Positions 1 through 64,000 of a stretch of 64,000 bases of DNA are shown here, piece by piece. The DNA is from an uncultured Gammaproteobacteria bacterium (GTDB lineage: Bacteria; Pseudomonadota; Gammaproteobacteria; Steroidobacterales; Steroidobacteraceae). The translations under genes and the position numbers were made by a program. The notes under the pieces are model-generated. The model was not told where the DNA came from and did not search any database. It saw only the letters and a list, made by a program, of their open reading frames with translations. Location: positions 401,756 through 465,755 of the forward strand of contig CAVPQN010000002.1 of NCBI GenBank assembly GCA_963707565.1, in the 5' to 3' direction. The stretch's first letter is position 1. The number at the start of each line of letters is the position of its first letter.

Positions 1-2
1 CC

Positions 3-461
3 TTGCGACGTTCGGGGATTCCGCCCTCGGTGCTGTGCTTCGAGCTGACCGAGACTGCGGCGGTCTCCAACCTCGCCAAGGCCGATCGCCTGATGCAGCG
101 CCTGCGCGTGCTGGGCTGCACATTTGCGCTGGATGATTTCGGCACCGGCTTGAGCTCGCTGGCCTACCTGCGCTCCCTGCCGGTGTCGGTGCTCAAGATT
201 GACGGCAGCTTTGTCCGCGATGCCGGCAACAACCAGCGTACCGAGGCGATGGTGCGCGCCATCGCGCAGCTGGCCCACACCATGGGCATGGAAACGGTGG
301 CCGAATACGTCGAGACCGACGATCTGCGTACACGGATGGCCGCGCTGGGCGTGGACTATGGCCAGGGCTTCGCCATTGGCCGGCCCGTGCCCCTGACCGA
401 GGTGCTGGGCGATATTGGGCTCTACGAGGTGATGGCTGGACAGGCCGCCGGGGCCCGCTAA
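3..461 (+). CDS. EAL-domain c-di-GMP phosphodiesterase, C-terminal fragment (5' end lies outside window)
   Basis: Reading frame is open to the window edge. EAL-domain blocks are visible: FELTE, ALDDFGTG, LKIDGSFV, AEYVET, QGFAIGRP. Confidence 0.85.
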   Translation: MRRSGIPPSVLCFELTETAAVSNLAKADRLMQRLRVLGCTFALDDFGTGLSSLAYLRSLPVSVLKIDGSFVRDAGNNQRTEAMVRAIAQLAHTMGMETVAEYVETDDLRTRMAALGVDYGQGFAIGRPVPLTEVLGDIGLYEVMAGQAAGAR

Positions 462-499
462 GCCTGCCCGCCGGCACGATTGCCGGTTAGGATAGCGTC

Positions 500-1735
500 A
501 TGAACCCGCAACGCACCGTCCTGGCACTGCTGTTAGGCGCGCTGGTCGGATTTGCCGTTGCCATCAGCAGTGGCGTGCTGGCCGAGCGTGGCAACAGCCG
601 TGCCGAGCTTCCCGCTCAAGACACCCGCCTGCTGGTCGAGGTGCTGGATCGCATCAAGGGTGACTACGTCGAGCGGGTGGATGACCACGAACTCATGTCC
701 CACGCGATTCGCGGCATGGTCACGGGACTGGATCCCCATTCCTCCTTCATGGACGCAGGTGAATTCGAGGACCTCAGGATCGCCACCGAGGGCAACTATT
801 CCGGCATTGGTATTGAAGTCACCCTGGAGGGCGGCGCCATCATCGTGGTGACCGCGATCGAGGGCTCGCCAGCCGATCACGCTGGCCTGCAGCCGGGAGA
901 CTCCATCATTGCCATTGATGGCCGCGAAGTTGACCGTAATCGCCTGGGCGATTCCATTGCGCGAATGCGTGGACGGCCGGGCTCGCAGGTGCGTGTTACG
1001 CTGCTGCGCGAAGGCGAAGCCGAACCGCTGGAGATACAGATTGAGCGTGCCGAGGTCATCGTGCCCTCGGTTCGTCACGCCATGCTCGAGCCTGGCCTTG
1101 GCTATGTGCGCATCAGCCAGTTCAGCGATACCACCGGCGATGACGTGGAGCTTGCGCTGCATATGCTGCAACAGCATCCGCAGGGGCCCCTGCGCGGCCT
1201 GGTGCTGGACCTGCGCAACAATCCGGGTGGCGTACTTGATGCCGCAGTGCAGGTGTCGGATGCCTTCCTGGAGCGCGGCCTCATTGTCTCGGCCAAGGGC
1301 CGTACGCCTGATGCACGTTTCCGGCTGAAGGCCACGCCAGGAGACCTGAGCGACGGCGCAGACATTGCCGTATTGATCAATGGTGGATCGGCTTCGGCCT
1401 CCGAGATCGTCGCCGGCGCCCTGCGTGACCACGGGCGCGCCACCCTGGTCGGACGCACCAGTTTTGGCAAGGGATCGGTGCAGACCGTGCTGCCACTGTC
1501 GGATGGCCAGGCCATCAAGCTGACGACTTCACGCTACTACACGCCGTCCGGGACCTCGATCCAGGATCACGGCATTGATCCGGACCTGGAATTGCCGCGC
1601 CAGCCGCCGGCCAGGAACACGCCCTGGGGCGAGGTCGACTCAGATCCCGAGTTGCGTGCTGCGATCGATATGCTCAAGCGCAAGGGCGCATCTGTGCAGC
1701 GGGCCGCAGCGTCGGTTCCGGGGCGCAGCTCATGA
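500..1735 (+). CDS. ctpA: Carboxy-terminal processing protease (S41 family) with PDZ domain
   Basis: N-terminal membrane/signal segment. PDZ block GSPADHAGLQPGDSIIAIDG. S41 catalytic blocks NGGSASASEI (Ser) and SFGKGSVQ (Lys). Confidence 0.85.
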   Translation: MNPQRTVLALLLGALVGFAVAISSGVLAERGNSRAELPAQDTRLLVEVLDRIKGDYVERVDDHELMSHAIRGMVTGLDPHSSFMDAGEFEDLRIATEGNYSGIGIEVTLEGGAIIVVTAIEGSPADHAGLQPGDSIIAIDGREVDRNRLGDSIARMRGRPGSQVRVTLLREGEAEPLEIQIERAEVIVPSVRHAMLEPGLGYVRISQFSDTTGDDVELALHMLQQHPQGPLRGLVLDLRNNPGGVLDAAVQVSDAFLERGLIVSAKGRTPDARFRLKATPGDLSDGADIAVLINGGSASASEIVAGALRDHGRATLVGRTSFGKGSVQTVLPLSDGQAIKLTTSRYYTPSGTSIQDHGIDPDLELPRQPPARNTPWGEVDSDPELRAAIDMLKRKGASVQRAAASVPGRSS

Positions 1736-2832
1736 CCGAACCCTGGACCCAGACTGGCCGACTGGAGCGCCCGAAGCAGGAAGAAAAGGAAAACCTGCTG
1801 GGCAGCCTTGCCCAGGTGGACTGGCTGGTGCTGCTGGTGGTCGCCCTCTACATGGTGGTGGACCAGACCCAGCCACCGTCGCCGCGCCTGCTATTTGTCA
1901 CGGTCGGGCTGTTTGCCGCGTTTGTAATTGCGCTGCGCTGGAAGGGTTTCCCGGTGCGCGATGCCGCACCGCGCATTGCCCTGGGCGCAGCGGCGATGGT
2001 GCTGTTCATCTCGATCGTTGCGACCCAGACTGGCGGCGCCGACAGTCCATTGACGAATCTCTACCTGCTGCCGGTTGTGCTGGTCGCCATGACGCTGGGC
2101 CGGCGCGGCACACTGGTGGTGTTCCTGGGCGTCTCGCTGGCCTACATCTCTGTCGTCATCGGCGATGGACCGATGGGAGATCCGGCGCGCCTCGCCGCGC
2201 GGCTGTTTGGCGAACTCGGTCCATTCGCGCTGGTCGGGCACCTGACGCAATTGCTGGCGGGGTCCATCGCGGCGGCGCGCCAGCGCATCGAGGAAATGGC
2301 CGAGCGCGACGGCCTGACGGGATTACTGAACCTGCGCACCTTCCGCTCGCTGGTTGAGCGCGAGCACTTGATCCGCGCGCGCACCGGTCGTGGTGGCTAT
2401 GGTGTGCTGATGATCGACATGGACCAGCTGAAGAAAGTGAACGACGAATATGGTCACCAGGCCGGCAATGCGGCGATTACCACGGTAACGGCGGCGATGC
2501 AGCGCGCGATTCGCAGTTCGGACGTTGCCGCCCGCTACGGTGGCGATGAGTTCGTGGTGTTCCTCCCTGAGGCCTCACCGGAGATTGCCGAGACGGTCGC
2601 CCAGCGCGTACGCAACAACGTCTACAAGAGCCTGTTCCCGGTCGGCGGACGGCTGCAGCGCATCACCGTCAGCGTGGGCGCGGCGAGCTTTCCGCGCGAT
2701 GGCCGCAGCCATGACGAGGTGCTCGCGGTGGCCGACAAGCACATGTACCGCGACAAGGCGCTGCGCAAACGTGCTGCCCAGGGTGGCGCCGGAACGCCCA
2801 CAGTCGGGCGCGGTGATGGCGGCGTTCGCTAG
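1732..2832 (+). CDS. Membrane-bound diguanylate cyclase (GGDEF domain)
   Basis: About 190 aa of hydrophobic helices followed by a GGDEF domain (RDGLTGLLN, RYGGDEFVVFL). ATGA overlap with the ctpA stop. Confidence 0.85.
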   Translation: MTEPWTQTGRLERPKQEEKENLLGSLAQVDWLVLLVVALYMVVDQTQPPSPRLLFVTVGLFAAFVIALRWKGFPVRDAAPRIALGAAAMVLFISIVATQTGGADSPLTNLYLLPVVLVAMTLGRRGTLVVFLGVSLAYISVVIGDGPMGDPARLAARLFGELGPFALVGHLTQLLAGSIAAARQRIEEMAERDGLTGLLNLRTFRSLVEREHLIRARTGRGGYGVLMIDMDQLKKVNDEYGHQAGNAAITTVTAAMQRAIRSSDVAARYGGDEFVVFLPEASPEIAETVAQRVRNNVYKSLFPVGGRLQRITVSVGAASFPRDGRSHDEVLAVADKHMYRDKALRKRAAQGGAGTPTVGRGDGGVR

Positions 2833-2835
2833 TTG

Positions 2836-4167
2836 ATGCATAGACTCCTTTCCGCGCTGCTGCTGTGCCTGCTGGTGTTCCCCGCCCATGCCGCGGGGCC
2901 GCTGGTGCTGTCCGGTGGCACTGTGATCGACGGCTACGGCAACCCACCGATACAAAATGGCGTGGTGGTCATTGATGGCGATCGCATCCTCGCGGTCGGC
3001 GCAGTGGGCCTGACGCCTATTCCCGGGAATGCCGAGGTCATCTCCACCGAGGGCATGACGGTCCTGCCGGGGCTGTGGGACTTGCAGGTGCATCTGATGC
3101 GCCTGGGACACGGCGACACAGCACGCTGGAACAGTGTGTATGGCCCGTTGGCGGAGCGCGTGGTGATGCCGATTGCGGCGGCGCAGCTGCTGGCGGCCGG
3201 CGTGACCAGTGTGCGCGATGTGGGCGCACCGCTAGACGCGGCAATCGCCCTGCGCGATCAACTGAAGAGCGCCGTCCTGCCCGGTCCGCGCGCATTTGTT
3301 TCCGGTCCGGTCCTGCGCAAGCTGGTGCCGGCGGGAACGGAAGCCTGGCAGTGGTCCGTGCAGGGCGCAGAGGACGCCCGCAGCAAGGTGCAGCGCCTGG
3401 CCAGTGCCGGCGTCGACTACCTGTTGTTGGCCGACGTTGACTTATGGACTGCCGAGGAGCTTTCCGCTGCCGTCAAGGAAGCCCAGGCGCGGAACCTGGC
3501 CGTGCACGCCTACGCCGAGCGGCCCGGGGATGTGGAGCGCGGCGTGACGCTTGGTCTTGCTGGATTCCTCAGCACCGGCATGGGCGCGGCCCCTGCGTTT
3601 CCAGATACGGTGATGCTGGCGCTGCGCCAGCGCTTGCTGAATCCGGAGCGCAGGCCGCTGTCCTGGTCACCGGCCATATCAGGCTTGCTGAACCTTGAAG
3701 CGCTGCGGGTCAACCCGGAGCCCCTGGATGATCCGGCGACAATAGCCGGGCTGCCGCCGCTGGTGGCGGCCGATGTTCTCGGCTCGTTGGTGGTGCTGGA
3801 TCGTGTCACCTGGTTTGAGATGCCGGCGAGTCGCTCGCGCACCCTGTGTACCAAGCTGCGCCAGCTCGATGATGCGCGCCTGCAGTTGGTAATTGGCTCA
3901 GATTCCGGCGTGCCCGGGCATCTACACACCCGTGCGACCTGGCAGGAGATCGACTTCTGGGTGCGCGAATGCGGGCTGACCATGACCCGCGCAATCCAGG
4001 CAGCAACCCACGACGCGGCGGCGTCTGTCGGCGTCGCCCATGAGGTGGGTACGCTGGCGCCCGGCAAGATCGCTGACGTGATCGCCGTCCGCGGCGACCT
4101 GTTGCGTCATCCGGCGCTGTTGCAGAAGGTCGATATCGTCATCCAGCGTGGTCGCCGCGTACGCTGA
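2836..4167 (+). CDS. Secreted amidohydrolase-family metallohydrolase
   Basis: Signal peptide MHRLLSALLLCLLVFPAHA. HxH-type block DLQVHLMRLGH. C-terminal GSDSGVPG...H and IADVIAV blocks typical of the amidohydrolase superfamily. The ATG at 2836 is preferred over the TTG at 2833. Confidence 0.7.
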   Translation: MHRLLSALLLCLLVFPAHAAGPLVLSGGTVIDGYGNPPIQNGVVVIDGDRILAVGAVGLTPIPGNAEVISTEGMTVLPGLWDLQVHLMRLGHGDTARWNSVYGPLAERVVMPIAAAQLLAAGVTSVRDVGAPLDAAIALRDQLKSAVLPGPRAFVSGPVLRKLVPAGTEAWQWSVQGAEDARSKVQRLASAGVDYLLLADVDLWTAEELSAAVKEAQARNLAVHAYAERPGDVERGVTLGLAGFLSTGMGAAPAFPDTVMLALRQRLLNPERRPLSWSPAISGLLNLEALRVNPEPLDDPATIAGLPPLVAADVLGSLVVLDRVTWFEMPASRSRTLCTKLRQLDDARLQLVIGSDSGVPGHLHTRATWQEIDFWVRECGLTMTRAIQAATHDAAASVGVAHEVGTLAPGKIADVIAVRGDLLRHPALLQKVDIVIQRGRRVR

Positions 4168-4215
4168 TGGAAGGCCTGTTTGCGATGGCCACGCGCGGCG
4201 CCGATAATCCCCGCC

Positions 4216-4593
4216 ATGACTAATTTCATTTTGCGCGCCGCCATTGCGGCTGTGGGCCTGTGGCTGGCGACGGAGTGGCTGGCAGGAATTGAAGTCGACA
4301 CGCCCGCGACCTTGTTGCTGGCGGCCGTGTTGCTGGGTTTGGTCAATGCCATCCTCAGGCCACTGGCGATCATCCTGACGCTGCCCATCACGCTGGTGAC
4401 GCTGGGCTTCTTCCTGCTGGTGCTCAATGCAGGAATGCTGGCACTGGTCGCCGCCATGCTGCCCGGCATGACCATCGCCGGTTTCTGGGCGGCCTTCATG
4501 GGCGCGTTGATCGTCAGCGTGGTGAGCTGGGTGGGCAATGCCCTGTTCGCCCCGCGGCGTCGTTCCATCGACCTGCGCGCTGGCGGCGAGTAA
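4216..4593 (+). CDS. Small four-helix membrane protein (phage-holin-4_2 / YvlD-like family)
   Basis: 125-aa hydrophobic protein. The pattern LVNAILRPLAIILTLPITLVTLGFFLLVLNA is typical of this family. Start taken at the internal ATG. Confidence 0.55.
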   Translation: MTNFILRAAIAAVGLWLATEWLAGIEVDTPATLLLAAVLLGLVNAILRPLAIILTLPITLVTLGFFLLVLNAGMLALVAAMLPGMTIAGFWAAFMGALIVSVVSWVGNALFAPRRRSIDLRAGGE

Positions 4594-4607
4594 GTCGAGG
4601 CTTGGGG

Positions 4608-5534
4608 TCAGCGGCCGGCGCCGGCGGCGGGGTTGCGCGGCATGGGTCGCAGGTAACCCGTAACCAGGGCCACGCCCAGCAGGATCACCAGCATGCCCAC
4701 CATTTGCGACCAGCCCAGCGTCTCATCGAGGATCCACCAGCCCAGCAATGCAGCGATGGCGGGGTTCACGTAGCCATAAGTGCCAACCACCACTGGCGTC
4801 GTATTGACCGTCAGGAAGGCGTAGGCGGAATAGGCCAGGCAGGAACTCATCAGGGTCAGCCACAGGAAGGCGCTGAGACCCGGCAGTGACCAGTGCATCG
4901 CCAGCGGCTCACCGCTGAGTGCCGCCATGGCCATCAGCCCGGCACCGCCCAGCAGCATCTGCAGGGCAGTGAACATGAGCGGCGTGTTGGCCGCGTTCGC
5001 CTGGCGGTAGTAGATGGTGGCCAGCGACCAGCCGAAGCAGCCAAGCAGGATCAGCAACTGCCAGCCGAGTCCTTCCAGGCGAAAACCGCCCCGTGGCAGC
5101 AGTACCAGGACGACACCGATCAGGCCGACCAGCAGGCCCAGGCGGGCAGGGCCCGACAAGGCGCTGGCGCGCCGACCCATTGTCCCCAGCCAGGCAATCC
5201 ACAACGCAGGCGTGGCATTGAGCAACGCTGCCGTATTGGACTGCACATACTGCATCGCCACCACGTTGCAGGCATTGCTGCCCATGATGGCGAGCCCGGC
5301 CATGGTCAGGACGTGGCGAACTTCGAGGCGCGTGAGCACAGGCGGCCCGCTTTTCCACCAGGCAAATGCCCCGAGTAGCACCCCGGCGCTCAGGAATCGC
5401 AGGCTCGCAGCGAACAGCGGCGGCTCCTCGCTGACCATGATCTTGGTCGCGAGGTAACTCGACCCCCACACCAGGTAAACGATCGCCAGTGCCAGCGATA
5501 CCTGCGCGCGACGCTGCGAATCGGCCTCGGTCAT
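4608..5534 (-). CDS. EamA/DMT-family transporter
   Basis: 308 aa with about 10 predicted TM helices in two repeated halves. N-terminal LVWGSSYLATK block. Confidence 0.75.
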   Translation of the reverse strand: MTEADSQRRAQVSLALAIVYLVWGSSYLATKIMVSEEPPLFAASLRFLSAGVLLGAFAWWKSGPPVLTRLEVRHVLTMAGLAIMGSNACNVVAMQYVQSNTAALLNATPALWIAWLGTMGRRASALSGPARLGLLVGLIGVVLVLLPRGGFRLEGLGWQLLILLGCFGWSLATIYYRQANAANTPLMFTALQMLLGGAGLMAMAALSGEPLAMHWSLPGLSAFLWLTLMSSCLAYSAYAFLTVNTTPVVVGTYGYVNPAIAALLGWWILDETLGWSQMVGMLVILLGVALVTGYLRPMPRNPAAGAGR

Positions 5535-5576
5535 GAACGCCTCTTCAGCAGGAATACTCCTGCTGCTGGCATGGCC

Positions 5577-7511
5577 TCAGGTCTTGGTGCTGCTGCGAGG
5601 CGTGGCCGTGCGGAAAAGCCACCAGCCCATGGCGGCAAGCGCCGCCAGTCCGGCCCAGCGACCCGGGCGCAGCGATTCTGCCACCGCCAGCACGTCGGCA
5701 TTCTCGGAGATCACGATGGGAATCGCGATCAGCACGCCGATGATGGCTTCACCCGCAATCAGGCCGGCAGAGAACAACAGCCCGTTCTGCTTCAGCGCCT
5801 CAAGATCGCCGCCCGGATTGCGCCGGCGGTGCCAGCGCGTCGCCAGCTCGGCAATCAAGCCGCCGGCGAAGATGGGCGTGGACAGTTCAAGCGGCAGGTA
5901 AATGCCGACTGCGACGGCGAGCACCGGCGCACGCCAGCTGGCACCAATGCGGCGCAGGCGTTCGTCAATGGCGATGACAATGGCACCAACGATGGCGCCC
6001 GCGCCGACCATGTTCCAGGGCAGGCCGGAGCCGAAGATGCCGCTGGCGACAGAGGCCATCAGCGTGGCTTGCGGTGCCGGCAGGGCAGTGACGCCCTCGC
6101 GTGCGGGTGTGCCGATGCCGTAGGCCTCCAGCAGCAGGTTGAGCACCGGCGCCATGATCGCGGCGCTGGCCAGGGCGCCGATACCCAGCATGACCTGCTG
6201 GCGCCAGGGCGTGGCGCCGACCAGTTGCCCGGCCTTGAGGTCCTGCAGGTTGTCGCCGGCAATCGCGGCTGAATTGCATATCACCGCGCCGATCATGATG
6301 GCAGCGACCGGGCCGACGGTGGAGCCGGCGCCGAGCATGCCCAGCAGGATCAGCGAGGCGAACAGGATGGTGGAAATGGTGATGCCTGATACCGGGTTGT
6401 TCGAGGAACCCACCAGGCCGGCCATGTAGCCGCTCACTGACGAGAATACGAATCCCGCCACCACCATGATCAGGGCCATGGTCAGTGCGACGCCAAAGCT
6501 TCCGACCACCATCAGGTACAGGGCAAACAACGGCACGACAAACAAGACGATGCCAATCAGGATCATGTTCATCGGCAGGTCGCGCTCGGTGTGCGCCACA
6601 TCCCTGGTGGAGGCGTTACGCAGGGCGAGGCCGCTGCGGATACCTGAGAACAGTGAATAGCGCAGTGTCCACAAGGACCACAGCCCGCCGATCAACATGG
6701 CGCCCACGCCGATGTAACGGATCTGCGCGCTCCAGATCATGTAGGCGGCATCTTCGGCGCTCACGCCCACCAGTTTCGCGGCCAGCGCCGGGTCGTGGTC
6801 GAACAGGAAGGTGTTGTAGATAGGTATGAACACCCACCAGGACAGCGCGCCACCAGAGAGCATCAGCACGCCGATGTTGAGCCCGACGATGTAACCCACA
6901 CCCAGCAGCGCCGGCGACAGGTTCAGGCCAAAGAATCCAATGGTGCGGTCACCGAAGAAGCGCGCCGCGGTGAAGGCCTCGGGCGAGAGCTTGAGTCCGG
7001 AGAGGATGAACTTGAATCCGGCGCCAGCCAGGGCAGCGAAGCCCAGCGCACGCAGTCCCTTGCCCGGGTTCTCGCCCACCTTGAGCACTTCTGCGGTGGC
7101 CACGCCCTCGGGAAACTGCAGCTTCTGCTCCAGGATCAGGGTGCGGCGCAGCGGCACCGAGAACAGCACGCCGAGCAGGCCGCCCAGGCCGGCAATGGCA
7201 AACACCCACCAGTACTGGAAGGTGGACCAATGGCCCATCAGCACCAGCGCGGGAATGGTGAAGATCGTGCCGGCCGCGATCGAGGAGCCCGCCGAGGCGC
7301 CAGTGGCGACGATGTTGTTTTCCAGGATATTGGAGCGTCCCAGCAGGCGCAGCACACCCATGGAGATGACCGCTGCGGGAATGGCGGTAGCCACAGTCAG
7401 GCCGGCGAACAGGCCAAGGTAGGCGTTGGCGGCAGCCAGCAGCACGGTCAGCGCCAGCGACAGGACGATGGCGCGCAGCGTCAGCTGCGGCGCGGAATCA
7501 GGCAGGCTCAT
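5577..7511 (-). CDS. OPT-family oligopeptide transporter
   Basis: 644-aa polytopic membrane protein. N-terminal LTLRAIVLSLALTVLLAAANAYLGLFAGLTVATAIPAAV is typical of bacterial OPT proteins. Lies immediately downstream of the M2 peptidase genes. Confidence 0.75.
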   Translation of the reverse strand: MSLPDSAPQLTLRAIVLSLALTVLLAAANAYLGLFAGLTVATAIPAAVISMGVLRLLGRSNILENNIVATGASAGSSIAAGTIFTIPALVLMGHWSTFQYWWVFAIAGLGGLLGVLFSVPLRRTLILEQKLQFPEGVATAEVLKVGENPGKGLRALGFAALAGAGFKFILSGLKLSPEAFTAARFFGDRTIGFFGLNLSPALLGVGYIVGLNIGVLMLSGGALSWWVFIPIYNTFLFDHDPALAAKLVGVSAEDAAYMIWSAQIRYIGVGAMLIGGLWSLWTLRYSLFSGIRSGLALRNASTRDVAHTERDLPMNMILIGIVLFVVPLFALYLMVVGSFGVALTMALIMVVAGFVFSSVSGYMAGLVGSSNNPVSGITISTILFASLILLGMLGAGSTVGPVAAIMIGAVICNSAAIAGDNLQDLKAGQLVGATPWRQQVMLGIGALASAAIMAPVLNLLLEAYGIGTPAREGVTALPAPQATLMASVASGIFGSGLPWNMVGAGAIVGAIVIAIDERLRRIGASWRAPVLAVAVGIYLPLELSTPIFAGGLIAELATRWHRRRNPGGDLEALKQNGLLFSAGLIAGEAIIGVLIAIPIVISENADVLAVAESLRPGRWAGLAALAAMGWWLFRTATPRSSTKT

Positions 7512-7527
7512 GCAAGTCCCCTTGTTA

Positions 7528-9346
7528 TTACCAGCCGCACTGGCGGTCGCGGTTCTGCTCGTCCAGCCAGCCCATCAGCGGCTGGAAGTACTCGATGAGG
7601 GCCGAGGCATCCATTTGACGGGTACCAGTCAGCTTCTCCAGCGCATCCTGCCATGGCTGGCTGGCGCCCAGCGCGAGCATCTCACGGAATCGCCGGCCCG
7701 CCTCTTTGTTGCCGTAGACCGAGCACTCATGCAGCGGGCCCTTGAAGCCTGCCGCATCACACAGCGCCTTGTGGAACTGGAACTGCAGCACAAAGGCAAG
7801 GAAGTAGCGTGTGTAGGGCGTATTGCCCGGCACGTGGTACTTGGCGCCGGGGTCGAAGTCCGCCTCAGTGCGGGCGATGGCGGGTGCAATGCCCTGGTAC
7901 TTGCGACGCAGTTCCCACCAGGCTTCGTTGTATTTCTCCGGCGGGATGGCGCCTGAAAATACGCCCCAGCGCCACTGGTCAATCAGCTTGCCGAAAGGCA
8001 GGAAGGCAATCTTCTCGGAGGCAACCTTCATCTGGCGATTGATCAGCGACTGTGGGCTGCTCTTCTGGCCAGCCGGCAGCAGGCCCTGACCGACCAAATA
8101 GTCCTCGGTCATCGACAGGTTGATGGTATCGCCCAGCGCCTCGTGGAAGCCGTCGTGCGCACCGGTGCGCAACAGGTAGGGCTTGTCCTGGTACATCAGG
8201 TAGTAATAGACGTGCCCAAGCTCGTGGTAGACGGTGTAGAGGTCTTCTTCGCTGACCTCGATACATTGCTTGATGCGGACGTCCTCGGGGTCGGCCATGT
8301 CCCAGGCGCTGGCGTAACAGACCACGTCGCGATCACGCGGCCGTGCAAACAGTGACTTCTGCCAGAACGAATCGGGCAAGCTGGAAAAGCCGAGGGACAG
8401 GTAAAACTCCTCGGCCGAGCGAACCATGCGCAGGGCGTCGAATCCCTGCTTCTTCAGCCCGGCGGTGACATCGAGAGCGGAGACACCCGGATACGGCTCC
8501 AGCAGGTCGAAGATATTGTTCCACTGCTGCGCCCACATGTTTCCAAACAGGTGGGCGGGGACGGGCTGGCCATCAGGGACCCGGTCCTTGCCATATTTCT
8601 TCTGCAGCACGCCGCGCGCATAGCAATGCATGCCGTCGTACAGCGGCTTCATCTGGTTCCACAGGCGCTCGGTCTCGGACTCAAACTCCGCCGCGCTCAT
8701 GTCATAGCCGGATCGCCACATCGCTCCGAGGTCGTCGAAGCCCAATTCGGTGGCCCCCTCGTTGGCCAGCTCAACGAAGCGCTGGTAGTCGTCGCGCATG
8801 GGCGCGCTGAGGGAGTGCCAGCCGGTCCAGGCGGCCAACTGCTCATCGTAGTCACGGCTCTCCACCAGCGTGCGCGACAGGTCCTCGAAGTTGCGGCAGC
8901 TTTCCGGCCCGGACGGACAGAAGCGCCCGGAGCTGTAGGCGGACTCCATGGCCGCCAGGATGCCGGCAAGCTCGGCGCGCTTGGCCGCATCAGCGGGTGC
9001 CGGTGCTGCGGACCCCTGTCAGCAGGCGGCCAAGGATGCGCGCGGATTCGGCGGACATGGCCTGGCCACTGTACTGGCGCGACGTGGCTACTGCGGCCGA
9101 GTGGTAGGCGAGATAACGCTCATTGGCCTGGGCCGCCAGCGCCTCCGTGTCACTGGTGATGAAGTTCTGCTGCACCCAGTTGGCGTGCTGGGATTCATAA
9201 CCAAATTTCTCTATCTCCGCATTGGCCCGCGCGGCGAATTGGTCGGCGGTTTCGGCAGGCGGTGACTTGCCACAGCCCACCAGGGCACCCAGTGCGACGA
9301 GGGTGCAAGCCAGAGTGCGTAGGCGCAGCGAGGTCGGGCTAGACAT
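7528..9346 (-). pseudogene. M2-family (ACE-like) zinc dipeptidyl carboxypeptidase lipoprotein, copy 1, interrupted by a 1-nt frameshift
   Basis: ORF 8990..9346 encodes the lipoprotein signal (LVGC lipobox) and the N-terminus. ORF 7528..8949 encodes the rest, with intact HELGH and HEALGD zinc motifs. The two frames join seamlessly at a C4/G4 run (9013..9016) when aligned to copies 2 and 3. Confidence 0.75.
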
Positions 9347-9366
9347 GTGACGTCCCTTATCCGGGG

Positions 9367-11175
9367 TTAATGGCAGCTGCGATCAGCATTGCGCTGCTGG
9401 AGCCAGGTCATGAGGGGTTGGTAATAGGCCAGCAGGGCATCGGCCTCAATGCGCGGATTTCCGGTCAGGGCCATCAGTAGTTCCGGGAGGGGCCTGCTAC
9501 CACCTTTCTGCATGGCCTCCTGAAGGCGCGCTCCCGCCGCGGCGTTGCCATAGATGGAGCATTCGTGCAGTGAACCGCGATGGCCGGCGCTCTTGCACAG
9601 GGCCTCATGCAGCTGGAACTGCAGGACGTAGGCCAGGAAATAATCCACATAGGGCGTGTTGCCGGCAACGTGGTACTTCGCACCCGGATCAAAATACGAC
9701 TCGCCGCGCGCTACTGGCGGGGCTACGCGCTGGTATTCGCGGCGCAGGTCCCACCAGGCCTCGTTGTATTTTTCCGCGGGAATGGCACCGGAGAATACGT
9801 CCCAGCGCCACTTGTCCACCACAATGCCGAAGGGCATGAATGCCACATGATCCATGGCCGAGCGCATCTGCCGGTTCACCAGCACCCGTGCCCGCTGCGA
9901 CAACGAGTCGCTGACCTTGGCCAGCCCGAGCCGCGCATAGTGCTGGTCAGTCAGCGACAGTCCGACCATGCCACCCATCGCGCGGCTCAGTACAAAGGAA
10001 GAGCCCTCACGAAACAGGTAGGGCTGGTCGCGGCGCTCCAGGTAGTAATGCAGGCCGGCCATGATTTCGTGGGCCGCAACCAGGCGATCCTCGCGCGGCT
10101 CATAGCAGGCGCTGAGGCGCAGGTCCTGGTCGCCATCCACGTGGTAGGAAGTGGTGGTGCACTTTGCCTCGCGCCCGGTGGGCCGCATGAACATCGACTT
10201 ATCCCAGAAGGAGGTGGGCATGGGTGCCAACCCCAGGGAAACGTAGAAGTCTTCTGCGACCTGCACCAGCCGACGGCCGTCGTAACCCTGCTCGATGAGT
10301 GCAGCAGTGACGTCGTGGTCGAAGATCCCCGGGTAAGGCAGCGTAACGTCATCGATCGCATTCCAGTTCTGGGCCCACATGTTGCCAAACAACTGGGCGG
10401 GCACCGGTTCCTTGTCTGCCACAAGCTTGCGGCCATAGACTTGCTGCAGCTCGCCGCCAACATAACAATGCATCGCCAAGTAAAGCGGCTCGATCTGGCC
10501 CCACAGTCGATCGACTTCGCGGCGCAGATCCTCGGGATCCATGTCATGGTTCGAGCGCCACAGCTCGCCAAGATCATCGAAGCCTGCATCCCTTGCGCCC
10601 TGGTTGGCCAGGGTAACGAAGCGCTGGTAGTCGCTGCGCATGGGTATGGCGAGGTCGTGCCAGTCAATCCAGGTGCGCTGCAGCCTGGCCGGATCTCGGC
10701 TGCTGCGCAGCTCGCGAGCCAGGTCGGAATAGTCGCGGCATGAACCATCAGGGGCGCAAGCTTTCGCCGTGTTGTAGGCGCCATCCATCTTGACCTGCAG
10801 CATCGCAAGTTCCACTGCCTGCCCGGGGTCTGCAGGCGGGGACGCGTCGAGGCCGATGGCGAGCAGGCGCAGTGCACGCGCGCTGTCCTCGGACATGGGT
10901 TGACCTTGCAGAGCGCGGGCCTGTCCCTGTGCTTCCCGCAGAAAGTCAGAGAAGGCCGTTTCGGCAGCAGATGAAGCTGCGGAATGGGCCTCCGTGACAT
11001 CGGTCGCCAAAGCAAATGTCGCCTCCATGCGCGCCCGGTTCAGCACCTCCAGCTGTTCATTAATTCCAGCGATGATTTCATCAGCGTCGGGGGGGGCGGG
11101 TTCACCGCAGCTGGCCAAGAGCGCGACAGCCGCGCAAACGAGAATGCAGCGTGCGTGAGTCTTCCAGGAAGTCAT
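9367..11175 (-). CDS. M2-family (ACE-like) lipoprotein, copy 2, degenerate zinc site
   Basis: 602 aa with lipobox LASC. Collinear with copies 1 and 3, sharing the C-terminal block FDPGAKYHVAGNTPYVDYFLAYVLQFQLHEALC. HEXXH is replaced by HEIMAGLH (10048..10071) and HEAxGD by SRAMGG. Confidence 0.85.
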   Translation of the reverse strand: MTSWKTHARCILVCAAVALLASCGEPAPPDADEIIAGINEQLEVLNRARMEATFALATDVTEAHSAASSAAETAFSDFLREAQGQARALQGQPMSEDSARALRLLAIGLDASPPADPGQAVELAMLQVKMDGAYNTAKACAPDGSCRDYSDLARELRSSRDPARLQRTWIDWHDLAIPMRSDYQRFVTLANQGARDAGFDDLGELWRSNHDMDPEDLRREVDRLWGQIEPLYLAMHCYVGGELQQVYGRKLVADKEPVPAQLFGNMWAQNWNAIDDVTLPYPGIFDHDVTAALIEQGYDGRRLVQVAEDFYVSLGLAPMPTSFWDKSMFMRPTGREAKCTTTSYHVDGDQDLRLSACYEPREDRLVAAHEIMAGLHYYLERRDQPYLFREGSSFVLSRAMGGMVGLSLTDQHYARLGLAKVSDSLSQRARVLVNRQMRSAMDHVAFMPFGIVVDKWRWDVFSGAIPAEKYNEAWWDLRREYQRVAPPVARGESYFDPGAKYHVAGNTPYVDYFLAYVLQFQLHEALCKSAGHRGSLHECSIYGNAAAGARLQEAMQKGGSRPLPELLMALTGNPRIEADALLAYYQPLMTWLQQRNADRSCH

Positions 11176-11187
11176 CTTGCCTCCGCG

Positions 11188-13038
11188 CTACCAGCCGCAG
11201 TCGCGCCCGGCATTCTTGGTGTCGAGCCAGATCTTGAGCGGGCGGAAGTAGTCAATGATGGCGCTGGCGTCGGGTTCGCGGGAACCGGTCAGGGCCTCAA
11301 GCGAATCCTGCCAGGGACGACTGGCGCCCAATTTCATCATTTCCGCCAGGCGCCGGCCGGCTTCCTTGTTGCCGGCGATGGAACACTCATGCAGCGGCCC
11401 GCTGTGGCCAGCAGCAGTGCACAGCGCCCGGTGAAACTGGAACTGCAGCACAAAGGACAAGAAGTAGTCGGTATAGGGCACGTTACCCGGAATGTGGTAC
11501 TTGGCACCTGGGTCAAAATCTGCCTCGGATCGCGCAACAGGCGCCACCATGCCCTGGTACTTACGCCTCAAATCCCACCAGGCCTGGTTATATTTCTCCG
11601 GCGGGATCTCTCCCGAGTAGACACTCCAGCGCCATTCATCCACCAGCTGCCCGAAGGGCAGGAAGGCAATTGTCTCGACAGCGAAGCGCATTTGGCGGTT
11701 GAGCACCATGCGTCCACGCATGCCCAGCGCGGCGTCGTTCTTGCCAAGGCCGGCGGCGGCAAGGTAGCCATCAGTGACCGACAACCTGGCCGTACCGCCC
11801 ACGGCATCGGTCAGCGCGGGCAGGCTGCGCTCACGGAAAAGCCAGGGTTGGTCACGGTAGCCGAGGAAGAAATACATGTGCCCGATCATCTGGTGCAGGG
11901 TATTGAAGTCTTGCTCCGTGGGTTCGGCGCACAGGTTCAGGCGCACGTCCATGTCGCCATCAACATGCGAAGAGGTGGCGTGGCACATCACTGCGCGGCC
12001 GGCCGGCCGCTCCAGCATGGAGTTCTGCCAGAAGGACTGCGGCAGCGGATCGAAACCCAGCGAGGTATAAAAGCTCTCGGCGGTACGGGTCATGCGCGCG
12101 GCGTCGTAGCCCTGCTCCAGCAGCGCGCCAGTGATGTCCTGGCTGACGATGCCGGGATAGGGCTCCAGCATGTCAATGGCGTTGTTCCACTGCTGCGCCC
12201 ACATGTTGCCGAACAAGTGGGCCGGGATGGGCTGCCCGTCGGGAACGCGGCGCGTGCCGTACTTTTCCTGCAACTCGCTGCGCGCATGGCAGTGCAGCGC
12301 CTGGTACAAAGGCTTGACCTGCTCCCAGAGCCCACGGGTTTGTTCACGAAACTCACCCGGCTCCATGTCATAGCGCGAGCGCCAGAGCTCGCCAAGGTCA
12401 GCAAACCCCAGTTCCTGGGCACCGGCGTTGCCGAGTTCGACAAAACGCCGGAAATCCTTGCGCAGTGGTCGCGCCTGGTCGTGCCAGCCGGCCCAGGCGG
12501 CCAGCTGCGCGTCGTAATCGCGGCTGTTCGCCAGGACGCCATCGAGCTGCTCGAGGTTCTGGCAGCTCTCGGGTCCAGCCGGACAATGCTTGCCGGTGGC
12601 ATAGGCGGAACTCATGCGCGCCAGCAGCGTGGCCAACTCTTCTCGTTTCGCCGGGTCAGAGGGCGCCGGCGCATCGCTGGACAGGCGCAACAATTGCAGT
12701 ACGCGCGCGCTTTCGGGCGACATGGGCAGGCCGGCGTACTGTCGTGCCTCGGCGCTGGCGCGCGAACCCAGCTCCAGGAAGCGCGCCTCGGCCTTTGCCG
12801 CGGCCACCTCATTTTCCGGTGACATGTTGGTTTCAAAGGCGAAATTGGCCGCATTGAAGGCCGCGCCGGTTTCCTCGAATTCCGCGCTGATACGCGCGAC
12901 GAATTCGTCCGCCGTTTCAGGGCGGCTATCGTCTCCCTTGCCGCAGCCGGCCAACAGCAGCGCAGCAAACACCGCCACCCAGGGCAGGGAGTTGTGAGGA
13001 TTCCTCAAGCCGCTCGCGCGGCGCTGGGTGCTTGTCAT
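11188..13038 (-). CDS. M2-family (ACE-like) lipoprotein, copy 3, degenerate zinc site
   Basis: 616 aa from the ATG at 13038 (MTSTQRR..., lipobox LAGC). The longer track ORF to 13437 would overlap the POT gene. HEXXH is replaced by HQMIGH (11878..11895) and HEAxGD by TDAVGG. Confidence 0.85.
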   Translation of the reverse strand: MTSTQRRASGLRNPHNSLPWVAVFAALLLAGCGKGDDSRPETADEFVARISAEFEETGAAFNAANFAFETNMSPENEVAAAKAEARFLELGSRASAEARQYAGLPMSPESARVLQLLRLSSDAPAPSDPAKREELATLLARMSSAYATGKHCPAGPESCQNLEQLDGVLANSRDYDAQLAAWAGWHDQARPLRKDFRRFVELGNAGAQELGFADLGELWRSRYDMEPGEFREQTRGLWEQVKPLYQALHCHARSELQEKYGTRRVPDGQPIPAHLFGNMWAQQWNNAIDMLEPYPGIVSQDITGALLEQGYDAARMTRTAESFYTSLGFDPLPQSFWQNSMLERPAGRAVMCHATSSHVDGDMDVRLNLCAEPTEQDFNTLHQMIGHMYFFLGYRDQPWLFRERSLPALTDAVGGTARLSVTDGYLAAAGLGKNDAALGMRGRMVLNRQMRFAVETIAFLPFGQLVDEWRWSVYSGEIPPEKYNQAWWDLRRKYQGMVAPVARSEADFDPGAKYHIPGNVPYTDYFLSFVLQFQFHRALCTAAGHSGPLHECSIAGNKEAGRRLAEMMKLGASRPWQDSLEALTGSREPDASAIIDYFRPLKIWLDTKNAGRDCGW

Positions 13039-13040
13039 TT

Positions 13041-14555
13041 TCAGGCCGAGGGCGTCGTGCGATGCGGCGTCAAATCCTTTTGTGGCCCCTCGGCGCCGTG
13101 CATCCATTGCACAATCCGGCCAGAAATCGCCCATAGCAGGATGGAGAAGAACAGCAACACCAGGGCGATGCCGGCGAAGATGCCCAGCAGTCCGGCGTGC
13201 TCGGGGCGCACGCCGGCGTCGGCGGCGATCTGCAGCATCCACGGGTACTCGCCCATGTTTTCCGAGAAGGCGCCGATGTAACCGGCCAGCGTATTGGCGA
13301 AGAAGTTGATCAGGAACCAGACTCCCATCATCAGCGAGCCCAGTCGCAGCGGCGCCAGCTTGGTGACCATCGACAGGCCGACCGGGCTGATGCACAACTC
13401 GCCCAGGGTGTGGAACAGGTAACCCAGCACCAACCACAACATGCCGGCCTTCATGTCGAGCGTGCGCTGCATCTCAAACACCGCAACGACCAGGAAGGCA
13501 AAGCCAACCGTGACCAGTAACAGGCCGATGTACATCTTCACCGGCGTGGGCGGGTTGGCGCCACGCTCACCGAGGCGACCCCACAACATGGACATCACTG
13601 GTGCCAGCAGCACGATGAACAGCGGGTTGAGTGACTGGAACCAGCCGGTCGGCACCGTGAAGGTGCCCACAGAGCGGTCGGTGTACTTGTCGGCAAACAG
13701 GTTCAGCAAGCCACCGGCTTGCTCAAAGGCGGCCCAGAACATCATCACGAATACGAAGATGACGAAGATCACCTTGAGGCGATCGGCCTCAATCTTGGTC
13801 AGCGGCTCCTTCTTGCCACCGGCAAGGCGATGCGAACGCTTGGCGGCGGGCTCAATGCCCACATCGCCGATATAGCGCTGGGCAAAGGCCAGCTGGATGA
13901 TGACTGACAAGGTCATGCCGATGCCGGCAGCGAAAAAGCCAACGCGCCAGCCGTAGGCCGGGTCCTCGCCCAGCGTGGAGCACACCAGCGGTGCCAGGAA
14001 GGCGCCGAGGTTGATGCCCATGTAGAAGATGGTGAAGGCGCCGTCGCGTCGCGCATCGCCGGCCGGGTACAGGTCGCCGACCATGGTCGAAATGTTTGGC
14101 TTGAAGAAGCCGTTGCCCAGGATCAGCAGGAACAAGCCCAGGTAGAAGCTGACTGCAGTTTCCGGAAAGGAAAGGCCCAGCGAACTCACCGAGACAGCGG
14201 CCGTGGTGCCCAGGCTGTCGAGCGGCGCGGCCAGGGCAAACTGGCCCAGGGCCATGAGGATGCCGCCGAGGACTACCGACTTGCGCTGGCCCAGGTAGTT
14301 ATCCGCCAGCCAGCCGCCGAACAGCGGCGTCAGGTACACCAGTCCCGTGTACCAGGCATACATCTTCAGCGCCTGCGTACTGTCCCAACCGAGCCCCGGA
14401 TTCACGGCGTTGGTGGCGGCGACGGCGTAGAGCACCAGCAGCGCACGCATGCCGTAGTAACTGAAGCGTTCCCACATCTCGGTGGTGAACAACAAAAACA
14501 GGCCGCGGGGATGCCCGAGGAAGGTGCCGGACGGAATGCGCAAGTCAGTGGTCAT
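13041..14555 (-). CDS. POT/PTR2-family di-/tripeptide:proton symporter
   Basis: PTR2 signature FTTEMWERFSYYGMRALL, and about 14 TM helices. Start at ATG 14555; a GTG at 14591 is also possible. Confidence 0.9.
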   Translation of the reverse strand: MTTDLRIPSGTFLGHPRGLFLLFTTEMWERFSYYGMRALLVLYAVAATNAVNPGLGWDSTQALKMYAWYTGLVYLTPLFGGWLADNYLGQRKSVVLGGILMALGQFALAAPLDSLGTTAAVSVSSLGLSFPETAVSFYLGLFLLILGNGFFKPNISTMVGDLYPAGDARRDGAFTIFYMGINLGAFLAPLVCSTLGEDPAYGWRVGFFAAGIGMTLSVIIQLAFAQRYIGDVGIEPAAKRSHRLAGGKKEPLTKIEADRLKVIFVIFVFVMMFWAAFEQAGGLLNLFADKYTDRSVGTFTVPTGWFQSLNPLFIVLLAPVMSMLWGRLGERGANPPTPVKMYIGLLLVTVGFAFLVVAVFEMQRTLDMKAGMLWLVLGYLFHTLGELCISPVGLSMVTKLAPLRLGSLMMGVWFLINFFANTLAGYIGAFSENMGEYPWMLQIAADAGVRPEHAGLLGIFAGIALVLLFFSILLWAISGRIVQWMHGAEGPQKDLTPHRTTPSA

Positions 14556-14643
14556 CAGGGATTTTCTTATGCTGCTTGGCGTGCGCCCCACGCCGGAGTC
14601 CGCCGAGTCTCGGTGATTTTGCGGTGCAACAGCAAGCGTCTTT

Positions 14644-15405
14644 CTACTCAGTCTCCACGGGTCGTCTTACCAGCACCCGTGCGAACAGGATGCCGATCTC
14701 GTAGAGCAGGTACATGGGCACGGCCATCATGGTCTGGGACACTGGGTCCGGCGGCGTGAGGAAGGCCGCGACGATGAATATTCCCAGCAGGATATAGCCG
14801 CGATTGCGGCGCAGCGTTTCGATCTTCACCAGTCCGGTACGCACCAGCAGCACGGTGGCAATCGGGATCTCGAAGGCCAGGCCAAAGGCAAAGAACAGCA
14901 GCACCACGAAATCGAGGTACTGGCTCATGTCGGTCATCATCTGCACACCGGCCCAGGCGGCGGCGGCGACAAAGAAGTTGAAGATCACCGGGAACACGAT
15001 GAAGTAGGCAAATGCTGCGCCGGCGTAGAACAGGATCACGCTGCTGGCGAACAGCGGCAGCGCAAAGCGGCGCTCATGCTTGTACAGGCCGGGCGCAACG
15101 AAGGACCAGACCTGGTAGAGGATGAAGGGCATGGCCAGGAAGATGGCCGCCAGCAGCGCCAGCTTGAACGGGGTCATGAAAGGCGCGACCACGCTGGTGG
15201 CGATGAGGCTGGTGCCGGCGGGCATCAGTTCACGCAGCGGCGCCGAGATCCATAGAAATAGCTCGCTGGCGAACCATAGGCAGGGGATGGCCATCACCCC
15301 GACCGCGATGACCATGCGCAGCAAGCGGTCGCGCAATTCCAGCAAGTGGGAGATCAGCGAGCCCTCGGCCAGCGTATTCCCGCCCTCGGGAGGGCTCTCG
15401 CTCAT
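14644..15405 (-). CDS. tatC: Twin-arginine translocase subunit TatC
   Basis: 253 aa with six TM helices. Conserved LISHLLELRDRLL N-terminal block. Follows tatA-tatB. Confidence 0.95.
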   Translation of the reverse strand: MSESPPEGGNTLAEGSLISHLLELRDRLLRMVIAVGVMAIPCLWFASELFLWISAPLRELMPAGTSLIATSVVAPFMTPFKLALLAAIFLAMPFILYQVWSFVAPGLYKHERRFALPLFASSVILFYAGAAFAYFIVFPVIFNFFVAAAAWAGVQMMTDMSQYLDFVVLLFFAFGLAFEIPIATVLLVRTGLVKIETLRRNRGYILLGIFIVAAFLTPPDPVSQTMMAVPMYLLYEIGILFARVLVRRPVETE

Positions 15406-15692
15406 GCCGCGTTCGGGCCTCCGGGCCCGGGCTTTTCTGCTGTGTCTGGCGTCGCGGGATCAGCCGCAGATGGTGGTGCAGGTGAAGGCGGCGCGGAAGG
15501 GTCAACCGAGAAGCCGCTCTGTGCGGAGGACACCTCGTCGTCCAACTGGGCGCGCAGCTGGCGCGCCATGGCGCGGGCACGGCCCAGCCAGCGTCCGACC
15601 TGGGAAGCGAGCTTGGGCAGCTTTTCCGGGCCCAGCACCAGGAGCGCGATGCCGAGGATCAGGATGATCTCGGTGAAACCGACTTCGAACAT
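15402..15692 (-). CDS. tatB: Twin-arginine translocase subunit TatB
   Basis: MFEVGFTEIILILGIALLVLGPEKLP N-terminus. Overlaps the tatC start by 4 nt. Confidence 0.9.
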   Translation of the reverse strand: MFEVGFTEIILILGIALLVLGPEKLPKLASQVGRWLGRARAMARQLRAQLDDEVSSAQSGFSVDPSAPPSPAPPSAADPATPDTAEKPGPGGPNAA

Positions 15693-15697
15693 CGGCT

Positions 15698-15934
15698 TCA
15701 GGATTTCCTGGTGGTGTCAGCGTCCTTGCGCTGTTCGCTGTCGAAACTGGCGTCCGGGCGTGAATCCTGCGCAATCTGCTTGCCAGACTCCTCGCCGTCG
15801 CCGTCATTCATGGACTTCTTGAAGCCCTTGACCGCAGCGCCCAGGTCCGAGCCGATGTTGCGAAGCTTCTTGGCGCCGAAGATCAGCAGCGCGATGGCCA
15901 GGATGATCAGCAGTTCTCTGAAACCAATACCCAT
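15698..15934 (-). CDS. tatA: Twin-arginine translocase subunit TatA
   Basis: [24 protein letters not shown]. The ATG at 15934 is preceded by GGGAG at 8-nt spacing. Confidence 0.9.
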
Positions 15935-15991
15935 GTTGATGACTCCCACCCGGGTTATGCACGGGCCGACAGATGATACTCCAAGCGGAGC

Positions 15992-16444
15992 TCAGCTCTT
16001 GTGAGGCGGTACTCGCAATGACAGGGTGACAGGCCCGTCATTGACCAGTGAAACGGCCATGTGGGCGCCAAATTGCCCACTGGCCACCCCCGGCAGGCGC
16101 CGGCGCAGGCAGCCTAGCAGCTGCTCAAACAGGGCCTCGCCGTGGGCGGGTTCTGCCGCCGTGCTGAATCCGGGGCGCGAGCCCTTGTGCGTATCTGCCG
16201 CCAGGGTGAACTGTGGCACCAGCAGCATTTCACCGCCGGTGTCGAGCAAGGACAGGTTCATCTTTCCCTGCTCGTCAGCGAACACCCGGTAACCGAGCAG
16301 CCGCTCGGCCAGTCGCTCGGCGCCGGCCCCATCGTCGCCACGCTCCACGCCCACCAGCACCAGCAGGCCCGGACCGATGCGGGCGATGATTGCGCCGTCC
16401 ACTTCAACGGATGCGTTGAGCACTCTTTGTAACAGGCCAATCAT
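15992..16444 (-). CDS. dtd: D-aminoacyl-tRNA deacylase
   Basis: 150 aa, with MIGLLQRV... N-terminus and C-terminal NDGPVTL block. Confidence 0.9.
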   Translation of the reverse strand: MIGLLQRVLNASVEVDGAIIARIGPGLLVLVGVERGDDGAGAERLAERLLGYRVFADEQGKMNLSLLDTGGEMLLVPQFTLAADTHKGSRPGFSTAAEPAHGEALFEQLLGCLRRRLPGVASGQFGAHMAVSLVNDGPVTLSLRVPPHKS

Positions 16445-16503
16445 GCGGCGCTATTGAACCACAGCCGCGCGTGCCGTAGCTTCCGGCGCAGGGGGAACCA
16501 ACC

Positions 16504-17595
16504 ATGCAACGTCGGGATGTCATTCGTGGCCTGGGTCTGGGCGCAGCGGCGGCAGCCACTGCGGCCTGTAGCGGAAAGATTGCGGATAGCGCCGCCGGGC
16601 AGGAGGGGCGCACTTTCGAGTGGCGCCTGGTCACCACCTGGCCACCGAACTTTCCGGGACTCGGCACCGGCGCCAATGACTTCGCCAGGCGCATCGAGGC
16701 CTGCAGCGGTGGGCGGCTGAAGATCAAGGTCTACGGCGACAACGAACTGGTGCCGGCCTTCGAGATCTTTGATGCGGTATCGCGTGGCACGGCGCAGATG
16801 GGCCATGGCGCCGCTTACTACTGGAAGGGAAAGGTCGAGGCCTCGTCTTTCTTCTCCGCTATTCCCTTCGGCTTTTCCGCGCAGGAAATGAATGCCTGGC
16901 TTTATCACGGTGGCGGGCTGGAGTTATGGCAGGAGGCCTACGCACCGTTCGGGCTGCGGCCGCGGCCCTGCGGTAACAGCGGCACGCAGATGGGTGGCTG
17001 GTTCCGCCGCGAGATCCATTCGCTGGCCGACATCAAGGGGCTGAAGATGCGCATCCCGGGGCTCGGTGGCGAAGTCGTCGCGCGCGCGGGTGGCGTGGCC
17101 GTCACCATGCCCGGATCCGAAATCTTCACCGCCCTGCAGACCGGCGCCATTGATGCGACGGAGTGGATCGGGCCGTACAACGACCTGGCCTTCGGCCTGT
17201 ACAAGGCCGCACCCTTCTACTACTACCCGGGCTGGCAGGAGCCAGGCTCAACGCTTGAGCTGTTGATCAACCAGGCCGCATTCGATGAGTTGCCGCCAGA
17301 CCTGCAGGCGATCGTGGATGCCTGCGCCGCCGCCACCAACGACCTGATGCTGGCCGAGACCAATGCGCGCAGCGCCGATGCCCTGCGCTCACTGGTCGAG
17401 GATCATGGCGTGAAACTGCGCCCCTTCCCGGACGACGTGCTGGCGGAATTTCGGCGCCTGTCCGCGGAAATCCTCGAGGAAAAAGCCAAGCGCGACCCGC
17501 TGTTTGCCCGCACGCTGGCCTCTTTCCGTGATTTCGAGCGGCGCATCCGCCCCTACATCAAGGTCGCCGAGCAGGCCTACCTTGAACGGCGCTAG
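16504..17595 (+). CDS. TRAP transporter substrate-binding protein (DctP-type, COG4663-like), Tat signal
   Basis: Twin-arginine signal MQRRDVIRGLGLGAAAAATAACS. DctP-family blocks WRLVTTWP, ELVPAFEIFDAVSRG, ATEWIGPYND. Confidence 0.85.
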   Translation: MQRRDVIRGLGLGAAAAATAACSGKIADSAAGQEGRTFEWRLVTTWPPNFPGLGTGANDFARRIEACSGGRLKIKVYGDNELVPAFEIFDAVSRGTAQMGHGAAYYWKGKVEASSFFSAIPFGFSAQEMNAWLYHGGGLELWQEAYAPFGLRPRPCGNSGTQMGGWFRREIHSLADIKGLKMRIPGLGGEVVARAGGVAVTMPGSEIFTALQTGAIDATEWIGPYNDLAFGLYKAAPFYYYPGWQEPGSTLELLINQAAFDELPPDLQAIVDACAAATNDLMLAETNARSADALRSLVEDHGVKLRPFPDDVLAEFRRLSAEILEEKAKRDPLFARTLASFRDFERRIRPYIKVAEQAYLERR

Positions 17596-17607
17596 GCGCC
17601 TGCGCGC

Positions 17608-18990
17608 TCAGCGATAGATAACGCCGGGCAACCAGGTGGCCAGGGCTGGCCAGAACCACAACAACACCAGCATCAGTAACTGGATGCCGATAAAAGGTAT
17701 CGCGCCGCGGTACAGGTCCGCCGTGGTGACTTCCGGCGGCGCCACGCCGCGCAGGTAGAACAAGGCGAAACCAAACGGTGGCGTCAGGAAGGAGGTCTGC
17801 AGGTTCACCGCGATCATCACGCCCAGCCACACCGGATCGAGGCCCATCGCCAGCAACACCGGCGCCACGATGGGCACGACGATGTAGGTGATCTCGATGA
17901 AGTCGATGATGAAGCCGAGCAGGAACATCGCCAGCATCACCAGCACCACTGCTCCCACCACGCCGCCAGGCAGGTCAGCCAGCAGGCCGTGCACCAGGTC
18001 GTCGCCACCCAGGCCACGAAACACCAGCGAGAACACCGAGGCGCCGATCAGGATCAGAAACACCATGGACGACAGGCGTACGGTGCCTTGCATGACTTCC
18101 CGCAGTCGTGCCAAAGGCAGTGCCCGGCGCAGCAGCGCCAGCAGCATGGCGCCCGCCGCACCGACCGCAGCGGCTTCGGTGGGCGTGGCGAATCCGCCGA
18201 TGATGGAGCCGAGCACAGCGAGGATCAGCAGCAGTGGCGCGACCAGCGCCCGAAGCAGGCGCAGGGCCATTGCTGCGCCCGCTTCCGTGGGTGTGCTGCT
18301 GGCGGCAGGCGCCGGCAGTCGTTGGGGCCGAAAGCGAGCAACCAACATGACGTAGGCGATGTAGAGCACCACCAGCAGCAGGCCCGGCAACATGGCGCCG
18401 GCAAACAGGTCACCCACCGAGACTGTTTCGGGAGCGAAATTGCCCTGGCTTAGTTGCGCCTGCTGGTAGGCCGACGACAACACATCACCCAGCAGCACCA
18501 GGATGATGGATGGGGGAATGACCTGGCCAAGCGTGCCGGCGGCACAAATCGTGCCGGTGGCAATGCGCGGATCGTAGCCCTGGCGCAGCATGGCTGGCAG
18601 CGACAACAAACCCATGGTGACCACCGTCGCGCCGACGATACCGGTACTGGCGGCGAGCAATGCGCCGACTACGATGACGGCGATGGCCAGCCCGCCGCGG
18701 CCGCGACCAAACAGCGTGCCCAGCGTTTCCAGCAGATCCTCGGCAATGCGCGCGCGTTCCAGCACCAGGCCCATGAAGATGAACAGCGGCACCGCGATCA
18801 GCGTCTGATTCTGCATGGTGCCGAAGATCCGGCTGGGCAGGGCATCGAGGTAGCCGAGGTCAAAGGCGCCGAACAGCGAGCACAGGCCGGCGAAACCCAG
18901 CGACACGCCGGCCAGCGTGAACGCCACCGGAAATCCCGCCAGTAGCGCGGCGATGATCAGCAGGAACAGCATTAGGCCCAGCCACTCCAT
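17608..18990 (-). CDS. TRAP transporter large permease (DctM-type)
   Basis: 460-aa polytopic protein from the ATG at 18990 (MEWLGLMLFLL...). The longer track ORF would overlap the small-permease gene. Confidence 0.9.
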   Translation of the reverse strand: MEWLGLMLFLLIIAALLAGFPVAFTLAGVSLGFAGLCSLFGAFDLGYLDALPSRIFGTMQNQTLIAVPLFIFMGLVLERARIAEDLLETLGTLFGRGRGGLAIAVIVVGALLAASTGIVGATVVTMGLLSLPAMLRQGYDPRIATGTICAAGTLGQVIPPSIILVLLGDVLSSAYQQAQLSQGNFAPETVSVGDLFAGAMLPGLLLVVLYIAYVMLVARFRPQRLPAPAASSTPTEAGAAMALRLLRALVAPLLLILAVLGSIIGGFATPTEAAAVGAAGAMLLALLRRALPLARLREVMQGTVRLSSMVFLILIGASVFSLVFRGLGGDDLVHGLLADLPGGVVGAVVLVMLAMFLLGFIIDFIEITYIVVPIVAPVLLAMGLDPVWLGVMIAVNLQTSFLTPPFGFALFYLRGVAPPEVTTADLYRGAIPFIGIQLLMLVLLWFWPALATWLPGVIYR

Positions 18991-18992
18991 GC

Positions 18993-19493
18993 TCAGTCGC
19001 CCCGCAGGCGCGCCGTGGCGCGCAATACAGTGGCGACGGCCTGCAAGGCCAGCAGCCCGGCCATCAGCGGGATCATGGACTTCAGGATGTACAAGCCCTG
19101 CAGCCCGTCGGCCTCGCGCGAGCGCTCGGCAAGTTGCCAGGACAAATCTACATAGGGCCAGCTCTTCCAGGCCAGGAAGACACACAGGGGCATCAGCAGG
19201 AGCAGCGCGCCGGCGAGATCCACCCAGGCCTGGCCGCGAGCGCTCATGCGCCGATAGAAGATATCCACGCGCACGTGGTCATCGCGCTTGAGTGTGTAGG
19301 CGGCGCCCAGCAGGAATACTGCGGCATGCATCCAGCTGACAGATTCCTGCAGCCAGATGTAGCCGAGGTCAAAGGCATAACGCAGCACCACCACGGCCGT
19401 GCCGGCAATGACCATGGCCAATGTCAGCCAGGCGATGGCACGACCGGTAAATTCGGCCAGCGCATCAATGGCGGCGATGATGCGAGCGCTCAA
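18993..19493 (-). CDS. TRAP transporter small permease (DctQ-type)
   Basis: 166 aa with four TM helices, directly upstream of the large permease. Confidence 0.85.
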   Translation of the reverse strand: MSARIIAAIDALAEFTGRAIAWLTLAMVIAGTAVVVLRYAFDLGYIWLQESVSWMHAAVFLLGAAYTLKRDDHVRVDIFYRRMSARGQAWVDLAGALLLLMPLCVFLAWKSWPYVDLSWQLAERSREADGLQGLYILKSMIPLMAGLLALQAVATVLRATARLRGD

Positions 19494-19813
19494 TTTCCAG
19501 GTTCGCGCTCTAGGCGGCGCAGGAACACGCCCATCTCGCGGGCTGCCTGCACATCGCCGTTGGCTTCAGCTGCGGTAATGCCGGCGCGGTAGACCTCAAT
19601 TGCGCGATCTGTGGATCCGGCATCAGCGTGCGCCGCGCCAAGCGCTTTCCACGCGGCTGAGTAACGTGGGTCCTGGGCCACGGCCTGGCGCAGGTGATCG
19701 ATCGCACCCACCAGGTCGCCTTCCTTGAGGCAGGTGGTGCCGAGCGAATAGCGCAGCAGCGGAGAATCCTGGCCACGCGCCAGCATCAATTCCAGGCTGG
19801 CGCGCAGCGCCAT
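19490..19813 (-). CDS. Small TPR-repeat protein
   Basis: About 107 aa with TPR-like helical repeats (LRYSLGTTCLKEGDLVGAIDHLRQAVAQDPRYSAAWKALGAAH). The start ATG shares one base with the trkH TGA stop (TGATG). Confidence 0.5.
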   Translation of the reverse strand: MALRASLELMLARGQDSPLLRYSLGTTCLKEGDLVGAIDHLRQAVAQDPRYSAAWKALGAAHADAGSTDRAIEVYRAGITAAEANGDVQAAREMGVFLRRLEREPGN

Positions 19814-21264
19814 CAGTTGCGCCAGAACGCCGGGGTCAGCAGCAGGACCAGCGTGAAGATCTCGAGGCGTCCGGCAATCATGGCGACAATACAGACCCAC
19901 TTGCCGAAGGTTGGCAGGTTCTGGAAGTGGGCGGCCACTTCACCGAGTGCCGGGCCGACGTTGTTCAGTGATGAGGCAATGGCCGACCAGGCCGTCACCT
20001 GGTCAACGCCCACCACCATCAGCATCATCATCATGACGCCGAAGACGATGAAGTAGATGGCGAAGAACCCGGCCACGCCGGTGATGACCTGCTGTGGCAT
20101 GGGCCGGCCGCCCACGCGTACTGGCAGCACGGCGTTGGGGTGCACCAGGCGACGCAACTCAACCAGCGCCTGCTTGAACACTAGCAGCCAGCGAATCACC
20201 TTCATGCCGCCGGTGGTGGATCCGGCACAGCCGCCGATGAAGGCAATCAACATCAGCAGTACTGGCATGGCGCCAGGCCAGTCGACAAAAGCGGTGGTCA
20301 CAAAGCCGGTTCCCGTCAGCAGCGACACGACCTGGAAGGCGGCATGGCGGAAAGATTCCGCGGGCCCGGCATAGGTGCCAGCGACCAGCAGGTAGAAAGT
20401 GGCCACGATGATGGTGGCCACCACCAGCCAGAAGTAGGCTTGGAATTCGGGCTCACGCCAGTACAGCGCCAGGTTGCCCTTGCGCAGGAAGGTGAAATGC
20501 AGGGCGAAACTGGCACCGCCCAGGAACATGAACACCGTGGCGATCATGTCCAGGCCGTAGTTATTGAAGTAGGCAAAGCTGGCATCGTGTGGCGAGAAGC
20601 CGGCGGTGGCGATGGTGGAGAAGGAATGTGCGATGGCGTCAAAGGCGTCCATGCCCGCAAGGTAGTAACAGCCGGCACAGACTGCTGTCAGCAACACATA
20701 GACCGCCCACAGCGCCTTGGCGGTCTGCGCGATGCGAGGCGTCAGTTTCTGGTCCTTCACCGGGCCGGGAGTCTCGGCGCGATAGAGCTGCATGCCGCCA
20801 ATGCCCAGCATGGGCAGCAGCGCAACGGCCAGCACGATGATGCCGATGCCGCCGAGCCACTGAATCTGCTGGCGGTAGTAGAGGATGGAGCGCGGCAGTG
20901 CATCAAGGCCAGTGATCACCGTGGCGCCCGTGGTGGTGACGCCGGACACGGCCTCGAACACCGCATCGGTGAAGTTCATGGCCGGCGCCTCGGTCAACAA
21001 CAGCGGCACGGCGCCCGCCAGACCCAGGCAGACCCAGAACAGGGCAACGATCAGGAAGCCGTCACGCAGGCGCAGGTCGCGGCGCTGGGACCTTGCCGGC
21101 AGCCACAACAGCAGGCCCGTTGCCGCGATGATGGCGAAGGAGGCGACAAAGACATCGGCTTGCCCGTCGCCATAGCCCAGCGCCACCAGTGCTGGCGGCA
21201 GCATGGTCACGCTGAACAGCGTGAGCATCAGGCCGAGGATCCGCTGGATCATCCGCGGGCTCAT
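19813..21264 (-). CDS. trkH: Trk-system potassium uptake protein TrkH
   Basis: 483-aa polytopic protein with TrkH-type repeated M1-P-M2 units. Adjacent to trkA. Confidence 0.9.
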   Translation of the reverse strand: MSPRMIQRILGLMLTLFSVTMLPPALVALGYGDGQADVFVASFAIIAATGLLLWLPARSQRRDLRLRDGFLIVALFWVCLGLAGAVPLLLTEAPAMNFTDAVFEAVSGVTTTGATVITGLDALPRSILYYRQQIQWLGGIGIIVLAVALLPMLGIGGMQLYRAETPGPVKDQKLTPRIAQTAKALWAVYVLLTAVCAGCYYLAGMDAFDAIAHSFSTIATAGFSPHDASFAYFNNYGLDMIATVFMFLGGASFALHFTFLRKGNLALYWREPEFQAYFWLVVATIIVATFYLLVAGTYAGPAESFRHAAFQVVSLLTGTGFVTTAFVDWPGAMPVLLMLIAFIGGCAGSTTGGMKVIRWLLVFKQALVELRRLVHPNAVLPVRVGGRPMPQQVITGVAGFFAIYFIVFGVMMMMLMVVGVDQVTAWSAIASSLNNVGPALGEVAAHFQNLPTFGKWVCIVAMIAGRLEIFTLVLLLTPAFWRN

Positions 21265-21276
21265 GGCAGGGGCCGC

Positions 21277-22653
21277 TCAACCAAGGCCGGAGCCGGGCTG
21301 GAACAGGCGGCCGACCGCCTCGATCTGGCGGCGGTCGGTCAGGAACAGGATGACATGGTCATCTTCCTGGATAACCGTATCGTGGTGCGCCATCAGCACT
21401 TCCTCGCCGCGCACGATGGCGCTGATGGTCGTGCCCTCAGGCAACTTGATCTGGTCGACCTGCCGACCGACTACGTTTGAATCGTGGCTGTCACCATGGG
21501 CGATGGCCTCCATCGCCTCGGCGGCGCCGCGGCGCAGGGAATGCACCCGCACCACGTCGCCGCGGCGCACATGGGCCAGCAGCTCACCAATGGTGATGGT
21601 CTGCGGCGATATGGCCACGTCGATGGTGCCGCCCTCGATCAGCTCGGCATAGGAGGGTCGGTTGATCAGTGCCATGGCGCGGTGGGCGCCCAGGCGCTTG
21701 GCCAGCATGGCCGAGAGGATGTTGGCCTCGTCCGAATTGGTCAGCGAGACGAAGACATCGGTGTCGTCTATGTTCTCCTCGAGCAGCAGCTCCTCGTCGG
21801 CGGCATCACCGGTCAGCACCAGCGTATTGCTCAGCGCTTCGGCCGCCCGGCGCGCCTGTGCGCCGTCACGCTCGATCAGCTTCACTTCGGAGCGATCCTC
21901 GAGTGCTGCGGCCAGGCGCCTGCCGATATTGCCGGCGCCGGCGATGACCACGCGGCGATTGGGCGCCTCCTCGGTACGCAGCTCCTTCATCATTGCCTTG
22001 ATGTCGTCATGGGCGGCAATGAAGAACACCTCGTCACCGTCCTCGATGATGGTGTCCCCCTCGGGCTTGATGCTGCGGCCGCTGCGGTAAATGGCGGCAA
22101 CGCGCACGTCCTGCTTGGGGATGTGGTCGCGCAACTCGCGCAGCTGGTGGCCCACCAGCTGGCCACCGCGCAGGGCGCGCATGCCGACCAGGCGCACGCG
22201 GCCATCGGCAAAGTCGAGCACCTGCAGGGCGCCCGGATTGCGGATCAGCCGCTCAATGTGGTCGGTGACCAGTTGTTCGGGACTGATCGGCACGTCCACC
22301 GGAATGGCGCCCTCGCCGAACAGCTTGTCGCGGCGGGTATAGGCACCGGCGCGAACGCGCGCGATCTTGGTGGGCGTGCGAAACAGGGTCCAGGCAATCT
22401 GGCAGGCGATCATGTTGACTTCGTCGCTGTTGGTCAGCGCGACAATCAGGTCAGCGCCTGCGCAGCCTGCGGCTTCGAGAGTCGCCGGATGGGCGGCATT
22501 GCCGGAGACCGTGCGCACATCAAGCCGATCCTGCAGGTCCCGCAGCACGTCCTCGCGGGTGTCAACGATGGTGACGTCATTGGCCTGCTCACGTGCGAGC
22601 TGCTGTGCGGCCGTGCGGCCCACTTGTCCGGCACCTAGTATGAGGATCTTCAA
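21277..22653 (-). CDS. trkA: Trk-system potassium uptake protein TrkA
   Basis: 458 aa. Two Rossmann folds (KILILGAGQVG, RVVIAGAGNIG), each followed by an RCK_C domain. Confidence 0.95.
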   Translation of the reverse strand: MKILILGAGQVGRTAAQQLAREQANDVTIVDTREDVLRDLQDRLDVRTVSGNAAHPATLEAAGCAGADLIVALTNSDEVNMIACQIAWTLFRTPTKIARVRAGAYTRRDKLFGEGAIPVDVPISPEQLVTDHIERLIRNPGALQVLDFADGRVRLVGMRALRGGQLVGHQLRELRDHIPKQDVRVAAIYRSGRSIKPEGDTIIEDGDEVFFIAAHDDIKAMMKELRTEEAPNRRVVIAGAGNIGRRLAAALEDRSEVKLIERDGAQARRAAEALSNTLVLTGDAADEELLLEENIDDTDVFVSLTNSDEANILSAMLAKRLGAHRAMALINRPSYAELIEGGTIDVAISPQTITIGELLAHVRRGDVVRVHSLRRGAAEAMEAIAHGDSHDSNVVGRQVDQIKLPEGTTISAIVRGEEVLMAHHDTVIQEDDHVILFLTDRRQIEAVGRLFQPGSGLG

Positions 22654-22733
22654 TTCACAACCCGCCCTGGCGGAATGGCCGCCATGAGACCTGCGTGGCG
22701 CCCGATTCTAGCGCAAGCCGGGTCGGCACCGGC

Positions 22734-24932
22734 TTACAGCTGCTCCAGGCGGGCATAGGCGTACATCAGCCATTTCTGTCCGACGCGCTCAAAATTGACC
22801 TGCACCTGGCGGTGATCGCCATTGCCCTCGAAGCGCAACACGGTGCCGTCACCAAACTTGGCATGCCTGACCCGGGCCCCCAGGCGTATCGGGTTGTCCT
22901 CGCCGGCGACCGGACGATTGCGCGTTCCGGGCCGTTCGACCGGGGCGCTTGCGGCGCGCGCCGTGGCGCGGCCTGGTGAGTACACGGGCCGCGAAACCTG
23001 CAGGCGCGGCCGCACTTCCTCGGTGGCGCCTTCGGGGATCTCGGCGAGGAAGCGCGAGGGGTCGCGATGCTCGGTGCGCCCATAGATGCGCCGGCTCTCG
23101 GCATGGGTCAGGTACAGGCGGCGCATGGCGCGGGTGATGCCGACGTAACACAGGCGGCGCTCCTCCGGCAGCTTCTCGGCATCAAACGCCGAACGCTCGG
23201 AGGGAAACAGGCCCTCCTCCATGCCGACCAGGAACACGGTAGCGAATTCCAGGCCCTTGGCCGAGTGCAGGGTCATCAACTGCACGGCATCGTGGCCCTC
23301 GGCGGCCTGGGTCTCGCCGGACTCCAGCGTGGCGTGGGCAAGGAAATTGGCCAGCGGCGGCAGGCCGTCGTCTTCCTCCGGCGCAAAGCCTTCCGCGGCA
23401 TTGACCAGTTCGTCGAGGTTTTCCACCCGCGCCTCGCCCTTGTCATCCTTCTGCCGTGCGTGATGGTCACGCAGGCCCGAGGATTCAATGACGATGCGCA
23501 CCTGTTCATGCAGCTCGAGGCCGGCGATGGCCTGGCTCATCTGGCCGATCAGGTCGATGAAACCCTGCAGCGCGTTCTGTGCCCGGGTGGGCAGGCGCGG
23601 CAGCAGCGCCTGTGCGGCAGCCCACATGGTCATGCCGCCCTGGCGGGCGGCGACACGCATCTGCTCCAGCGTGGCGTTGCCGATGCCACGGGTGGGCAGG
23701 TTGACGACGCGCTCGAAGGACAGGTCGTCGGCCGGGTTCTGCACCAGGCGCAGGTAGGCCAGCGCGTCCTTGATCTCCGCGCGCTCGAAGAAGCGCAGGC
23801 CCCCGTACACGCGATACGGGATACGGTGCGCCATCAGCACTTCCTCGAAGCCGCGTGACTGGGCATTCGAGCGGTACAGGATGGCGGCATCGGCCAGCGC
23901 CAGGCCGCCGCGCTGGTGTTCACGAATCCGCTCGATGACAAAGTCTGCCTCGTCACGCTCGTTGAAGGCCGAATAGATGCGGATCGGCTCGCCGCCAGCG
24001 GCGGCCGTCCACAACTCCTTGCCCATGCGGTCACGGTTCTGCGCGATCACGGCATTGGCTGCACCGAGGATCACGGCGGTGGAGCGGTAATTCTGTTCCA
24101 GCTTGAAGACCGTGGCGCCAAAGTCGCGACGGAAGTGCTGCATGTTCTCCACCCGCGCCCCGCGCCAGCGATAGATCGACTGGTCATCGTCCCCCACCAC
24201 GAAGGGCGTGCCGGACTTGCCGCACAGCAACTTAAGCCAGTCGTACTGGATGCCGTTGGTGTCCTGGAACTCATCCACCAGCAGGTGGCGAAAGCGGTCG
24301 CGGTAGAACTCGGCGAGCTGCGGCTGGTCACGGATCACCTCGAAGCTGCGCAGCAGCAATTCGGCGAAGTCCAGCACGCCGGCCTGTTCGCAGCGGCGCT
24401 GGTACAGGTCATAGAGCTTGATCAGCTGGCGCCGGGTCGGGTCGTCGCGATCCGACAGGTGCTTGGCACGGCGGCCCTCATCCTTGTTCTGGTTGATGAA
24501 TCCAGACACCTCGCGCGGCACCCAGCGCTGCTCATCAAGACTCTGTTCACGCAGGATCTTCTTGATCAATCGCTGCTGGTCGTCATCGTCGAGGATCTGG
24601 AAGTGCTGCTGCAGCCCGGCTTCGCGCCAATGGCGTCGCAGCAGGCGATGCGCGATGCCGTGGAAAGTGCCGACCCACAGTGACTGGCCCGGCAGGTCGA
24701 GCAATTGCTCGATGCGCCCGCGCATTTCCGCGGCCGCCTTGTTGGTGAAGGTCACCGCCAGCAAGCCCTGTGGTGAGACGCCTTCCTCGGTGATCAGCCA
24801 GGCCACGCGGTGGGTCAGCACCCGCGTCTTGCCGCTGCCTGCGCCGGCGAGCACCAGGGCGGGCGCCAGCGGCGCCGACACGGCGGCGCGCTGTGCCTCG
24901 TTGAGGGGATCGAGCAGGGGATGGGGCGTCAT
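22734..24932 (-). CDS. uvrD: DNA helicase II (UvrD)
   Basis: SF1 helicase motifs AGAGSGKT, TFTNKAAAEM, LVDEFQDTN, VGDDDQSIYRWRGA. UvrD-type C-terminal tail HAKFGDGTV. Confidence 0.85.
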   Translation of the reverse strand: MTPHPLLDPLNEAQRAAVSAPLAPALVLAGAGSGKTRVLTHRVAWLITEEGVSPQGLLAVTFTNKAAAEMRGRIEQLLDLPGQSLWVGTFHGIAHRLLRRHWREAGLQQHFQILDDDDQQRLIKKILREQSLDEQRWVPREVSGFINQNKDEGRRAKHLSDRDDPTRRQLIKLYDLYQRRCEQAGVLDFAELLLRSFEVIRDQPQLAEFYRDRFRHLLVDEFQDTNGIQYDWLKLLCGKSGTPFVVGDDDQSIYRWRGARVENMQHFRRDFGATVFKLEQNYRSTAVILGAANAVIAQNRDRMGKELWTAAAGGEPIRIYSAFNERDEADFVIERIREHQRGGLALADAAILYRSNAQSRGFEEVLMAHRIPYRVYGGLRFFERAEIKDALAYLRLVQNPADDLSFERVVNLPTRGIGNATLEQMRVAARQGGMTMWAAAQALLPRLPTRAQNALQGFIDLIGQMSQAIAGLELHEQVRIVIESSGLRDHHARQKDDKGEARVENLDELVNAAEGFAPEEDDGLPPLANFLAHATLESGETQAAEGHDAVQLMTLHSAKGLEFATVFLVGMEEGLFPSERSAFDAEKLPEERRLCYVGITRAMRRLYLTHAESRRIYGRTEHRDPSRFLAEIPEGATEEVRPRLQVSRPVYSPGRATARAASAPVERPGTRNRPVAGEDNPIRLGARVRHAKFGDGTVLRFEGNGDHRQVQVNFERVGQKWLMYAYARLEQL

Positions 24933-24982
24933 GGGGCGCGCATTCTAGCAACGCGCCCCGCGCCTTGCCGGGAAGCTGGGCG

Positions 24983-25399
24983 CTACAGCGCGGCGCGGAC
25001 CCGTTCTGCATTCCTGGCCAGATCCGCGGGATCGGCCGTGTCGCGCGAGTGCATGCCCAAATCATGGCCGTGGTAGCGCGGTATCACGTGGAAATGCAGG
25101 TGAAACACGGTCTGGCCGGCCGCTGCGCCATTCAACTGGGCGATCATGATGCCCGGCGGCGAGAAGGCCTTCTTCACCGCGCGGGCCACGCGCTGGGTGG
25201 TCTGGATCGAAGCCGCCAGCGACCCGGCCGGAAGCGAAAAAATATCCTCAGCCATGGCCTTGGGCACAACCAGGGTGTGGCCCTCGGCCTGCGGCATGAT
25301 GTCCATGAAGGCAATGGTGTGCTCGTCTTCGAACACCTTGTGGCAGGGAATCTCGCCACGCAGGATGCGGGCGAAGATGTTGCTGTCGTCATAAGTCAT
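24983..25399 (-). CDS. HIT-family nucleotide hydrolase/transferase
   Basis: Histidine-triad motif HLHFHVIP, 138 aa. Confidence 0.9.
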   Translation of the reverse strand: MTYDDSNIFARILRGEIPCHKVFEDEHTIAFMDIMPQAEGHTLVVPKAMAEDIFSLPAGSLAASIQTTQRVARAVKKAFSPPGIMIAQLNGAAAGQTVFHLHFHVIPRYHGHDLGMHSRDTADPADLARNAERVRAAL

Positions 25400-25408
25400 G
25401 GTGACACC

Positions 25409-26352
25409 TCAGGGCCGCAATTCGACGGAGATCAGGCAATGATCGGGCCAGCGACCCTTGTCAGGGTAGGGCCAGGCTCGCCAGGAATCCTGCATCAGTG
25501 CTCGAGCCAGGCCGCGACTGAGCACGATGTGGTCAATGGCAGTGCGCGCACGCGCGTCCGGGATGCAGGCAAAGGGCCGGTGGGGATCGCCAGCATTGGT
25601 GAGGTCGGCCTCTGCCGGGCTGCCATCGTCAATTTCGGCCCACAGCTCAATGGTCTTGCCGCGCGCATCGCGGGCGCTGCCGGTCTCGCGGTCGAAGCGA
25701 CGATTGAAGTCGCCGAGGACCGCGAAATATTTCCCCTCACGTGCGCGCTGGTCAATCCAGCGCTCCAGCAGCGGCACCTGGTCCTGCAGCATGTGGCAGT
25801 CGCGGCGCCGTTCGCTGAGTGGATCATGGTGGCAACCCGACTTGAGGTGTACCGTCAGCAGCCTTGTTTCGCGACGCTGGCCCGGGAACAGGGTCAGGTC
25901 GGCGCCCCAGCGGACATCGCCGCCGCGCAGGCCCAGCGCGCGATAGTCCGCGTTACAGCGATGGCTGATACCGCGGCGGATGGCAAAGCCCACGTTCTGC
26001 ACATGGCTCCTGCGGGTAAAGCAGAAGTCGTAGCCGGGAAAAATTCGAGCGGCGGCCTCGGCGCCGTCCACTTCCTGCAATGCGATGACATCAAGATCGA
26101 CCTCGGCGGCAAAATCACGCAGTCGGCGCAGCTCGCCAGTACCCCAGCGCGCCTTGGGTACCAGGTCGCAATACAGGGCCCGGTCGCTGCCCTTCGCCCG
26201 CTGGCCCTGTGCCAGGCAATGTGGCGCCAGTGCATCGAAGGTCTCCGGCGTCATCAGCCATTGCATGTTCCAGGTGCCAAGTCGCAGCGTCTCTGGTGTT
26301 GCCGACGCCATGCCGGCCACCACCAAGCCCAGGGCGAGTGCGGGCAGAACGA

Positions 26353-26356
<4 letters not shown>
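25409..26356 (-). CDS. Secreted endonuclease/exonuclease/phosphatase (EEP) family protein
   Basis: EEP blocks [33 protein letters not shown]. The GTG start at 26356 overlaps the acs stop (GTGA) and yields a signal-like N-terminus. The start is uncertain. Confidence 0.7.
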
Positions 26357-28299
<1,943 letters not shown>

Positions 28300-28393
28300 G
28301 CGGGTCTCCCTGACTGGGGCTCGGCGAATTGACCCCTATTCTAGCCGCCATGTGCGCGCTGCGGCATGTCTGCGGCAAGCCCTTACCGCCGAT

Positions 28394-28407
28394 TTGATAC
28401 ACGTCAA
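28394..28407. promoter_or_regulatory. FNR/CRP-family-like palindrome TTGAT-ACAC-GTCAA in the acs / OMP divergent region
   Basis: 9 of 10 match to TTGAT-N4-ATCAA. Lies 67 nt upstream of the OMP ATG and about 95 nt upstream of the acs ATG. Confidence 0.35.
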
Positions 28408-28473
28408 CGTTGCGTTCAGCACGCGGCGTAACGTGGGCGCGGTATTCAGGACTCATCTAACTGGAGCAGAGTA

Positions 28474-29682
28474 ATGATTCGTGTAGCAAGCTGCGTCGCC
28501 GCCATTCTGGTTGCGGCATCACCGGCATCAGCCGACAGCCTGGATACCCTCATCAGTGGCGGCAAGGCGGGCCTCGACCTGCGTTATCGCTTCGAACAGG
28601 TGGACCAGGACCCCATGGCGCAAGACGCCAATGCCAACACCCTGCGACTGCGCCTGAACCTGGCCACCGGCACGGTGAATGGCTTCTCTGGATTTGCCGA
28701 ATTCGACCACCTGCAGGTGATTGGCAGCGAGGACTACAACAGCACGCGAAATGGCAGGACCGCGTACCCGACGGTCGCCGATCCGGAAGGCACGGACCTC
28801 AACCAGGCCTATGTGCAGTTCAAGAACGACACCACCCAGGTGCGCCTGGGTCGGCAGCGCATCCGCATGGACGGTGAGCGCTTCATCGGCGCCGTGGGCT
28901 GGCGCCAGAACGAGCAGACCTATGACGCCTTCCTGGTCGAGAGCAGCGCCCTGACCGGGGCGAAGATCACCTACGGCTTTATTGACACGGTGCGCCGCGT
29001 ATTCGGCCCAGACAGCGGCAACCCGTCGGCGACCTTTGACAGCAACAGCCACTTCATCAATGTGCAGCTGACCAAGTTGCCGGTCGGCACGCTGACCTTC
29101 TACGACTACTACCTGGACTTTGATAATGCCGCAAACCTGTCCAGCAACACCTGGGGCCTGCGTTACAACGGCAGCCACAAGCTGGCGGAGAAGACCAGCC
29201 TGAACTGGGGACTGGAATACGCACAGCAGCAGGATGCCGCGGACAGCGTCGCCAATGTTGACGCTGACTACACGCAGATCGAGCTTGGCCTCAAGCACGG
29301 CGCCTTCGGGGTCGTCATCGGCCGCGAGACGCTCAGTGGGGAAAGCGGCACGTTTGCCGTGAACCCGGCCTTCCAGACCCCCCTGGCGACCGGCCACAAA
29401 TGGCAGGGCTGGGCCGACAAGTTCCTGACCACGCCCAGTGGCGGCATCGAGGATATCTATGTGGGTGTCAGCGGCAGCTTGGGCGGCTTCAACGCCCAGG
29501 CTGTGTGGCACGACTTCACCGCCGAGGCCACCAGCCAGGACTACGGCAGCGAATTGAACCTGTCGATTTCACGCAAGTTCGCCAAGCGCTACGAAGTGCT
29601 GCTGAAGTTCGCCGACTATTCCGCGGACGGCATGTTCACGGATACCCAGAAGTTCTGGTTGCAGCTGGGCGCGAGCTTCTAG
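28474..29682 (+). CDS. Outer-membrane beta-barrel protein (alginate-export / porin-like family)
   Basis: Signal peptide ending ASA-DS. The N-terminal block GLDLRYRFEQVDQ...NTLRLRLNL and FIGAVGWRQNEQTYDAF are typical of the Alginate_exp family. Alternating strands and a C-terminal Phe (LQLGASF). Confidence 0.6.
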   Translation: MIRVASCVAAILVAASPASADSLDTLISGGKAGLDLRYRFEQVDQDPMAQDANANTLRLRLNLATGTVNGFSGFAEFDHLQVIGSEDYNSTRNGRTAYPTVADPEGTDLNQAYVQFKNDTTQVRLGRQRIRMDGERFIGAVGWRQNEQTYDAFLVESSALTGAKITYGFIDTVRRVFGPDSGNPSATFDSNSHFINVQLTKLPVGTLTFYDYYLDFDNAANLSSNTWGLRYNGSHKLAEKTSLNWGLEYAQQQDAADSVANVDADYTQIELGLKHGAFGVVIGRETLSGESGTFAVNPAFQTPLATGHKWQGWADKFLTTPSGGIEDIYVGVSGSLGGFNAQAVWHDFTAEATSQDYGSELNLSISRKFAKRYEVLLKFADYSADGMFTDTQKFWLQLGASF

Positions 29683-30533
29683 ACCGAGGCTTCCGCAAAA
29701 GTGTCGCAGGCCTTGAGGCTTCCCGCCTCAAGGCCTCGACGGAACCAGCGCATGCGCTGTTCCGAGCTGCCGTGGGTGAATGAATCCGGCACGACCTGCC
29801 CGCTGGCCTGGCGCTGCAGTCGGTCATCGCCGACTGCACTGGCGGCGCCCAGCGCCTCTTCGATGTCGCCCGCTTCCAGGATTGAGGCCATGCGCTCGAC
29901 ATGGTGGGTCCACAGGCCGGCGTAGCAATCGGCTTGCAGCTCAAGTCGTACGGATAGCTGCTTACCCTCGATCTCGCCGACACGCTTGCGCAGTTCCTGC
30001 ACGCGCCCGGAGGCGCCCAGTAAATTCTGCACGTGGTGACCGACCTCGTGGGCGATGACATAGGCCTCGGCAAAATCGCCACGCGCGCCGAGGCGACCCG
30101 CCAGCTCACCGAAGAATGAGAGGTCAATGAATACGCGCTCATCCGGCGGGCAGTAAAACGGGCCCATCGCCGCCTGGGCATGGCCACAGCCCGAGTCCAC
30201 CGCGCCGGAAAACAGCACCAGCGCGGGTTCGCGGTAGCGGCCACCCAGTTCTGCAAACTGCTGTGCCCACACCGCTTCGGTATCGGCCAGCACCACCGCA
30301 ATGCGCTGGCGTTGCTCGGCCTCGTCGCTGCTTTCGGAGTAGGGCGCCGCGGCGTCCTGGCTGCCGCCGACCTGGGTGGTCTGCACGCCCTGCAGCAAGA
30401 GTGCGGGATCTACGCCGAGGAACATGCCGATCAGCACGATGGCGACGATGCCAATGCCACCACCTGCCAGTCCGACTCGACGACCGCGACGGTCCTCGAT
30501 GTTGCCGCTCTGCCTGCGACCCTTCCAGCGCAT
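29679..30533 (-). CDS. ypfJ: YpfJ-family neutral zinc metallopeptidase
   Basis: N-terminus MRWKGRRQSGNIEDRRG followed by a TM helix. HEVGHHVQ zinc motif. Confidence 0.85.
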   Translation of the reverse strand: MRWKGRRQSGNIEDRRGRRVGLAGGGIGIVAIVLIGMFLGVDPALLLQGVQTTQVGGSQDAAAPYSESSDEAEQRQRIAVVLADTEAVWAQQFAELGGRYREPALVLFSGAVDSGCGHAQAAMGPFYCPPDERVFIDLSFFGELAGRLGARGDFAEAYVIAHEVGHHVQNLLGASGRVQELRKRVGEIEGKQLSVRLELQADCYAGLWTHHVERMASILEAGDIEEALGAASAVGDDRLQRQASGQVVPDSFTHGSSEQRMRWFRRGLEAGSLKACDTFAEASV

Positions 30534-30542
30534 GCGTACCCC

Positions 30543-32345
30543 TCAGATCAGGTTGTATTCCATTGATAGCAGCCAGGTCAGCGTGATCCACATCAACACT
30601 GCCAGTGGCACGCCGGCGCGCACAAAGTCCTTGAAGCGATAACCGGCGGCGGACATCACCAGCAGGTTGGTCTGATAGCCCATCGGTGTTGCGTAGCTGA
30701 TGTTGGCGCCAAAAAGCACGGCCAGCACGAAGGGACGTGGGTCCAGGCCCAGGGTTGCCGCCATGGTAATGGCAATCGGCGTGCCGATAATTGCCGCCGC
30801 ATTGTTGGAAACGAAGTTCGTGACAATGGCCATGAGCAACATCAGTGAAGCGACCATTGCGAACGGCGGCAGATAGTTACCCAGTGCTGCCAGCCCATGG
30901 CCCGCCATGGCAATCAATCCCGTTGCGGTCAGGGCCTCTCCCAGCGCCAGACTGGAAACGACGATCATGACCACCTTGGCTGACAATGAGTCGGTGGCCT
31001 CGTTCCAGCGCAGGCAGCCGGTCAGCAACATGGCAGCCACACCAACCGCAGAGGCGAGCACCATGGGCAGCAGGTTGAGGGCGGCCAGCAACACCACACC
31101 CGCCATGATTGCCAGCGACAGTGGTGCGCGCTGTGTGTGTGGCAATTCCATGATGGCATCAAGCATCAGGAATCCCGGCGCTGCGCGCAGCGCCTCTATG
31201 CCGTCCTTCGCGCCGCGAAGCAGCAACACGTCACCAGGGCGAAATGCAACATCGGCCGGATCCAATGCACTCGTCTGGCTCGGTCGCTGGATGCCGATGA
31301 CCGCGAGGCCATGCTGCTCGGCAAAGCGCGAGGCAGAAGGCGCGGTACTGGCGAGTCCAGCCTCTGAGGCAATGAGCGCCTGCGCCATGGCCTGGCTCGG
31401 TGAGCCGGGCACCTCGAATTGTTCGCGTGGATGAACCCAGACACCGAGAACGGTTGCATATTCGCGCAACAAGTCGGGCGTCAAGTTCACCAGCAGGCGG
31501 TCACCCGAACGTAGCTGGACGCTCGGCAGGCGGGTTATCGCCTGGCCGTTGCGAATCAACTCCCGGGCCTTGAAGTCCGGGATGCGCTGCATGACCTTGC
31601 GCAATTCCCAGCCAACTGCGCTGCTGCCACCGTGAATTTCAAGCGCAACATCAAAGCTGCGCGGCTGGGCCTGCGGCCGATTGCCGAGATTGCTCGGCAT
31701 CAGGCGCGGCACCACGAACAACAAGTAGGGCAGGGCCACCAGCGCGGCGATGACTACAATCCAGGCAAATTCAAACAGGCCAAAGGCCTGGACCCCCAGG
31801 TCCTCGGCAATTCCCACCACCAACAGGTTGGTCGAGGTGCCGATGGTGGTCGTCATGCCGCCAATCAACATGGCGTAGTTCATCGGCATCAAGGTCTGTG
31901 TTGCGCTGGTGTTGGTTCGGGTCGCGACCGAAACCAGCACCGGAATCAGCAGGATGACGACCGCCGTATTGTTGAGCAGTCCGCTGATGGCCATGCAAAA
32001 GACCAGCAGCAGGAAGAAAGCAAGCGTTGGCGCAATAGCCCACAGCCGCGCAAGTTGGCGAACAAAAGGCTCCAGCGCACCGGTCGCGCTGAGGCCACGC
32101 CCCAGCACCATCAGGAAGCAGATGGTGACCAGTGCGGTGTGGCCGAACCCAGCGAGGAATTGTGCAGGTCCCAGCGGGCGACCGCCGTTATCGTAGGGGA
32201 ACAGGCCGAACAACAGCATCAGGGCCAGCAAGGCCAGCAGTGCGGTGCTCTGGATCGGCAGCCTCTCCTGGGCGAACAGCCAGAAGGTCACGCCGGTGAT
32301 GGCGAGCACCGCAACAGCGTGAAAGTCGATGAAGCTCAGGTCCAT
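30543..32345 (-). CDS. SLC13/DASS-type (ArsB/NhaD superfamily) permease with central soluble TrkA-C-like region
   Basis: 600 aa. Two polytopic halves are separated by a soluble segment of about 200 aa (residues ~215-400). Confidence 0.6.
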   Translation of the reverse strand: MDLSFIDFHAVAVLAITGVTFWLFAQERLPIQSTALLALLALMLLFGLFPYDNGGRPLGPAQFLAGFGHTALVTICFLMVLGRGLSATGALEPFVRQLARLWAIAPTLAFFLLLVFCMAISGLLNNTAVVILLIPVLVSVATRTNTSATQTLMPMNYAMLIGGMTTTIGTSTNLLVVGIAEDLGVQAFGLFEFAWIVVIAALVALPYLLFVVPRLMPSNLGNRPQAQPRSFDVALEIHGGSSAVGWELRKVMQRIPDFKARELIRNGQAITRLPSVQLRSGDRLLVNLTPDLLREYATVLGVWVHPREQFEVPGSPSQAMAQALIASEAGLASTAPSASRFAEQHGLAVIGIQRPSQTSALDPADVAFRPGDVLLLRGAKDGIEALRAAPGFLMLDAIMELPHTQRAPLSLAIMAGVVLLAALNLLPMVLASAVGVAAMLLTGCLRWNEATDSLSAKVVMIVVSSLALGEALTATGLIAMAGHGLAALGNYLPPFAMVASLMLLMAIVTNFVSNNAAAIIGTPIAITMAATLGLDPRPFVLAVLFGANISYATPMGYQTNLLVMSAAGYRFKDFVRAGVPLAVLMWITLTWLLSMEYNLI

Positions 32346-32374
32346 CGGTTCAGTCTACTTCAGGTGAGCGGGAC

Positions 32375-33250
32375 TCAGGGCAGGACGCGGGGCAGGTAGT
32401 GGTCGACCAGCAGCGCGGCAAACAGGATGGACAGGTAGCTGATCGAATAGCGGAAGGTGCGCATCGGCAGGTCGGCCCGATCCGAGTGGCGAAGCCGCCA
32501 GGCATGGCGCAGGAACAGGCCATCAAGCACCAGTGCCATCAGCAGGTACGGCAGGCCCGCCATGCCGGTCAGGAAGGGCAGGACGGTGATGACGGACAAC
32601 AGCACCGTGTAGTACCAGACCTGGGCCTTGGTGTACTCGATGCCATGGGTGACCGGAAGCATGGGAATGCCAACGCGCGCGTATTCATCGCGCCGCGCAA
32701 TTGCCAGCGCCCAGAAATGTGGTGGCGTCCATACAAAGATGATGAGGAACAGCAGCAGCGCATCGGCGTGCACTTCGCCGGTCACCGAAGTCCAGCCCAG
32801 CACTGGCGGCGCTGCGCCGGCGGCGCCACCAATGACGATGTTCTGTGGCGTCGCACGCTTGAGCCAGATGGTGTAGATGATGGCGTAGCCGATCAGCGAG
32901 AAGAAAGTGAGGATCGCGGTCAGCGGATTGACCAGCAAGGCCAGGATCAGCATCGAGCCTGCGCCCAGCACAAAGGCAAACGACAGTGCGTAGGCTTCGG
33001 AAACCGTGCCCTGCGGCAGCGGCCGGTGCCGGGTGCGGGCCATCTCCGCGTCGATGCGGCGGTCGAGCACGTGGTTGATCGCCGCAGCAGAAGCCGAGGC
33101 CAGCGCGATACCGGTCGTTCCCCATAGCAACGCAGGCCAGGGCGGCATGCCCGGCACCGCCAGGAACATGCCGACCACCGCGGTGAATACGATGAGCGAG
33201 ACGACACGCGGCTTGGTCAGCTCGAAGTAATCGCGGGCAGAAGACCGCAT
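32375..33250 (-). CDS. ctaB: Protoheme IX farnesyltransferase (heme O synthase)
   Basis: [11 protein letters not shown]-terminus and a UbiA-superfamily polytopic body. The ATG at 33250 is preceded by GGAG at 6-nt spacing. Confidence 0.9.
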
Positions 33251-33278
33251 CGGTGCTCCAGTCGTGCTTTCCATGGGC

Positions 33279-34310
33279 CTAGAGTCGCAGCCGCGTGTGG
33301 CCGCCCTCTGGCCTGGGGTGCAGGTGCCGCAGCATTGCCACCATGGCGAGTACCACCAGGGCGGCGCCGGCATTGTGGGCGGTGCCCAGCCACAGCGGCC
33401 AGCCCTGCCAGATCAGGTTCATGCCGATCAGCACCTGGATGGCCGTGGCAATGAGCAACGCTGTTGCCGTCCTGCGCAGCGTCGGTGTCTGCGCACGACG
33501 CCACACACCCATGACCAGCAGGATCACCGCCAGCACCGTGACATAGGCGCCCAGGCGGTGCACGTAGTGGATGGCAACACGCGCCGGCGCGTCGAGTACA
33601 CCGCCCTCGTAGTCAATGCCGAGTCCGCGCCACAGCACGAAGGCATCCTGGAAGTCCATGTCCGGCCACCAGCTGCCGTGACAGGCAGGAAAATCACTGC
33701 AGGCTGCCGCCGCGTAATTGGTGCTGGTCCAGCCGCCGAGGGCCACCTGCGCCATGATCATGGCGCAGACCACCCAGCCCAGACGCCGCAACGGCCTTTC
33801 CGCGGCCTTGAGGTCGCGCCGCTCCGGCCGCAGGGCCAGCCACCACAGCATGGACAAGGTGGTCAGGCCACCCAGCAAGTGCAGGGTCACGATCAGCGGC
33901 TTGACCAGCAGGGTGACGGTCCACATGCCGAGCAGGCCCTGCATGACCACCGTGACCAGCAGGATCCATGGCAACACCCGCGGTTGCATCGGGTCGCGGC
34001 GATTCCACGCCGACATCGCTGCGAGCGCGATGACCAGCAGGCCGAGGCTACTGGCGATGTAGCGATGCACCATCTCGTTCAGCGCTTTCTGGTAATTGAA
34101 GGGCCGGTCCGGGTAGGCGGCATTGATTTCCGCGACCTTGTCCTCGAGCTGCGCCGGGTGTGCGTGGCCGTAACATCCCGGCCAGTCCGGGCAACCGAGG
34201 CCGGCGTCGGTCAGGCGCACCCAGGCACCTACCACGACGACGATCGTGCACAGCACAGCACCCATGAGGGCGATGCGCCGGAACCACTGCATTCTTGAAC
34301 TTGCGGCCAT
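33279..34310 (-). CDS. ctaA: Heme A synthase (COX15/CtaA)
   Basis: [17 protein letters not shown] block and 8 TM helices with conserved His. Start at ATG 34310; the long 5' extension of the track ORF is rejected. Confidence 0.85.
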
Positions 34311-34342
34311 GGCTAACCTTTTATCCCAGGTTTCACTTCGTC

Positions 34343-34936
34343 CTAACCAATCTGCGACAAGCGCAGCAACCGCTCCAGGTCCTTGAGCATTTCTCCAGCA
34401 GGCGTTTCCGCGGCATAACTCATCATCAGGTTGCCCAGCGGATCCACCACGAACACTTGCCCAGCGTCGAGCCCGGCAAATATCGCCTGCAACTGTGCGC
34501 CCTGCGGGCCCGCCAGGGCGACGGCCAGCAGGCCAGCTGGTTGATCCCGCAACCAGGCCTCGTCGCAGCAGCGCCCATGGTAGAGGAAGACACGGCGCAG
34601 GCGCGATGCATCCTTGTCGAGCGCAAGGTGCGCCTGGCCCATGCGCTGCAGTGCCAGCTGGCAAGTCGCATCGCAAGCGCCCTCACCCAGGTAGACCAAC
34701 GACCAGTGCTTGCGAAACAAGGGCTCGGCGGCGTGGGTGCCAGCTGCCAGCGGCAGCGACAATTTGGGCAGCGGGCGCGGCGGCTGGATCAGTTCGCCAC
34801 GCGAAATGGAACTTGGTGGCTGCCATCCCGCTACGTAGTAAAGCCAGGACGCCAGCAGCATCGGTACCAGGAAAACACCCGCCAGCAATAGCAGGCGGCC
34901 ACGGCCACGGCCGGAGTTCGCACCCGCCGGGCTCAT
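34343..34936 (-). CDS. SCO1/SenC-like thioredoxin-fold membrane protein (cytochrome oxidase biogenesis)
   Basis: N-terminal TM anchor and a CxxxC motif (CDATC). Sits between SURF1 and ctaA, with an ATGA overlap with the SURF1 stop. Confidence 0.5.
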   Translation of the reverse strand: MSPAGANSGRGRGRLLLLAGVFLVPMLLASWLYYVAGWQPPSSISRGELIQPPRPLPKLSLPLAAGTHAAEPLFRKHWSLVYLGEGACDATCQLALQRMGQAHLALDKDASRLRRVFLYHGRCCDEAWLRDQPAGLLAVALAGPQGAQLQAIFAGLDAGQVFVVDPLGNLMMSYAAETPAGEMLKDLERLLRLSQIG

Positions 34937-35649
34937 GAGCTGGCTCCCTCGCGTCGTAGCCCCATCACTACCCAGGCGCCAAGAACGGTCGCACCCAGCG
35001 CAGCCCACTGCACGGCATAGGCGAAGTGCTTCTCCGGCGGCATGCCCGGCGGCAGCCAGCGCCGCACATAACCCTCCGGCTCATGCGCATCCAGCAAGAT
35101 GACCTGTGGATGCACCTCACGCTCGAGCCAGCCCGCCAGCTGTTCCATGCGCGGAAAATTGACGATGCGCGGCCAGCCGATCGGCGGCGGCGCAATCAAG
35201 TCGATGGGCGGGCGGGGAATGACGTCGGCGCGACCGGTGACGGTGCGCGGACCCGGGTCTACGGCCATGTCCGGCAGCGCCCCACGCGTAGGACCCAGAG
35301 GCACCCAGCCGCGGTTGACGATGATGATGCGCCCGTTGTTGAGCAGCAGGGGCGTCAGCACATGAAATCCCGGCCGGCCCTGCTCGGTCATGTTGTCGAG
35401 CAGGAATTGCCGCGAGGGGTCGTAGGCACCGACAACCTGGATGCGCTGGTAACGCTCGACGGCGGCAAAGCTCGAGGGCAGCGCAACGGCCGGCGTATCA
35501 CCGGAGGCAAAACCGTCGAACAACACACGCTTCTGTTCCGCCCGTCCCAGCTGCCATTGCGCCAGCGACAGGCAGGCGAGGATTCCCGCCAGCGCGGCCA
35601 GTGTGGAGCCTATGGACGGCGCAAAGCGCCGCTTTCCCATCGCCGTCAT
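34933..35649 (-). CDS. SURF1-family cytochrome oxidase assembly protein
   Basis: 238 aa with two terminal TM helices. RIIIVNRGWVP block. Confidence 0.85.
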   Translation of the reverse strand: MTAMGKRRFAPSIGSTLAALAGILACLSLAQWQLGRAEQKRVLFDGFASGDTPAVALPSSFAAVERYQRIQVVGAYDPSRQFLLDNMTEQGRPGFHVLTPLLLNNGRIIIVNRGWVPLGPTRGALPDMAVDPGPRTVTGRADVIPRPPIDLIAPPPIGWPRIVNFPRMEQLAGWLEREVHPQVILLDAHEPEGYVRRWLPPGMPPEKHFAYAVQWAALGATVLGAWVVMGLRREGASS

Positions 35650-35690
35650 CTGGCTATACTCCGCCCTGACTCCAGCCTGGGGGGCATGCG

Positions 35691-35906
35691 ATGTCGATGG
35701 TCGTAATCGTGGTTCTGGTCATCTTTGTTGCGATCCTGCTGAGCCTGGCGGTGGCCTTGTACCACCTGGTTACGGGTTCGAAGGGCAACTCCAAGAGCAT
35801 GGTGCGGGCCCTGACGGTGCGTATCTCGTTGTCGGTGGCGCTATTCATCCTGCTGTTCGTCGCCTGGAAGGCGGGCTGGATCGAGCCGCACGGCCTCGGT
35901 AGCTGA
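35691..35906 (+). CDS. Twin-transmembrane-helix small protein (DUF2909-like)
   Basis: 71 aa with two TM helices. This is the typical divergent partner of SURF1 in cox clusters. Confidence 0.65.
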   Translation: MSMVVIVVLVIFVAILLSLAVALYHLVTGSKGNSKSMVRALTVRISLSVALFILLFVAWKAGWIEPHGLGS

Positions 35907-35925
35907 CGCGCCTTGTAGCATGGAG

Positions 35926-35950
35926 ATCCCGACCGGTCAGTCGGGATTTT
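35926..35950 (+). terminator. Hairpin ATCCCGAC-N6-GTCGGGAT followed by TTT
   Basis: Perfect 8-bp stem downstream of the DUF2909-like gene. It overlaps the last codons of the convergent hpt gene. Confidence 0.45.
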
Positions 35951-36470
35951 CCTCCAGCGCGCGGATTTCCTGCAGGTTGCGCCAGCAACCCTCGACGTCC
36001 ATGCCGAAACCAAAAACAAAGACGTTCGGCACGGTGACGCCAACGAAGTCGGCTGCAATCGCCGGCGGCTCGCCGCGATCCTTGAGTGCAAACGCTGCCG
36101 TCAGTACCTCCTTCGCACCCAGCTGCATCAGCCGTTCGCGAATCGCCACCAGCGTGCGGCCCTCATCGAGGATGTCATCCAATAGCAGGATGGTGCGACC
36201 GGCTACCGATTCGTGTGGGCCAGCTACCCAGACCAGTTCGCCGCCGTGGGTGTCGTGGCCGTAGCGACGCACGTGCACATAGTCCACTTCGAGGCAAAAG
36301 GGCAGGCGTGGCAACAGGTGGCCGGCAAACACCAGGCCACCGTTCATCACGGTGATGGCCAGCGGGTTGCTGTCAGCGAGGCGGGCAGTGATCTCGCTGG
36401 CCATGCGGTCAAGCGCAGCGCTGATCTCGGCGGCAGATGTCAGGTTCCGGGACGGGGGCAGGGATTTCAC
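35937..36470 (-). CDS. hpt: Hypoxanthine-guanine phosphoribosyltransferase
   Basis: PRPP-binding motif ILLLDDILDEGRTL, 177 aa. Confidence 0.85.
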   Translation of the reverse strand: MKSLPPSRNLTSAAEISAALDRMASEITARLADSNPLAITVMNGGLVFAGHLLPRLPFCLEVDYVHVRRYGHDTHGGELVWVAGPHESVAGRTILLLDDILDEGRTLVAIRERLMQLGAKEVLTAAFALKDRGEPPAIAADFVGVTVPNVFVFGFGMDVEGCWRNLQEIRALEENPD

Positions 36471-37096
36471 AGGTACTTCTCGATACGTTCAAAGAGGTCG
36501 ACACGGTCAACCAGGTCGGTCAGGTAGTCGAGCTTGTGGGTCTCGAGTACCAGCACCGGCGAAAGATCATAGTGCTTGAACCAGCCCTCGTAGAGGCGAT
36601 TCAGGCGCTGCAGGTAGGCGGTCGGGATGTCCTGTTCCATTTCGCGCCCGCGCGAGCGGATGCGCTGGCGCAGTGCGCGCACCGGGCAGCGCAGGTAGAT
36701 CATCAGGTCGGGCGGGCGTAGCGTCGCGCTGATGGAGCGGTACAGGTCCCAGTAGGTGGTGAAGTCGCGCTTGCTGATGTGCTTCTGCAGGTGCAGGTTG
36801 CGCGCAAAGATTTCCGCATCCTCGTAGATGGTGCGGTCCTGCACCACGGTGCCCGGCTCGTCCTGCAGCTCAAGGTGCAGGCGGAACTTGTGGGTGAGAA
36901 AGAAGACCTGTGAACGAAACGCCCAGGTCTTCATGTCGGCGTAGAAATCCGCCAGGTAGGGATTCTGTTCGTTGGGTTCGTAGAACGGCTTGATGTCGTA
37001 GCGCCGGCACAGGAACTCGGTCAGTTCTGTCTTGCCCGCACCAATGTTGCCAGCGATTGCGACGAAGCGTTTGCCTGCAACTGGCTCGGCTCCCAC
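36467..37096 (-). CDS. Deoxynucleoside kinase family protein
   Basis: P-loop AGNIGAGKT, DRTIYED block, and an Arg-rich lid RQRIRSRGREME. Confidence 0.8.
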   Translation of the reverse strand: MGAEPVAGKRFVAIAGNIGAGKTELTEFLCRRYDIKPFYEPNEQNPYLADFYADMKTWAFRSQVFFLTHKFRLHLELQDEPGTVVQDRTIYEDAEIFARNLHLQKHISKRDFTTYWDLYRSISATLRPPDLMIYLRCPVRALRQRIRSRGREMEQDIPTAYLQRLNRLYEGWFKHYDLSPVLVLETHKLDYLTDLVDRVDLFERIEKYL

Positions 37097-37103
37097 GCCC
37101 GCC

Positions 37104-37997
37104 TCAGAACCAGTACACGAATATGAACAGGCCGAGCCAGACTACGTCGACGAAGTGCCAGTACCAGGCCGCGGCCTCGAAGGCAAAATGCTTGTGTGGC
37201 GTGAAATGGCCCTTCATGCAGCGCAGCCAGATCACCAGCAGCATGATCGCGCCCACCATGACATGCAGGCCATGGAAGCCGGTGAGCATGAAGAAGGTGG
37301 AGCCGTAGACGCCGGTGCCCATCTGCAGGCCCAGCTCATTCCAGGCATGGGCGTACTCATAGACCTGCACGCCGAGGAAGATGAAGCCGAGGATGAAAGT
37401 CAGCGCCAGGAACAGCTTCAGTACGCCGCGCTTGCCGTCCTTGAGCGCATGGTGCGCCACGGTCAGCGTCAGGCCGGAGGTGAGCAGCAGCAGGGTGTTG
37501 ATCGCCGGCAGGCCCCAGGGGCCCATCACCTCGAAGCTGCCATCCGCTCGCGGGCTCAACTCGCCGGGGCCGTTGCTGGGCCAGCCGGCCTCGAACCCCG
37601 GCCACAATAGTCCGGTGAGCGCCTTGTCGCCCTCGCCGCCGAGCCACTGCACGGAAAACTGGCGCACGTAGAACAGCGCACCGAAGAAAGCGGCGAAGAA
37701 CATTATTTCCGAGAAGATGAACCACATCATCCCCATGCGGAACGAGCGATCGACCTGCTGGTTGTAGAGGCCGGCCTCGCTTTCGCGGACCACCTCACCA
37801 AACCAGGCGTAGAACACGATGAACAGCAGCACCAGGCCCAGGCCCATCATCCAGCTGCCAAAGCTGGCGCCATTGAGCATGGCGGCGGTGCCCGCCATCA
37901 GGATGAAAAGCGTCACTGAGGCAAACACCGGCAACTTGCTGCCATGCGGGAAGTAGTACTGGCTGGAATCGTGGGCGTGGTCGGCCATCAGCGTCAT
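37104..37997 (-). CDS. coxC: Cytochrome c oxidase subunit III
   Basis: 297 aa with seven TM helices. Conserved GFHGLHV and [15 protein letters not shown] blocks. Confidence 0.95.
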
Positions 37998-38563
37998 CCT
38001 TCTCGGGGCGTCGTCGTGGGCGCCTGCTCAGCCAGGCGCTCGGAATCATAGAAAGCGTAGGACAGCGTCAGCCGGTCGATGCCCGCGGGCAGGTCACGGC
38101 TGACGATAAATCGTACCGGCAGCTCGCGCTGCTCGCCCGCGGCAAAGTGCTGCGGGGTGAAGCAGAAGCACTCGGTCTTGCTGAAGTGGCGCTGGGCCCG
38201 GGTCGGCGAGATGCTGGGCACGGCATGGCCGGTGGCGGCAACGCCGGCGAGGTTGCGGGCGACAAAGCGCGCCTCGACCAGTGCGCCCGGATGGACTTCC
38301 ATCGACGACACCTCTGGTGCCAGCGTCCACAGGCCGTTGACCGAGGCAGTGAACTCAACCGTCACGCTGCGGCTCTGGTCGGCGGAGCCTGCCGTGGTAC
38401 TGGAGGCTTGCACCAGTCGATCGCGCGAGCCGATACCGGCGATTTCGCAGAACACGTCATACAGCGGCACCAGCGCGAAGCCAAAGGCAAAGCTGCCGGC
38501 GACCATCAACAGCAGGCGCGCGACCAGCGAGCGATGCGAGCGCTTGCGTGGGGACTCGCTCAT
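37994..38563 (-). CDS. ctaG: Cytochrome c oxidase assembly protein CtaG/Cox11
   Basis: TM anchor plus the copper-binding CFCF motif (TECFCFTPQ). Confidence 0.9.
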
Positions 38564-38685
38564 AAGCCCGCCTCGCCAAGCTTGAGCCAGGCGAAGGCGA
38601 CATAGAACACCAGCGCCAGCGCGCCCAGCACCAGGGCCAGGCGGATGTTGCGGCGGCGCAGGTCCTTGTCGTCTGGCCCGGTCAT
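38560..38685 (-). CDS. Small single-TM protein between coxA and ctaG
   Basis: 41 aa from ATG 38685 ([34 protein letters not shown]). It fills the gap exactly and overlaps the ctaG start. Confidence 0.5.
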
Positions 38686-38689
38686 GGCG

Positions 38690-40258
38690 TCACTTGATCT
38701 CAGGGGCTTTCTCGAAGGTGTGATACGGCGCCGGCGAGGGCACGGTCCACTCCAGGCCGAAGGGCTGGTCCCAGACCTTGGCGGTCGCCTTCTCGCCACC
38801 ACGGGCGCAGCGGATCAGGATCCACACGAACAGCAGCTGCGACAGGCCGAAGCCGAAGGCGCCGATGCTGGAGACCATGTTCCAGTCAGTGAACTGGTTG
38901 GCGTAGTCCGGGATGCGCCGCGGCATGCCGGCCAGGCCGAGGAAGTGCTGCGGGAAGAACAACACGTTAACGAAGATGGTCGACAGCCAGAAGTGCCACT
39001 TGGCCAGGGTCATGCTGTACATGTGGCCGGTCCATTTCGGCAACCAGTAATACACGCCGGACATGATGGCGAACACCGCGCCCGGCACCAGCACGTAGTG
39101 GAAATGCGCCACCACGAAGTAGGTGTCGTGGTACTGGAAGTCAGCCGGCACGATGGCCAGCATCAGCCCGGAGAAGCCGCCGATGGTGAACAGGAAGAGG
39201 AAGGCCAGCGCGAACAGCATGGGCGGCTCAAAGCTGATCGAGCCGCGCCACAGCGTAGCGGTCCAGTTGAACACCTTCACGCCGGTCGGCACCGCGATCA
39301 GCATGGTGGCGAGCATGAAGAACATCTGCGCCACCAGCGGCATGCCCACGGTGAACATGTGGTGGGCCCAGACGATGAACGACAGGAAGGCGATGGACGC
39401 GATCGCGTAAACCATGGCCTCGTAACCGAAGATCGGCTTGCGCGAGAAGGTCTGGATCACCTCCGACACCAGGCCGAAGGCCGGCAGGATCATGATGTAG
39501 ACCTCGGGGTGACCGAAGAACCAGAAGATGTGCTGGAACAGCACCGGGTCACCGCCGCCCGCCGCATTGAAGAAGCTGGTGGCAAAGAAGTAGTCGGTCA
39601 GCAGCATGGTCACGCCACCGGCAAACACCGGCATCACCGCGATCAGCAGGTAGGCGGTGATCAGCCAGGACCAGGAGAACAGCGGCATCTTCAAGAGCGT
39701 CATGCCCGGCGCGCGCATGTTGACGATGGTGACGATGACGTTGATCGCTCCCATGATCGACGAGGCGCCCATCAGGTGAATGGCGAACACCGCCATCGGG
39801 AAGGCCTGGCCGCTCTGCAGCACCAGCGGCGGATATAGGGTCCAACCCGAGGCCGGCGCGCCGCCCGGCATGAACAGGGTGGCAATCAGCAGCATGAAGG
39901 CAAAGAACAGCAGCCAGAAGCTGAACAGGTTCATGCGCGGCAGCGCCATGTCGGCCGCGCCGATCTGCAGCGGGATCATCCAGTTGGCCAGGCCCACCGT
40001 GGCAGGCATGACCGCGCCAAACACCATGACCAGGGCATGCACCGTGGTCATCTGGTTGAAGAAGCCGGGGTCAATCAGCTGCAGGCCGGGCTGGAACAGC
40101 TCGGCGCGGATCAGCAGTGCCATCAGGCCGCCCACCAGGAACATGCACAGCGAGAACACCAGGTACATCGTGCCGATGTCCTTGTGGTTCGTCGTAGTCA
40201 GCCAGCGGCTGATGCCCTTGGGCTTGTGGTCGTGGTTATCGTGGCCCATGTGCTTCAC
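38690..40258 (-). CDS. coxA: Cytochrome c oxidase subunit I
   Basis: 522 aa. Blocks [26 protein letters not shown]. Confidence 0.97.
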
Positions 40259-41106
40259 TCCGCCTTCTGTTCTGCAAGCCAGGCATCAAATTCGGCGCGC
40301 GGCTTGGCCACGACGACTATCGGCATGAAGCCGTGATCAGCGCCACACAGCTCGGCGCACTGGCCGCGGTAGGTGCCCGGCTTGTCGGCATCCACTGAGA
40401 TCCACATCTCGTTGATGAAGCCCGGGATGGCGTCGCGCTTCATGCCGAAATCCGGCACCCACCAGGCGTGGATCACGTCCTGGGCGGTTAACAGCAGGCG
40501 CACCTTGGTGCCGGTCGGGATGACCAGCGGCTTGTCTACTTCCAGCAAGTAATTCGGCACGGTGGTCGGGTCGATTCCGGAGCCGAGCTGGCGCGCTTCG
40601 TCGCTGGCGCGGTCGAGGCGGCTATAGAAGGACACGCCGCTGCCCAGGTATTCGTAGTGCCACTGCCACTGGTAACCGGTGACCTTGACGGTCAGGCCCG
40701 AGTTGCTGGTGTCCTCGATCTTGATCAGCTTGGCCAGCGCCGGCAGCGCCATGCCCACCAGGATCAGCACCGGGATGATGGTCCACACCGCCTCGAGCTT
40801 GGCGTTGTGCAGCATGGTGGTATCGGGCACCGCGCCCTTGGACTTGCGGAACTTCACCAGCGACCAGGTCATCGCGCCGAAGGTGAGGACGGCAATGACC
40901 AGGCAGATCCACAGCATGATCATGTGCATGTCGTAGATTTCGCGTGACAACTCACTGACGCCGATGGGCATGTTCAGCAAGCTCCAGTCGGCCCGGGCAG
41001 GTACTGCGGCGAGCGCCAGCAATACGCCAGGGATGACCCTTGTCTTGATCTTCAGGTTCACCATGAAAACCCCGTGCTCCATGTTCATTGCGCGGCCCGC
41101 CAGCAT
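40255..41106 (-). CDS. coxB: Cytochrome c oxidase subunit II
   Basis: CuA site [13 protein letters not shown] and two TM helices. The start is uncertain: in-frame ATGs at 41106, 41082 and 41064, the last giving signal peptide MVNLKIK...ARA. Confidence 0.9.
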
Positions 41107-41248
41107 TGGCCGCCAGGTCCCGGAGGATGCAGGTAATACCCCGGCTCAGCAGGCATTTTGGGTCAAACGCGAGAGGCGCGCATCGTAAGGGACGCCAAGG
41201 CCTGCCGCAACACGAAGTGGCCGCCCAAGCCTGGCGCCATCGGCCTGA

Positions 41249-41929
41249 TCAGGAATCGTGCAGCAGCGCCCTGCAATCAAGGACCTGGGCGGTACTGGCC
41301 GGATCCGGCTTGGTCTGCCAGGGAACGATGCCCAGGCAGGGTGCGCTCAGGCGCCGGGTCAGGGTTTCGATATTGGCTTCAAGACGCGCCATGCCCGGGT
41401 CGATGACATTGCCCACCCAGGCGGCCAGGGTCAGTCCGCGGGCAGCCAGCGCTTCGGCAGTCAGCAGTGCGTGATTCAGGCAGCCCAGGCGCAATCCCAC
41501 CACCAGGATCACCTCCAGCCCGAGCCGCTGTGGCAATTCGGCCAGCGAGCGCTCATCGTCCATCGGCACCAGCAAGCCACCCGCACCTTCGACGATGACG
41601 CAGTCCGAATTGGCCTGCAGCTGGTGAAAAGCGCTGTCGATGCGCCCCATATCCATGGCTTGCCCGGATTCGGCGGCCGCGATATGCGGCGCAATGGCAG
41701 GCTGGTAAAGGCAGGGATTAACGATCGAATAGGGCTGCGCATCACTGGCGGCGGCCTGCAGCAGCAAGGCATCTTCATTGCCGCTGCCCGCTGCCGCGAG
41801 CCCGGCGGCCACCGGCTTCATGCCGGCGACGCGCAGGCCAGCCTGCTGCAGTCGCTGCATCAGCGCGGCGCTGACCAGGGTCTTGCCCACACCGGTGTCG
41901 GTGCCGGTCACAAAGAAATCCCTGCGCAT
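41249..41929 (-). CDS. bioD: Dethiobiotin synthase
   Basis: P-loop GTDTGVGKT. Last gene of the bioBFHCD row. Start at ATG 41929. Confidence 0.9.
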   Translation of the reverse strand: MRRDFFVTGTDTGVGKTLVSAALMQRLQQAGLRVAGMKPVAAGLAAAGSGNEDALLLQAAASDAQPYSIVNPCLYQPAIAPHIAAAESGQAMDMGRIDSAFHQLQANSDCVIVEGAGGLLVPMDDERSLAELPQRLGLEVILVVGLRLGCLNHALLTAEALAARGLTLAAWVGNVIDPGMARLEANIETLTRRLSAPCLGIVPWQTKPDPASTAQVLDCRALLHDS

Positions 41930-41930
41930 A

Positions 41931-42812
41931 TCAGCCACTCCTGCGCCCGATACTGTCGGGCGCGACCGTGAATTCACCGCGGCGCTGCGAGCGCTGCGGT
42001 GCCGTGGCACCTGGCGCCCAGGCCTGGCCGAAGATCACCTCGTAGCTGGCCGGCAGCAAGCCATCGCTGCGATATGCCTCGTATGCGTTGGTGGCAGCAA
42101 CAAGGCGCGCGCGCGTGGTCAGGCCGCGGGCTCGGCCGATGGTGGCATTGCCGGCACCAATCGCCTTGAGGTCGCGCATCAGGCCGGCCATGTCTGCGTA
42201 CTGCAGCGACATCCGCTCGATGTCGAGCACCGGTTCTGCCAGGCCAGCCCGCATCAGGCCCTCTCCAATCTGGTGCATGTCGGCAAACGGGCTGACATGG
42301 GTGTAGTCATCAGCCTCGGCCCAGGCCGAGCGCAGCTCATGCAGGGTGGCGGGCCCGAAAGTGGTGAAGCAGAGCACCCCGCGCGGACGCAGCACGCGGC
42401 GGAACTCACGAAATACCGCATCGAGGTCATCACACCATTGCAGCATCAGGTTGGAGAACAACAGGTCCACGCTGGCGCTCGCCAGTGGCAGGGCCAGTGC
42501 ATCGGCGCAAACGCGATCGAAACGCCGGAACCATCCCTGCTGCTGGCCGGCGACACGCAGCATGCCTGGCGCGATGTCCATAGCCACGACGCGCGCCTTA
42601 CGCCAGCGATCGCGCAGCGCTCGGGCGCCGTGGCCCGTGCCACAGCCCAGATCAACGATGGTTTCCGGGGCAAATCCCAGCCAGTCGAGTCGACCCAGCA
42701 ACAGTTCGCGAACCTGGCCCTGAAGTCGGGCGGCGGTGTCATAGCTGGTGCTGGCGCGATCGAAGGACCGGCGCACAACACGCTTTTCCAGGCGATATTC
42801 TGATTCAGTCAT
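41931..42812 (-). CDS. bioC: Malonyl-ACP O-methyltransferase
   Basis: SAM-methyltransferase motif VDLGCGTG. Position between bioH and bioD. Confidence 0.85.
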   Translation of the reverse strand: MTESEYRLEKRVVRRSFDRASTSYDTAARLQGQVRELLLGRLDWLGFAPETIVDLGCGTGHGARALRDRWRKARVVAMDIAPGMLRVAGQQQGWFRRFDRVCADALALPLASASVDLLFSNLMLQWCDDLDAVFREFRRVLRPRGVLCFTTFGPATLHELRSAWAEADDYTHVSPFADMHQIGEGLMRAGLAEPVLDIERMSLQYADMAGLMRDLKAIGAGNATIGRARGLTTRARLVAATNAYEAYRSDGLLPASYEVIFGQAWAPGATAPQRSQRRGEFTVAPDSIGRRSG

Positions 42813-43524
42813 TTTCTTGCAAGAAATCTGCTAATAGCCGCATGAAGCCAGCATGATCGGAGCAGAACGGCGCATGAGCTGCTTCCGGGAAGAGGCAAAC
42901 CCGGGCATTTGGCATGGTCTCCTGCAGGTATTGTCCCGCCGCCGCCGGCACCAGGCGGTCCTGGCCACCGGCAATCACCAATGTGGCGGCCTGGATGCCT
43001 GGCAGCTGCTGGCGCAAATCGGTATCGCGCAACACGGCCAAGCTGTCGGCCAAGGCGGCGCGATGGGTCTCGCCGGAGCGGCAGGCAGCGACACGTAACT
43101 CACGAAGTACGCGCCGTTCCTCACGGTCGCCTTGCGCCTGCAGCGCGGTGAAGCGCAGAAGCGCCGCAGGCGCATCCTGCGCCACGGATTCCTCGAATTC
43201 ACTGAATGCCGGCGCGGGCATGCCCCGGTTCCAGCCCGCTCCATTTACGAATCGCGGTGTGGCTGCCACCAGGATCAGGCGATTGACCTGTGTGGGGCGC
43301 GCGATGGCCAGTGCCAGGGCGAGCGTTGCGCCCAGTGACCAGCCCAGCACATTGCAACGCGCGGGCAGTTGTTCGGCCAGCTTGGCAACCCAGGCCTCCA
43401 GGCCACCGGCAATCGCGGGGCGCTCACCTTGACCGGGCAGGTCCAATGCGAGACCGCCCAGGGGCAGCAACGTACGGCGTGTCATGCCGAATCCCGGCAG
43501 CGTGACCAGGACGGGCGCACTCAT
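42805..43524 (-). CDS. bioH: Pimeloyl-ACP methyl ester esterase
   Basis: Alpha/beta hydrolase with nucleophile elbow GWSLGA. Position between bioF and bioC. Confidence 0.8.
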   Translation of the reverse strand: MSAPVLVTLPGFGMTRRTLLPLGGLALDLPGQGERPAIAGGLEAWVAKLAEQLPARCNVLGWSLGATLALALAIARPTQVNRLILVAATPRFVNGAGWNRGMPAPAFSEFEESVAQDAPAALLRFTALQAQGDREERRVLRELRVAACRSGETHRAALADSLAVLRDTDLRQQLPGIQAATLVIAGGQDRLVPAAAGQYLQETMPNARVCLFPEAAHAPFCSDHAGFMRLLADFLQEND

Positions 43525-44711
43525 GCAGATGATCCGGCGAGGCTCTCGGCCAGGGCGGTAACCAGGCCTGAGACTTCGCTTTCGCGATGCAGGGCTGAAA
43601 GCGTCACGCGCAGCCGCGAAGAACCCTCCGCGACGGTCGGTGGGCGAATGGCACTCACCAGGTAGCCGCGGCGCAGCAGGCGCTCGCTGGCCGCAAGCGC
43701 ATCGGCTGCGATGCCAACTACAACAGGCTGGATGGCGGTGAAGGAGGGCATCAGTGGTAAATGCTCGCGCGCGGCTTCACGACGAAATTGCTCGATGCGC
43801 GCCTGCAGCTGTTCGCGATGCCAGGGTTCGTTGATTGACACGGTAAGCGCCGCACGGGTGGCAGCGGCAACCGCCGGTGGCAACGCGGTCGTATAGATGT
43901 AGGTGCGCGCGCGCTGGATCAGCGTCTCGATCACATCGTTATCGGCAGCGACAAACGCGCCAAACGTGCCCAGCGCCTTGCCAAAAGTCCCCATCACAAT
44001 CGGCACGTCGTCGGCGCCCAGTCCATGGTGGGCAATGCTGCCGGCGCCTTGTGGGCCCAACGCGCCAAAGCCATGCGCATCATCGACAATCAGTGTCGCG
44101 CCGTGCGCGCGACAGGTCGCTGCCAGGGCGGGTAGCGGCGCCAGGTCGCCATCCATGCTGAAGACGCCGTCGGTGAGCACCAGCGCGGCGCGGCCCGGTG
44201 CCTTTGCCAGGCGAGTGGCGAGCGTCTCGACATCGCCATGCGGATAGCGCCACAGCCTGGCGCGAGTGAGTAATGCAGCGTCAAGCAGCGAGGCGTGATT
44301 GAGTCGGTCCTGGTGGACGATGGACCCGCGATCCGCCAGCGCAGAGACCACGCCGAGATTGGCCATGTAGCCGGTACTAAACAGCAAGGCACGCTCGCGC
44401 CCGGTGAATTCAGCCAGTTCCCGCTCCAGTGCTGCGTGTTCTGGATGATGGCCGGTCACCAGGTGCGCGGCACGGGCGCCAACGCCGTGACTGCTCGCCG
44501 CGCGTGTGAAGGCGGCAATGACCGCCGCGTGGTTGGCCAGCCCCAGGTAGTCGTTGCTGCAAAAATCCACGCAGCGCTGGCCGTCGGCGATGACTGTGGC
44601 GCGAGCTTCACCGCCCGCCTCGCGGGCCACGCTGCGACGCAGCCGATAAAGCCCATCGGATTTCAGTTGCTGCAGTCGTGCCGCCAGTGGTCCGGCGTCC
44701 GGGCCCGTCAT
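43521..44711 (-). CDS. bioF: 8-amino-7-oxononanoate synthase
   Basis: PLP-lysine block GTFGKALG and DDAHGFG. Start at ATG 44711. Confidence 0.9.
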   Translation of the reverse strand: MTGPDAGPLAARLQQLKSDGLYRLRRSVAREAGGEARATVIADGQRCVDFCSNDYLGLANHAAVIAAFTRAASSHGVGARAAHLVTGHHPEHAALERELAEFTGRERALLFSTGYMANLGVVSALADRGSIVHQDRLNHASLLDAALLTRARLWRYPHGDVETLATRLAKAPGRAALVLTDGVFSMDGDLAPLPALAATCRAHGATLIVDDAHGFGALGPQGAGSIAHHGLGADDVPIVMGTFGKALGTFGAFVAADNDVIETLIQRARTYIYTTALPPAVAAATRAALTVSINEPWHREQLQARIEQFRREAAREHLPLMPSFTAIQPVVVGIAADALAASERLLRRGYLVSAIRPPTVAEGSSRLRVTLSALHRESEVSGLVTALAESLAGSSA

Positions 44712-44716
44712 GGCAA

Positions 44717-45703
44717 TCAGTGCTGTGCCGCGGGTAGTGCCTCGGGACGAATGCCCAGGCGCTGGAATAGCCGCTGGTCGTGAACGGTGTCCGGATTGGT
44801 GGTAGTCAGCAGGCGCTCGCCGTAGAAGATGGAGTTGGCACCGGCGAGAAAGCACAGCGCCTGGGTCTCATCGCTCATGCCACTGCGTCCGGCCGACAGG
44901 CGCACATGGGCGCGCGGCATGAGGATGCGCGCCACCGCGATCATGCGCACAAAGTCCAGCGGATCCAGCGCTGCGCTGTCGGCCAGCGGGGTGCCGGCCA
45001 CCGGCACCAGGTGATTGATCGGCACCGACTGCGGATGCTCCGGCAGCGTGGCCAGCGTATGCAGCAGGCTGACGCGATCGGTCGCCGCCTCACCCATGCC
45101 GAGGATGCCGCCGCAGCAGACATTGATGCCGGCCTCGCGCACGGCCGAGAGCGTATCGAGGCGATCCTGGTAGCTGCGCGTGGTGACGACCTTGTCGTAG
45201 TACTCGGCCGAGGTGTCGAGGTTGTGGTTGTAGTAGTCGAGCCCGGCGTCCTTCAGTTTCGCCGCCTGCGCCGGCGTCAGCATGCCCAGCGTCGCGCAGG
45301 TCTCCATGCCCAGTGCACGGACCTCGCGCACCATCTCGGTGATCACCGCCAGGTCGCGGTCCTTCGGGCTGCGATAGGCCGCGCCCATGCAAAAGCGCGT
45401 CGCGCCATTGGCCTGGGCGGCGCGAGCGCGACCGACGACGTCCTCGATCTGCAGCAAGGCCTCGCGCTCAAGACCAGTGTCGTGGCGCACGCTCTGCGAG
45501 CAATAGCCGCAGTCCTCGGGACAGGCGCCGGTCTTGATCGACACCAGGGTCGAGACCTGCACGGTGTTGGGGTCGAAATGCCGGCGGTGCACCAGTTGCG
45601 CCTGGTGCATCAGGTCGGCAAAGGGCAGCGCGTGAAGTTCGCGAACTTCGTCCAGCGTCCAGTCAGTGCGGGTTTCACCAAGGCGGGTCAGGTCGAGGGT
45701 CAT
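44717..45703 (-). CDS. bioB: Biotin synthase
   Basis: Radical-SAM motif [11 protein letters not shown]. Start at ATG 45703 (MTLDLTRLG...); the long 5' extension is rejected. Confidence 0.95.
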
Positions 45704-45768
45704 GTTTGCATCCAAAGTCGCGGGAAATTCACTTCGCCTGCCGTCGGGGGCCGGGGCAGGCTGCTCTG

Positions 45769-46512
45769 GTGCGCGAGTATTGGAGCCATGGCTGGCACTG
45801 TCAACCTGGCGCAGGGGCCTGGGTTTACCATCAGTTGCAACTGCTCTCCGGGCAGCTTTTCCCGCCCACTTGCGTGCTATGCCTTGATCCGGGGCAGCGC
45901 CCGGCACTGGATCTTTGCGCCGCCTGCGAGGCTGACCTGCCCTGGCTGGGGGCATCCTGCCCGCGCTGCGCCGAAATGGGGCACGGTCTACTGCCCTGCA
46001 AGCGTTGCCGACGTCAGCCACCACCTTTTGACCGGGTCATCGCCGCGTTTCATTACGACTTCCCGGTGGCCGAGTTGATTCGCGACCTGAAGTATCGGGG
46101 CGACATTTCGCGGGGGCGCGTCCTCGGAACGTTGCTCTCGCGTCGCATCGCCACCCATCGCAGCCAGGTTGAGGCTGTCTTGCCGGTGCCCCTGCATGCC
46201 CTGCGCGAGCGCGAGCGCGGCTACAACCAGGCGCTGGAGATTGCCCGCTACGCAGCCCGGCCACTGGGGCTGCCGGTGCTGCACGGGCTGGTGCGGCGCA
46301 AGCGCGCAACGCTGGAGCAGGCGGGCCTGGGCCGGCGTGCCCGGCGCGTCAACCTGAAGGATGCGTTTGCTGTGCGCCCGGGCGCTGTGCCATCACGCCT
46401 TGCCATCGTTGATGACGTCGTGACCACGGGCGCGACGGCGGTGGCGCTGGCTTCATGCCTGCGCGCAGCAGGCGTCGAATGGATCGAAGTCTGGGCGGTG
46501 GCGCGCGCCTAG
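45769..46512 (+). CDS. comF: ComF-family phosphoribosyltransferase-like protein
   Basis: N-terminal Cys-rich zinc-finger region (CVLC...CAAC...CPRC...CKRC) and PRTase motif [13 protein letters not shown]. The start is uncertain: TTG 45706 in the track, GTG 45769, or TTG 45835. Confidence 0.8.
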
Positions 46513-47468
46513 CGGTACAGGAAATCCAGCGCCAGGCCGATGAAGACCACCAGGCCAAAGTAGTGGTTGTTATTGAAGGCCTGGAAGCAGCGGGCGGGTT
46601 CGCGCTGGCGGATCAGGCGCTGCTGGTAGGCAAAGATGGCGGCGCCCGCAATGAGGCCCGCGTCGTACCAGCGCCCGAAACCCTCACCATCACCGATCAG
46701 CCACAAGGACAACAGCACCATCACCTGCATCACGCCAATGATCAGGCGATCGGCATCGCCGAACAGTATCGCAGTGGACTTGATGCCGGCAGCCAGGTCA
46801 TCGGCGCGATCCACCATGGCATACATGGTGTCGTAGACCGCCGCCCACAGTACGACCGTGGCGAGAATCAACCAGGCCACGCTCGGCACGGCACCGGTCA
46901 GCGCGGCGAATGCCATCGGTGACGACCAGCCGAAGGCGAGCCCGAGGTAGAACTGCGGCAGGTGCACGAAGCGCTTGAGGAAAGGATAAGTAACGGTGAG
47001 CGCGCCACCGGCTGCGGCGTACATCTGCGCCAGTGGATCCAGCTGCAACGCCAGCCAGATCGCGATCAGCCCCAGCGAGAAAAACAGCGCCAGGGCCTCG
47101 CCCGGACTGACGCGCCCCGAGGCCAGCGGCCGCCCACGCGTGCGCTCGACCCTGGGGTCGATCTCACGGTCGGCGTAGTCATTGATGACACAACCCGCGG
47201 AGCGCATGACCACGACGCCGGCCATGAAGATCAGGAAAATGTCCGGGGTAGGTCGGCCGGCGCCCGCTATCCACAGTGCCCACAGCGTTGGCCACAGCAG
47301 CAGCCAGATGCCGATGGGACGATGCAGCCGCATCAACAGCGCGTAGTCATTTAGTGAGCGGCCCAGGGCCATGCCGGCGCTGCGCAAGGGCGTCGGGCGC
47401 CAGCGTGGCTTGTAGGTGGGGTCGCGCGGAGCGCGGCGCGGTGGCGCGGGACGCAATTCTTCGCTCAT
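46509..47468 (-). CDS. ubiA: 4-hydroxybenzoate polyprenyltransferase
   Basis: NDYADREID motif and a polytopic body. ATGA overlap with the ubiC stop. Confidence 0.9.
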   Translation of the reverse strand: MSEELRPAPPRRAPRDPTYKPRWRPTPLRSAGMALGRSLNDYALLMRLHRPIGIWLLLWPTLWALWIAGAGRPTPDIFLIFMAGVVVMRSAGCVINDYADREIDPRVERTRGRPLASGRVSPGEALALFFSLGLIAIWLALQLDPLAQMYAAAGGALTVTYPFLKRFVHLPQFYLGLAFGWSSPMAFAALTGAVPSVAWLILATVVLWAAVYDTMYAMVDRADDLAAGIKSTAILFGDADRLIIGVMQVMVLLSLWLIGDGEGFGRWYDAGLIAGAAIFAYQQRLIRQREPARCFQAFNNNHYFGLVVFIGLALDFLYR

Positions 47469-48019
47469 GACAGTGAGGATGGCAGGAAGACTTCCTGCAC
47501 CAGGAGTCGGTCGCCATTCATCGCAAACCAGGAGCGTCGTGCCCACAAGTGCTTGGGCCGGATGGCGCAATTTCGCGCGGCGCGCTCAAACAAGGCATGA
47601 CCGGGTTGCAGGCGCGAAAATTCCAGCAGCCCGCGCTGGATGCCGGGCACGTCCGCCAGGCGTGCGCCGAGGGCGGAATCACCCAGGGCCGCCAGCCAGG
47701 GGTGGCGGGCCATGGTGGCTTCCGGGATCAGCGTCTGCGCAAAGATCCACGCATCACCGCCGCAGGTGAGCTCGACTTCGCGTACATGTCCGGCCATCGA
47801 ACTGGCATCGAGCAGCGCGCAATGTGCCGGCGACAGTTCCGTTGCCTGCTGGCCGACCACCACCAACCCCGCGCAATCCGCGCATCGTGCCTGTAGCCGT
47901 GCAGTCAGCAGGCCTGGCTCGGAGAGCCAGGCGCGCACGGCTTCGTTACTGGCGTCAGCCAGGGTGGCGGACCAGTCTTCGGCCGGTTCAAGGGTGGTGG
48001 CGGGCGCGGGCATGTTCAT
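47465..48019 (-). CDS. ubiC: Chorismate pyruvate-lyase
   Basis: 184 aa directly upstream of ubiA. LWARRSWF block typical of UbiC. Confidence 0.7.
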   Translation of the reverse strand: MNMPAPATTLEPAEDWSATLADASNEAVRAWLSEPGLLTARLQARCADCAGLVVVGQQATELSPAHCALLDASSMAGHVREVELTCGGDAWIFAQTLIPEATMARHPWLAALGDSALGARLADVPGIQRGLLEFSRLQPGHALFERAARNCAIRPKHLWARRSWFAMNGDRLLVQEVFLPSSLS

Positions 48020-50091
48020 ACTTTACCGTAGCGGGTTCCTGCACCAATCCATCGGCGCTTGAGCGGCGCAATGTTATCGGGATGTGCGTCCAGCATCACG
48101 TCTGCTGCCTGCTGGACCCGTGGCAGCAGGTCGGCGTCGCGCATCAGGTCGGCGACACGCAGCTGCAGCAGGCCGGTCTGGCGGGTACCCAGCAACTCGC
48201 CTGGGCCGCGCAACTCCAGGTCGCGCCGCGCCACTTCAAATCCATCATTGGTGGAGCGCATGACCTGCAGGCGCTCGCGCGCCAGCGCCGACAGCGGCGC
48301 ATGGTACATGAGCACGCAATGGCTTTCGGCCGCGCCGCGACCAATGCGCCCGCGTAGCTGGTGCAGCTGCGCCAGGCCCATGCGCTCGGCGTTCTCGACA
48401 ACCATCAGGCTGGCATTGGCGACATCGACGCCAACCTCGATGACCGTGGTGGCGACCAGGAGCTGGATCAGGCCCGCCTTGAACCGCGCCATGGTCTTTT
48501 CTTTTGCGGTTGCGGGCATGCGCCCGTGCACCAGCCCAACCACGATTCCGGGCAGGGCCGCGGCCAAGGCCGCTGCGGTCTCCTCGGCCGCCTGCGCTTC
48601 CAGCGCGTCGGATTCCTCGATCAGCGGACACACCCAGTAGGCCTGGCGTCCCTCGCCGCAGGCCACCTCGATGCGCTGGACCACCTCATCGCGACGGCTG
48701 TCGGGTATCACTGCGGTGCTGACTGGCGTGCGCCCGGGCGGCAATTCGTCAATGACCGAGACATCCAGGTCAGCATAGGCGGTCATCGCCAGGGTGCGTG
48801 GTATCGGCGTGGCGGTCATGATCAATTGATGTGGAAAGCGCCCCTTGGCGCTGCCCTTGTCCCTTAGCGCCAGGCGTTGATGCACGCCGAATCGATGCTG
48901 CTCATCCACGACCACCAGTGAGAGCTGCTTGAACTGCACGCCTTCCTGGAATAGCGCATGCGTGCCGATCACCAGGCTGACGGTGCCGTCGGCTATCGCC
49001 GCCAGGGTGCTGGCCCGGACGCGCGCGGTCAGCCGCCCGGTCAGCAGCAGTGACGAAATCCCCAGCGGCTGCAGCCAACGCGAGAAATTCTGTGCGTGTT
49101 GATCGGCGAGCAATTCCGTCGGCGCCATCAGCGCGGCCTGTCCGCCGCATTCAATAGCCGACATTGCCGCCAGCGCGGCGACGACAGTCTTGCCGGAGCC
49201 GACATCGCCCTGCACCAGGCGCAGCATGGGGTGGTCGCGACGCAGGTCGGTATCGATCTCGGCTGCCACGCGTTGCTGTGCTGCAGTCAACGAGAAGCCG
49301 ATGGACTGCATCAGGCGTGCAGCCAGCTTGCCCGCCGCCGCCAGTGGCCAGGCGGGATCCGCCTGGGCCTCGCGGCGCAATTGCCGCAGCGTTAATTGAT
49401 GCGCGAGCAGTTCCTCGAAGGAAAGGCGACGCTGCGCCGGATGGTGGCCGCTGGCCAGCAAGGAAAGCTCGGCCTCCGGCGGCGGACGATGAACGTACTC
49501 CAGCGCCTCGGCCAGCTGCGGAAACTGCAATTCCCGCGTCAACGCCGCAGGCAGCCAGTCGGGCAAGCCCTGGCTGGCCAGTCCGGCCAGCGCCTGCGCC
49601 GTCAGCAGGCGCAGGCGACCCTGTTGCACGCCTTCGGTGGCCGGGTAGATGGGCGTGAGTGAGCCCTCGACGGCCTGCGCATCCGGCAAGTCGGCGAGGC
49701 GATATTCGGGATGCACGATTTCAAGTCCGAGCGGTCCGCGCCTGGCTTCGCCGAAGCAGCGCAGGCGGGTATTGCGGGCCAGTTGCTGTTGCTGCGCGCC
49801 ACTGAAGTGGAAGAAGCGCAGCGTCAGGAAGCCGGTGCCATCGCTGAGTCGAATCAACAAGGAACGTCGCTTGCGAAAGGTGACTTCGGCCAGCTGGATC
49901 TCGCCTTCCACCACCGCGCGATCACCAGGCTTCAGGCTGCCGATGGGCACGACGCGGGTGCGATCCTCGTAGCGCGCCGGCAGCAGGAACAGCAGGTCCT
50001 CGACAGTTTCGATGTCGAGACGCTTCAGGCGGCCGGCCAGTGACGGGCCAACCCCCTTGAGTAGGGTCACCGGCCTCTCGGCGAGTGTCAC
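48016..50091 (-). CDS. recG: ATP-dependent DNA helicase RecG
   Basis: 691 aa. N-terminal wedge domain, [15 protein letters not shown], and [12 protein letters not shown]. Confidence 0.95.
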
Positions 50092-50468
50092 GGCACCAGG
50101 ATGCAGTCGATCTCGACCTGCGCGCCGCGCGGCAGCGCAGCAACACCGATGGTGACCCGCGCCGGGAAGGGCGCATTGAAGTATTCGGCCATCACGCTGT
50201 TCACCACGGCGAACTGGCCAAGGTCCGTCAGGTAGATGGTCACGCGTACGGCATCGGCCAGGCGACTGCCGGCGGCGTCGGCCACTGCGGAGAGATTCTC
50301 AAACACGCGTCTCGCTTCGGCCTCGAATCCGCCGGTGACCAACTCGCCCGTGGCCGGATCCAGCGGTATCTGTCCCGACAGGTAGATGGTGTCGCCGGCC
50401 TGTACGGCCTGCGAATAGGGGCCAATGGCCTTGGGGGCCTGGTCCGTATGAATGATGCGTCGCGTCAT
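50088..50468 (-). CDS. ridA: RidA-family reactive enamine/imine deaminase
   Basis: 126 aa. YjgF/RidA blocks [11 protein letters not shown] and [15 protein letters not shown]. Confidence 0.9.
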
Positions 50469-50511
50469 TGTTGGCTCCGTCGTTGGCCGGGTGGCCGACA
50501 GGATAGCGGTG

Positions 50512-52662
50512 TCAGGTCAGTGTGCGCTCGACCTTCAGCACTTCCGGCATGGCACGTATGGCGCGAATCAGGCGCGCAAGGTGCGAGCGGTCCTCGACCT
50601 GCACCTCGAACATGATCACCGAGGTGTCGCCGGAGGCCGAATCCACGTTGACGTGGCTGATGTTGCTCTTCTCGGCAGCGATCTGTGCCGCGACCTGCGC
50701 CAGCATGCCCATCCGGTTCTCGACCTCGACGCGCAATTCGGAACTGAACAGGCGGCCCTGTTCCTTCTGCCAGGAGGCGGAAATCCACTTGTCGGGCTGC
50801 TTGCCATAGCCGGAAATGTTGGAGCAGTTTTCCCGGTGGATCACTACGCCGCGGCCGCTGGACAGGAACGCGACCACCGGATCATAGGGAATCGGGAAGC
50901 AGCAGCGTGCATAGCTGACCACCAGCCCTTCGGTACCAGCAATGCACAGGGGCTCCAGCGTACCGCCGACTGCGGGCTCGGCATCACGCGGCAGCAAGCG
51001 CCGCGCGACCAGTCGTGAAATGCGCTCGCCCAGGCCCACGCGCTCCAGCAATTCGCGCCCGTCACGCAGGTTCAGCGCCTGCGCCACCTCATCCAGGCGG
51101 CCGGCCGGCAAGCCCTTGACCGTCAGCTTGAATTCGCCGAGGGCCTGGTTGAGCATCCGCGTCCCCAGGTTGACGGCTTCGCCGCGCTTGAGCGTGCGCA
51201 GGTAATGGCGAATGGTCGAGCGGGCCTTGGCGGAGACCACGAAATTGGCCCAGGCTGGATTCGGCTGCGCACCCTTGGCGGTGATGATCTCGACCGTCTG
51301 GCCATTTCGCAGCACGGTGCGCAAGGGCACCAGGCGCCTATCCACCTTGGCGGCAACGCAACGCTGGCCGACGCCGGTATGTACGGCAAAGGCAAAGTCC
51401 ACGCAGGTGGCGCCACGCGGCAGGCGCATGATGTCGCCACGCGGCGTGAACACGTAGACCTTGTCCGGGAACAAGTCGACCTTCACGCCCTCGAGCAATT
51501 CCTCCGCCGTGCCTTCCTGTAGCTGCATCACGCTTTGCAGCCACTCGCGGGCGCGACCCTGCTGGGCGTCAGCCGTGCTCTCGCCGGTCTTGTACTGCCA
51601 GTGCGCGGCGATGCCGGATTCCGCGAGGCGGTGCATATCGCGGGTGCGGATCTGCACCTCGATCGGAATGCCATTGGGGCCAAACAGCGTGGTGTGCAAC
51701 GACTGGTAGCCGTTGACCCGCGGGATGGCGATGTAGTCCTTGAAGCGCCCGGGCATCGGCCTGAACTGGCCGTGCACCACGCCGAGCACCCGGTAGCAGT
51801 CATCCGCCGAGTTGACCACGATGCGCAGGCCAAAGACGTCGACGATCTGCGCCAGTGGCAGGCGCTTGCGCCGCATCTTGGCGTAGATGCTGAACAAGTG
51901 CTTTTCGCGCGCCTCCACTTCGGCGGTTACGCCGGCAGTTTCCAGTGCCGTACGCAAGGCCTTGTTGATCTTCGGCAGGAATTCCTTCTGGTTGCCGCGC
52001 GCGCGCTTGAGCTCGCGCTCAATGACGCGGTAACGCTGCGGATAGAGGGTGCGAAAGCCAATGTCCTCAAGCTCCAGCTTGATGGAATGGATGCCCAGGC
52101 GATTGGCGATCGGCGCGTAGATGTCCAGCGTCTCGCGCGCCACGGCGCGGCGCTTCTGCGGTGGCATCGACGACAGCGTGCGCATGTTGTGGGTGCGATC
52201 GGCAAGCTTGACCATGATCACGCGGATGTCGCGCACCATGGCCAGGATCATCTTGCGAAAGCTTTCGGCCTGCGCTTCCTTGCGGCTCTTGAACTGGATC
52301 TGGTCGAGCTTGGTGACGCCATCGACGATTTCGGCGACTTCGCGGCCGAAGCGCTCGGCGATTTCCGCCGCTGAGGATGGCGTGTCCTCGACCACGTCAT
52401 GCAACAGGGCAGCCGTGAGCGTTGCGCCATCCATATGCAGGTCAGCGAGGATGTCGGCCACCGCGATCGGGTGGGTGATGTAGGCCTCGCCGGACTGGCG
52501 CTTCTGGCCCTGGTGTGCGGCCGCAGCAAACTCGTGCGCTTCGCGCAGGCGCTCGACCTGGTCCGGGGGCAAGTAGCCCTCGACCTTGGCGATCAGTTGC
52601 GGAAGTCCGGGAGCGCGTCGACCACCCGGCAGCAGCCCAAGGATGGAGGACGCGTAGTTCAT
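50512..52662 (-). CDS. spoT: Bifunctional (p)ppGpp synthetase/hydrolase SpoT
   Basis: 716 aa. HD hydrolase block YITHPIAVA...LLHDVVEDT, synthetase domain, TGS and ACT domains. Downstream of rpoZ. Confidence 0.9.
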
Positions 52663-52681
52663 TGGCGCAAGCGCCCCGGGG

Positions 52682-52969
52682 TCAGTCCCCCAGGCCCAGC
52701 TGCGGTGCGCGGAAGTCCGTGTCCAGATCCATCGGCGGCTCGATGATGATCTCCGGTTCCGGCTCGGGGTCCGGCTCGCTCATGAGATCCATGGTCACCT
52801 TGCCCTCGGCAATCTCGCGCAGCGCCACCACCGTGACCTTGTCGTTCTCCCAATCAACGCGGGCTTCCGCGCCATTGGCCAGCTGACGCGAGCGCTTGGA
52901 GGCCAGGAGGACGAGGTCGAACAGATTGTCGACCGAATGCATGCAGTCTTCGACGGTGATGCGAGCCAT
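52682..52969 (-). CDS. rpoZ: RNA polymerase omega subunit
   Basis: MARITVEDC...[16 protein letters not shown], with an acidic C-terminal tail. Confidence 0.95.
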
Positions 52970-53051
52970 GGGAAAAGTCCATTAATTCAGGCAATTGGAC
53001 CGGAAAGGATACCGGAACCGGGGTGTCCGGGCCAGCGCCGCGTGACAAGGC

Positions 53052-53357
53052 TCAATCGTCGGGGCGGGAACGCCGGTCGCGGCCCAGGCGCCGCTCGCCG
53101 CTGGGCTTCTTGGGCGTGGAAAAACGGTCATTTTCCTCAGCGCGGCGGCCATCGCCTGCGCGGCGGTCTTCATGGTGGGCATAAACGCAGCTGCAGTGCC
53201 CGGGCTGCTGGCAGCCGTCCAGCGGCAGCTTAGGGGCATCTTTCGACAGCCAGCGCTTGTGCTTGAGTTCAAGGGCAGTCTTGCAGGCACCTTTTCCGGC
53301 CTTGACCGAAATAGCGTGCCACTTGCGACTACCTGGTGACCTGTCCTTGGTATGCAT
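53052..53357 (-). CDS. Hypothetical small Cys/His- and Arg-rich protein
   Basis: 101-aa ORF filling the gmk-rpoZ gap on the same strand. GC3-rich codons. No family recognised. Confidence 0.45.
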   Translation of the reverse strand: MHTKDRSPGSRKWHAISVKAGKGACKTALELKHKRWLSKDAPKLPLDGCQQPGHCSCVYAHHEDRRAGDGRRAEENDRFSTPKKPSGERRLGRDRRSRPDD

Positions 53358-53409
53358 CCGGAAATCCCTCCCGTGATGTGCGCATCCTAGCCAAAGTCCT
53401 GGCCCCGCG

Positions 53410-54042
53410 TCAGCTATCTCCTGCGGGCTTCAACAGCCCCTGGACGTGTTCCGCCAGACCGGCCCGGTCGCTGCGCGACTTGTCTCCCTGGCCGCAAAAT
53501 ACCGCCTCCAGGTCGGCCAGGGCCGCAGCAAAGTCCTGGTTAACCACGATGAAGTCAAACTCGCGCCAGTGGGTCATTTCCTTGACGGAATCGGCCAGGC
53601 GCCGGGCGATGGCGGCGTCGCTGTCAGTGCGGCGGCTGCGCAGGCGATTTTCCAGTTCAGCGCGCGACGGCGGCAGGATGAAAACATGAATAGCTTCGGG
53701 CAGGTGCTGGCGCACCTGGCGCGCACCCTGGATGTCGATTTCCAGGATCAGGTCGCGGCCCTGGTCCAGTGCCGCCTCCACCTGCCGGCGCTCGGTACCG
53801 TAAAGGTTACCGAAGACTTCGGCGTATTCGACAAAGGCGCCGGCATCGACGCGGCGCTGGAATTCCTCGCGGCTGACGAAGAAGTAGTCGTGTCCGTCGA
53901 CCTCGCCACTGCGCGGCGCACGGGTGGTGCAGGAAACAGAGAAGGACAGCCTGGGCAGGCGCTGCATCAGCGCCCGCATCAGGCTGGTCTTGCCGGCGCC
54001 GGAGGGCGCCGCGACGACGAACAAGTGGCCGCGACCAGTCAT
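53410..54042 (-). CDS. gmk: Guanylate kinase
   Basis: P-loop APSGAGKTSL. Start at ATG 54042. Confidence 0.95.
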   Translation of the reverse strand: MTGRGHLFVVAAPSGAGKTSLMRALMQRLPRLSFSVSCTTRAPRSGEVDGHDYFFVSREEFQRRVDAGAFVEYAEVFGNLYGTERRQVEAALDQGRDLILEIDIQGARQVRQHLPEAIHVFILPPSRAELENRLRSRRTDSDAAIARRLADSVKEMTHWREFDFIVVNQDFAAALADLEAVFCGQGDKSRSDRAGLAEHVQGLLKPAGDS

Positions 54043-54095
54043 AGGAGTCCGTTGGGAGTGTCGTCGCAGACTACCATGCCGCACAATTTCACCAA

Positions 54096-54737
54096 ATGCA
54101 GCAAGCCCGCGCACTGACACGAGACACGCTGGTCGCGGCCGCGAAAACATTGGCGCGACGTGACCCGGACCTGGCCGATTTGCTGGGTCGCCATGGCGTG
54201 CCGCCGATGTGGGGGCGGCGGCCGGGCTTTGCCTGTCTGGTGCAGATCATTCTTGAGCAGCAGGTGTCACTGGTCGCTGCGCGGACGCTGTACCTGAGGC
54301 TGGTACGCGTTGCAGGCAGCGTGACGCCCGAGGCGATCCTGCAACTGGGTGAGGATGGCCTGCGCAATGCCGGGCTGACACGGCAAAAGGCTTCTTACTG
54401 TGTCGGCCTGGCGCAGAAGTTGTTGCGGCAGGAAATTGACCTCAGCGCGATTGCAGGCGGCGAAGATGGGGCCGGGCGAGAACAACTGCTGGCGGTACCC
54501 GGGCTGGGTCCGTGGACCGTGGATGTCTACTACCTGATGGCCCTGCGCCGGCCCGATGTCTGGCCGCAGGGCGATCTGGCGCTGGCCATCGCGCTCAAGC
54601 GCGCCAAGCGCCTGCGCGAGAGGCCCGATGCCACTCGCCAGCGAGCCATCACAAAAGCCTGGGCACCCTGGCGCTCGGTGGCGGCGCGGCTTCTCTGGCA
54701 GGCGTATCTTGCACATCGATCCGGCAACCCTATATAG
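54096..54737 (+). CDS. DNA-3-methyladenine glycosylase II family (AlkA-like, HhH-GPD)
   Basis: HhH block LLAVPGLGPWTVDVYYLMAL followed by WPQGDLAL (catalytic Asp). Confidence 0.75.
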   Translation: MQQARALTRDTLVAAAKTLARRDPDLADLLGRHGVPPMWGRRPGFACLVQIILEQQVSLVAARTLYLRLVRVAGSVTPEAILQLGEDGLRNAGLTRQKASYCVGLAQKLLRQEIDLSAIAGGEDGAGREQLLAVPGLGPWTVDVYYLMALRRPDVWPQGDLALAIALKRAKRLRERPDATRQRAITKAWAPWRSVAARLLWQAYLAHRSGNPI

Positions 54738-54818
54738 GCGAAGCGATTTCCCTTCGCCCGACCCGCTTTGGTTATTGTATCGGCGCTGGTCGTGGCAGCT
54801 TGCGGAAGGATGGTGATC

Positions 54819-56144
54819 ATGACTCGGGTATTTCATCGCAGTCCGGCCGATGTGCTGCCTACTGCCGCAAGCGGGAAGGGCGCCTACCTGTATGACACGT
54901 CGGGCAAGCAGTACCTTGATGCCTCGGGTGGCGCGGCCATCTCGATACTCGGGCACGGTCATCCGCGCGTGCTGGCGGCCATCCACCAGCAGGCCGATGC
55001 GCTGGCTTTCGCCCACACCTCGTTCTTCACCAACGCGCCAGCAGAAAGCCTGGCTGAATCGCTGATAGAGGGCGCGCCGGCCGGGCTTTCGCAGGTGTAC
55101 TTCCTGTCGGGTGGATCCGAGGCCACCGAAGCGGCACTGAAGCTGGCGCGACAGTTTCACGTTGCCTCCGGCGAGCCCCAGCGCGACATCTTCATCCATC
55201 GCCGCCAGAGTTATCACGGCAACACCCTGGGCGCGCTGTCGGTCAGCGGCAACCACAAGCGCCGCGAAATCTACGAGCCGCTGCTGCTTGCTACGCGTGC
55301 CATCGCGCCCTGCTATGCCTATCGCCACCAGGCCGCCGGCGAATCGGTCGAGGATTACGCCGAGCGCAGCGCCGCCGAGCTTGAGGCCGAGATCCAGCGC
55401 GCCGGCCCCGATCGTGTTGCCGCCTTCATTGCGGAACCGGTGGTGGGCGCAACGCTGGGCGCGGTTGCAGCCGTGCCAGGATATTTCGAGCGCATCCAGG
55501 CGACCTGCCGTCGCCATGGCGTGTTGCTGATTGCCGATGAGGTGATGTGCGGCATGGGCCGCACCGGCAGCCGCTATGCCTCGAGCAAGTTCGGTATCGA
55601 GCCCGACCTGGTGACGGTGGCCAAGGGTCTCGCCGGGGGCTATCAGCCGCTCGGCGCGCTCATCGTGCATCGCCGTGTCTATGAACGAGTCACCGCTGGC
55701 AACGGGCACTTCGTGCATGGGCACACCTACTCCGGGCACGCATTGGCCTGTGCGGCGGGGTTGGCCGTGCAGCGCGTGCTGAAAGAAGAGGCACTGATCG
55801 AGCGAGTACCGGCACTGGGTGAGCAGGTGATGGCGGCGCTGGCGGACGCGTTGGGCCAGCATCCCCACGTGGGCGACATACGCGGCATGGGTGTGCTGAT
55901 CGGCGTCGAGCTGGTGGAATCACGCGAGACCCGCCAGCCCTTCCCGGCGGCGCGCGGCCTGGCGCGCGCAATCAAGTCCACTGCCATGGCGGAAGGGCTG
56001 ATCTGCTATCCGGGCTCCGGTACTGCGGATGGGGTCAATGGGGACCATGTATTGATCGCGCCGCCGTACAACTGGACCAGCAATGAGGTTGCCGAGTTGG
56101 CCGACAAGCTGGGCCGTACGCTGCGCCAGGTGTTGAGTGCCTGA
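54819..56144 (+). CDS. Class-III (omega) aminotransferase family protein
   Basis: PLP-lysine block DLVTVAKGLAGGY, and IADEVMCGMGRTG. The ATG at 54819 is preceded by GAAGGA at 8-nt spacing. Confidence 0.9.
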   Translation: MTRVFHRSPADVLPTAASGKGAYLYDTSGKQYLDASGGAAISILGHGHPRVLAAIHQQADALAFAHTSFFTNAPAESLAESLIEGAPAGLSQVYFLSGGSEATEAALKLARQFHVASGEPQRDIFIHRRQSYHGNTLGALSVSGNHKRREIYEPLLLATRAIAPCYAYRHQAAGESVEDYAERSAAELEAEIQRAGPDRVAAFIAEPVVGATLGAVAAVPGYFERIQATCRRHGVLLIADEVMCGMGRTGSRYASSKFGIEPDLVTVAKGLAGGYQPLGALIVHRRVYERVTAGNGHFVHGHTYSGHALACAAGLAVQRVLKEEALIERVPALGEQVMAALADALGQHPHVGDIRGMGVLIGVELVESRETRQPFPAARGLARAIKSTAMAEGLICYPGSGTADGVNGDHVLIAPPYNWTSNEVAELADKLGRTLRQVLSA

Positions 56145-56976
56145 CGCCAGGCTGATCATCGGCGTAGCGCCCAACGGCGCCCGACTGGGGCGCGACGATC
56201 ATCCCGCCCTGCCAATCACGGCCGCAGAGCTTGCGGTCTGCGCGCTGGACGTGGCCGCGGCAGGCGCCGCGCTCCTGCACCTTCACGTACGCGACGCCGC
56301 CGGCCAGCACAGCCTTGACGTCGGGCGTTACCGGGAGACCCTGGCCGCGATTCGAGAAGTGACTGGCGATCGCCTGATCCTGCAAGTGACCACGGAAGCG
56401 GCGGGCCAGTACAGTGCAGCCCAGCAGCGCGACATGGTGGAGACACTGCAGCCGGAGGCGGTATCGCTGGCCTTGGCGGAGTTGTGTCCTGACGAGGCCG
56501 CCGAGCCTGAGGCGCGCGCGTTTTTTTGTGGCCTGGCCCGCGCCGGCATCCTGATGCAGTTCATCTTGTATTCACCCGAGGAGTTGCTGCGCTTCGAGCG
56601 CCTGCGCCAGCAGGGGTTCTTCGGTGTGGAGCATCCATTCGTCTTGCTGGTGCTGGGACGCAAGGACAAGTCGAGCGCGGCCATGGGGCAGCAGATGAAG
56701 GCCTATCGTGAGGTGCTGCCACGCAGATCTTTTCCCTGGGCGGTGTGTGCCTTCGGCCGTGACGAGCTGGCGATGGCCATGGAGGCGGCGCGCCTGGGCG
56801 GGCATGCGCGTGTGGGTTTTGAGAACAATTGCCTGCTCGCTGACGGATCCGTGGCGGCAGACAACGCGGCGCTGGTGCGGCAACTGGTTGGGGCATTGCC
56901 CGCTACGGGTAGGCGACCGGCGGGTGCTGCGGAAGCCCGGCAGCTGCTATCCGGTATTGAACGGACCCTGGCCTAG
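56137..56976 (+). CDS. Beta-keto acid cleavage enzyme (BKACE / DUF849, 3-keto-5-aminohexanoate cleavage-like)
   Basis: N-terminal block IIGVAPNGAR...HPALPIT..E....A...GAALLHLHVRD. The GTG start overlaps the aminotransferase stop by 8 nt. Confidence 0.75.
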   Translation: MPDARLIIGVAPNGARLGRDDHPALPITAAELAVCALDVAAAGAALLHLHVRDAAGQHSLDVGRYRETLAAIREVTGDRLILQVTTEAAGQYSAAQQRDMVETLQPEAVSLALAELCPDEAAEPEARAFFCGLARAGILMQFILYSPEELLRFERLRQQGFFGVEHPFVLLVLGRKDKSSAAMGQQMKAYREVLPRRSFPWAVCAFGRDELAMAMEAARLGGHARVGFENNCLLADGSVAADNAALVRQLVGALPATGRRPAGAAEARQLLSGIERTLA

Positions 56977-57063
56977 ACCCGAGCCGGGCGACCGATGGCA
57001 TGCGCGCCGATTAGTCGTGGCACTGCCGTTATTTTCATTGCGTGTTGTCAAAATGTGCGGAAG

Positions 57064-57079
57064 TGTGATTATTGTCACG
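57064..57079. promoter_or_regulatory. CRP/Clp-type palindrome TGTGA-TTATTG-TCACG
   Basis: 9 of 10 match to TGTGA-N6-TCACA, in the AT-richer leader 127 nt upstream of the first DUF11 gene. It overlaps a possible TTGTCA-N16-GATTAT promoter (57045..57072). Confidence 0.4.
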
Positions 57080-57205
57080 TCGGGAATGCTCAGGACTCCC
57101 TCAGGATTCGTAGGGGCTTTGCACCCGATTAGTCTTTTGGATTAGGCATCACTAGTCCAAGCGATCAGGAGTACACGCCCGATGTCAGGGAAAGAGGGAC
57201 GGCAC

Positions 57206-57682
57206 ATGAAGATGAGTTTACGGGTCCTGTTGGCCAGCGCCCTGCTGGTGCTGGGCACCGCCCATGCTGCAGGCGGCCTGCAGCTGAGCAACCAGGTCTT
57301 CCAGGAAATCGAGGTCATCGGCGCGGACGGCAAGCCCGAACGCAAGAGAATTCCCGCCGCCACCATCGTGCCCGGGACCGAGGTGTTCTACGTGATCACC
57401 TACCGCAACACGGGCGACCAGCCCGCCGACAACGTTGCCATCACCAATCCGGTGCCAACCGAACTTGAATTCGTGGGAGTGCAGGGACCCGGGCCCACCA
57501 GCGAGGTTTCCGTAGATGGCGGGCAGTTGTTTGGCGCCCTGGCCGGCCTCTCGGTTACCGGTGTCGATGGCAAGTCACGTCAGGCGCAGACGCGAGACGT
57601 GACCCATGTGCGCTGGGTGCTCAACAACACCTTGCCGCCCGGTGCGGGCGGCGCAGTTTCGTTCAAGGCCCGGCTGAAGTAG
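57206..57682 (+). CDS. Secreted DUF11-fold protein (158 aa)
   Basis: Signal peptide MKMSLRVLLASALLVLGTAHA. DUF11 core VPGTEVFYVITYRNTGDQPADNVAITNPVPTELEFVG. SD-like GAGGGA lies 6 nt before the ATG. Confidence 0.8.
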   Translation: MKMSLRVLLASALLVLGTAHAAGGLQLSNQVFQEIEVIGADGKPERKRIPAATIVPGTEVFYVITYRNTGDQPADNVAITNPVPTELEFVGVQGPGPTSEVSVDGGQLFGALAGLSVTGVDGKSRQAQTRDVTHVRWVLNNTLPPGAGGAVSFKARLK

Positions 57683-57729
57683 CCGGCTGAGTTTTTGCAG
57701 AACCGACGCTTTTGCAAGGAGTGCGAGCA

Positions 57730-58830
57730 GTGAAATCCATATATCCAAGAGTCCTGGTAGCGATCCTGATGCTGGCAGGCGTACAGCAGGCGCAAGCCCT
57801 GGGTACGCTGCAAGGCACCAACGTTGCCAACACGGCCACCGTGAACTACACGGTCGGCGGTGTCCCCCAGCCGGGGGTGCCCAGCAATACGACGAACTTC
57901 CTGGTGGACCGGCGCATCAACCTGACAGTCGCGGAGGTGGGCGGTCTCGCCACCAACGTGATTCCAGGCGCGATTGACCGGGTCACTATGTTTACCGTGA
58001 CCAACACGACCAACGGCACCCAGGACTTTCGCCTGATCGCGACCAACGACGCCGCAGGCGCCGGCACGGCGTTTGGCAACACTGACAACTTCGACGGATC
58101 GAATATCCGCGTCTTTGTCGACAACGGCAACGGCATCTACGAGCCGGCGCTGGACACGGCAACGTTCATCGATGAGCTTGGCGCGGACCAGACCCGGACG
58201 GTGTTCGTCCTGATAGACATCCCGGTCACCCAGGTGAACGGCGACATCGCCGGCGTCACCCTGCAAGCGCGCGCGGCTAACGCCGGCGGCGCGAGTGTGC
58301 TGGGTGCCGATGCGACGCAGACTGCCGGTGCAGATACGCCGGGCGTGGTCGACACCGTATTCGGTGACGCCGCTGGCGCGCCGAACACCGCGGGCGACCT
58401 GGCGCGTGACGGCAGCCATAGTGATGACGACGAGTACGCCGTGGTTACGGCGGCGCTGACGGTCATCAAGAGCCAGGCCGTCATCAGCGACCCGTTCAAT
58501 GGCGCGGTCAACCCGAAGGCGATTCCCGGCGCGGTGATCGAGTATTGCATTGACATCAATAACACCGGCGCCACGCAGGCCGATGCCATCGTGATGACCG
58601 ATGCGATTCCCGCCAACACGACCTACCAGCCGGCCTCGATCCGGGTGGCGGCGGCTGGCGCAGGCACGACTTGCACCAGCGGCAGCGGCACGGCTGAGGA
58701 TGACGACGCTGCCGGTGTGGGCGATGCCGGCGACTTCAACGTGACGACGGCAGGCGCTGTCACGGTGCGCGGCGGCAACATTGCGGCGGCGACACGCTAC
58801 AAGGCCTTGTTCCGCGTCACCGTGAACTGA
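57730..58830 (+). CDS. Secreted DUF11-fold protein (366 aa), putative fibre/surface subunit
   Basis: GTG start 8 nt after AGGAG. Signal peptide VKSIYPRVLVAILMLAGVQQAQA. C-terminal DUF11 core AIPGAVIEYCIDINNTGATQADAIVMTDAIPANTTY. Confidence 0.8.
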   Translation: MKSIYPRVLVAILMLAGVQQAQALGTLQGTNVANTATVNYTVGGVPQPGVPSNTTNFLVDRRINLTVAEVGGLATNVIPGAIDRVTMFTVTNTTNGTQDFRLIATNDAAGAGTAFGNTDNFDGSNIRVFVDNGNGIYEPALDTATFIDELGADQTRTVFVLIDIPVTQVNGDIAGVTLQARAANAGGASVLGADATQTAGADTPGVVDTVFGDAAGAPNTAGDLARDGSHSDDDEYAVVTAALTVIKSQAVISDPFNGAVNPKAIPGAVIEYCIDINNTGATQADAIVMTDAIPANTTYQPASIRVAAAGAGTTCTSGSGTAEDDDAAGVGDAGDFNVTTAGAVTVRGGNIAAATRYKALFRVTVN

Positions 58831-58854
58831 CGCGGGACTTGCCGAGCAGAAGAC

Positions 58855-58888
58855 GTCCGCCGGGGTTGCAAGGCCTCGGCGGACTTTT
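58855..58888 (+). terminator. Rho-independent terminator-like hairpin between the 366-aa gene and the giant gene
   Basis: GTCCGCCG-N14-CGGCGGAC (8-bp perfect stem, extendable by G-T, G-C and G-C pairs) followed directly by TTTT. Confidence 0.6.
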
Positions 58889-58904
58889 GCTAACAGAAGA
58901 GCCG

Positions 58905-61900
58905 ATGCACGCGAGCAATGCTGGAAATCGATGGCTGGGCATTACGGCAACACTGTTGCTGGCGCTGGTCATCGCCCCGGCATCGGCAGTTACCATCAGC
59001 AATACGGCGACAGTTTCCTTCCTGGATGGCCCGACGCCGCGCAATATCACCAGCAACACCGTCACGCTGGAAACCATTCCGCCACCGGCGCCCGCCATTG
59101 TTGAATTCCTGCGCTTTGCCCCGGGGTCGCCGGGCAGCGTCGCCACACCGGCCGATGGCGGTTCCTGCCAGGACGGCATGGGAGCTTTCAGTCCACTACC
59201 GCCGGTAACGGATTCTGCCGGCGCCAACATCAATGTCGTGTCGGCGCCGATCTTCGATGCCGCCTCATTCCAGCTGGGCGAGGCCGTTTTCGTGCGCCTG
59301 ACCGACGCCAACCGCAACCTCGATCCCTTGCTGCGGGATTTCATCGACCTGCGCATCACCACCAGTACCGGCGATGAGGAAGTCCTGCGCCTGCAGGAAA
59401 CCGCGATCGATACCGGTATGTTTGTCACGGCCTTGCAGGGCGTTGCCATGCCGCCGGCGGCAACACGTTTTGATTGCCGCCTTTCGGTGGTCCAGGGCGC
59501 CAGCCTGCTGGTGGAGTACATCGACATCCTGTTTCCGGCCGACATGGCGCAGGACAGCGCCCTGGTCGATCCCTTCGGCGTCGTCTTTGATTCCTCCACC
59601 GGCGCACCGGTCAATGGCGTGACGGTAAACTTGCTGGATGCCTTGACCGGCCTGCCGGCGACGGTGTTCGGTGTCGACGGCAGCAGCAGTTATCCGTCGA
59701 CGGTTAGCAGCGGCGCAGTGGTGAGCGATGCCAGTGGCCGCAGCTACACCCAGCCACCGGGCGGCTTCCAGTTTCCGGTGGTGGCGCCGGGCACCTACAT
59801 CCTGCAAGTGACGCCGCCTGCCACCTATGGCGCGCCGTCCGTGGTAGCGCTGGTCGTGTTGCAGGCGCTGCTTGATCCGGCGGGCAATCCCTACGTGGTC
59901 GGTCAGGGCTCCTTCGGTGACGCCTTCGCGCGTCCGGCAGCGCCAGGCTTCCGCGTGGACATCCCGATTGACCCCGTGCAGACCGGCCTGCTGCTGCAAA
60001 AGCGCGCCTCCACGACGGAAGTCTCGGCCGGAGAATTCCTGCAATACCGGCTGACACTGCAGAACCTCAATACCGTTGGTGCAATCGTCAATGCCGAGAT
60101 CAGCGACACGCTGCCGCCGGGCTTGCGCTACCAGGCCGGCTCGCTGCGTATCGCCGGCCAGCCGGCAGCGGACCCCATCATCAGCGCCGATGGACAGGGT
60201 TTGACCATTGCCGTGGGCACCCTCGTCGGGGGTGGCGTGGTCGATGTCAGTTACGTTGTCCAGGTCAGCGCCGGCGCACACGCCGGCGACGCGATCAACC
60301 GTGCGACCGCCACCGCCAGTGGTGGGCTCGAGTCCAATGTGGCGGTGGCTGCGGTACGCATCCGTGAGCCATTCTTCAGCGGTCAGTTCACCATCATCGG
60401 CCGCGTGGTCGAGGGCGAGTGCAATACGCCCTGGCATGAACTGAAAGGCGTGCCGCAAGTGCGCATGCTGCTCGACGATGGCACCTACGTGCCCACTGAC
60501 CGCGATGGCCAGTTCCACTTTGAGGGCGTCCGGCCCGGCACGCACGTGGTGCAACTGGACCTCGACAGCCTACCCCCCGAGCTGGAGGTGACGCCGTGCC
60601 TCCAGAACAGTCGCTTTGCTGGGCGCTCGTTCTCGCAGTTCGTGGAAGCGCAGGGCGGCAGCCTGTGGCGCACCGACTTCTACCTGCGCCGGCGCGATGG
60701 CCAGGTCGGCATTCGCCTGCATAGCGCGCTGGTGGCAGAGGATGTGGGTGGCGCGTTGGCCTTCCGCATGGAACTGGATGGTGGCCGGGTTGCCGTGCAG
60801 AAACTGGCGGCCACCGCGCAGCTGCCGGAGGGCGTGAGTTTCACTCCGGGTAGCGCGCGTGTGGATGGTGTCGCAGTCGCTGATCCGGTGTTCGCGGATG
60901 GTTACCTTACCTTCCGTCTTGGCGATCCTGGCGCCCATTGGCGCCACGTCATTGAGTTTGGCGGCCGTGCGGCAGGTGCCGTCAGGCCTGGTGAGGTCCG
61001 TGAGCACACGCTGCGCGCGCAGTTCGACTCAGGCATGGCCAGCCTCAAGCCGGAAGGCGCGGTCGCAGTGAACGACCTCATCGCCACGCTGCAGGGCACA
61101 AGCATCAGGCGCATAGCCGTGGTGGGGCACACTGACCGCCAGTTGCTGACCGCCGCTCGCACAAAGATCTTCGCCGACAACATCGTGTTGTCGCAGGCGC
61201 GTGCCCAGACTGTGGCGCAAGCGCTGGCCAGGGGCCTTGGCATGTCGATGGAGCAGTTCAGCACCGACGGCAAGGGCCCGGGCGAGCCGCTGGTGGTCGA
61301 GGACACACCGGCGGACAGGGCCGTCAATCGCCGCGTTGACGTCATCGTCTTCAGTGAGGATGCTGAGACCATTGCGGGACTGGACTGCCCGACGGGGGGC
61401 TACTTGAGCAAGGCGGTGGCGAGCTTCGTCCTGGCGGACAAGGCGAGTGCGCGTACGCCGATGGCAGAAAGTGCGCTGGCCTGTGTGGCAGTGACGGAGC
61501 GCAGCGAGAGCGACAGCCATCGTCAGGCGACCACCGTGACCGGCGCGGGTGAGTTGCTTGACGCTGCAGCCACCACCCAGCAAGCACAAGTCCGGCGGCA
61601 GGCCATTGTCGGCAGCGCGCAAGCCGCCGGCGCCGAGACCAACTGGCTGGACCAGCAATCGCCGGGCATGGCGTGGCTGTTTCCTGCTGCTGGCCACAAT
61701 CCCCGCGCACCCACACAGCGCGTGGTGATCAAGCATGAGCCCGGCCAGACCGTGGCCCTGAAATACCGGGGCCAGGCGGTGGACCCGCTGAATTTTGATG
61801 GCACGCGAAGCGACGCAGCGCAAACCGTGGCCATCAGCAGCTGGCGTGGCCTGCCACTGCGCGATGGCGAAAACTATTTCACCGCCGAGGTGATGGACGC

Positions 61901-64000
61901 GCACGGTGCAGTCGTCAGGACGTTGTCCCATACCGTGCACTATGCCAACCAGGTGGCTCGCGCCGAGCTGGTGCCCGAAGAGTCGGTGCTGGTGGCCGAT
62001 GGCCTGCAGCGCCCGGTGATCGCAGTGCGCATGCTGGATCGCAGTGGCCACCCGGTGCGCCACGGCGTGACCGGCGCTTATCGCCTGAATGCGCCCTACG
62101 TGGCCGCGCCACAGCTTGATGGCGAGCAGCAGCGACAACTGGCTGGCCTCGATCGCCACTCGCCCACCTTCCGTATCGAGGGTGACAATGGCGTGGCCTA
62201 TATCGAACTGGCACCGACCACGGCCAGTGGCAGCGTGGTGCTGGGCTTCAGCTTCCCGCGGGATGAGCGCACCACGCACAACGCAGAGTTGCGGGTCTGG
62301 CTTGAGGCGCAGCCGCGCGACTGGGTGGTGGTCGGCTTCGCTGCGGGAACCGTCGCCTACAACACCCTGAGCGGCAACATGCAGGCGCTTGCGGGATCGG
62401 GCGAGGAGGACGGCGGATACACCGACGGCCAGGTGAGCCTGTATGCCAAGGGCCAGGTGCTCGGCAAGTGGCTGCTGACGCTCGCCTATGACTCCAGCAA
62501 GCCCACCGGGCGGCAGGGCCGCAGCAGCGTGCTTTCGACCATCGACCCGAATTCCTTCTACACGCTTTATGGTGATGGCAGCGGCCAGCTTTACGATGGC
62601 GCGAGCGCCGAGAAGCTGTACCTGAAGCTGGAACGCGACCAGTTCTATGCGCTGGTGGGTGACTACGAGACCGGCCTCGACCAAACCGAGCTGTCGCGCT
62701 ATAGCCGCACGCTGACGGGCATCAAGAGCGAGTTCCGTGGTGAGCGCATCAGCTTCACCGGCTTTGTTGCCGATACCGCGCAGAATTTTGCCCGCGATGA
62801 GATCCACGGCAACGGCACCTCGGGCCTGTACCGGCTGAGCCGCGGTCGCATCGTCATCAATGGCGAGCAGCTGCGCATCGAGACCCGCGACCGCTTCCGC
62901 TCGGAGATCATCGTCAGCAGCCGCCAGCTCCGGCGCCATCTCGACTACGACATCGACTATGACGCCGGCACGCTTCTCTTCCGCGAGCCGATCAATAGCC
63001 GCGACTTCAACTTCAATCCGATCTTCATCGTTGCCGAGTACGAAACCGTCGGCACTGCTGACAAGCACCTGAATGCGGGTGGTCGTATCGGCGTACAGCT
63101 GCTGGATGACAGGTTGAGTATGGGCGCCACGTTGCTGCGCGATGAGGCGGCACAGGGCAAGTCCAACCTCGGCGGTATCGACGCGAAGTTCCAGATCACC
63201 CCTGAAACTGAATTGCGCATCGAGGGCGCAATGAGTGATGGCTCGCTGTCGAATCGCGATGGCAGCGCCTACCTGGCAGAAGTCGAGCACCATAGCGGGA
63301 CGCTGGATGCGCTGGCCTATGTGCGACGCCAGTCGCCCGGATTCGGCGTGAATCAGCAAAATGCCGCCGAGGGCGGCACGCTCAAGGCCGGCCTCGACGC
63401 CCAGTTGCGCCTGAACGAGTGGCTGGCGGTGCAGGGTCAGGTGTATCGCGAGGAGAATCTGGACAGTGCGACGACGCGTGAAGTTGCAACCACCGGGCTG
63501 GAGTACCGCGGGGAACACTGGGGCGTGCGCGCCGGCGCACAGCTTGCGCAGGACGAGGCGATCACTGGCGAGAAGGCGGAGTCCCGCCAGGTCACGGTGG
63601 GCGCACATCGACGTTTCCTGGACCAGAAACTTGAGCTGATGATGCAGAACGAGTTCAGCCTCGGCGGCGACAATGACAGCGTGGACTTTCCCAGCCGTTA
63701 CCGGCTCGGCGCGGCCTACGCCCTCAGCGAGGATGTGCGCCTGGTGGCTTCCCACGAGATCACCGATGGCGAGGACTTCGACAGCTCGACCACGCGCCTG
63801 GGGGTGGAAGTGAAACCCTGGAAGGGCGCGCGACTGAGCAGCACCCTGAACCAGAGCGAGATTTCGGAATACGGGCCGCGCACGTTTGCGCTGTTCGGCC
63901 TGACCCAGTCCTTGCTGGTGGGTGAGCGTTGGGGTTTTGATCTGTCCACCGATGCCAGTCACACCATGGACCACGCCAGCACCGCACCCCTGGTGATCAA
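58905..64000 (+). CDS. Giant secreted multidomain protein (>1698 aa, 3' end outside window): DUF11 repeats, CarboxypepD_reg-like modules, internal OmpA-like domain, C-terminal beta-barrel-like region
   Basis: By my reading this plus-strand frame stays open from ATG 58905 to the window edge, so it is not in the ORF track. Signal peptide MHASNAGNRWLGITATLLLALVIAPASA. DUF11 core VSAGEFLQYRLTLQNLNTVGAIVNAEISDTLPPGLRY. OmpA block RRIAVVGHTDRQ...LSQARAQTVAQAL...ADRAVNRRVDVIVF. Confidence 0.85.
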   Translation, partial: MHASNAGNRWLGITATLLLALVIAPASAVTISNTATVSFLDGPTPRNITSNTVTLETIPPPAPAIVEFLRFAPGSPGSVATPADGGSCQDGMGAFSPLPPVTDSAGANINVVSAPIFDAASFQLGEAVFVRLTDANRNLDPLLRDFIDLRITTSTGDEEVLRLQETAIDTGMFVTALQGVAMPPAATRFDCRLSVVQGASLLVEYIDILFPADMAQDSALVDPFGVVFDSSTGAPVNGVTVNLLDALTGLPATVFGVDGSSSYPSTVSSGAVVSDASGRSYTQPPGGFQFPVVAPGTYILQVTPPATYGAPSVVALVVLQALLDPAGNPYVVGQGSFGDAFARPAAPGFRVDIPIDPVQTGLLLQKRASTTEVSAGEFLQYRLTLQNLNTVGAIVNAEISDTLPPGLRYQAGSLRIAGQPAADPIISADGQGLTIAVGTLVGGGVVDVSYVVQVSAGAHAGDAINRATATASGGLESNVAVAAVRIREPFFSGQFTIIGRVVEGECNTPWHELKGVPQVRMLLDDGTYVPTDRDGQFHFEGVRPGTHVVQLDLDSLPPELEVTPCLQNSRFAGRSFSQFVEAQGGSLWRTDFYLRRRDGQVGIRLHSALVAEDVGGALAFRMELDGGRVAVQKLAATAQLPEGVSFTPGSARVDGVAVADPVFADGYLTFRLGDPGAHWRHVIEFGGRAAGAVRPGEVREHTLRAQFDSGMASLKPEGAVAVNDLIATLQGTSIRRIAVVGHTDRQLLTAARTKIFADNIVLSQARAQTVAQALARGLGMSMEQFSTDGKGPGEPLVVEDTPADRAVNRRVDVIVFSEDAETIAGLDCPTGGYLSKAVASFVLADKASARTPMAESALACVAVTERSESDSHRQATTVTGAGELLDAAATTQQAQVRRQAIVGSAQAAGAETNWLDQQSPGMAWLFPAAGHNPRAPTQRVVIKHEPGQTVALKYRGQAVDPLNFDGTRSDAAQTVAISSWRGLPLRDGENYFTAEVMDAHGAVVRTLSHTVHYANQVARAELVPEESVLVADGLQRPVIAVRMLDRSGHPVRHGVTGAYRLNAPYVAAPQLDGEQQRQLAGLDRHSPTFRIEGDNGVAYIELAPTTASGSVVLGFSFPRDERTTHNAELRVWLEAQPRDWVVVGFAAGTVAYNTLSGNMQALAGSGEEDGGYTDGQVSLYAKGQVLGKWLLTLAYDSSKPTGRQGRSSVLSTIDPNSFYTLYGDGSGQLYDGASAEKLYLKLERDQFYALVGDYETGLDQTELSRYSRTLTGIKSEFRGERISFTGFVADTAQNFARDEIHGNGTSGLYRLSRGRIVINGEQLRIETRDRFRSEIIVSSRQLRRHLDYDIDYDAGTLLFREPINSRDFNFNPIFIVAEYETVGTADKHLNAGGRIGVQLLDDRLSMGATLLRDEAAQGKSNLGGIDAKFQITPETELRIEGAMSDGSLSNRDGSAYLAEVEHHSGTLDALAYVRRQSPGFGVNQQNAAEGGTLKAGLDAQLRLNEWLAVQGQVYREENLDSATTREVATTGLEYRGEHWGVRAGAQLAQDEAITGEKAESRQVTVGAHRRFLDQKLELMMQNEFSLGGDNDSVDFPSRYRLGAAYALSEDVRLVASHEITDGEDFDSSTTRLGVEVKPWKGARLSSTLNQSEISEYGPRTFALFGLTQSLLVGERWGFDLSTDASHTMDHASTAPLVI

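What the first reader, a model, noticed from the sequence alone, without database searches (positions are those of the whole stretch)
9367..13038. Two of the three M2 paralogues have lost the zinc-binding and catalytic motifs (predicted pseudo-peptidases)
Family M2 uses HEXXH plus a downstream Glu in HEAxGD. Copy 1 has HELGH (8212..8226) and HEALGD. Copy 2 has HEIMAGLH (10048..10071; the His spacing is broken) and LSRAMGG (Glu to Arg). Copy 3 has LHQMIGH (11878..11895; aligned from the right, the first His becomes Gln and the catalytic Glu becomes Met) and LTDAVGG (Glu to Asp). Both degenerate copies keep intact ORFs, lipoprotein signals and the conserved C-terminal substrate-binding blocks. 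This argues for retained non-catalytic roles, such as peptide binding or delivery to the adjacent transporters.
Basis: partly seen in the sequence, partly recalled or inferred. Interest (0 to 1): 0.6.

Follow-up and report, generated by a model that had tools for sequence, protein, structure and literature searches.

The report
Two dead ACE-like lipoproteins in bacteria
A soil-type gammaproteobacterium has tripled the ACE-like (M2) peptidase gene of its peptide-uptake operon, and two of the copies have lost the zinc/catalytic site but are otherwise conserved, making them rare bacterial examples of an inactive "pseudo-peptidase" of this family.

Summary
Three tandem Peptidase_M2 lipoprotein genes lie on the minus strand between a POT and an OPT peptide transporter.

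- **Copy 1** (7528-9346) keeps HELGH and HEALGD.
- **Copy 2** (9367-11175) has E/I/G/S/R/G at the six zinc and catalytic positions (tACE H383, E384, H387, H410, E411, D415).
- **Copy 3** (11188-13038) has Q/M/H/T/D/G there.

The four zinc-ligand and catalytic residues are kept in all 255 other bacterial homologues checked. All six positions are invariant in the 77 that were aligned.

The losses are local. Copy 3 lost 10 of 13 invariant columns in the two zinc helices, but only 2 of 70 elsewhere. The fold, disulfide cysteines, lipoboxes and carboxylate-docking residues are kept. dN/dS between copies 2 and 3 is about 0.3, and there is no sign of gene conversion.

Relatives carry a single M2 gene in the same POT-M2-OPT arrangement. 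Copies 2 and 3 have no orthologue among 5.8 billion proteins, so the duplication is specific to this lineage.

The frameshift in copy 1 is probably an assembly error, because essential valS carries the same kind of extra G.

A second, independent bacterial pseudo-M2 lineage turned up in another genus.

The peptide-binding role is an inference. The scan had already noted this stretch, but no degenerate M2 on other DNA.

The parts
13041..14591 (-). POT/PTR2-family di/tripeptide transporter, first gene of the peptide module. Its stop lies 2 nt before the copy 3 start.
   Evidence: Pfam PF00854, E = 9e-69. Found upstream of the single M2 gene in all genus relatives whose loci were examined.
11188..13038 (-). 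M2 copy 3, a 616-aa lipoprotein (lipobox LLAGC) and predicted pseudo-peptidase.
   Evidence: PF01401, E = 4e-191, full length. Zinc-site states are Q/M/H/T/D/G. It keeps 71 of 83 columns that are invariant in orthologues. It is a singleton in the 5.8-billion-protein database, where the best other hit is 59% identical.
11878..11898 (-). Copy 3's degenerate HExxH helix, LHQMIGH (H383Q, E384M, H387 kept).
11794..11814 (-). Copy 3's degenerate third-ligand motif, LTDAVGG (H410T, E411D, D415G).
9367..11175 (-). M2 copy 2, a 602-aa lipoprotein (lipobox LLASC) and predicted pseudo-peptidase. It is the fastest-evolving copy. A GGAGG ribosome-binding site lies 4 nt before its ATG.
   Evidence: PF01401, E = 8e-171. 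Zinc-site states are E/I/G/S/R/G. The AlphaFold2 model has pLDDT 91.2 and pTM 0.90. The best PDB matches are human ACE at TM 0.85-0.91. It is a singleton, with the best other hit 48% identical. The ribosome-binding site is seen.
10048..10071 (-). Copy 2's degenerate HExxH helix, HEIMAGLH. In the family register this reads H383E, E384I, H387G.
   Evidence: No canonical motif appears in the other frames.
9970..9990 (-). Copy 2's degenerate third-ligand motif, LSRAMGG (H410S, E411R, D415G).
7528..9346 (-). M2 copy 1, the orthologue of the single M2 gene of relatives. It has intact HELGH (8212-8226) and HEALGD (8128-8145). The assembly splits it by one extra G in the run at 9013-9016.
   Evidence: It is 70-78% identical to the genus orthologues and keeps 82 of 83 invariant columns. 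The frame switch is seen. Dropping one G gives a 605-aa ORF that is colinear with copies 2 and 3.
5577..7511 (-). OPT-family oligopeptide transporter, last gene of the module. It starts 16 nt after the copy 1 stop.
   Evidence: Pfam PF03169, E = 1e-117. Found downstream of M2 in all genus relatives whose loci were examined.

Best explanation
**What the genes are.** Copies 2 and 3 are catalytically dead paralogues of the operon's ACE-like dipeptidyl-carboxypeptidase. They arose by two tandem duplications in this lineage.

**Order of events.** The ancestral module is POT - M2 - OPT. The first duplicate lost its zinc site on the stem it shares with its later twin. Five identical derived states at otherwise invariant positions support this, including D415G and A356S. 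The shared R522D, at a near-invariant position, points the same way. The first duplicate then duplicated again.

**What has been kept.** Both products have since been maintained by purifying selection as lipid-anchored periplasmic proteins. They keep the complete ACE fold, the disulfide cysteines and the residues that dock a peptide's free C-terminus (Q281, K511, Y520, H513, Y523).

**Most likely role (inferred).** They bind peptides without cutting them. They would work with active copy 1 and the two flanking secondary transporters, for example by capturing, holding or handing over peptides.

**Shown:** the loss of the catalytic machinery, the retained fold, the constraint, the lineage-specific origin and the operon context.

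**Inferred:** that the genes are expressed, that the proteins bind peptides, and that there is any coupling to the transporters.
For: **Catalytic site lost.**
- The six zinc and catalytic positions are invariant in 77 aligned orthologues. A further 178 homologues all keep HExxH and the third-ligand Glu. Copy 2 has replaced 6 of 6 and copy 3 has replaced 5 of 6.
- The losses are local. Of the invariant columns in the two zinc helices, copy 3 lost 10 of 13 and copy 2 lost 11 of 13. Elsewhere they lost 2 of 70 and 11 of 70.

**Still under constraint.**
- NG86 dN/dS between copies 2 and 3 is 0.30 (0.20-0.40). A three-point split of the NG86 distances gives about 0.35 for the copy 2 tip and about 0.25 for the copy 3 tip.
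- In the zinc region, dN/dS along the copy 1 to copy 2 and copy 1 to copy 3 paths is 0.79 and 0.50. Among orthologues it is 0.10-0.14.
- In the conserved blocks, 34-56% of identical codons differ synonymously. The longest exact nucleotide match between copies is 14-26 nt.
- GC3 of 0.76-0.79 against GC2 of 0.44-0.47 shows the coding pattern is kept.

**Fold kept.** Pfam matches are full length. The AlphaFold2 model of copy 2 has pLDDT 91 and matches ACE at TM 0.85-0.91. All the conserved cysteines are invariant among the three copies.

**Origin.**
- Genus relatives have one M2 gene in POT-M2-OPT synteny.
- Copies 2 and 3 form a clade with 99% support inside the genus clade.
- Forcing all three copies into one clade is not rejected and gives a slightly better likelihood.

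**Operon.** The gaps between genes are 2-20 nt and no intergenic terminator was found.

**Precedent.** An independent bacterial pseudo-M2 lineage is conserved across three species with dN/dS of 0.22-0.29.
Against: - Neither copy has an orthologue anywhere. Constraint therefore cannot be tested between species, and a recent switch to decay cannot be excluded.
- dS is saturated. NG86 gives 1.2-1.4, the ML estimates are unstable and YN00 failed. The dN/dS values are therefore rough.
- Both copies evolve 2.6 to 5.6 times faster than copy 1 on the tree. Relaxed constraint would also produce this.
- Keeping the five docking residues is no more than the background retention predicts (0.73^5 for copy 2 and 0.86^5 for copy 3).
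- Copy 2 has also changed the substrate-strand residues H353, A354 and A356.
- There are no expression data, and no sequencing run was listed.
- The assembly contains indel errors.
Confidence: 0.55

Rival explanations
1. The two copies are redundant duplicates drifting towards loss. The catalytic site went first. The rest looks conserved only because decay is incomplete and constraint is merely relaxed.
For: - The tips are very long, 1.33 for copy 2 and 0.42 for copy 3, against a median of 0.06.
- dN/dS is two to three times that of the orthologues.
- The copies occur in a single genome and have no orthologues.
- Copy 2 has lost 11 invariant columns outside the zinc helices.
Against: - dN/dS of 0.30 (upper bootstrap bound 0.40) is far below 1, although dS exceeds 1, so the copies are old.
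- Both ORFs, of 602 and 616 codons, are open in an assembly that is otherwise prone to indels.
- Copy 3's losses outside the zinc helices are only 2 of 70.
- The lipoboxes, all the cysteines and a strong ribosome-binding site are kept.
- Keeping 3.7 kb of dead DNA this long in a 2.58-Mb genome is unlikely.
Confidence: 0.2
2. The copies do not mainly bind peptides. They act through protein-protein contacts. They could be partners or regulators of active copy 1, or chaperones or accessory subunits of the POT or OPT transporters, much as ACE2 and collectrin serve amino-acid transporters in animals.
For: - All the genes sit in one tight operon with copy 1 and the two transporters.
- Most characterised pseudo-peptidases act by protein-protein interaction (PMC11266112).
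- An animal precedent links an M2 family member to a transporter: ACE2 with B0AT1 (PMC3408045, title and abstract only).
Against: - Nothing here shows an interface.
- Relatives run the same module with a single active M2 gene, so no accessory protein is required.
- The independent pseudo-M2 lineage in genus g4 does not sit next to transporters.
Confidence: 0.15
3. The copies are still enzymes. They would use an alternative metal site, such as His382, His387 and Asp411 in copy 3, or a new chemistry.
For: - Copy 3 keeps His387, has Asp at position 411 and has a His at position 382.
- Tyr523 and His513, which stabilise the transition state, are kept in both copies.
Against: - The general base Glu384 is Met in copy 3 and Ile in copy 2.
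- Copy 2 has no His or Asp at any ligand position, and has Arg at position 411.
- Position 382 points away from position 383 on the helix. This follows from helix geometry, not from a measurement.
- Second-shell Asp415 and His410 are lost in both copies.
- ACE3 and Drosophila Ance-2 to Ance-5 have similar changes and are regarded as inactive (PMC1925091, PMC8648576).
Confidence: 0.07
4. The pattern is an assembly or sequencing artefact, caused by chimeric joins or by indel-scrambled motifs.
For: The assembly does contain indel errors. Essential valS and several RND transporter genes are split.
Against: - An orthologue aligns to each copy in a single frame over the whole length, and no other frame encodes the motifs.
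- 40-50% amino-acid divergence cannot arise from indels.
- The copies lie inside a 1.25-Mb contig and are more divergent than any orthologue in the genus.
Confidence: 0.03

Closest known systems
Mammalian ACE3 (a tandem duplicate next to ACE; HQMGH in mouse, rat, dog and cow)
   Same: It is an M2 paralogue made by tandem duplication. It has lost the catalytic Glu, as copy 3 has (HQM..H against HQMGH), and is kept as an intact gene (PMC1925091).
   Different: It is an animal membrane protein that keeps all its zinc ligands. The copies here have also lost ligands and second-shell residues, are bacterial lipoproteins, and sit in a transporter operon.
Drosophila Ance-2, -3, -4 and -5, and C. elegans ACN-1
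   Same: They are M2 homologues with widely degenerate HExxH...E motifs that are predicted to be inactive and whose roles are still unknown (PMC8648576; PMC1925091).
   Different: They are eukaryotic secreted or membrane proteins with no operon or transporter context, and they originated independently.
Active bacterial M2 peptidyl-dipeptidases (XcACE of Xanthomonas; the 'peptidyl-dipeptidase A / M2 family metallopeptidase' annotations)
   Same: Same family, length, fold and lipoprotein signal. Copy 1 and all 255 relatives examined are of this type.
   Different: Copies 2 and 3 lack the zinc and catalytic residues that define the active enzymes.
Independent bacterial pseudo-M2 lineage found here (genus g4 of the same order: L107, L108 and L109; P0183 and P0184)
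   Same: It is a bacterial M2 homologue without HExxH or HEAxGD. It sits beside a canonical M2 in the same genome and has NG86 dN/dS of 0.22-0.29. Databases annotate it as an active peptidase.
   Different: It is only about 30% identical to copy 2 and originated separately. It has also lost K511 and H513. It has a plain signal peptide, stands alone among unrelated genes, and is conserved across at least three species.
ACE2 and collectrin as partners of the amino-acid transporter B0AT1
   Same: A member of the M2 family is functionally tied to a nutrient transporter (PMC3408045, title and abstract only).
   Different: Collectrin lacks the peptidase domain altogether. The link here is gene order only, and no interaction has been shown.

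Membership tests
Peptidase family M2 (Pfam PF01401), homology | Full-length match to the family profile above the curated cut-off | tested here: met
   Copy 2 scores 570 bits (profile positions 6-574 of 581). Copy 3 scores 637 bits (5-581). Copy 1's C-terminal part scores 689 bits. The cut-off is 23 bits.
Peptidase family M2, homology | ACE-type all-helical two-lobe fold | tested here: met
   The copy 2 model has pLDDT 91.2 and pTM 0.90. Foldseek matches human ACE at TM 0.85-0.91 with rmsd 2.1-2.7 A over about 575 columns. Copy 3 was not modelled, but it is closer to the family than copy 2.
Active M2 peptidase (gluzincin) | HExxH: two His zinc ligands plus the general-base Glu | tested here: not met
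   Copy 2 has E, I and G at H383, E384 and H387. Copy 3 has Q, M and H. Copy 1 has HELGH. These positions are invariant in all 77 aligned orthologues.
Active M2 peptidase (gluzincin) | Third zinc ligand Glu in HEAxGD, with the helper Asp | tested here: not met
   E411 is R in copy 2 and D in copy 3. D415 is G in both. H410 is S and T.
Active M2 peptidase | Residues that dock the C-terminal carboxylate and stabilise the transition state (Q281, K511, H513, Y520, Y523) | tested here: met
   All five are kept in all three copies. The residue roles come from published tACE structures and were not tested here.
Pseudo-peptidase (pseudoenzyme) | A homologue of an active family that lacks catalytic residues but is kept under purifying selection | tested here: met
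   NG86 dN/dS between copies 2 and 3 is 0.30 (0.20-0.40). The losses are confined to the zinc helices. Caveat: dS is saturated and there are no orthologues.
Pseudo-peptidase (pseudoenzyme) | Experimental lack of activity, and expression of the protein | not testable with these tools
   No sequencing run was listed for this DNA.
Bacterial lipoprotein | Signal peptide ending in a lipobox [LVI][ASTVI][GAS]C | tested here: met
   The lipoboxes are LLASC in copy 2, LLAGC in copy 3 and LVGC in copy 1. 151 of 180 family members in hand also have a lipobox-like motif. This is a pattern match only.

The most novel reading that the evidence does not exclude
The two dead M2 lipoproteins are peptide receptors recruited from a peptidase. 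They would capture peptides with a free C-terminus in the periplasm and hand them to the secondary transporters POT and OPT, or ration them to active copy 1. This would be an accessory binding protein of a new origin for transporter families that normally work without one.
Probability: 0.12. Interest if true: 0.7.

Novelty: new variant of a known kind. Interest (0 to 1): 0.4.

Why it matters
Inactive M2 (ACE-family) homologues are known in animals: ACE3, fly Ance-2 to Ance-5 and worm ACN-1. Their roles remain open. I found no description of bacterial ones, and the 2024 review of metallopeptidase pseudoenzymes does not mention the family.

This locus is a compact case. One active and two dead paralogues lie in a single operon with two peptide transporters. 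That gives a simple bacterial setting to ask what an ACE fold does once it can no longer cut.

There is also a practical point. These proteins, and the second lineage found in passing, are annotated as active 'peptidyl-dipeptidase A / M2 metallopeptidase'. Peptidase inventories built from such labels overcount.

The reach is limited. The pair is known from one metagenome-type assembly, and no function has been shown.

Tried and rejected
This is impossible. Searches of 5.8 billion proteins and of one genome per species returned no relative of copy 2 above 48% identity, or of copy 3 above 59%.
- **Raw reads to settle the copy 1 frameshift.** No run was listed in two searches.
- **Better dN/dS estimators.** YN00 failed with domain errors. 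Pairwise ML gave unstable dS values from 0.2 to 37. Only NG86 with a bootstrap was used, and it is flagged as saturated.
- **An ORF-junction survey for frameshifts across the genome**. It did not separate ordinary neighbouring genes from broken ones, so I dropped it. Checks of named housekeeping and RND genes replaced it.
- **Gene conversion as the cause of the conserved C-terminal blocks.** Rejected.
- **Indel-scrambled motifs.** Rejected.
- **Sigma-70 promoter scan.** It found nothing. The terminator-like hits lie inside genes and are close to the shuffled expectation.
- **Copies 2 and 3 as members of an older pseudo-M2 lineage.** Rejected. They nest with copy 1 inside the genus clade. The other bacterial pseudo-M2 is only about 30% identical.
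Full report
**Anatomy.** Five genes are packed on the minus strand with gaps of 2-20 nt:
- a POT/PTR2 transporter (13041-14591);
- M2 copy 3 (11188-13038);
- M2 copy 2 (9367-11175);
- M2 copy 1 (7528-9346);
- an OPT transporter (5577-7511).

tatC lies upstream and an EamA transporter downstream. Pfam assigns all three middle genes to Peptidase_M2 over the whole profile, with E-values of 1e-171 to 1e-207, and confirms the two transporters. No sigma-70-like promoter was found, and no convincing terminator lies between the genes. Copy 2 has a GGAGG ribosome-binding site. Each M2 protein begins with a signal peptide ending in a lipobox, as do 151 of 180 family members in hand.

**The observation.** I aligned the three copies with 77 distinct bacterial M2 proteins taken from 94 related loci. 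Positions below use testis-ACE numbering, and their roles come from published ACE structures.

| Position | 77 orthologues | Copy 1 | Copy 2 | Copy 3 |
|---|---|---|---|---|
| H383 | invariant | H | E | Q |
| E384 | invariant | E | I | M |
| H387 | invariant | H | G | H |
| H410 | invariant | H | S | T |
| E411 | invariant | E | R | D |
| D415 | invariant | D | G | G |

A further 178 homologues from a 5.8-billion-protein database all keep HExxH and the third-ligand Glu. The 'HE' in copy 2's HEIMAGLH sits one residue before the family register, so it is a look-alike and not a stretched motif. No alternative frame encodes a canonical motif, and an orthologue aligns to each copy in a single frame over its whole length. 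The assembly's indel errors therefore do not explain the loss.

**Focused loss and general conservation.** Of 83 columns invariant in the 77 orthologues, copy 1 keeps 82, copy 3 keeps 71 and copy 2 keeps 61.
- Copy 3's twelve losses include ten inside the two zinc helices (residues 264-296 of the copy 1 C-terminal part). That is 10 of 13 there against 2 of 70 elsewhere, Fisher p = 7e-9.
- For copy 2 the figures are 11 of 13 against 11 of 70, p = 2.5e-6.
- The region was chosen after I had seen the data. With only the six positions defined beforehand, p is about 2e-4.

Q281, K511, H513, Y520 and Y523 are kept in all three copies, and every conserved cysteine is kept. R522, the chloride II site in ACE, is Asp in both dead copies. 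Copy 2 has also changed the substrate-strand residues H353, A354 and A356, while copy 3 keeps the first two. An AlphaFold2 model of copy 2, the more divergent copy, has pLDDT 91.2 and pTM 0.90. It matches human ACE structures at TM 0.85-0.91.

**Origin.** Of the 24 other genomes of the genus searched, 19 have a match, and each has only one M2 gene. The apparent doubles are single genes split by frame breaks. One of the 24, G011, is unpublished. In all genus relatives whose loci were examined, the single gene lies between the same POT and OPT genes.

Copy 1 is 70-78% identical to those orthologues. Copies 2 and 3 are only 43-48% and 55-63% identical. In a maximum-likelihood tree, copies 2 and 3 form a clade with 99% support on a stem of 0.35. 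Their tips are 1.33 and 0.42 long, all inside the genus clade, and copy 1's tip is 0.26. Forcing all three copies into one clade is not rejected and gives a log-likelihood 3.5 units higher (p-AU 0.60).

The simplest history is two tandem duplications in this lineage. The active site was lost on the shared stem, because the two copies share five identical derived states at otherwise invariant positions: A356S, A286S, F290L, D415G, and Gly where orthologues have Asp. The shared R522D, at a near-invariant position, points the same way. Neither copy has an orthologue in any database searched. Copy 1, POT and OPT also have no relative closer than about 78-88%. The lineage is simply poorly sampled.

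**Selection.** dS is saturated, so the numbers are rough.
- NG86 dN/dS between copies 2 and 3 is 0.30, with a bootstrap range of 0.20-0.40. This path lies entirely after the loss of the site.
- Among orthologues the value is 0.11-0.13.
- A three-point split of the NG86 distances gives about 0.35 for the copy 2 tip and about 0.25 for the copy 3 tip.
- In the zinc region, the copy 1 to copy 2 and copy 1 to copy 3 paths give 0.79 and 0.50, against 0.10-0.14 in orthologues. Constraint was released there specifically.
- The conserved C-terminal blocks are not products of gene conversion. Between 34% and 56% of identical-residue codons differ synonymously, and the longest exact nucleotide match between copies is 14-26 nt.
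- Codon-position GC remains that of a coding gene.

Together these results indicate proteins kept for something other than catalysis. They cannot exclude a recent slide into decay, especially for copy 2.

**The frameshift in copy 1.** The only intact-site copy changes frame at a run of four G (coding strand) at 9013-9016. Removing one G gives a 605-residue ORF that is colinear with the other copies. The same assembly splits the single, essential valS gene by an extra G in a short G run. Reading through that break restores the canonical ValS sequence. Several RND transporter genes are also split, although most long housekeeping genes are intact. Copy 1 keeps 82 of 83 invariant columns. I therefore read the break as an assembly error, with a probability of about 0.75. 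Reads could not be obtained.

**Function.** The ancestral module reads as a peptide-scavenging unit. A lipid-anchored dipeptidyl-carboxypeptidase releases dipeptides, POT takes them up, and OPT takes longer peptides. This follows from the family roles and was not tested. For the dead copies, the best-supported reading is non-hydrolytic peptide binding within this module. Acting as partner proteins of copy 1 or of the transporters is the main alternative. Both readings are inference.

**Comparison and novelty.** Inactive M2 homologues are established in animals. ACE3 has HQMGH, and Drosophila Ance-2 to Ance-5 and C. elegans ACN-1 are also predicted inactive (PMC1925091, PMC8648576). A 2024 review of metallopeptidase pseudoenzymes does not mention the family (PMC11266112). 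My literature searches found no bacterial case.

While checking relatives I found a second, independent bacterial lineage in another genus of the same order.
- It is about 30% identical to copy 2.
- It has HRAIA-type and DYAHAQ-type replacements at the two motifs.
- It is present in all three genomes of that genus searched, beside a canonical M2.
- It has NG86 dN/dS of 0.22-0.29.
- Its closest database relative, P0184 (54% identical), has 23 close database relatives (its 90%-identity cluster), labelled as active peptidases.

Bacterial pseudo-M2 proteins are thus recurrent but undescribed. The present pair is a new variant of a known kind, not a new kind. Earlier notes of this scan on other genomes all describe intact M2 motifs.

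Noticed in passing
L107:1501-3285 (G027:C128:11814-13598), L108, L109; P0183, P0184: An independent bacterial pseudo-M2 lineage in another genus of the same order. HExxH is replaced by HR(A/T)IA, HEAxGD by D(Y/D/A)AHAQ, and GAKYH is lost. It is 64-67% identical across three species, has NG86 dN/dS of 0.22-0.29, and each genome also holds a canonical M2. It stands alone among unrelated genes. The 90%-identity cluster of its closest database relative, P0184 (54% identical), has 23 members, and those that carry a name are annotated as active 'peptidyl-dipeptidase A / M2 family metallopeptidase'.
   Followed up: partly
window 9013-9016 (copy 1); G000:C1:1279189-1281949 (valS): Copy 1 is split by one extra G in a run of four. 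The essential single-copy valS gene of the same assembly is split by an extra G in GGGCAAG, and reading through restores the canonical ValS sequence. The assembly therefore carries short-G-run insertion errors.
   Followed up: yes
G000:C2:586004-588953; G000:C1:500243-506464: Several RND (ACR_tran) transporter genes are broken into pieces in different frames. One cluster on C1 has at least four breaks. These may be further assembly indels or one real pseudogene.
   Followed up: no
window 11089-11096: A run of eight C on the coding strand lies just after the lipobox of copy 2 and reads in frame. This is noteworthy in an assembly that gets shorter G runs wrong. Phase variation cannot be judged without reads.
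   Followed up: partly
window 10984-12822 (+): A 612-codon open frame runs antisense to copy 3. This is the usual by-product of high GC3 on the coding strand, not a gene. It also shows that ORF length alone is weak evidence in this genome.
   Followed up: partly
window 8302-8319: Copy 1 has Tyr where ACE has His353 (CYASAW). Nine of the 77 orthologues share this, so it is a tolerated variant of the active enzyme.
   Followed up: yes
L104 (G001:C5:562000-565500); L105 (G002:C11:351800-355000): In two other genomes of the genus, the single M2 gene is also split into two frames, as are some loci from metagenome bins (L063, L067, L069, L075). Frame breaks in this gene are common in such assemblies.
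   Followed up: no
window 14644-15405 and 4608-5534: tatC lies directly upstream of the POT gene, and an EamA-family transporter lies downstream of OPT. Both neighbours are conserved in the genus relatives.
   Followed up: partly

Follow-up and report, generated by a model that had tools for sequence, protein, structure and literature searches.

A gene cassette at the end of the 64,000-nucleotide stretch of DNA analyzed here (the window) is widespread in Gram-negative bacteria and is undescribed. With a probability that we put at roughly 55%, it encodes a self-contained fibre or pilus made from split CLIPPER domains, whose subunits would be joined by donor strands without a chaperone or a sortase, would probably be locked by isopeptide bonds, and would have the giant protein C as their base. 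If this is true, a single polypeptide serves as both anchor and probable pore. An initial annotation of this DNA had suggested a surface-fibre or adhesin assembly system that follows a subunit-then-platform logic, and our computational tests support that suggestion.

Organization and Distribution of the Cassette

The window carries three co-directional genes on the plus strand. Gene A (57206–57682) encodes 158 amino acids, or 166 if an alternative ATG at 57182 is used, and gene B (57730–58830) starts with GTG and encodes a presumed major subunit of 366 amino acids. Gene C (58905–64000) is open at the window end, which cuts it within the region for a predicted barrel, such that 1698 of its 1992 amino acids are encoded. 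The reading frames confirm the lengths annotated initially (158, 366 and more than 1698 amino acids), except that the ATG of C lies at 58905, one base from the implied start at 58906. Recovery of the 3′ end of the giant gene had also been called for, and it is provided by a full-length protein (P0001; 1992 amino acids) that is 100% identical to C.

The proposal of a three-gene operon holds for these genes but falls short of the full unit, which has at least four genes, and a fifth in most lineages. Just beyond the window, the same genome encodes D, a large, variable DUF7933/CLIPPER adhesin-like protein of 728 amino acids whose gene overlaps the C stop by 4 bp, as the D start does in many loci. 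The additional gene of most lineages encodes a paralogue of B, termed B′.

Gene A is preceded by a 229-nucleotide leader (56977–57205, plus strand) that follows a BKACE gene ending at 56976. Its GC content of 0.575–0.593, compared with about 0.65 in the flanks, bears out the earlier description of an AT-richer leader. A promoter scan reveals a sigma-70-like match at 57045–57072 (TTGTCA-16-GATTAT), which is a consensus match only, and a ribosome-binding site (AGAGGGA) lies ahead of gene A in the leader. Between B and C, the terminator-like hairpin that had been noted before the giant gene is found at 58855–58884 (plus strand; 13 bp, 9 of them GC) and is followed by TTTT, the whole element spanning 58855–58888. 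In loci L001, L002, L005 and L059 it recurs at an unchanged offset and shows compensatory changes; hairpins follow B in 24 of 59 loci, compared with a background of about 22%. The B–C hairpin probably acts as an attenuator, giving many subunits per platform.

The order [D]-B′-A-B-C-[D] is held in 82 fetched loci from Steroidobacteraceae, Lysobacteraceae, Moraxellaceae, Burkholderiales, Nitrospirota, Desulfobacterota, Krumholzibacteria and Eisenbacteria, while the genes that flank the cassette are unrelated from genome to genome. Thus the co-occurrence of the three genes, which the annotation had proposed to check, extends in order across phyla. Relatives of the cassette occur in at least 564 species of several phyla, and the barrel family comprises about 2,800 clusters at 50% identity. 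Our literature search found no published description of the cassette.

The absence of known assembly components, another early observation, also stands. Neither the cassette proteins nor six Pfam-annotated loci include a PapD-like chaperone (PF00345, PF02753), a PF00577 usher, a POTRA/TpsB partner, a T1SS or curli component or a sortase/LPXTG pair. The subunit C-termini (…FRVTVN, …FKARLK and …FRVRVE) have neither LPXTG nor a hydrophobic tail. As read from the sequences, the Sec-type signal peptides originally assigned to A, B and C belong to type I: they carry A-x-A sites and lack a lipobox Cys. Type V (Bacteroidota) pili, which involve a lipobox Cys and proteolytic activation, were rejected as a candidate system on the basis of these signal peptides.

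Complementary Halves of a CLIPPER Domain

The domain formerly called DUF11 is now CLIPPER, a CnaA-like intramolecular-isopeptide domain with a defined Lys-Asp-Asn triad (PMC12617251). The initial remark that DUF11 is essentially uncharacterized in proteobacteria is therefore partly out of date, as the type of domain has been shown. The DUF11-type cores assigned to A, B and C are recovered by profile searches: PF01345 and TIGR01451 score 29 bits (cut-off 24.6) and 30.9 bits with A and 30.5 and 42.3 bits with C, and B scores 35.5 bits with TIGR01451 (cut-off 24) and 20 bits with PF01345, under its cut-off.

A, B, B′ and D all stop at the same alignment column, one residue past strand F of the CLIPPER domain, and thus are without strand G, the carrier of the isopeptide Asn. 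Only B, B′ and C have a strand-G-like segment (I-x-N-T-A-x-V-x-Y), which is located at their mature N-terminus. The corresponding N-terminal motif, [IVL]xNx[AVG]x[AVILFG]x[FYW], is found in 55 of 59 B, 32 of 42 B′ and 65 of 71 C proteins, compared with 0 of 57 A and 1 of 41 D proteins. Of the isopeptide triad, Lys and Asp are kept in B, B′ and D, and not in A.

In protein B, for which there are more than 1053 homologues, the signal peptide is followed by a donor-strand module, an Ig-like N-domain and, at the C-terminus, a CLIPPER domain that is incomplete. The donor module (57799–57903, plus strand; residues 24–58, LGTLQGTNVA-N34-TATVNYTVGG…SNTTNF) is the counterpart of strand G and the inter-domain linker of a complete CLIPPER domain, and the acceptor domain (58441–58827, plus strand; residues 238–366) has CLIPPER strands A–F only and ends …FRVTVN-COOH. 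The triad of B is thus divided, with Lys and Asp near the C-terminus and Asn in the N-terminal segment, and all three residues (K247, D291 and N34) are invariant across 52 B sequences of 50–86% identity. In C, the whole triad (K366-D401-N465) lies within a complete internal CLIPPER domain (59991–60320, plus strand; residues 363–472). Among 24 C sequences, D401 and N465 never vary, and the conservation of K366 is at least 90%. This triad is an intramolecular isopeptide signature, and a bond is predicted from it.

The acceptor domain of B together with its own N-terminal segment is colinear with the complete CLIPPER domain of C in hhalign (Prob 97%, E 6e-11 to 1.6e-10), which pairs K247/D291/N34 of B with K366/D401/N465 of C. 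The alignment score is lower when the segment is omitted (50.2) or reversed (39.9). When the native segment is appended to B, the PF01345 alignment grows from profile positions 10–67 to 10–96, an extension not given by a shuffled segment; the bit score is not raised, and only the span increases.

In protein A, the signal peptide is followed by a single CLIPPER-like domain, and the chain terminates (…VSFKARLK-COOH) immediately beyond strand F. This protein amounts to the acceptor domain of D on its own, matching the C-terminal domain of the latter with an hhalign probability of 99% (E 4.5e-18), and the family alignment reveals that its isopeptide Lys and catalytic Asp are replaced (ITNPVP). We read A as a putative acceptor-only subunit, acting either as a cap or tip or else as a strand-masking factor. 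C carries an orphan donor tag near its N-terminus (58989–59069, plus strand; residues 29–55, VTIS-N33-TATVSF…SNTV); N33 and S50 of this tag are at least 90% conserved in 24 sequences, and a Pro-rich linker (PPPAPA) comes next. A putative subunit–subunit interface, formed by incomplete CLIPPER domains and N-terminal donor strands, can thus be read from the sequences. We infer that complementation occurs in trans, not in cis, from the logic of orphan donors and orphan acceptors.

A Predicted Giant Barrel in C

Protein C also contains an OmpA-like peptidoglycan-binding domain (61023–61349, plus strand; residues 707–815) with GHTD and NRRV motifs. Its PF00691 score of 46.8 bits (E 4e-12; cut-off 27.2) upholds the peptidoglycan anchor of the initial annotation, with binding itself being predicted, and the domain matches solved structures of YiaD, PomB and TssL. 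It is absent from some C homologues. CarboxypepD_reg scores 27.3–30.9 bits with C, just under the cut-off of 32.3, and OMP_b-brl is matched only weakly. Directly before the barrel are two Ig-like beta-sandwich domains (61671–62309, plus strand; residues about 923–1135), which correspond to residues 24–123 and 139–236 of the AF2 model and have a pLDDT of about 90.

The probable outer-membrane barrel that had been proposed for the giant protein takes the form, in the AF2 model (pTM 0.78), of a very large C-terminal barrel predicted to have about 36–38 long strands. It starts at 62436 (plus strand; residues about 1178–1975 of 1992), and the window ends inside it at 64000; the C-terminal motif of the protein is LRFKFDQ. 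No Pfam or NCBIfam model covers the barrel region, and PF00577 does not match this segment even at E values up to 10. The best Foldseek matches are the largest known outer-membrane barrels, namely SlpA (the best), LptD, SprA and MtrB; TBDTs and FimD are matched as well, all with TM scores of 0.29 or below, and FimD is at rank 38 (TM 0.16–0.21). SlpA, SprA and LptD have no significant sequence match to C. The SprA translocon of the T9SS, a 36-strand barrel (TIGR04189, at least 200 bits), was considered as a candidate and rejected, given that C scores 9.1 bits (E 0.15) with a Foldseek TM of 0.11–0.19. Beyond its OmpA and CLIPPER domains, C matches no characterized family. None of the three outcomes that would have counted against the initial proposal was obtained: C matches no characterized family of unrelated role, the three genes are conserved together, and a barrel is predicted and a putative interface can be read.

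A small beta domain (62781–62981, plus strand; residues about 1293–1359) is inserted after the sixth barrel strand. It is highly conserved, with invariant residues clustered between E1299 and F1359, and its strand pattern is derived from DSSP. This position is what we take to be that of the usher plug in PapC and FimD. The model thus offers the inserted domain as a candidate plug, and the barrel is probably a translocation pore.

Proposed Architecture of the Fibre

In the arrangement that we favor, subunits would join head to tail, with the N-terminal strand of subunit n+1 completing the C-terminal domain of subunit n. Each joint would be locked by a spontaneous Lys-Asn isopeptide bond, in the manner of a natural SpyTag/SpyCatcher pair. 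However, the donor Asn is replaced by Ser or Thr in about one-quarter of B′ proteins, and therefore not every joint can be covalent. The polarity of the fibre follows from which parts each protein has. The acceptor-only proteins A or D would form the distal tip, D bringing adhesin-like domains; repeats of B′ and B, which have both donor and acceptor, would form the shaft; and C, which has a donor only, would form the base, presenting its tag on the Pro-rich leash.

The barrel of C would provide both the platform and the passage through the outer membrane, perhaps with the inserted domain as plug, and the OmpA domain would tie the base to peptidoglycan. The hairpin after B would keep expression of the subunits above that of the platform. 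New subunits would most likely enter from the periplasmic side, as they do in chaperone-usher pili, and the strand of C itself would terminate and anchor the fibre. We are least sure of this final step. A weakness of the model is that a donor strand tethered to C beside the pore would be expected to end assembly at once unless it is masked.

Alternative Explanations

An unlikely alternative is a curli-like topology, in which monomers would exit via the C barrel, a surface-exposed donor tag of C would nucleate the polymer, and growth would be distal. The acceptor of each new subunit would then capture the free N-terminal strand of the last one, and the tip would be capped either reversibly by A, which lacks the Lys and Asp, or covalently by the adhesin D. 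Donor/acceptor polarity fits this scheme as well as it fits growth at the base, and the universal presence of an acceptor-only A without catalytic residues would be accounted for as a reversible, length-controlling cap. The modeled barrel of about 36–38 strands could pass folded Ig domains, and an isopeptide-stabilized CLIPPER domain, as in the N-terminal part of C, is typical of exposed stalks (PMC12617251). However, the OmpA domain (707–815), which is expected to be periplasmic, sits between the N-terminal region and the barrel, so that the C chain would have to thread back through its own pore. An open giant pore for free diffusion of monomers would also need gating, and none is evident.

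It is also conceivable, but quite improbable, that no polymer forms and that B and B′ are CLIPPER proteins with a circular permutation, in which the N-terminal strand completes the C-terminal domain of the same molecule in cis, possibly with an intramolecular isopeptide bond. C would then be mainly an envelope tether and giant porin like Deinococcus SlpA, and A, B and D would be its monomeric partners at the surface or in the periplasm. The AF2 model of B (pLDDT 87, pTM 0.73), in which two beta-sandwich domains have a defined geometry and resemble tandem Ig adhesin and integrin-leg folds in Foldseek, places the N-terminal strand region with a pLDDT of about 90. This strand thus appears docked and not disordered, a point in favor of the donor-strand fibre that fits self-complementation in cis equally well. 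Against a monomeric role, the strand is also often folded back when established donor-strand pilins are modeled as monomers. A ‘closed’ form of TafA has been described (PMC11821415). In favor of a monomeric role are also the points that the top Foldseek match of the C barrel is SlpA, itself a peptidoglycan-tethered barrel protein, and that known CLIPPER bonds are intramolecular only (PMC12617251). Nonetheless, A and D carry the same truncated domain without a donor strand of their own, and C has a leashed donor strand without a truncated domain. Such unpaired halves, encoded by neighboring genes, are intelligible only if they act in trans. The chance is slight that C is an autotransporter-type, self-exporting adhesin with an N-terminal Ig-like passenger and a C-terminal barrel translocator, with A, B and D being secreted proteins that share its regulation but are otherwise unrelated. 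Its N-terminal beta-sandwich domains and C-terminal barrel with a terminal aromatic motif would agree with this, but there is no autotransporter (PF03797) or TpsB/POTRA (PF03865) Pfam match, the modeled barrel has about three times the 12–16 strands of type V translocators, and the supposed passenger is separated from the barrel by a peptidoglycan-binding domain. Moreover, the strict A-B-C synteny and the complementary termini would be left unexplained.

Comparison with Known Systems

The proposed fibre recalls chaperone-usher pili (Fim, Pap and the archaic Csu/CupE), in which the Ig-like subunits are also exported by Sec, have an incomplete fold and carry a donor strand at the N-terminus. In both, the tip adhesin has an acceptor only and the terminator a donor only, by analogy, since the fold family differs. 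Both operons encode one large outer-membrane barrel, apparently with a small domain after strand 6, and have a hairpin after the major-subunit gene. In contrast, the cassette has no PapD-like chaperone and no PF00577 usher homology, its predicted barrel has about 36–38 strands and not 24, and its platform bears a donor strand and an OmpA domain of its own. The subunit fold is the CnaA-like CLIPPER domain with a conserved Lys-Asp-Asn triad, and the joints are therefore probably covalent.

[quoted passage not shown] There, an N-terminal strand enters the neighboring subunit without the need for a sortase, and a spontaneous intermolecular Asn-Lys isopeptide bond forms with catalysis by an acidic residue. 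However, the BsaA fold is TasA/camelysin-like, with an N-E-K triad, and not CLIPPER, the host is monoderm, there is no outer-membrane component, and the SipW signal peptidase is needed, whereas the cassette includes no signal peptidase gene. A, B, C and D have no TasA-family Pfam match, and Pfam and PDB searches give no link between the cassette proteins and BsaA; the resemblance is one of mechanism only.

In Sulfolobus threads, donor-strand complementation occurs together with isopeptide bonds (PMC9715654). Like these threads (Saci_0406) and other archaeal donor-strand pili, the cassette would form chaperone-free donor-strand filaments with intermolecular isopeptide reinforcement. The thread bond, however, connects the N-terminal amine with an Asn of the subunit after next (n to n+2); neither an outer membrane nor a barrel platform is involved, and the two sets of sequences are not related. 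Sortase-assembled Gram-positive pili (SpaA, RrgB, BcpA) share CnaA/CnaB-type pilins, isopeptide bonds, covalent links and an end tied to peptidoglycan. They differ in that the cassette has no sortase, LPXTG or pilin-motif Lys, its linkage is predicted from split-domain completion, and its link to peptidoglycan would be non-covalent, via OmpA.

For C, a close counterpart is Deinococcus SlpA, in which a cell-wall-binding domain and a very large barrel are likewise found in one protein, although TM scores to SlpA, SprA and LptD are only 0.11–0.29 and domain order and partners differ. For the subunits, close counterparts are the CLIPPER stalk domains of fibrillar adhesins (PDB 9IFR), which belong to the same family and have the same triad, and complete copies of which are present in C and D. 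In those stalks the bond lies inside one domain of one long polypeptide, whereas in the cassette the terminal domain would be split over two polypeptides.

Organization and conservation of the cassette

The three plus-strand genes A, B and C follow one another at the 3′ end of the window. Gene A (57206-57682) encodes a protein of 158 aa, or of 166 aa if the alternative ATG at 57182 is used, gene B (366 aa) runs from a GTG codon at 57730 to 58830, and gene C starts at 58905 and has reached 1698 aa without a stop codon when the window ends at base 64000. A full-length protein that is 100% identical to C (P0001) comprises 1992 aa. Each of the three proteins starts with a signal peptide of type I that has an A-x-A cleavage site and lacks a lipobox Cys. 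Profile searches bear out the domains proposed in the initial annotation, with DUF11 (PF01345/TIGR01451) present in A, B and C, although B exceeds the cut-off of TIGR01451 only and not that of PF01345. The OmpA domain of C is likewise a clear match (46.8 bits), and matches of C to CarboxypepD_reg and OMP_b-brl are sub-threshold.

The locus had been described as a three-gene operon. The three genes are indeed co-directional, but the operon comprises at least four, because a 728-aa DUF7933 gene adjoins C with a 4-bp overlap in the same genome (Logan contig ERR12037370). The window thus cuts the operon, ending within the barrel-coding part of C, and the fourth gene lies past the window end. Fourth genes of this type (compare L030:2893-5079 and L002:15991-18003 among our fetched homologous loci) encode DUF7933/CLIPPER proteins of 670-728 aa, where CLIPPER is the new name of DUF11.

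A 229-nt leader precedes A and has a GC content of 0.575-0.593, versus ~0.65 around it. The leader holds one match to a sigma-70-like promoter consensus (57045-57072). No riboswitch was detected there, and ARAGORN and Rfam searches yielded no RNA elements anywhere in the window. Between B and C lies a hairpin of 13 bp with 9 GC pairs, followed by TTTT (58855-58888), which is kept with compensatory changes in the closest clade (L001, L002, L005 and L059). More broadly, hairpins follow B in 24 of 59 loci, compared with a background of ~22%.

None of the 5′ neighbors of the cassette (guanylate kinase, HhH-GPD glycosylase, class-III aminotransferase and a BKACE enzyme) is related to it. The start of the glycosylase ORF (plus strand, 54096) overlaps the 5′ end of the guanylate kinase ORF (minus strand, 53410-54150) by ~55 nt, and the start codons listed for these ORFs are probably over-extended. 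In the two closest relatives with full annotation, a GGDEF (diguanylate cyclase) gene lies immediately 5′ of A (L001, 6780-8012; L002, 6849-8090), and its place is taken in the window by the BKACE gene. The GGDEF neighbor hints at a link between the cassette and c-di-GMP and biofilm control.

Homologs of C are numerous, with at least 741 in a database clustered at 90%. A full HMMER scan with the barrel segment matched 2,774 clusters at 50% identity (E ≤ 1e-3), with 1,029 at E ≤ 1e-30, and a scan of one genome per species confirmed at least 564 relatives of C. We analyzed 82 loci from Steroidobacteraceae, Lysobacter, Luteimonas, Cognatiluteimonas, Moraxellaceae, Burkholderiales, Nitrospirota, Desulfobacterota, Krumholzibacteria and Eisenbacteria, with Geomobilimonas luticola JCM 17780 (Desulfobacterota) and Povalibacter uvarum DSM 26723 among the named carriers. 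In almost all loci whose upstream DNA is included, homologs of A (~165 aa) and B (~370 aa) lie directly 5′ of C. Joint conservation of the three genes, on which the initial reading of the locus depended, is therefore clear across this set. The genes flanking the cassette vary from genome to genome.

Two further components recur. A paralog of B, termed B′ (~340 aa), precedes A in most lineages. A large variable protein, D (600-2500 aa, with beta-helix, CLIPPER or DUF7933 domains), is usually encoded either upstream of B′ or immediately 3′ of C, in the latter case often with a 4-bp overlap. Databases name the cassette proteins only as “OmpA family protein”, “DUF11 domain-containing protein”, “uncharacterized repeat protein (TIGR01451 family)” or “hypothetical protein”, and an exact-sequence cluster look-up of B and C returned neither names nor accessions.

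Some loci are unusual. One Deltaproteobacteria MAG carries a second, smaller cassette 3′ of the first (L075:16667-23028; A-like, 186 aa; B-like, 621 aa; C-like, >1291 aa), and thus one genome can hold more than one system. A contig labeled 'Halobacteria archaeon' (L051, JABDRC010000202.1) encodes a C homolog with an OmpA domain and an outer-membrane barrel, and in a MAG oddly labeled 'Bordetella parapertussis' (L008) the C homolog is split into ORFs of 367 aa and 1682 aa. These last two oddities probably reflect mis-binning and a frameshift rather than biology.

Cassette proteins carry truncated CLIPPER domains and donor motifs

CLIPPER is a CnaA-like Ig domain in which a Lys of the first strand and an Asn of the last strand form an intramolecular isopeptide bond catalyzed by an Asp (PMC12617251). 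The C-terminal domains of A, B, B′ and D all stop at one alignment column, a single residue past strand F (B, …FRVTVN-COOH; B′, …FxVTI[ND]; D, …FRVRVE; A, …FKARLK), and therefore lack strand G, which bears the Asn. The fourth-gene protein of the operon likewise terminates in such a truncated acceptor domain (…QLQFRVRVE-COOH). B, B′ and D retain both the Lys of strand A (VxKS) and the catalytic Asp (TDxIP), and the corresponding residues of B, K247 and D291, are invariant among 52 B sequences of 50-86% identity. A usually lacks both residues, with its Asp site reading NNPVP or TNPVP.

The missing strand appears at the opposite end of other cassette proteins. The mature N-termini of B, B′ and C carry the motif I-x-N-T-A-x-V-x-[YF] followed by a GG…SN linker, which is exactly the closing sequence of a canonical CLIPPER domain plus the lead-in to the next domain. 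A strict regular expression for this donor motif matches 55 of 59 B, 32 of 42 B′ and 65 of 71 C proteins, but none of 57 A and only one of 41 D proteins. The donor Asn is invariant in B (N34) and at least 90% conserved in C (N33). In C, a Pro-rich linker (PPPAPA) comes after the motif, which thus looks like a leashed tag rather than part of a domain. The CLIPPER domain that C does possess (363-472) is complete and includes D401, N465 and K366, the last of which is at least 90% conserved.

To compare the separated pieces with an intact domain, we built a profile of a chimera joining the B acceptor (238-366) to the mature N-terminal segment of B (24-62) from a 52-sequence alignment, and aligned it to the profile of C's complete domain. 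The hhalign match is colinear over 125-129 columns (probability 97%, E 6e-11 to 1.6e-10) and pairs K247 with K366, D291 with D401 and N34 with N465. The score falls from 59.1 to 50.2 (93 columns) when the N-terminal segment is omitted, and to 39.9 when it is reversed. Similarly, the PF01345 alignment lengthens from profile positions 10-67 to 10-96 once the native segment is added, whereas a shuffled segment gives no extension; the PF01345 bit score does not rise on appending the native segment of B. The distance from the signal-peptidase site to N34 corresponds to the length of the F-G loop in C, such that the C-terminus of subunit n and the N-terminus of subunit n+1 would sit like a nicked loop.

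An AF2 model of B contains two beta-sandwich domains (pLDDT 87, pTM 0.73). Its N-terminal strand region has a pLDDT of ~90, so that in the model this strand is docked and not disordered. Foldseek searches with this model return generic tandem-Ig matches only (integrin legs, Cna and AgI/II), which say nothing on assembly. Sequence searches of the PDB, run for A, B, the chimera of B and the CLIPPER domain of C, gave only OmpA-domain matches or noise, and the CLIPPER structure 9IFR was not among them.

Two variations on this layout were noted. B and D share an insertion, S-D-P-F-N-G-x-x-N-P-K, between acceptor strands A and B (residues 252-263 of B, within 58441-58827; in D, for example, L002:15991-18003). 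The insertion brings in an invariant second Lys (K263 in B) and is absent from B′, A and C's complete domain. Its role might be that of a second cross-link site, a metal site or a specificity element. In some B′ proteins, Ser or Thr replaces the donor Asn (for example SIQSAAQITY), as seen in the Steroidobacter/Povalibacter loci L037, L038, L044, L046 and L066 and in L017, L079 and L081. A joint to which such a B′ donates its strand cannot be isopeptide-locked because the Asn is missing. Among the fetched loci, its loss does not correlate cleanly with the presence or absence of D.

C is predicted to form a giant outer-membrane barrel

An AF2 model of C residues 900-1992 (66 aligned sequences, pLDDT 79.7, pTM 0.78) consists of two Ig-like domains and then about 36-38 long antiparallel strands predicted to extend to residue ~1975. 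Between the sixth and the next barrel strand, the model has an inserted small beta domain (~1293-1359) that is highly conserved, in the same place that the plug occupies in the ushers PapC and FimD. C closes with a conserved GPYLxLRFKFDQ sequence that resembles an outer-membrane-protein beta-signal. Foldseek matches to the barrel are led by the largest known outer-membrane barrels, SlpA, LptD, SprA and MtrB, followed by TonB-dependent transporters and FimD, with uniformly low TM-scores (≤0.29). Scans against Pfam and NCBIfam found no family that covers the barrel segment, giving only the sub-threshold OMP_b-brl match and a 9-bit hint of SprA. Given these low scores and the lack of a covering model, the predicted barrel is a new barrel family of unusual size.

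The OmpA domain of C contains the motifs GHTD and NRRV and is similar to peptidoglycan-binding domains of solved structure; it is missing from some C homologs. Nearer the N-terminus, residues ~117-220 (window 59250-59560) contain a conserved acidic motif, 'LTDANRNLDP…GDEEVLRLQETxxDTGxF', in which D134, N138, D140, D157, E159, E165, T166, G171 and F173 are conserved. This region weakly matches a model of the anammox S-layer glycoprotein Kustd1514 (NF052345, E 1e-5), and may be a Ca-binding beta-sandwich.

A proposed model for fiber assembly

Considered by itself, B could be a circular permutant whose N-terminal strand completes its own C-terminal domain in cis. However, A and D carry the same truncated domain with no donor, and C carries a donor with no truncated domain. 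Orphan acceptors and an orphan donor kept side by side across phyla can be understood only as parts of a system in which one protein gives a strand to another. Donation in trans would also fix polarity, because the acceptor-only proteins A and D are confined to one end, donor-only C to the other, and B and B′ can be repeated between them. The variable, adhesin-like N-terminal parts of D make it the natural tip. A corresponds to the acceptor domain of D standing alone (hhalign probability 99%, E 4.5e-18) and lacks the catalytic residues; it might act as a simple, non-covalent cap or as a factor masking the donor strands.

We propose that subunits polymerize by donor-strand complementation, after which a spontaneous Lys-Asn isopeptide bond would lock every joint, giving a fiber that runs from a tip (D or A) through B′/B repeats to C. 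The barrel of C would serve as the passage, its OmpA domain would couple the fiber base to peptidoglycan, and the hairpin after B might reduce expression of C relative to the subunits. We favor a route in which subunits join at the periplasmic face, as they do in chaperone-usher pili, since the OmpA domain places the N-terminal half of C in the periplasm. Curli-like distal growth, with C as a surface nucleator, is a rival that fits the polarity equally well.

In the boldest reading, the cassette would represent an unrecognized class of Gram-negative pili, in which chaperone-free and sortase-free chains of split CLIPPER domains are joined by strand donation and then locked covalently, as in a natural SpyTag/SpyCatcher. 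These chains would be exported and anchored to peptidoglycan by a new family of single-chain barrels of ~36-38 strands that rival SprA as the largest known. Hundreds of environmental species from at least five phyla would have this system. We assign this reading a probability of roughly 40%.

If correct, the model would add a sixth Gram-negative route to surface fibers, with strand exchange as in chaperone-usher pili and covalent robustness as in Gram-positive pili, while requiring neither chaperone nor sortase. It would partly answer a question posed in the isopeptide literature, how far this chemistry extends beyond Gram-positives, and would provide a case of the bond linking separate polypeptides in a diderm, and a new giant barrel family would bear on how folded proteins pass the outer membrane. 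The donors of B, B′ and C and the acceptors of A, B, B′ and D would also offer natural orthogonal tag/catcher pairs for protein engineering. The cassette occurs commonly among lineages of soil, sediment and groundwater (Steroidobacteraceae, Lysobacteraceae, Nitrospirota and Desulfobacterota), and so could matter for attachment and biofilm formation in these settings. Cultured carriers, including Povalibacter uvarum DSM 26723, Cognatiluteimonas lumbrici and Geomobilimonas luticola JCM 17780, make these predictions testable.

Relationship to known systems

No PapD-like chaperone, usher, sortase, POTRA protein, ABC/T1SS component or curli component occurs in the six loci with Pfam annotation, and we rejected membership of the chaperone-usher, sortase-pilus, autotransporter/TPS, T1SS/RTX and curli families. 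Type V pili were rejected on the basis of the type-I, lipobox-free signal peptides of A, B and C, and T9SS because the barrel segment offers only its 9-bit SprA hint. Full-text literature searches found no account of the cassette, and an apparent DUF11 match in haloarchaeal 'tafi' proved to be DUF1102.

The cassette resembles chaperone-usher pili in its working mode, but has no chaperone and no usher homology, and so is not a member of that family; it is known here from computation alone. With Gram-positive pili it shares the same type of isopeptide pilin domain, but without a sortase. Strand exchange followed by an isopeptide lock has precedents in BsaA of C. perfringens (bioRxiv 10.1101/2024.11.04.621531) and in archaeal threads (PMC9715654). 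The likeness to these systems is one of chemistry and not of fold or envelope context, as their folds are unrelated to those of the cassette and their hosts have no outer membrane. We group the cassette with the donor-strand pili, and see a substantial chance that experiments would show it to be a new pilus class.

Follow-up and report, generated by a model that had tools for sequence, protein, structure and literature searches.

The stretch of DNA analysed here (the window; 64,000 nucleotides) ends inside a gene for a giant protein, P0002, whose reading frame is open on the forward strand from an ATG at 58905 to the last position of the window (58905..64000, plus strand), as seen in the open reading frames, their translation and the homologues of the protein. 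In the genome sequence the gene runs on for another ~883 nt to about 64883 in window coordinates (contig position ~466638) and encodes 1,992 aa; more than 1,200 homologues are full-length. Two partner genes precede it on the same strand and form an operon with it. The first encodes a secreted single-DUF11 protein of 166 aa (57182..57682; PF01345, E 1.6e-6) that ends in ...VSFKARLK, and the second encodes P0004, a mid-size subunit of 372 aa (57712..58830) recognized by profile matches and motif positions.

The giant protein begins with a signal peptide, MHASNAGNRWLGITATLLLALVIAPASA (58905..58988, plus strand), which was read from the sequence and is matched by an equal hydrophobic region in the homologues. 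It is followed at the mature N-terminus by the motif VTISNTATVSF...SNTVTLETI (58989..59084, plus strand), which is conserved at the N-termini of the giant homologues. This motif looks like the final strand pair of a CLIPPER (DUF11) domain and shares its pattern with the protein's own internal INRATATA...SNVAVAAVRI, and we regard it as a candidate donor segment. Pfam and NCBIfam matches, together with a triad spacing compared with the crystal structure in PMC12617251, define a stalk of Ig-like modules (59577..60320, plus strand), in which a CarboxypepD_reg-like domain (aa 225-305) is followed by a complete CLIPPER/DUF11 domain (aa 363-472) with K366, D401 and N465. Further downstream lies an OmpA-like peptidoglycan-binding domain (aa 707-809; 61023..61331, plus strand; PF00691, E 5e-12), which is intact in that its GHTD and NRRV motifs are kept. 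Among homologues this domain is optional: a large share of the family, the Sphingomonadales homologues among them, does without it, and tethering to the cell wall is thus not universal. The last module before the barrel is an Ig-like region (aa 900-1135; 61602..62309, plus strand) that tblastn finds conserved in nearly all loci. Profile searches of Pfam and NCBIfam returned nothing useful for this region or for the insert described below, and its likeness to Big_1/invasin domains in a feature search (Atlas feature scores 0.78-0.80) is taken as a lead only.

We modelled residues 1100-1992 (893 aa) with AlphaFold2, which gave a pLDDT of 80.9 and a pTM of 0.81 and placed about 38 amphipathic strands between residues 1141 and 1978. 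Strands 1-7 (aa 1141-1301; 62325..62807, plus strand), assigned from the predicted secondary structure and from conservation, include the highly conserved hairpin FYALVGDYETG, and strands 8 to ~26 (aa 1372-1698; 63018..64000, plus strand), assigned from the predicted secondary structure, reach the end of the window, which covers only these ~26 first strands. Another ~12 strands (27-38) lie beyond it on the same strand of the DNA, as does the conserved beta-signal PYLTLRFKF (aa 1970-1978) in which the series ends; its consensus GPYLxLRxKF is kept across 60 homologues, with a short tail of variable sequence behind it, the giant protein itself ending 14 aa past the last barrel strand. Averaged over the 60 homologues, the two faces differed by at least 1.5 Kyte-Doolittle units in 27 of the 38 strands, and charged residues accounted for 11% of the hydrophobic face against 32% of the opposite, lumen face. 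Turns were very short on both faces of the model. Compared with the N-terminal 1,100 aa, this C-terminal region was also enriched in Tyr (4.2 vs 1.8%), Trp, Gly and Arg. Amphipathic strands, a signal peptide, a C-terminal beta-signal with an aromatic end and a predicted closure, general features of outer-membrane barrels, are thus found together in this protein. These results bear out the preliminary description of the locus, which had proposed a large outer-membrane barrel, rich in Tyr, Gly and Arg and carrying an embedded soluble beta-domain, from 62286 onward: the motif ELRVWLEAQ begins at exactly that position (residue 1128), and every strand segment that it had listed falls within a strand of the model.

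Structure searches with the model pointed the same way. Foldseek returned 130 matches at E ≤ 1e-3, of which the 50 listed were without exception beta-barrel membrane proteins, for example SlpA (the top match, E 2e-9), MtrB, FimD, SprA and LptD. In VIA-align the FimD structures scored highest (Z 15.9-14.4), barely above porins (13.7), with an rmsd near 10 Å to FimD and with usher alignments that spanned only model residues 36-571. Small barrels such as OpcA and FadL gave alignments spread over model residues 43-878, an indication that a single closed barrel brings the first strand next to the last. Furthermore, the Atlas holds a model of 859 aa for a look-alike that is probably a relative; it superposed over 769 residues (TM 0.73-0.76), and a 1,009-aa Atlas model superposed over 801 residues (TM 0.79). 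No solved structure matched the barrel by sequence, either with the single sequence or with a 60-sequence profile, and Pfam and NCBIfam gave no barrel family match, with OMP_b-brl appearing only below threshold.

The prediction for residues ~1141-1978 is thus a single, very large beta-barrel in the outer membrane, with about 38 strands and an estimated lumen of roughly 5-6 nm; both the number of strands (36-40) and their closure into one barrel, like the placement of the insert, were read from the secondary-structure string and the alignment ranges. Solan et al. (2021; PMC8346858) predicted a superfamily of single outer-membrane barrels that exceed every solved structure in size, with 38 and 40 strands, in agreement with our estimate of the strand number; their paper contains no function, operon context or insert. 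The strands could instead be divided between two tandem barrels, since multi-barrel outer-membrane proteins exist by prediction (PMC8346858) and the usher alignments stop at model residue 571, or they could form a soluble beta-rich repeat. We consider either arrangement highly improbable: the pTM of the full 893-aa model speaks for a single rigid body, the alignments to several barrels begin at residue 43 and reach residue 878, the Atlas models superpose over 769 and 801 residues, the rmsd to FimD does not fit a closed 24-strand barrel, and the single barrels of 38 and 40 strands were confirmed by contact maps (PMC8346858).

Between strands 7 and 8 the barrel is interrupted by a five-strand beta-sandwich (aa 1304-1364, model residues 205-265; 62814..62996, plus strand), delimited by the AlphaFold2 secondary structure and by conservation. 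This insert is the best-conserved part of the barrel region (mean column identity 68%), its ETRDR and DYDIDY motifs are near-invariant, and when modelled alone it still folded into a small beta-sandwich (pLDDT 88.6). The soluble domain of the preliminary description is therefore real, with five short strands and the capacity to fold alone in the model, but it is about 60 aa long (57-65) and not ~90. Foldseek with the insert alone found no match with E below 1. When its fold was compared with 48,161 chains, no plug of an usher, a TonB receptor or LptD was among the 50 best; the best matches were N-terminal beta-sandwiches of phage tail fibres (Z 5-6), which we treat as a generic resemblance between small sandwiches, and SprA matched weakly (Z 4.2). 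As neither fold-search method gave such a match, an usher, TonB-receptor or LptD plug was rejected. Strand parity, with 7 strands before the insert and 31 after it, would place it on the outer face, opposite the termini. The further proposal that the insert acts as a plug consequently loses its support, because it has no likeness to plug folds, because ~60 aa are too few to close a lumen estimated at 5-6 nm and because parity would put it on the outer face. Docking or gating at the mouth of the barrel is a more likely task for it than closing the pore as a plug.

The barrel belongs to a family of 3,255 clusters at 50% identity, present in at least 589 species and in 49 of 401 sampled genomes of the phylum, about one in eight. 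We examined ~80 loci, drawn from Nitrospirota and from alpha-, beta-, gamma- and deltaproteobacteria, and nearly all carried the same cassette, in which the giant is accompanied by a small DUF11 protein, by one or two CLIPPER (DUF11) subunits of mid-size and often by a larger tip-like protein. The 166-aa partner is syntenic in most loci and conserved at its C-terminal end, and it lacks the Lys/Asp pattern. Short homologues of the giant (850-1,140 aa) had no signal peptide and started mid-domain, one of them being split by frameshifts, so we make no claim of free-standing barrels. The very large conserved family and the fixed operon had both gone unnoticed in the preliminary description.

The ends of the cassette proteins show a consistent pattern. 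A set of 218 partner proteins ends right after a strand of the ...FRVTVN type. Within their last 30 aa, just 1 of 127, 0 of 29 and 0 of 62 have the Asn-strand motif, which is conserved at the mature N-termini of mid-size subunits and giants. In the crystal structure of a CLIPPER domain the isopeptide Asn lies in the penultimate strand (PMC12617251), and the acceptor domains were compared with a complete CLIPPER domain by motif positions. The locus in the window conforms to this pattern: the small DUF11 gene and the mid-size gene precede the giant, the last domains are truncated, and both the mid-size subunit and the giant start with an NTATV-type motif. In P0004, the mature N-terminus bears NTATVNY...SNTTNFLV, and the C-terminal CLIPPER-like domain (K253, D297) stops after ...FRVTVN, without the Asn strand. 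The partners' last domains thus lack their final strands, and it is the mid-size subunit and the giant that carry those strands, at their N-termini. Alternatively, the N-terminal motif could complete the last domain of its own subunit in cis.

We propose that the barrel, with its conserved insert, is the pore and anchor of a CLIPPER fibre cassette, which we hold to be the best explanation of the data and somewhat better than an even bet; its role would probably be that of pore and wall-tethered anchor in a widespread surface-fibre system. The BAM machinery would insert the barrel by way of the conserved C-terminal signal ...GPYLTLRFKF, while the secreted subunits would fold in the periplasm and then join head to tail. 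At each joint, the last domain of one chain, truncated by two strands, would be completed in trans by the N-terminal NTATV...SNxV segment of the chain that follows, with an isopeptide bond as a possible lock. The giant has a donor segment and no acceptor domain, and therefore would be the last link of the fibre chain. The chain of subunits, followed by the giant's own Ig-like stalk, may pass through the wide barrel, with the OmpA-like domain presumably remaining in the periplasm as a stopper and wall tether and the insert docking or gating the fibre at the barrel mouth. Taken in full, as a chaperone-free pilus-like system in which split-domain CLIPPER subunits, probably locked by isopeptide bonds, leave through the ~38-strand barrel, which would be the largest single-chain barrel of the outer membrane proposed to date, with the giant's N-terminus as last link and the insert docking or gating, the scheme is more tentative, and we would put it at rather less than even.

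A different role for the same barrel would be that of a tether between outer membrane and cell wall, or of a wide porin, like Deinococcus SlpA or OmpM, with the OmpA-like domain bound to peptidoglycan, the Ig-like modules in the periplasm and no export of a fibre. SlpA (30-strand barrel, SLH domain) and OmpM likewise combine a wall-binding domain and a large barrel in one chain, SlpA was the best Foldseek match, the OmpA-like domain of the giant is intact, and very short turns on both faces are a feature of sheath-like barrels. In contrast to these proteins, the wall-binding domain of the giant is OmpA-like rather than SLH and is optional, and SlpA has neither a CLIPPER stalk nor an operon of partner subunits. 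The absence of the OmpA-like domain from so much of the family argues against a tether, a tether would leave unexplained the strict synteny with secreted subunits that bear matching donor and acceptor features, and the giant carries a donor-type motif on its own N-terminus. We consider this alternative unlikely, although it fares best among those weighed.

Less probable again is an autotransporter-like protein that exports its own N-terminal modules beside genes for independent adhesins. In its favour are the signal peptide, the order of passenger-like modules first and barrel last, and Ig-like repeats typical of adhesins. Type V systems (autotransporters, intimin/invasin) have 12-16-strand barrels, however, to which a linker directly connects the passenger, against ~38 strands here; no type V secretion or autotransporter profile from Pfam matched the giant, the stalk is separated from the barrel by OmpA-like and Ig-like domains, so that a peptidoglycan-binding domain intervenes between the passenger-like part and the barrel, and the partner genes are conserved.

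The pore and anchor that we propose shares several features with the ushers (FimD, PapC; PF00577), namely a large outer-membrane barrel that shares its operon with secreted Ig-fold subunits, a small beta-domain inserted past the first few strands and subunits apparently joined by strand complementation, and FimD was its best structural match by Z-score. Ushers have a 24-strand barrel, periplasmic PapC_N and PapC_C domains and a beta-sandwich plug, which follows strand 6, precedes strand 7 and lies on the periplasmic face. The giant differs from them in its ~38 predicted strands, in the fusion of the barrel to a 1,100-aa stalk and a wall-binding domain, and in an insert of different fold that is probably on the other face; moreover, hmmscan found no match to Usher (PF00577), PapC_N or PapC_C in the protein, and the genome (98% complete) holds no usher and no PapD-type chaperone (PF00345). 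We used hhalign to compare the family with an alignment of 13 ushers from E. coli K-12 and four other genomes. The region preceding the insert (FGDYxTG) and the insert itself aligned, in the same order, with the LGDxxT motif and the plug of ushers, but the match was not significant (probability 1.6%, E 0.031), and membership of the usher family was rejected. That the giant is a divergent true usher of the chaperone-usher family, with an insert homologous to the usher plug, is thus the least credible of the alternatives and is largely refuted. The earlier statement that Ig-like modules and an OmpA-like domain followed by a barrel fit neither classical or inverse autotransporters nor ushers accordingly stands on profiles and strand number, with the qualification that FimD was the top structural match (Z 15.9).

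TonB-dependent receptors and LptD combine an N-terminal plug or jelly-roll domain with a barrel of 22 or 26 strands; neither had a Pfam match in the giant, and their structural matches were generic to barrels (TM ≤0.19 by model). Closer in size is SprA/Sov, the 36-strand type IX secretion translocon, which is likewise a very large single-chain barrel wide enough for folded proteins and was among both the Foldseek and the VIA matches. SprA, of ~2,400 aa and from another phylum, handles cargo through a C-terminal domain signal and PorV; it has no sequence similarity to the giant, whose very short loops contrast with the large extracellular inserts of SprA. For the proposed joint, the nearest parallel is found in BsaA/TasA-type fibres, in which donor-strand exchange, an N-terminal segment completing the sheet of the next monomer, is followed by an intermolecular isopeptide lock (PMC11580942). 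The likeness is to the mechanism proposed here, and BsaA is Gram-positive, has a different fold and involves neither an outer membrane nor a barrel. A literature search found no description of a surface-fibre system with DUF11 subunits and a giant barrel.

If the proposal is correct, a common group of environmental Proteobacteria builds surface fibres outside the chaperone-usher, type IV, type V, curli and sortase classes, along an export route whose barrel exceeds in size all those solved to date. With ~38 strands, it challenges ideas on how BAM folds its substrates and on how a lumen of 5-6 nm is kept sealed, and self-locking split CLIPPER domains, if real, would be of interest as tools for protein ligation. 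Cultured carriers of the barrel family include Sphingomonas sp. Root710, Sphingomonas faeni and Sphingorhabdus species, and make the fibre idea directly testable.

The gene for the giant protein P0002 is a single open frame that runs from an ATG at window position 58905 past the end of the window (G000:C2:401756-465755). Completed from the flanking genome stretch (L002), P0002 comprises 1,992 aa with a typical signal peptide. Pfam and NCBIfam place CarboxypepD_reg-like, DUF11 (aa 363-472) and SdrD_B-like domains in its N-terminal part and an OmpA-like domain at aa 707-809. The latter is joined to a pre-barrel Ig-like region by a weakly conserved Ala/Gln/Thr-rich linker with 2 Cys (aa 810-900, window 61330-61600), which could be a flexible tether. 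The motif at which the preliminary description had the C-terminal region begin, ELRVWLEAQ, was confirmed at residue 1128 (window 62286), and the insert quoted there corresponds to residues 1307-1363. The window covers roughly two thirds of the C-terminal region; the final 294 aa fall outside it, as does the last barrel strand, PYLTLRFKF. An antisense ORF of 981 aa opposite the P0002 gene (minus strand, window 61029-63974) most likely reflects the 65% G+C content rather than a gene.

The C-terminal 860 aa gave only a sub-threshold match to OMP_b-brl in Pfam and NCBIfam, and no sequence relatives were found among solved structures with either P0002 alone or a profile of 60 sequences. We aligned 60 diverse homologues and modelled residues 1100-1992 with AlphaFold2. 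The model (mean pLDDT 80.9, pTM 0.81) was nearly all beta-strand with very short turns. Foldseek against the PDB returned 130 matches at E <= 1e-3, and every one of the 50 listed was a beta-barrel membrane protein, including SlpA, MtrB, FimD, SprA, LptD, TonB-dependent receptors and Occ porins. The TM-scores of these listed matches did not exceed 0.25; such low values would be expected of a barrel that differs in size from all of them. Furthermore, averaged over the homologue alignment, 27 of 38 strands had a clear hydrophobic face, and charged residues made up 11% of this face versus 32% of the opposite one. A soluble repeat fold, the outcome that would have spoken against a barrel, was not what modelling and Foldseek gave, and the proposal of an outer-membrane barrel is borne out by the confident model, the structural matches and the amphipathic strands; the barrel and its insert are real.

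Beyond the pre-barrel Ig-like domain, the secondary-structure string of the model listed 39 strand elements. Only a single residue lies between those at model residues 183-192 and 194-202, which most likely form one kinked strand; counted as such, 7 strands precede the insert and 31 follow it, giving a predicted barrel of about 38 strands (36-40). An even total fits both termini being in the periplasm, and strand parity would place the long loops (41, 24, 31 and 15 aa) together with the insert on the outer face. In VIA-align, OpcA and FadL, which are small barrels, as well as SlpA and SprA aligned over model residues 43-878, which points to a single closed barrel with the first strand next to the last. 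By our estimate from standard barrel geometry, a barrel of about 38 strands would measure near 7 nm from backbone to backbone and enclose a lumen some 5-6 nm wide. The largest solved barrel, SprA, has 36 strands, and a superfamily with 38 and 40 strands, to which no function was assigned, has been predicted from contact maps (Solan et al., 2021; PMC8346858); the P0002 family may belong to it.

Four FimD structures headed the VIA-align ranking (Z 15.9-14.4; model residues 36-571 against FimD 133-652, rmsd near 10 A), with Occ porins close behind (Z 13.7). We compared the barrel profile with that of 13 aligned ushers, of which E. coli K-12 contributed nine and other genomes four. The profile alignment was colinear and placed the insert on the usher plug, but the match was not significant (probability 1.6%, E 0.031), and we rejected membership of the usher family. 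Neither Usher nor PapD_N had a match in the own genome, which is 98% complete. The setting of P0002 is reminiscent of that of ushers, yet the protein lies outside their family.

The insert (model residues 205-265, P0002 1304-1364, window 62814-62996) has five short strands and lies in the most conserved portion of the C-terminal region, model residues 41-280. Its mean column identity is 68%, with near-invariant ETRDR and DYDIDY motifs, and it folded confidently when modelled by itself (pLDDT 88.6). Foldseek with the lone insert gave no match at E below 1. In a full comparison with 48,161 chains, the best matches were beta-sandwiches at the N-termini of phage tail fibres and adaptors (Z 6.0-4.4), with a weak match within SprA (Z 4.2); plugs of ushers, TonB receptors and LptD were absent among the best 50. 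The earlier suggestion of a pore plug is therefore doubtful, and since 60 aa alone cannot close a lumen of the estimated size, we tentatively assign this conserved insert a role in docking or gating instead. Its near-invariant acidic run HLDYDIDYDAGT (aa 1346-1364, window 62940-62996) has a DxDxDxD pattern and is a possible calcium-binding site.

P0002 lies in a cassette with one gene order, shared by nearly all of the roughly 80 loci compared: an optional paralogue of the mid-size subunit comes first, then a small DUF11 protein, the mid-size subunit itself and the giant, often followed by a larger protein with a C-terminus like that of P0003. Here, the genes for the 166-aa protein (window 57182-57682) and the mid-size P0004 (window 57712-58830) precede P0002. 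The gene for P0003 (728 aa; a DUF7933 domain and a truncated CLIPPER-like end) lies just past the window (L002:8636-10822, about window 64880-67066), and its 4-nt overlap with the P0002 stop codon suggests that the two genes are translationally coupled. Literature searches found no published description of the cassette.

DUF11 has been renamed CLIPPER. In its crystal structure, an isopeptide bond joins Lys715 to Asn806, Asp748 is catalytic, and the Asn belongs to the penultimate strand (PMC12617251). All 218 readable partner proteins stop right after a strand of the ...FRVTVN, ...FKARLK or ...FRVRVE type, and the Asn-strand motif occurs in the final 30 aa of 1/127, 0/29 and 0/62 of them. P0004 (K253, D297) and P0003 (K587, D633) retain the Lys and Asp and miss the Asn strand; the 166-aa protein has no Lys/Asp pattern. 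In mid-size subunits and giants, xIxNTAxVxY...SNxVxxxV immediately follows the signal peptide, a pattern that recurs at the end of the giant's complete DUF11 domain (K366, D401, N465). This arrangement fits joining in trans, and the joint may be locked by a covalent bond of the kind proposed for BsaA (PMC11580942); alternatively, the segment may complete a domain in cis. If joining occurs in trans, P0003, which has no NTATV-type N-terminus, would serve solely as acceptor, in the manner of a fibre tip, and the giant, which has a donor segment but lacks an acceptor domain, would terminate and anchor the chain. The best-supported reading, to which we give somewhat better than even chances, is that the barrel is the pore and anchor of a split-domain fibre.

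At E <= 1e-3, an exhaustive search for the barrel domain yielded 3,255 clusters (50% identity), 1,247 of them reaching E <= 1e-30; the family is very large and without any annotation. The domain is nearly always C-terminal, in proteins of about 1,000-2,800 aa, the shortest of which look like gene fragments. A word-based search found more than 1,200 close relatives (54-76% identity over the C-terminal region), some with and others without the OmpA-like domain. At least 589 species genomes encode relatives; many of these are Sphingomonadales, and Lysobacter, Moraxellaceae, Burkholderiales, Steroidobacteraceae, Desulfuromonadales and Nitrospirota are also represented. Within the phylum, 49 of 401 sampled genomes (30 of 212 genera) carry relatives, and the own genome has one copy. 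A distant subfamily (1,100-1,450 aa; genomes G251, G172, G157 and others) has kept the insert but no more than the first third of the barrel: its matches are confined to profile positions 33-455, spanning the initial strands and the insert, and this part is possibly the functional core of a larger superfamily. In one metagenome-assembled homologue (L003:5979-11081), the giant gene is broken into three overlapping frames by either frameshift damage or an assembly error, and its 1,026-aa database entry is consequently a barrel fragment only.
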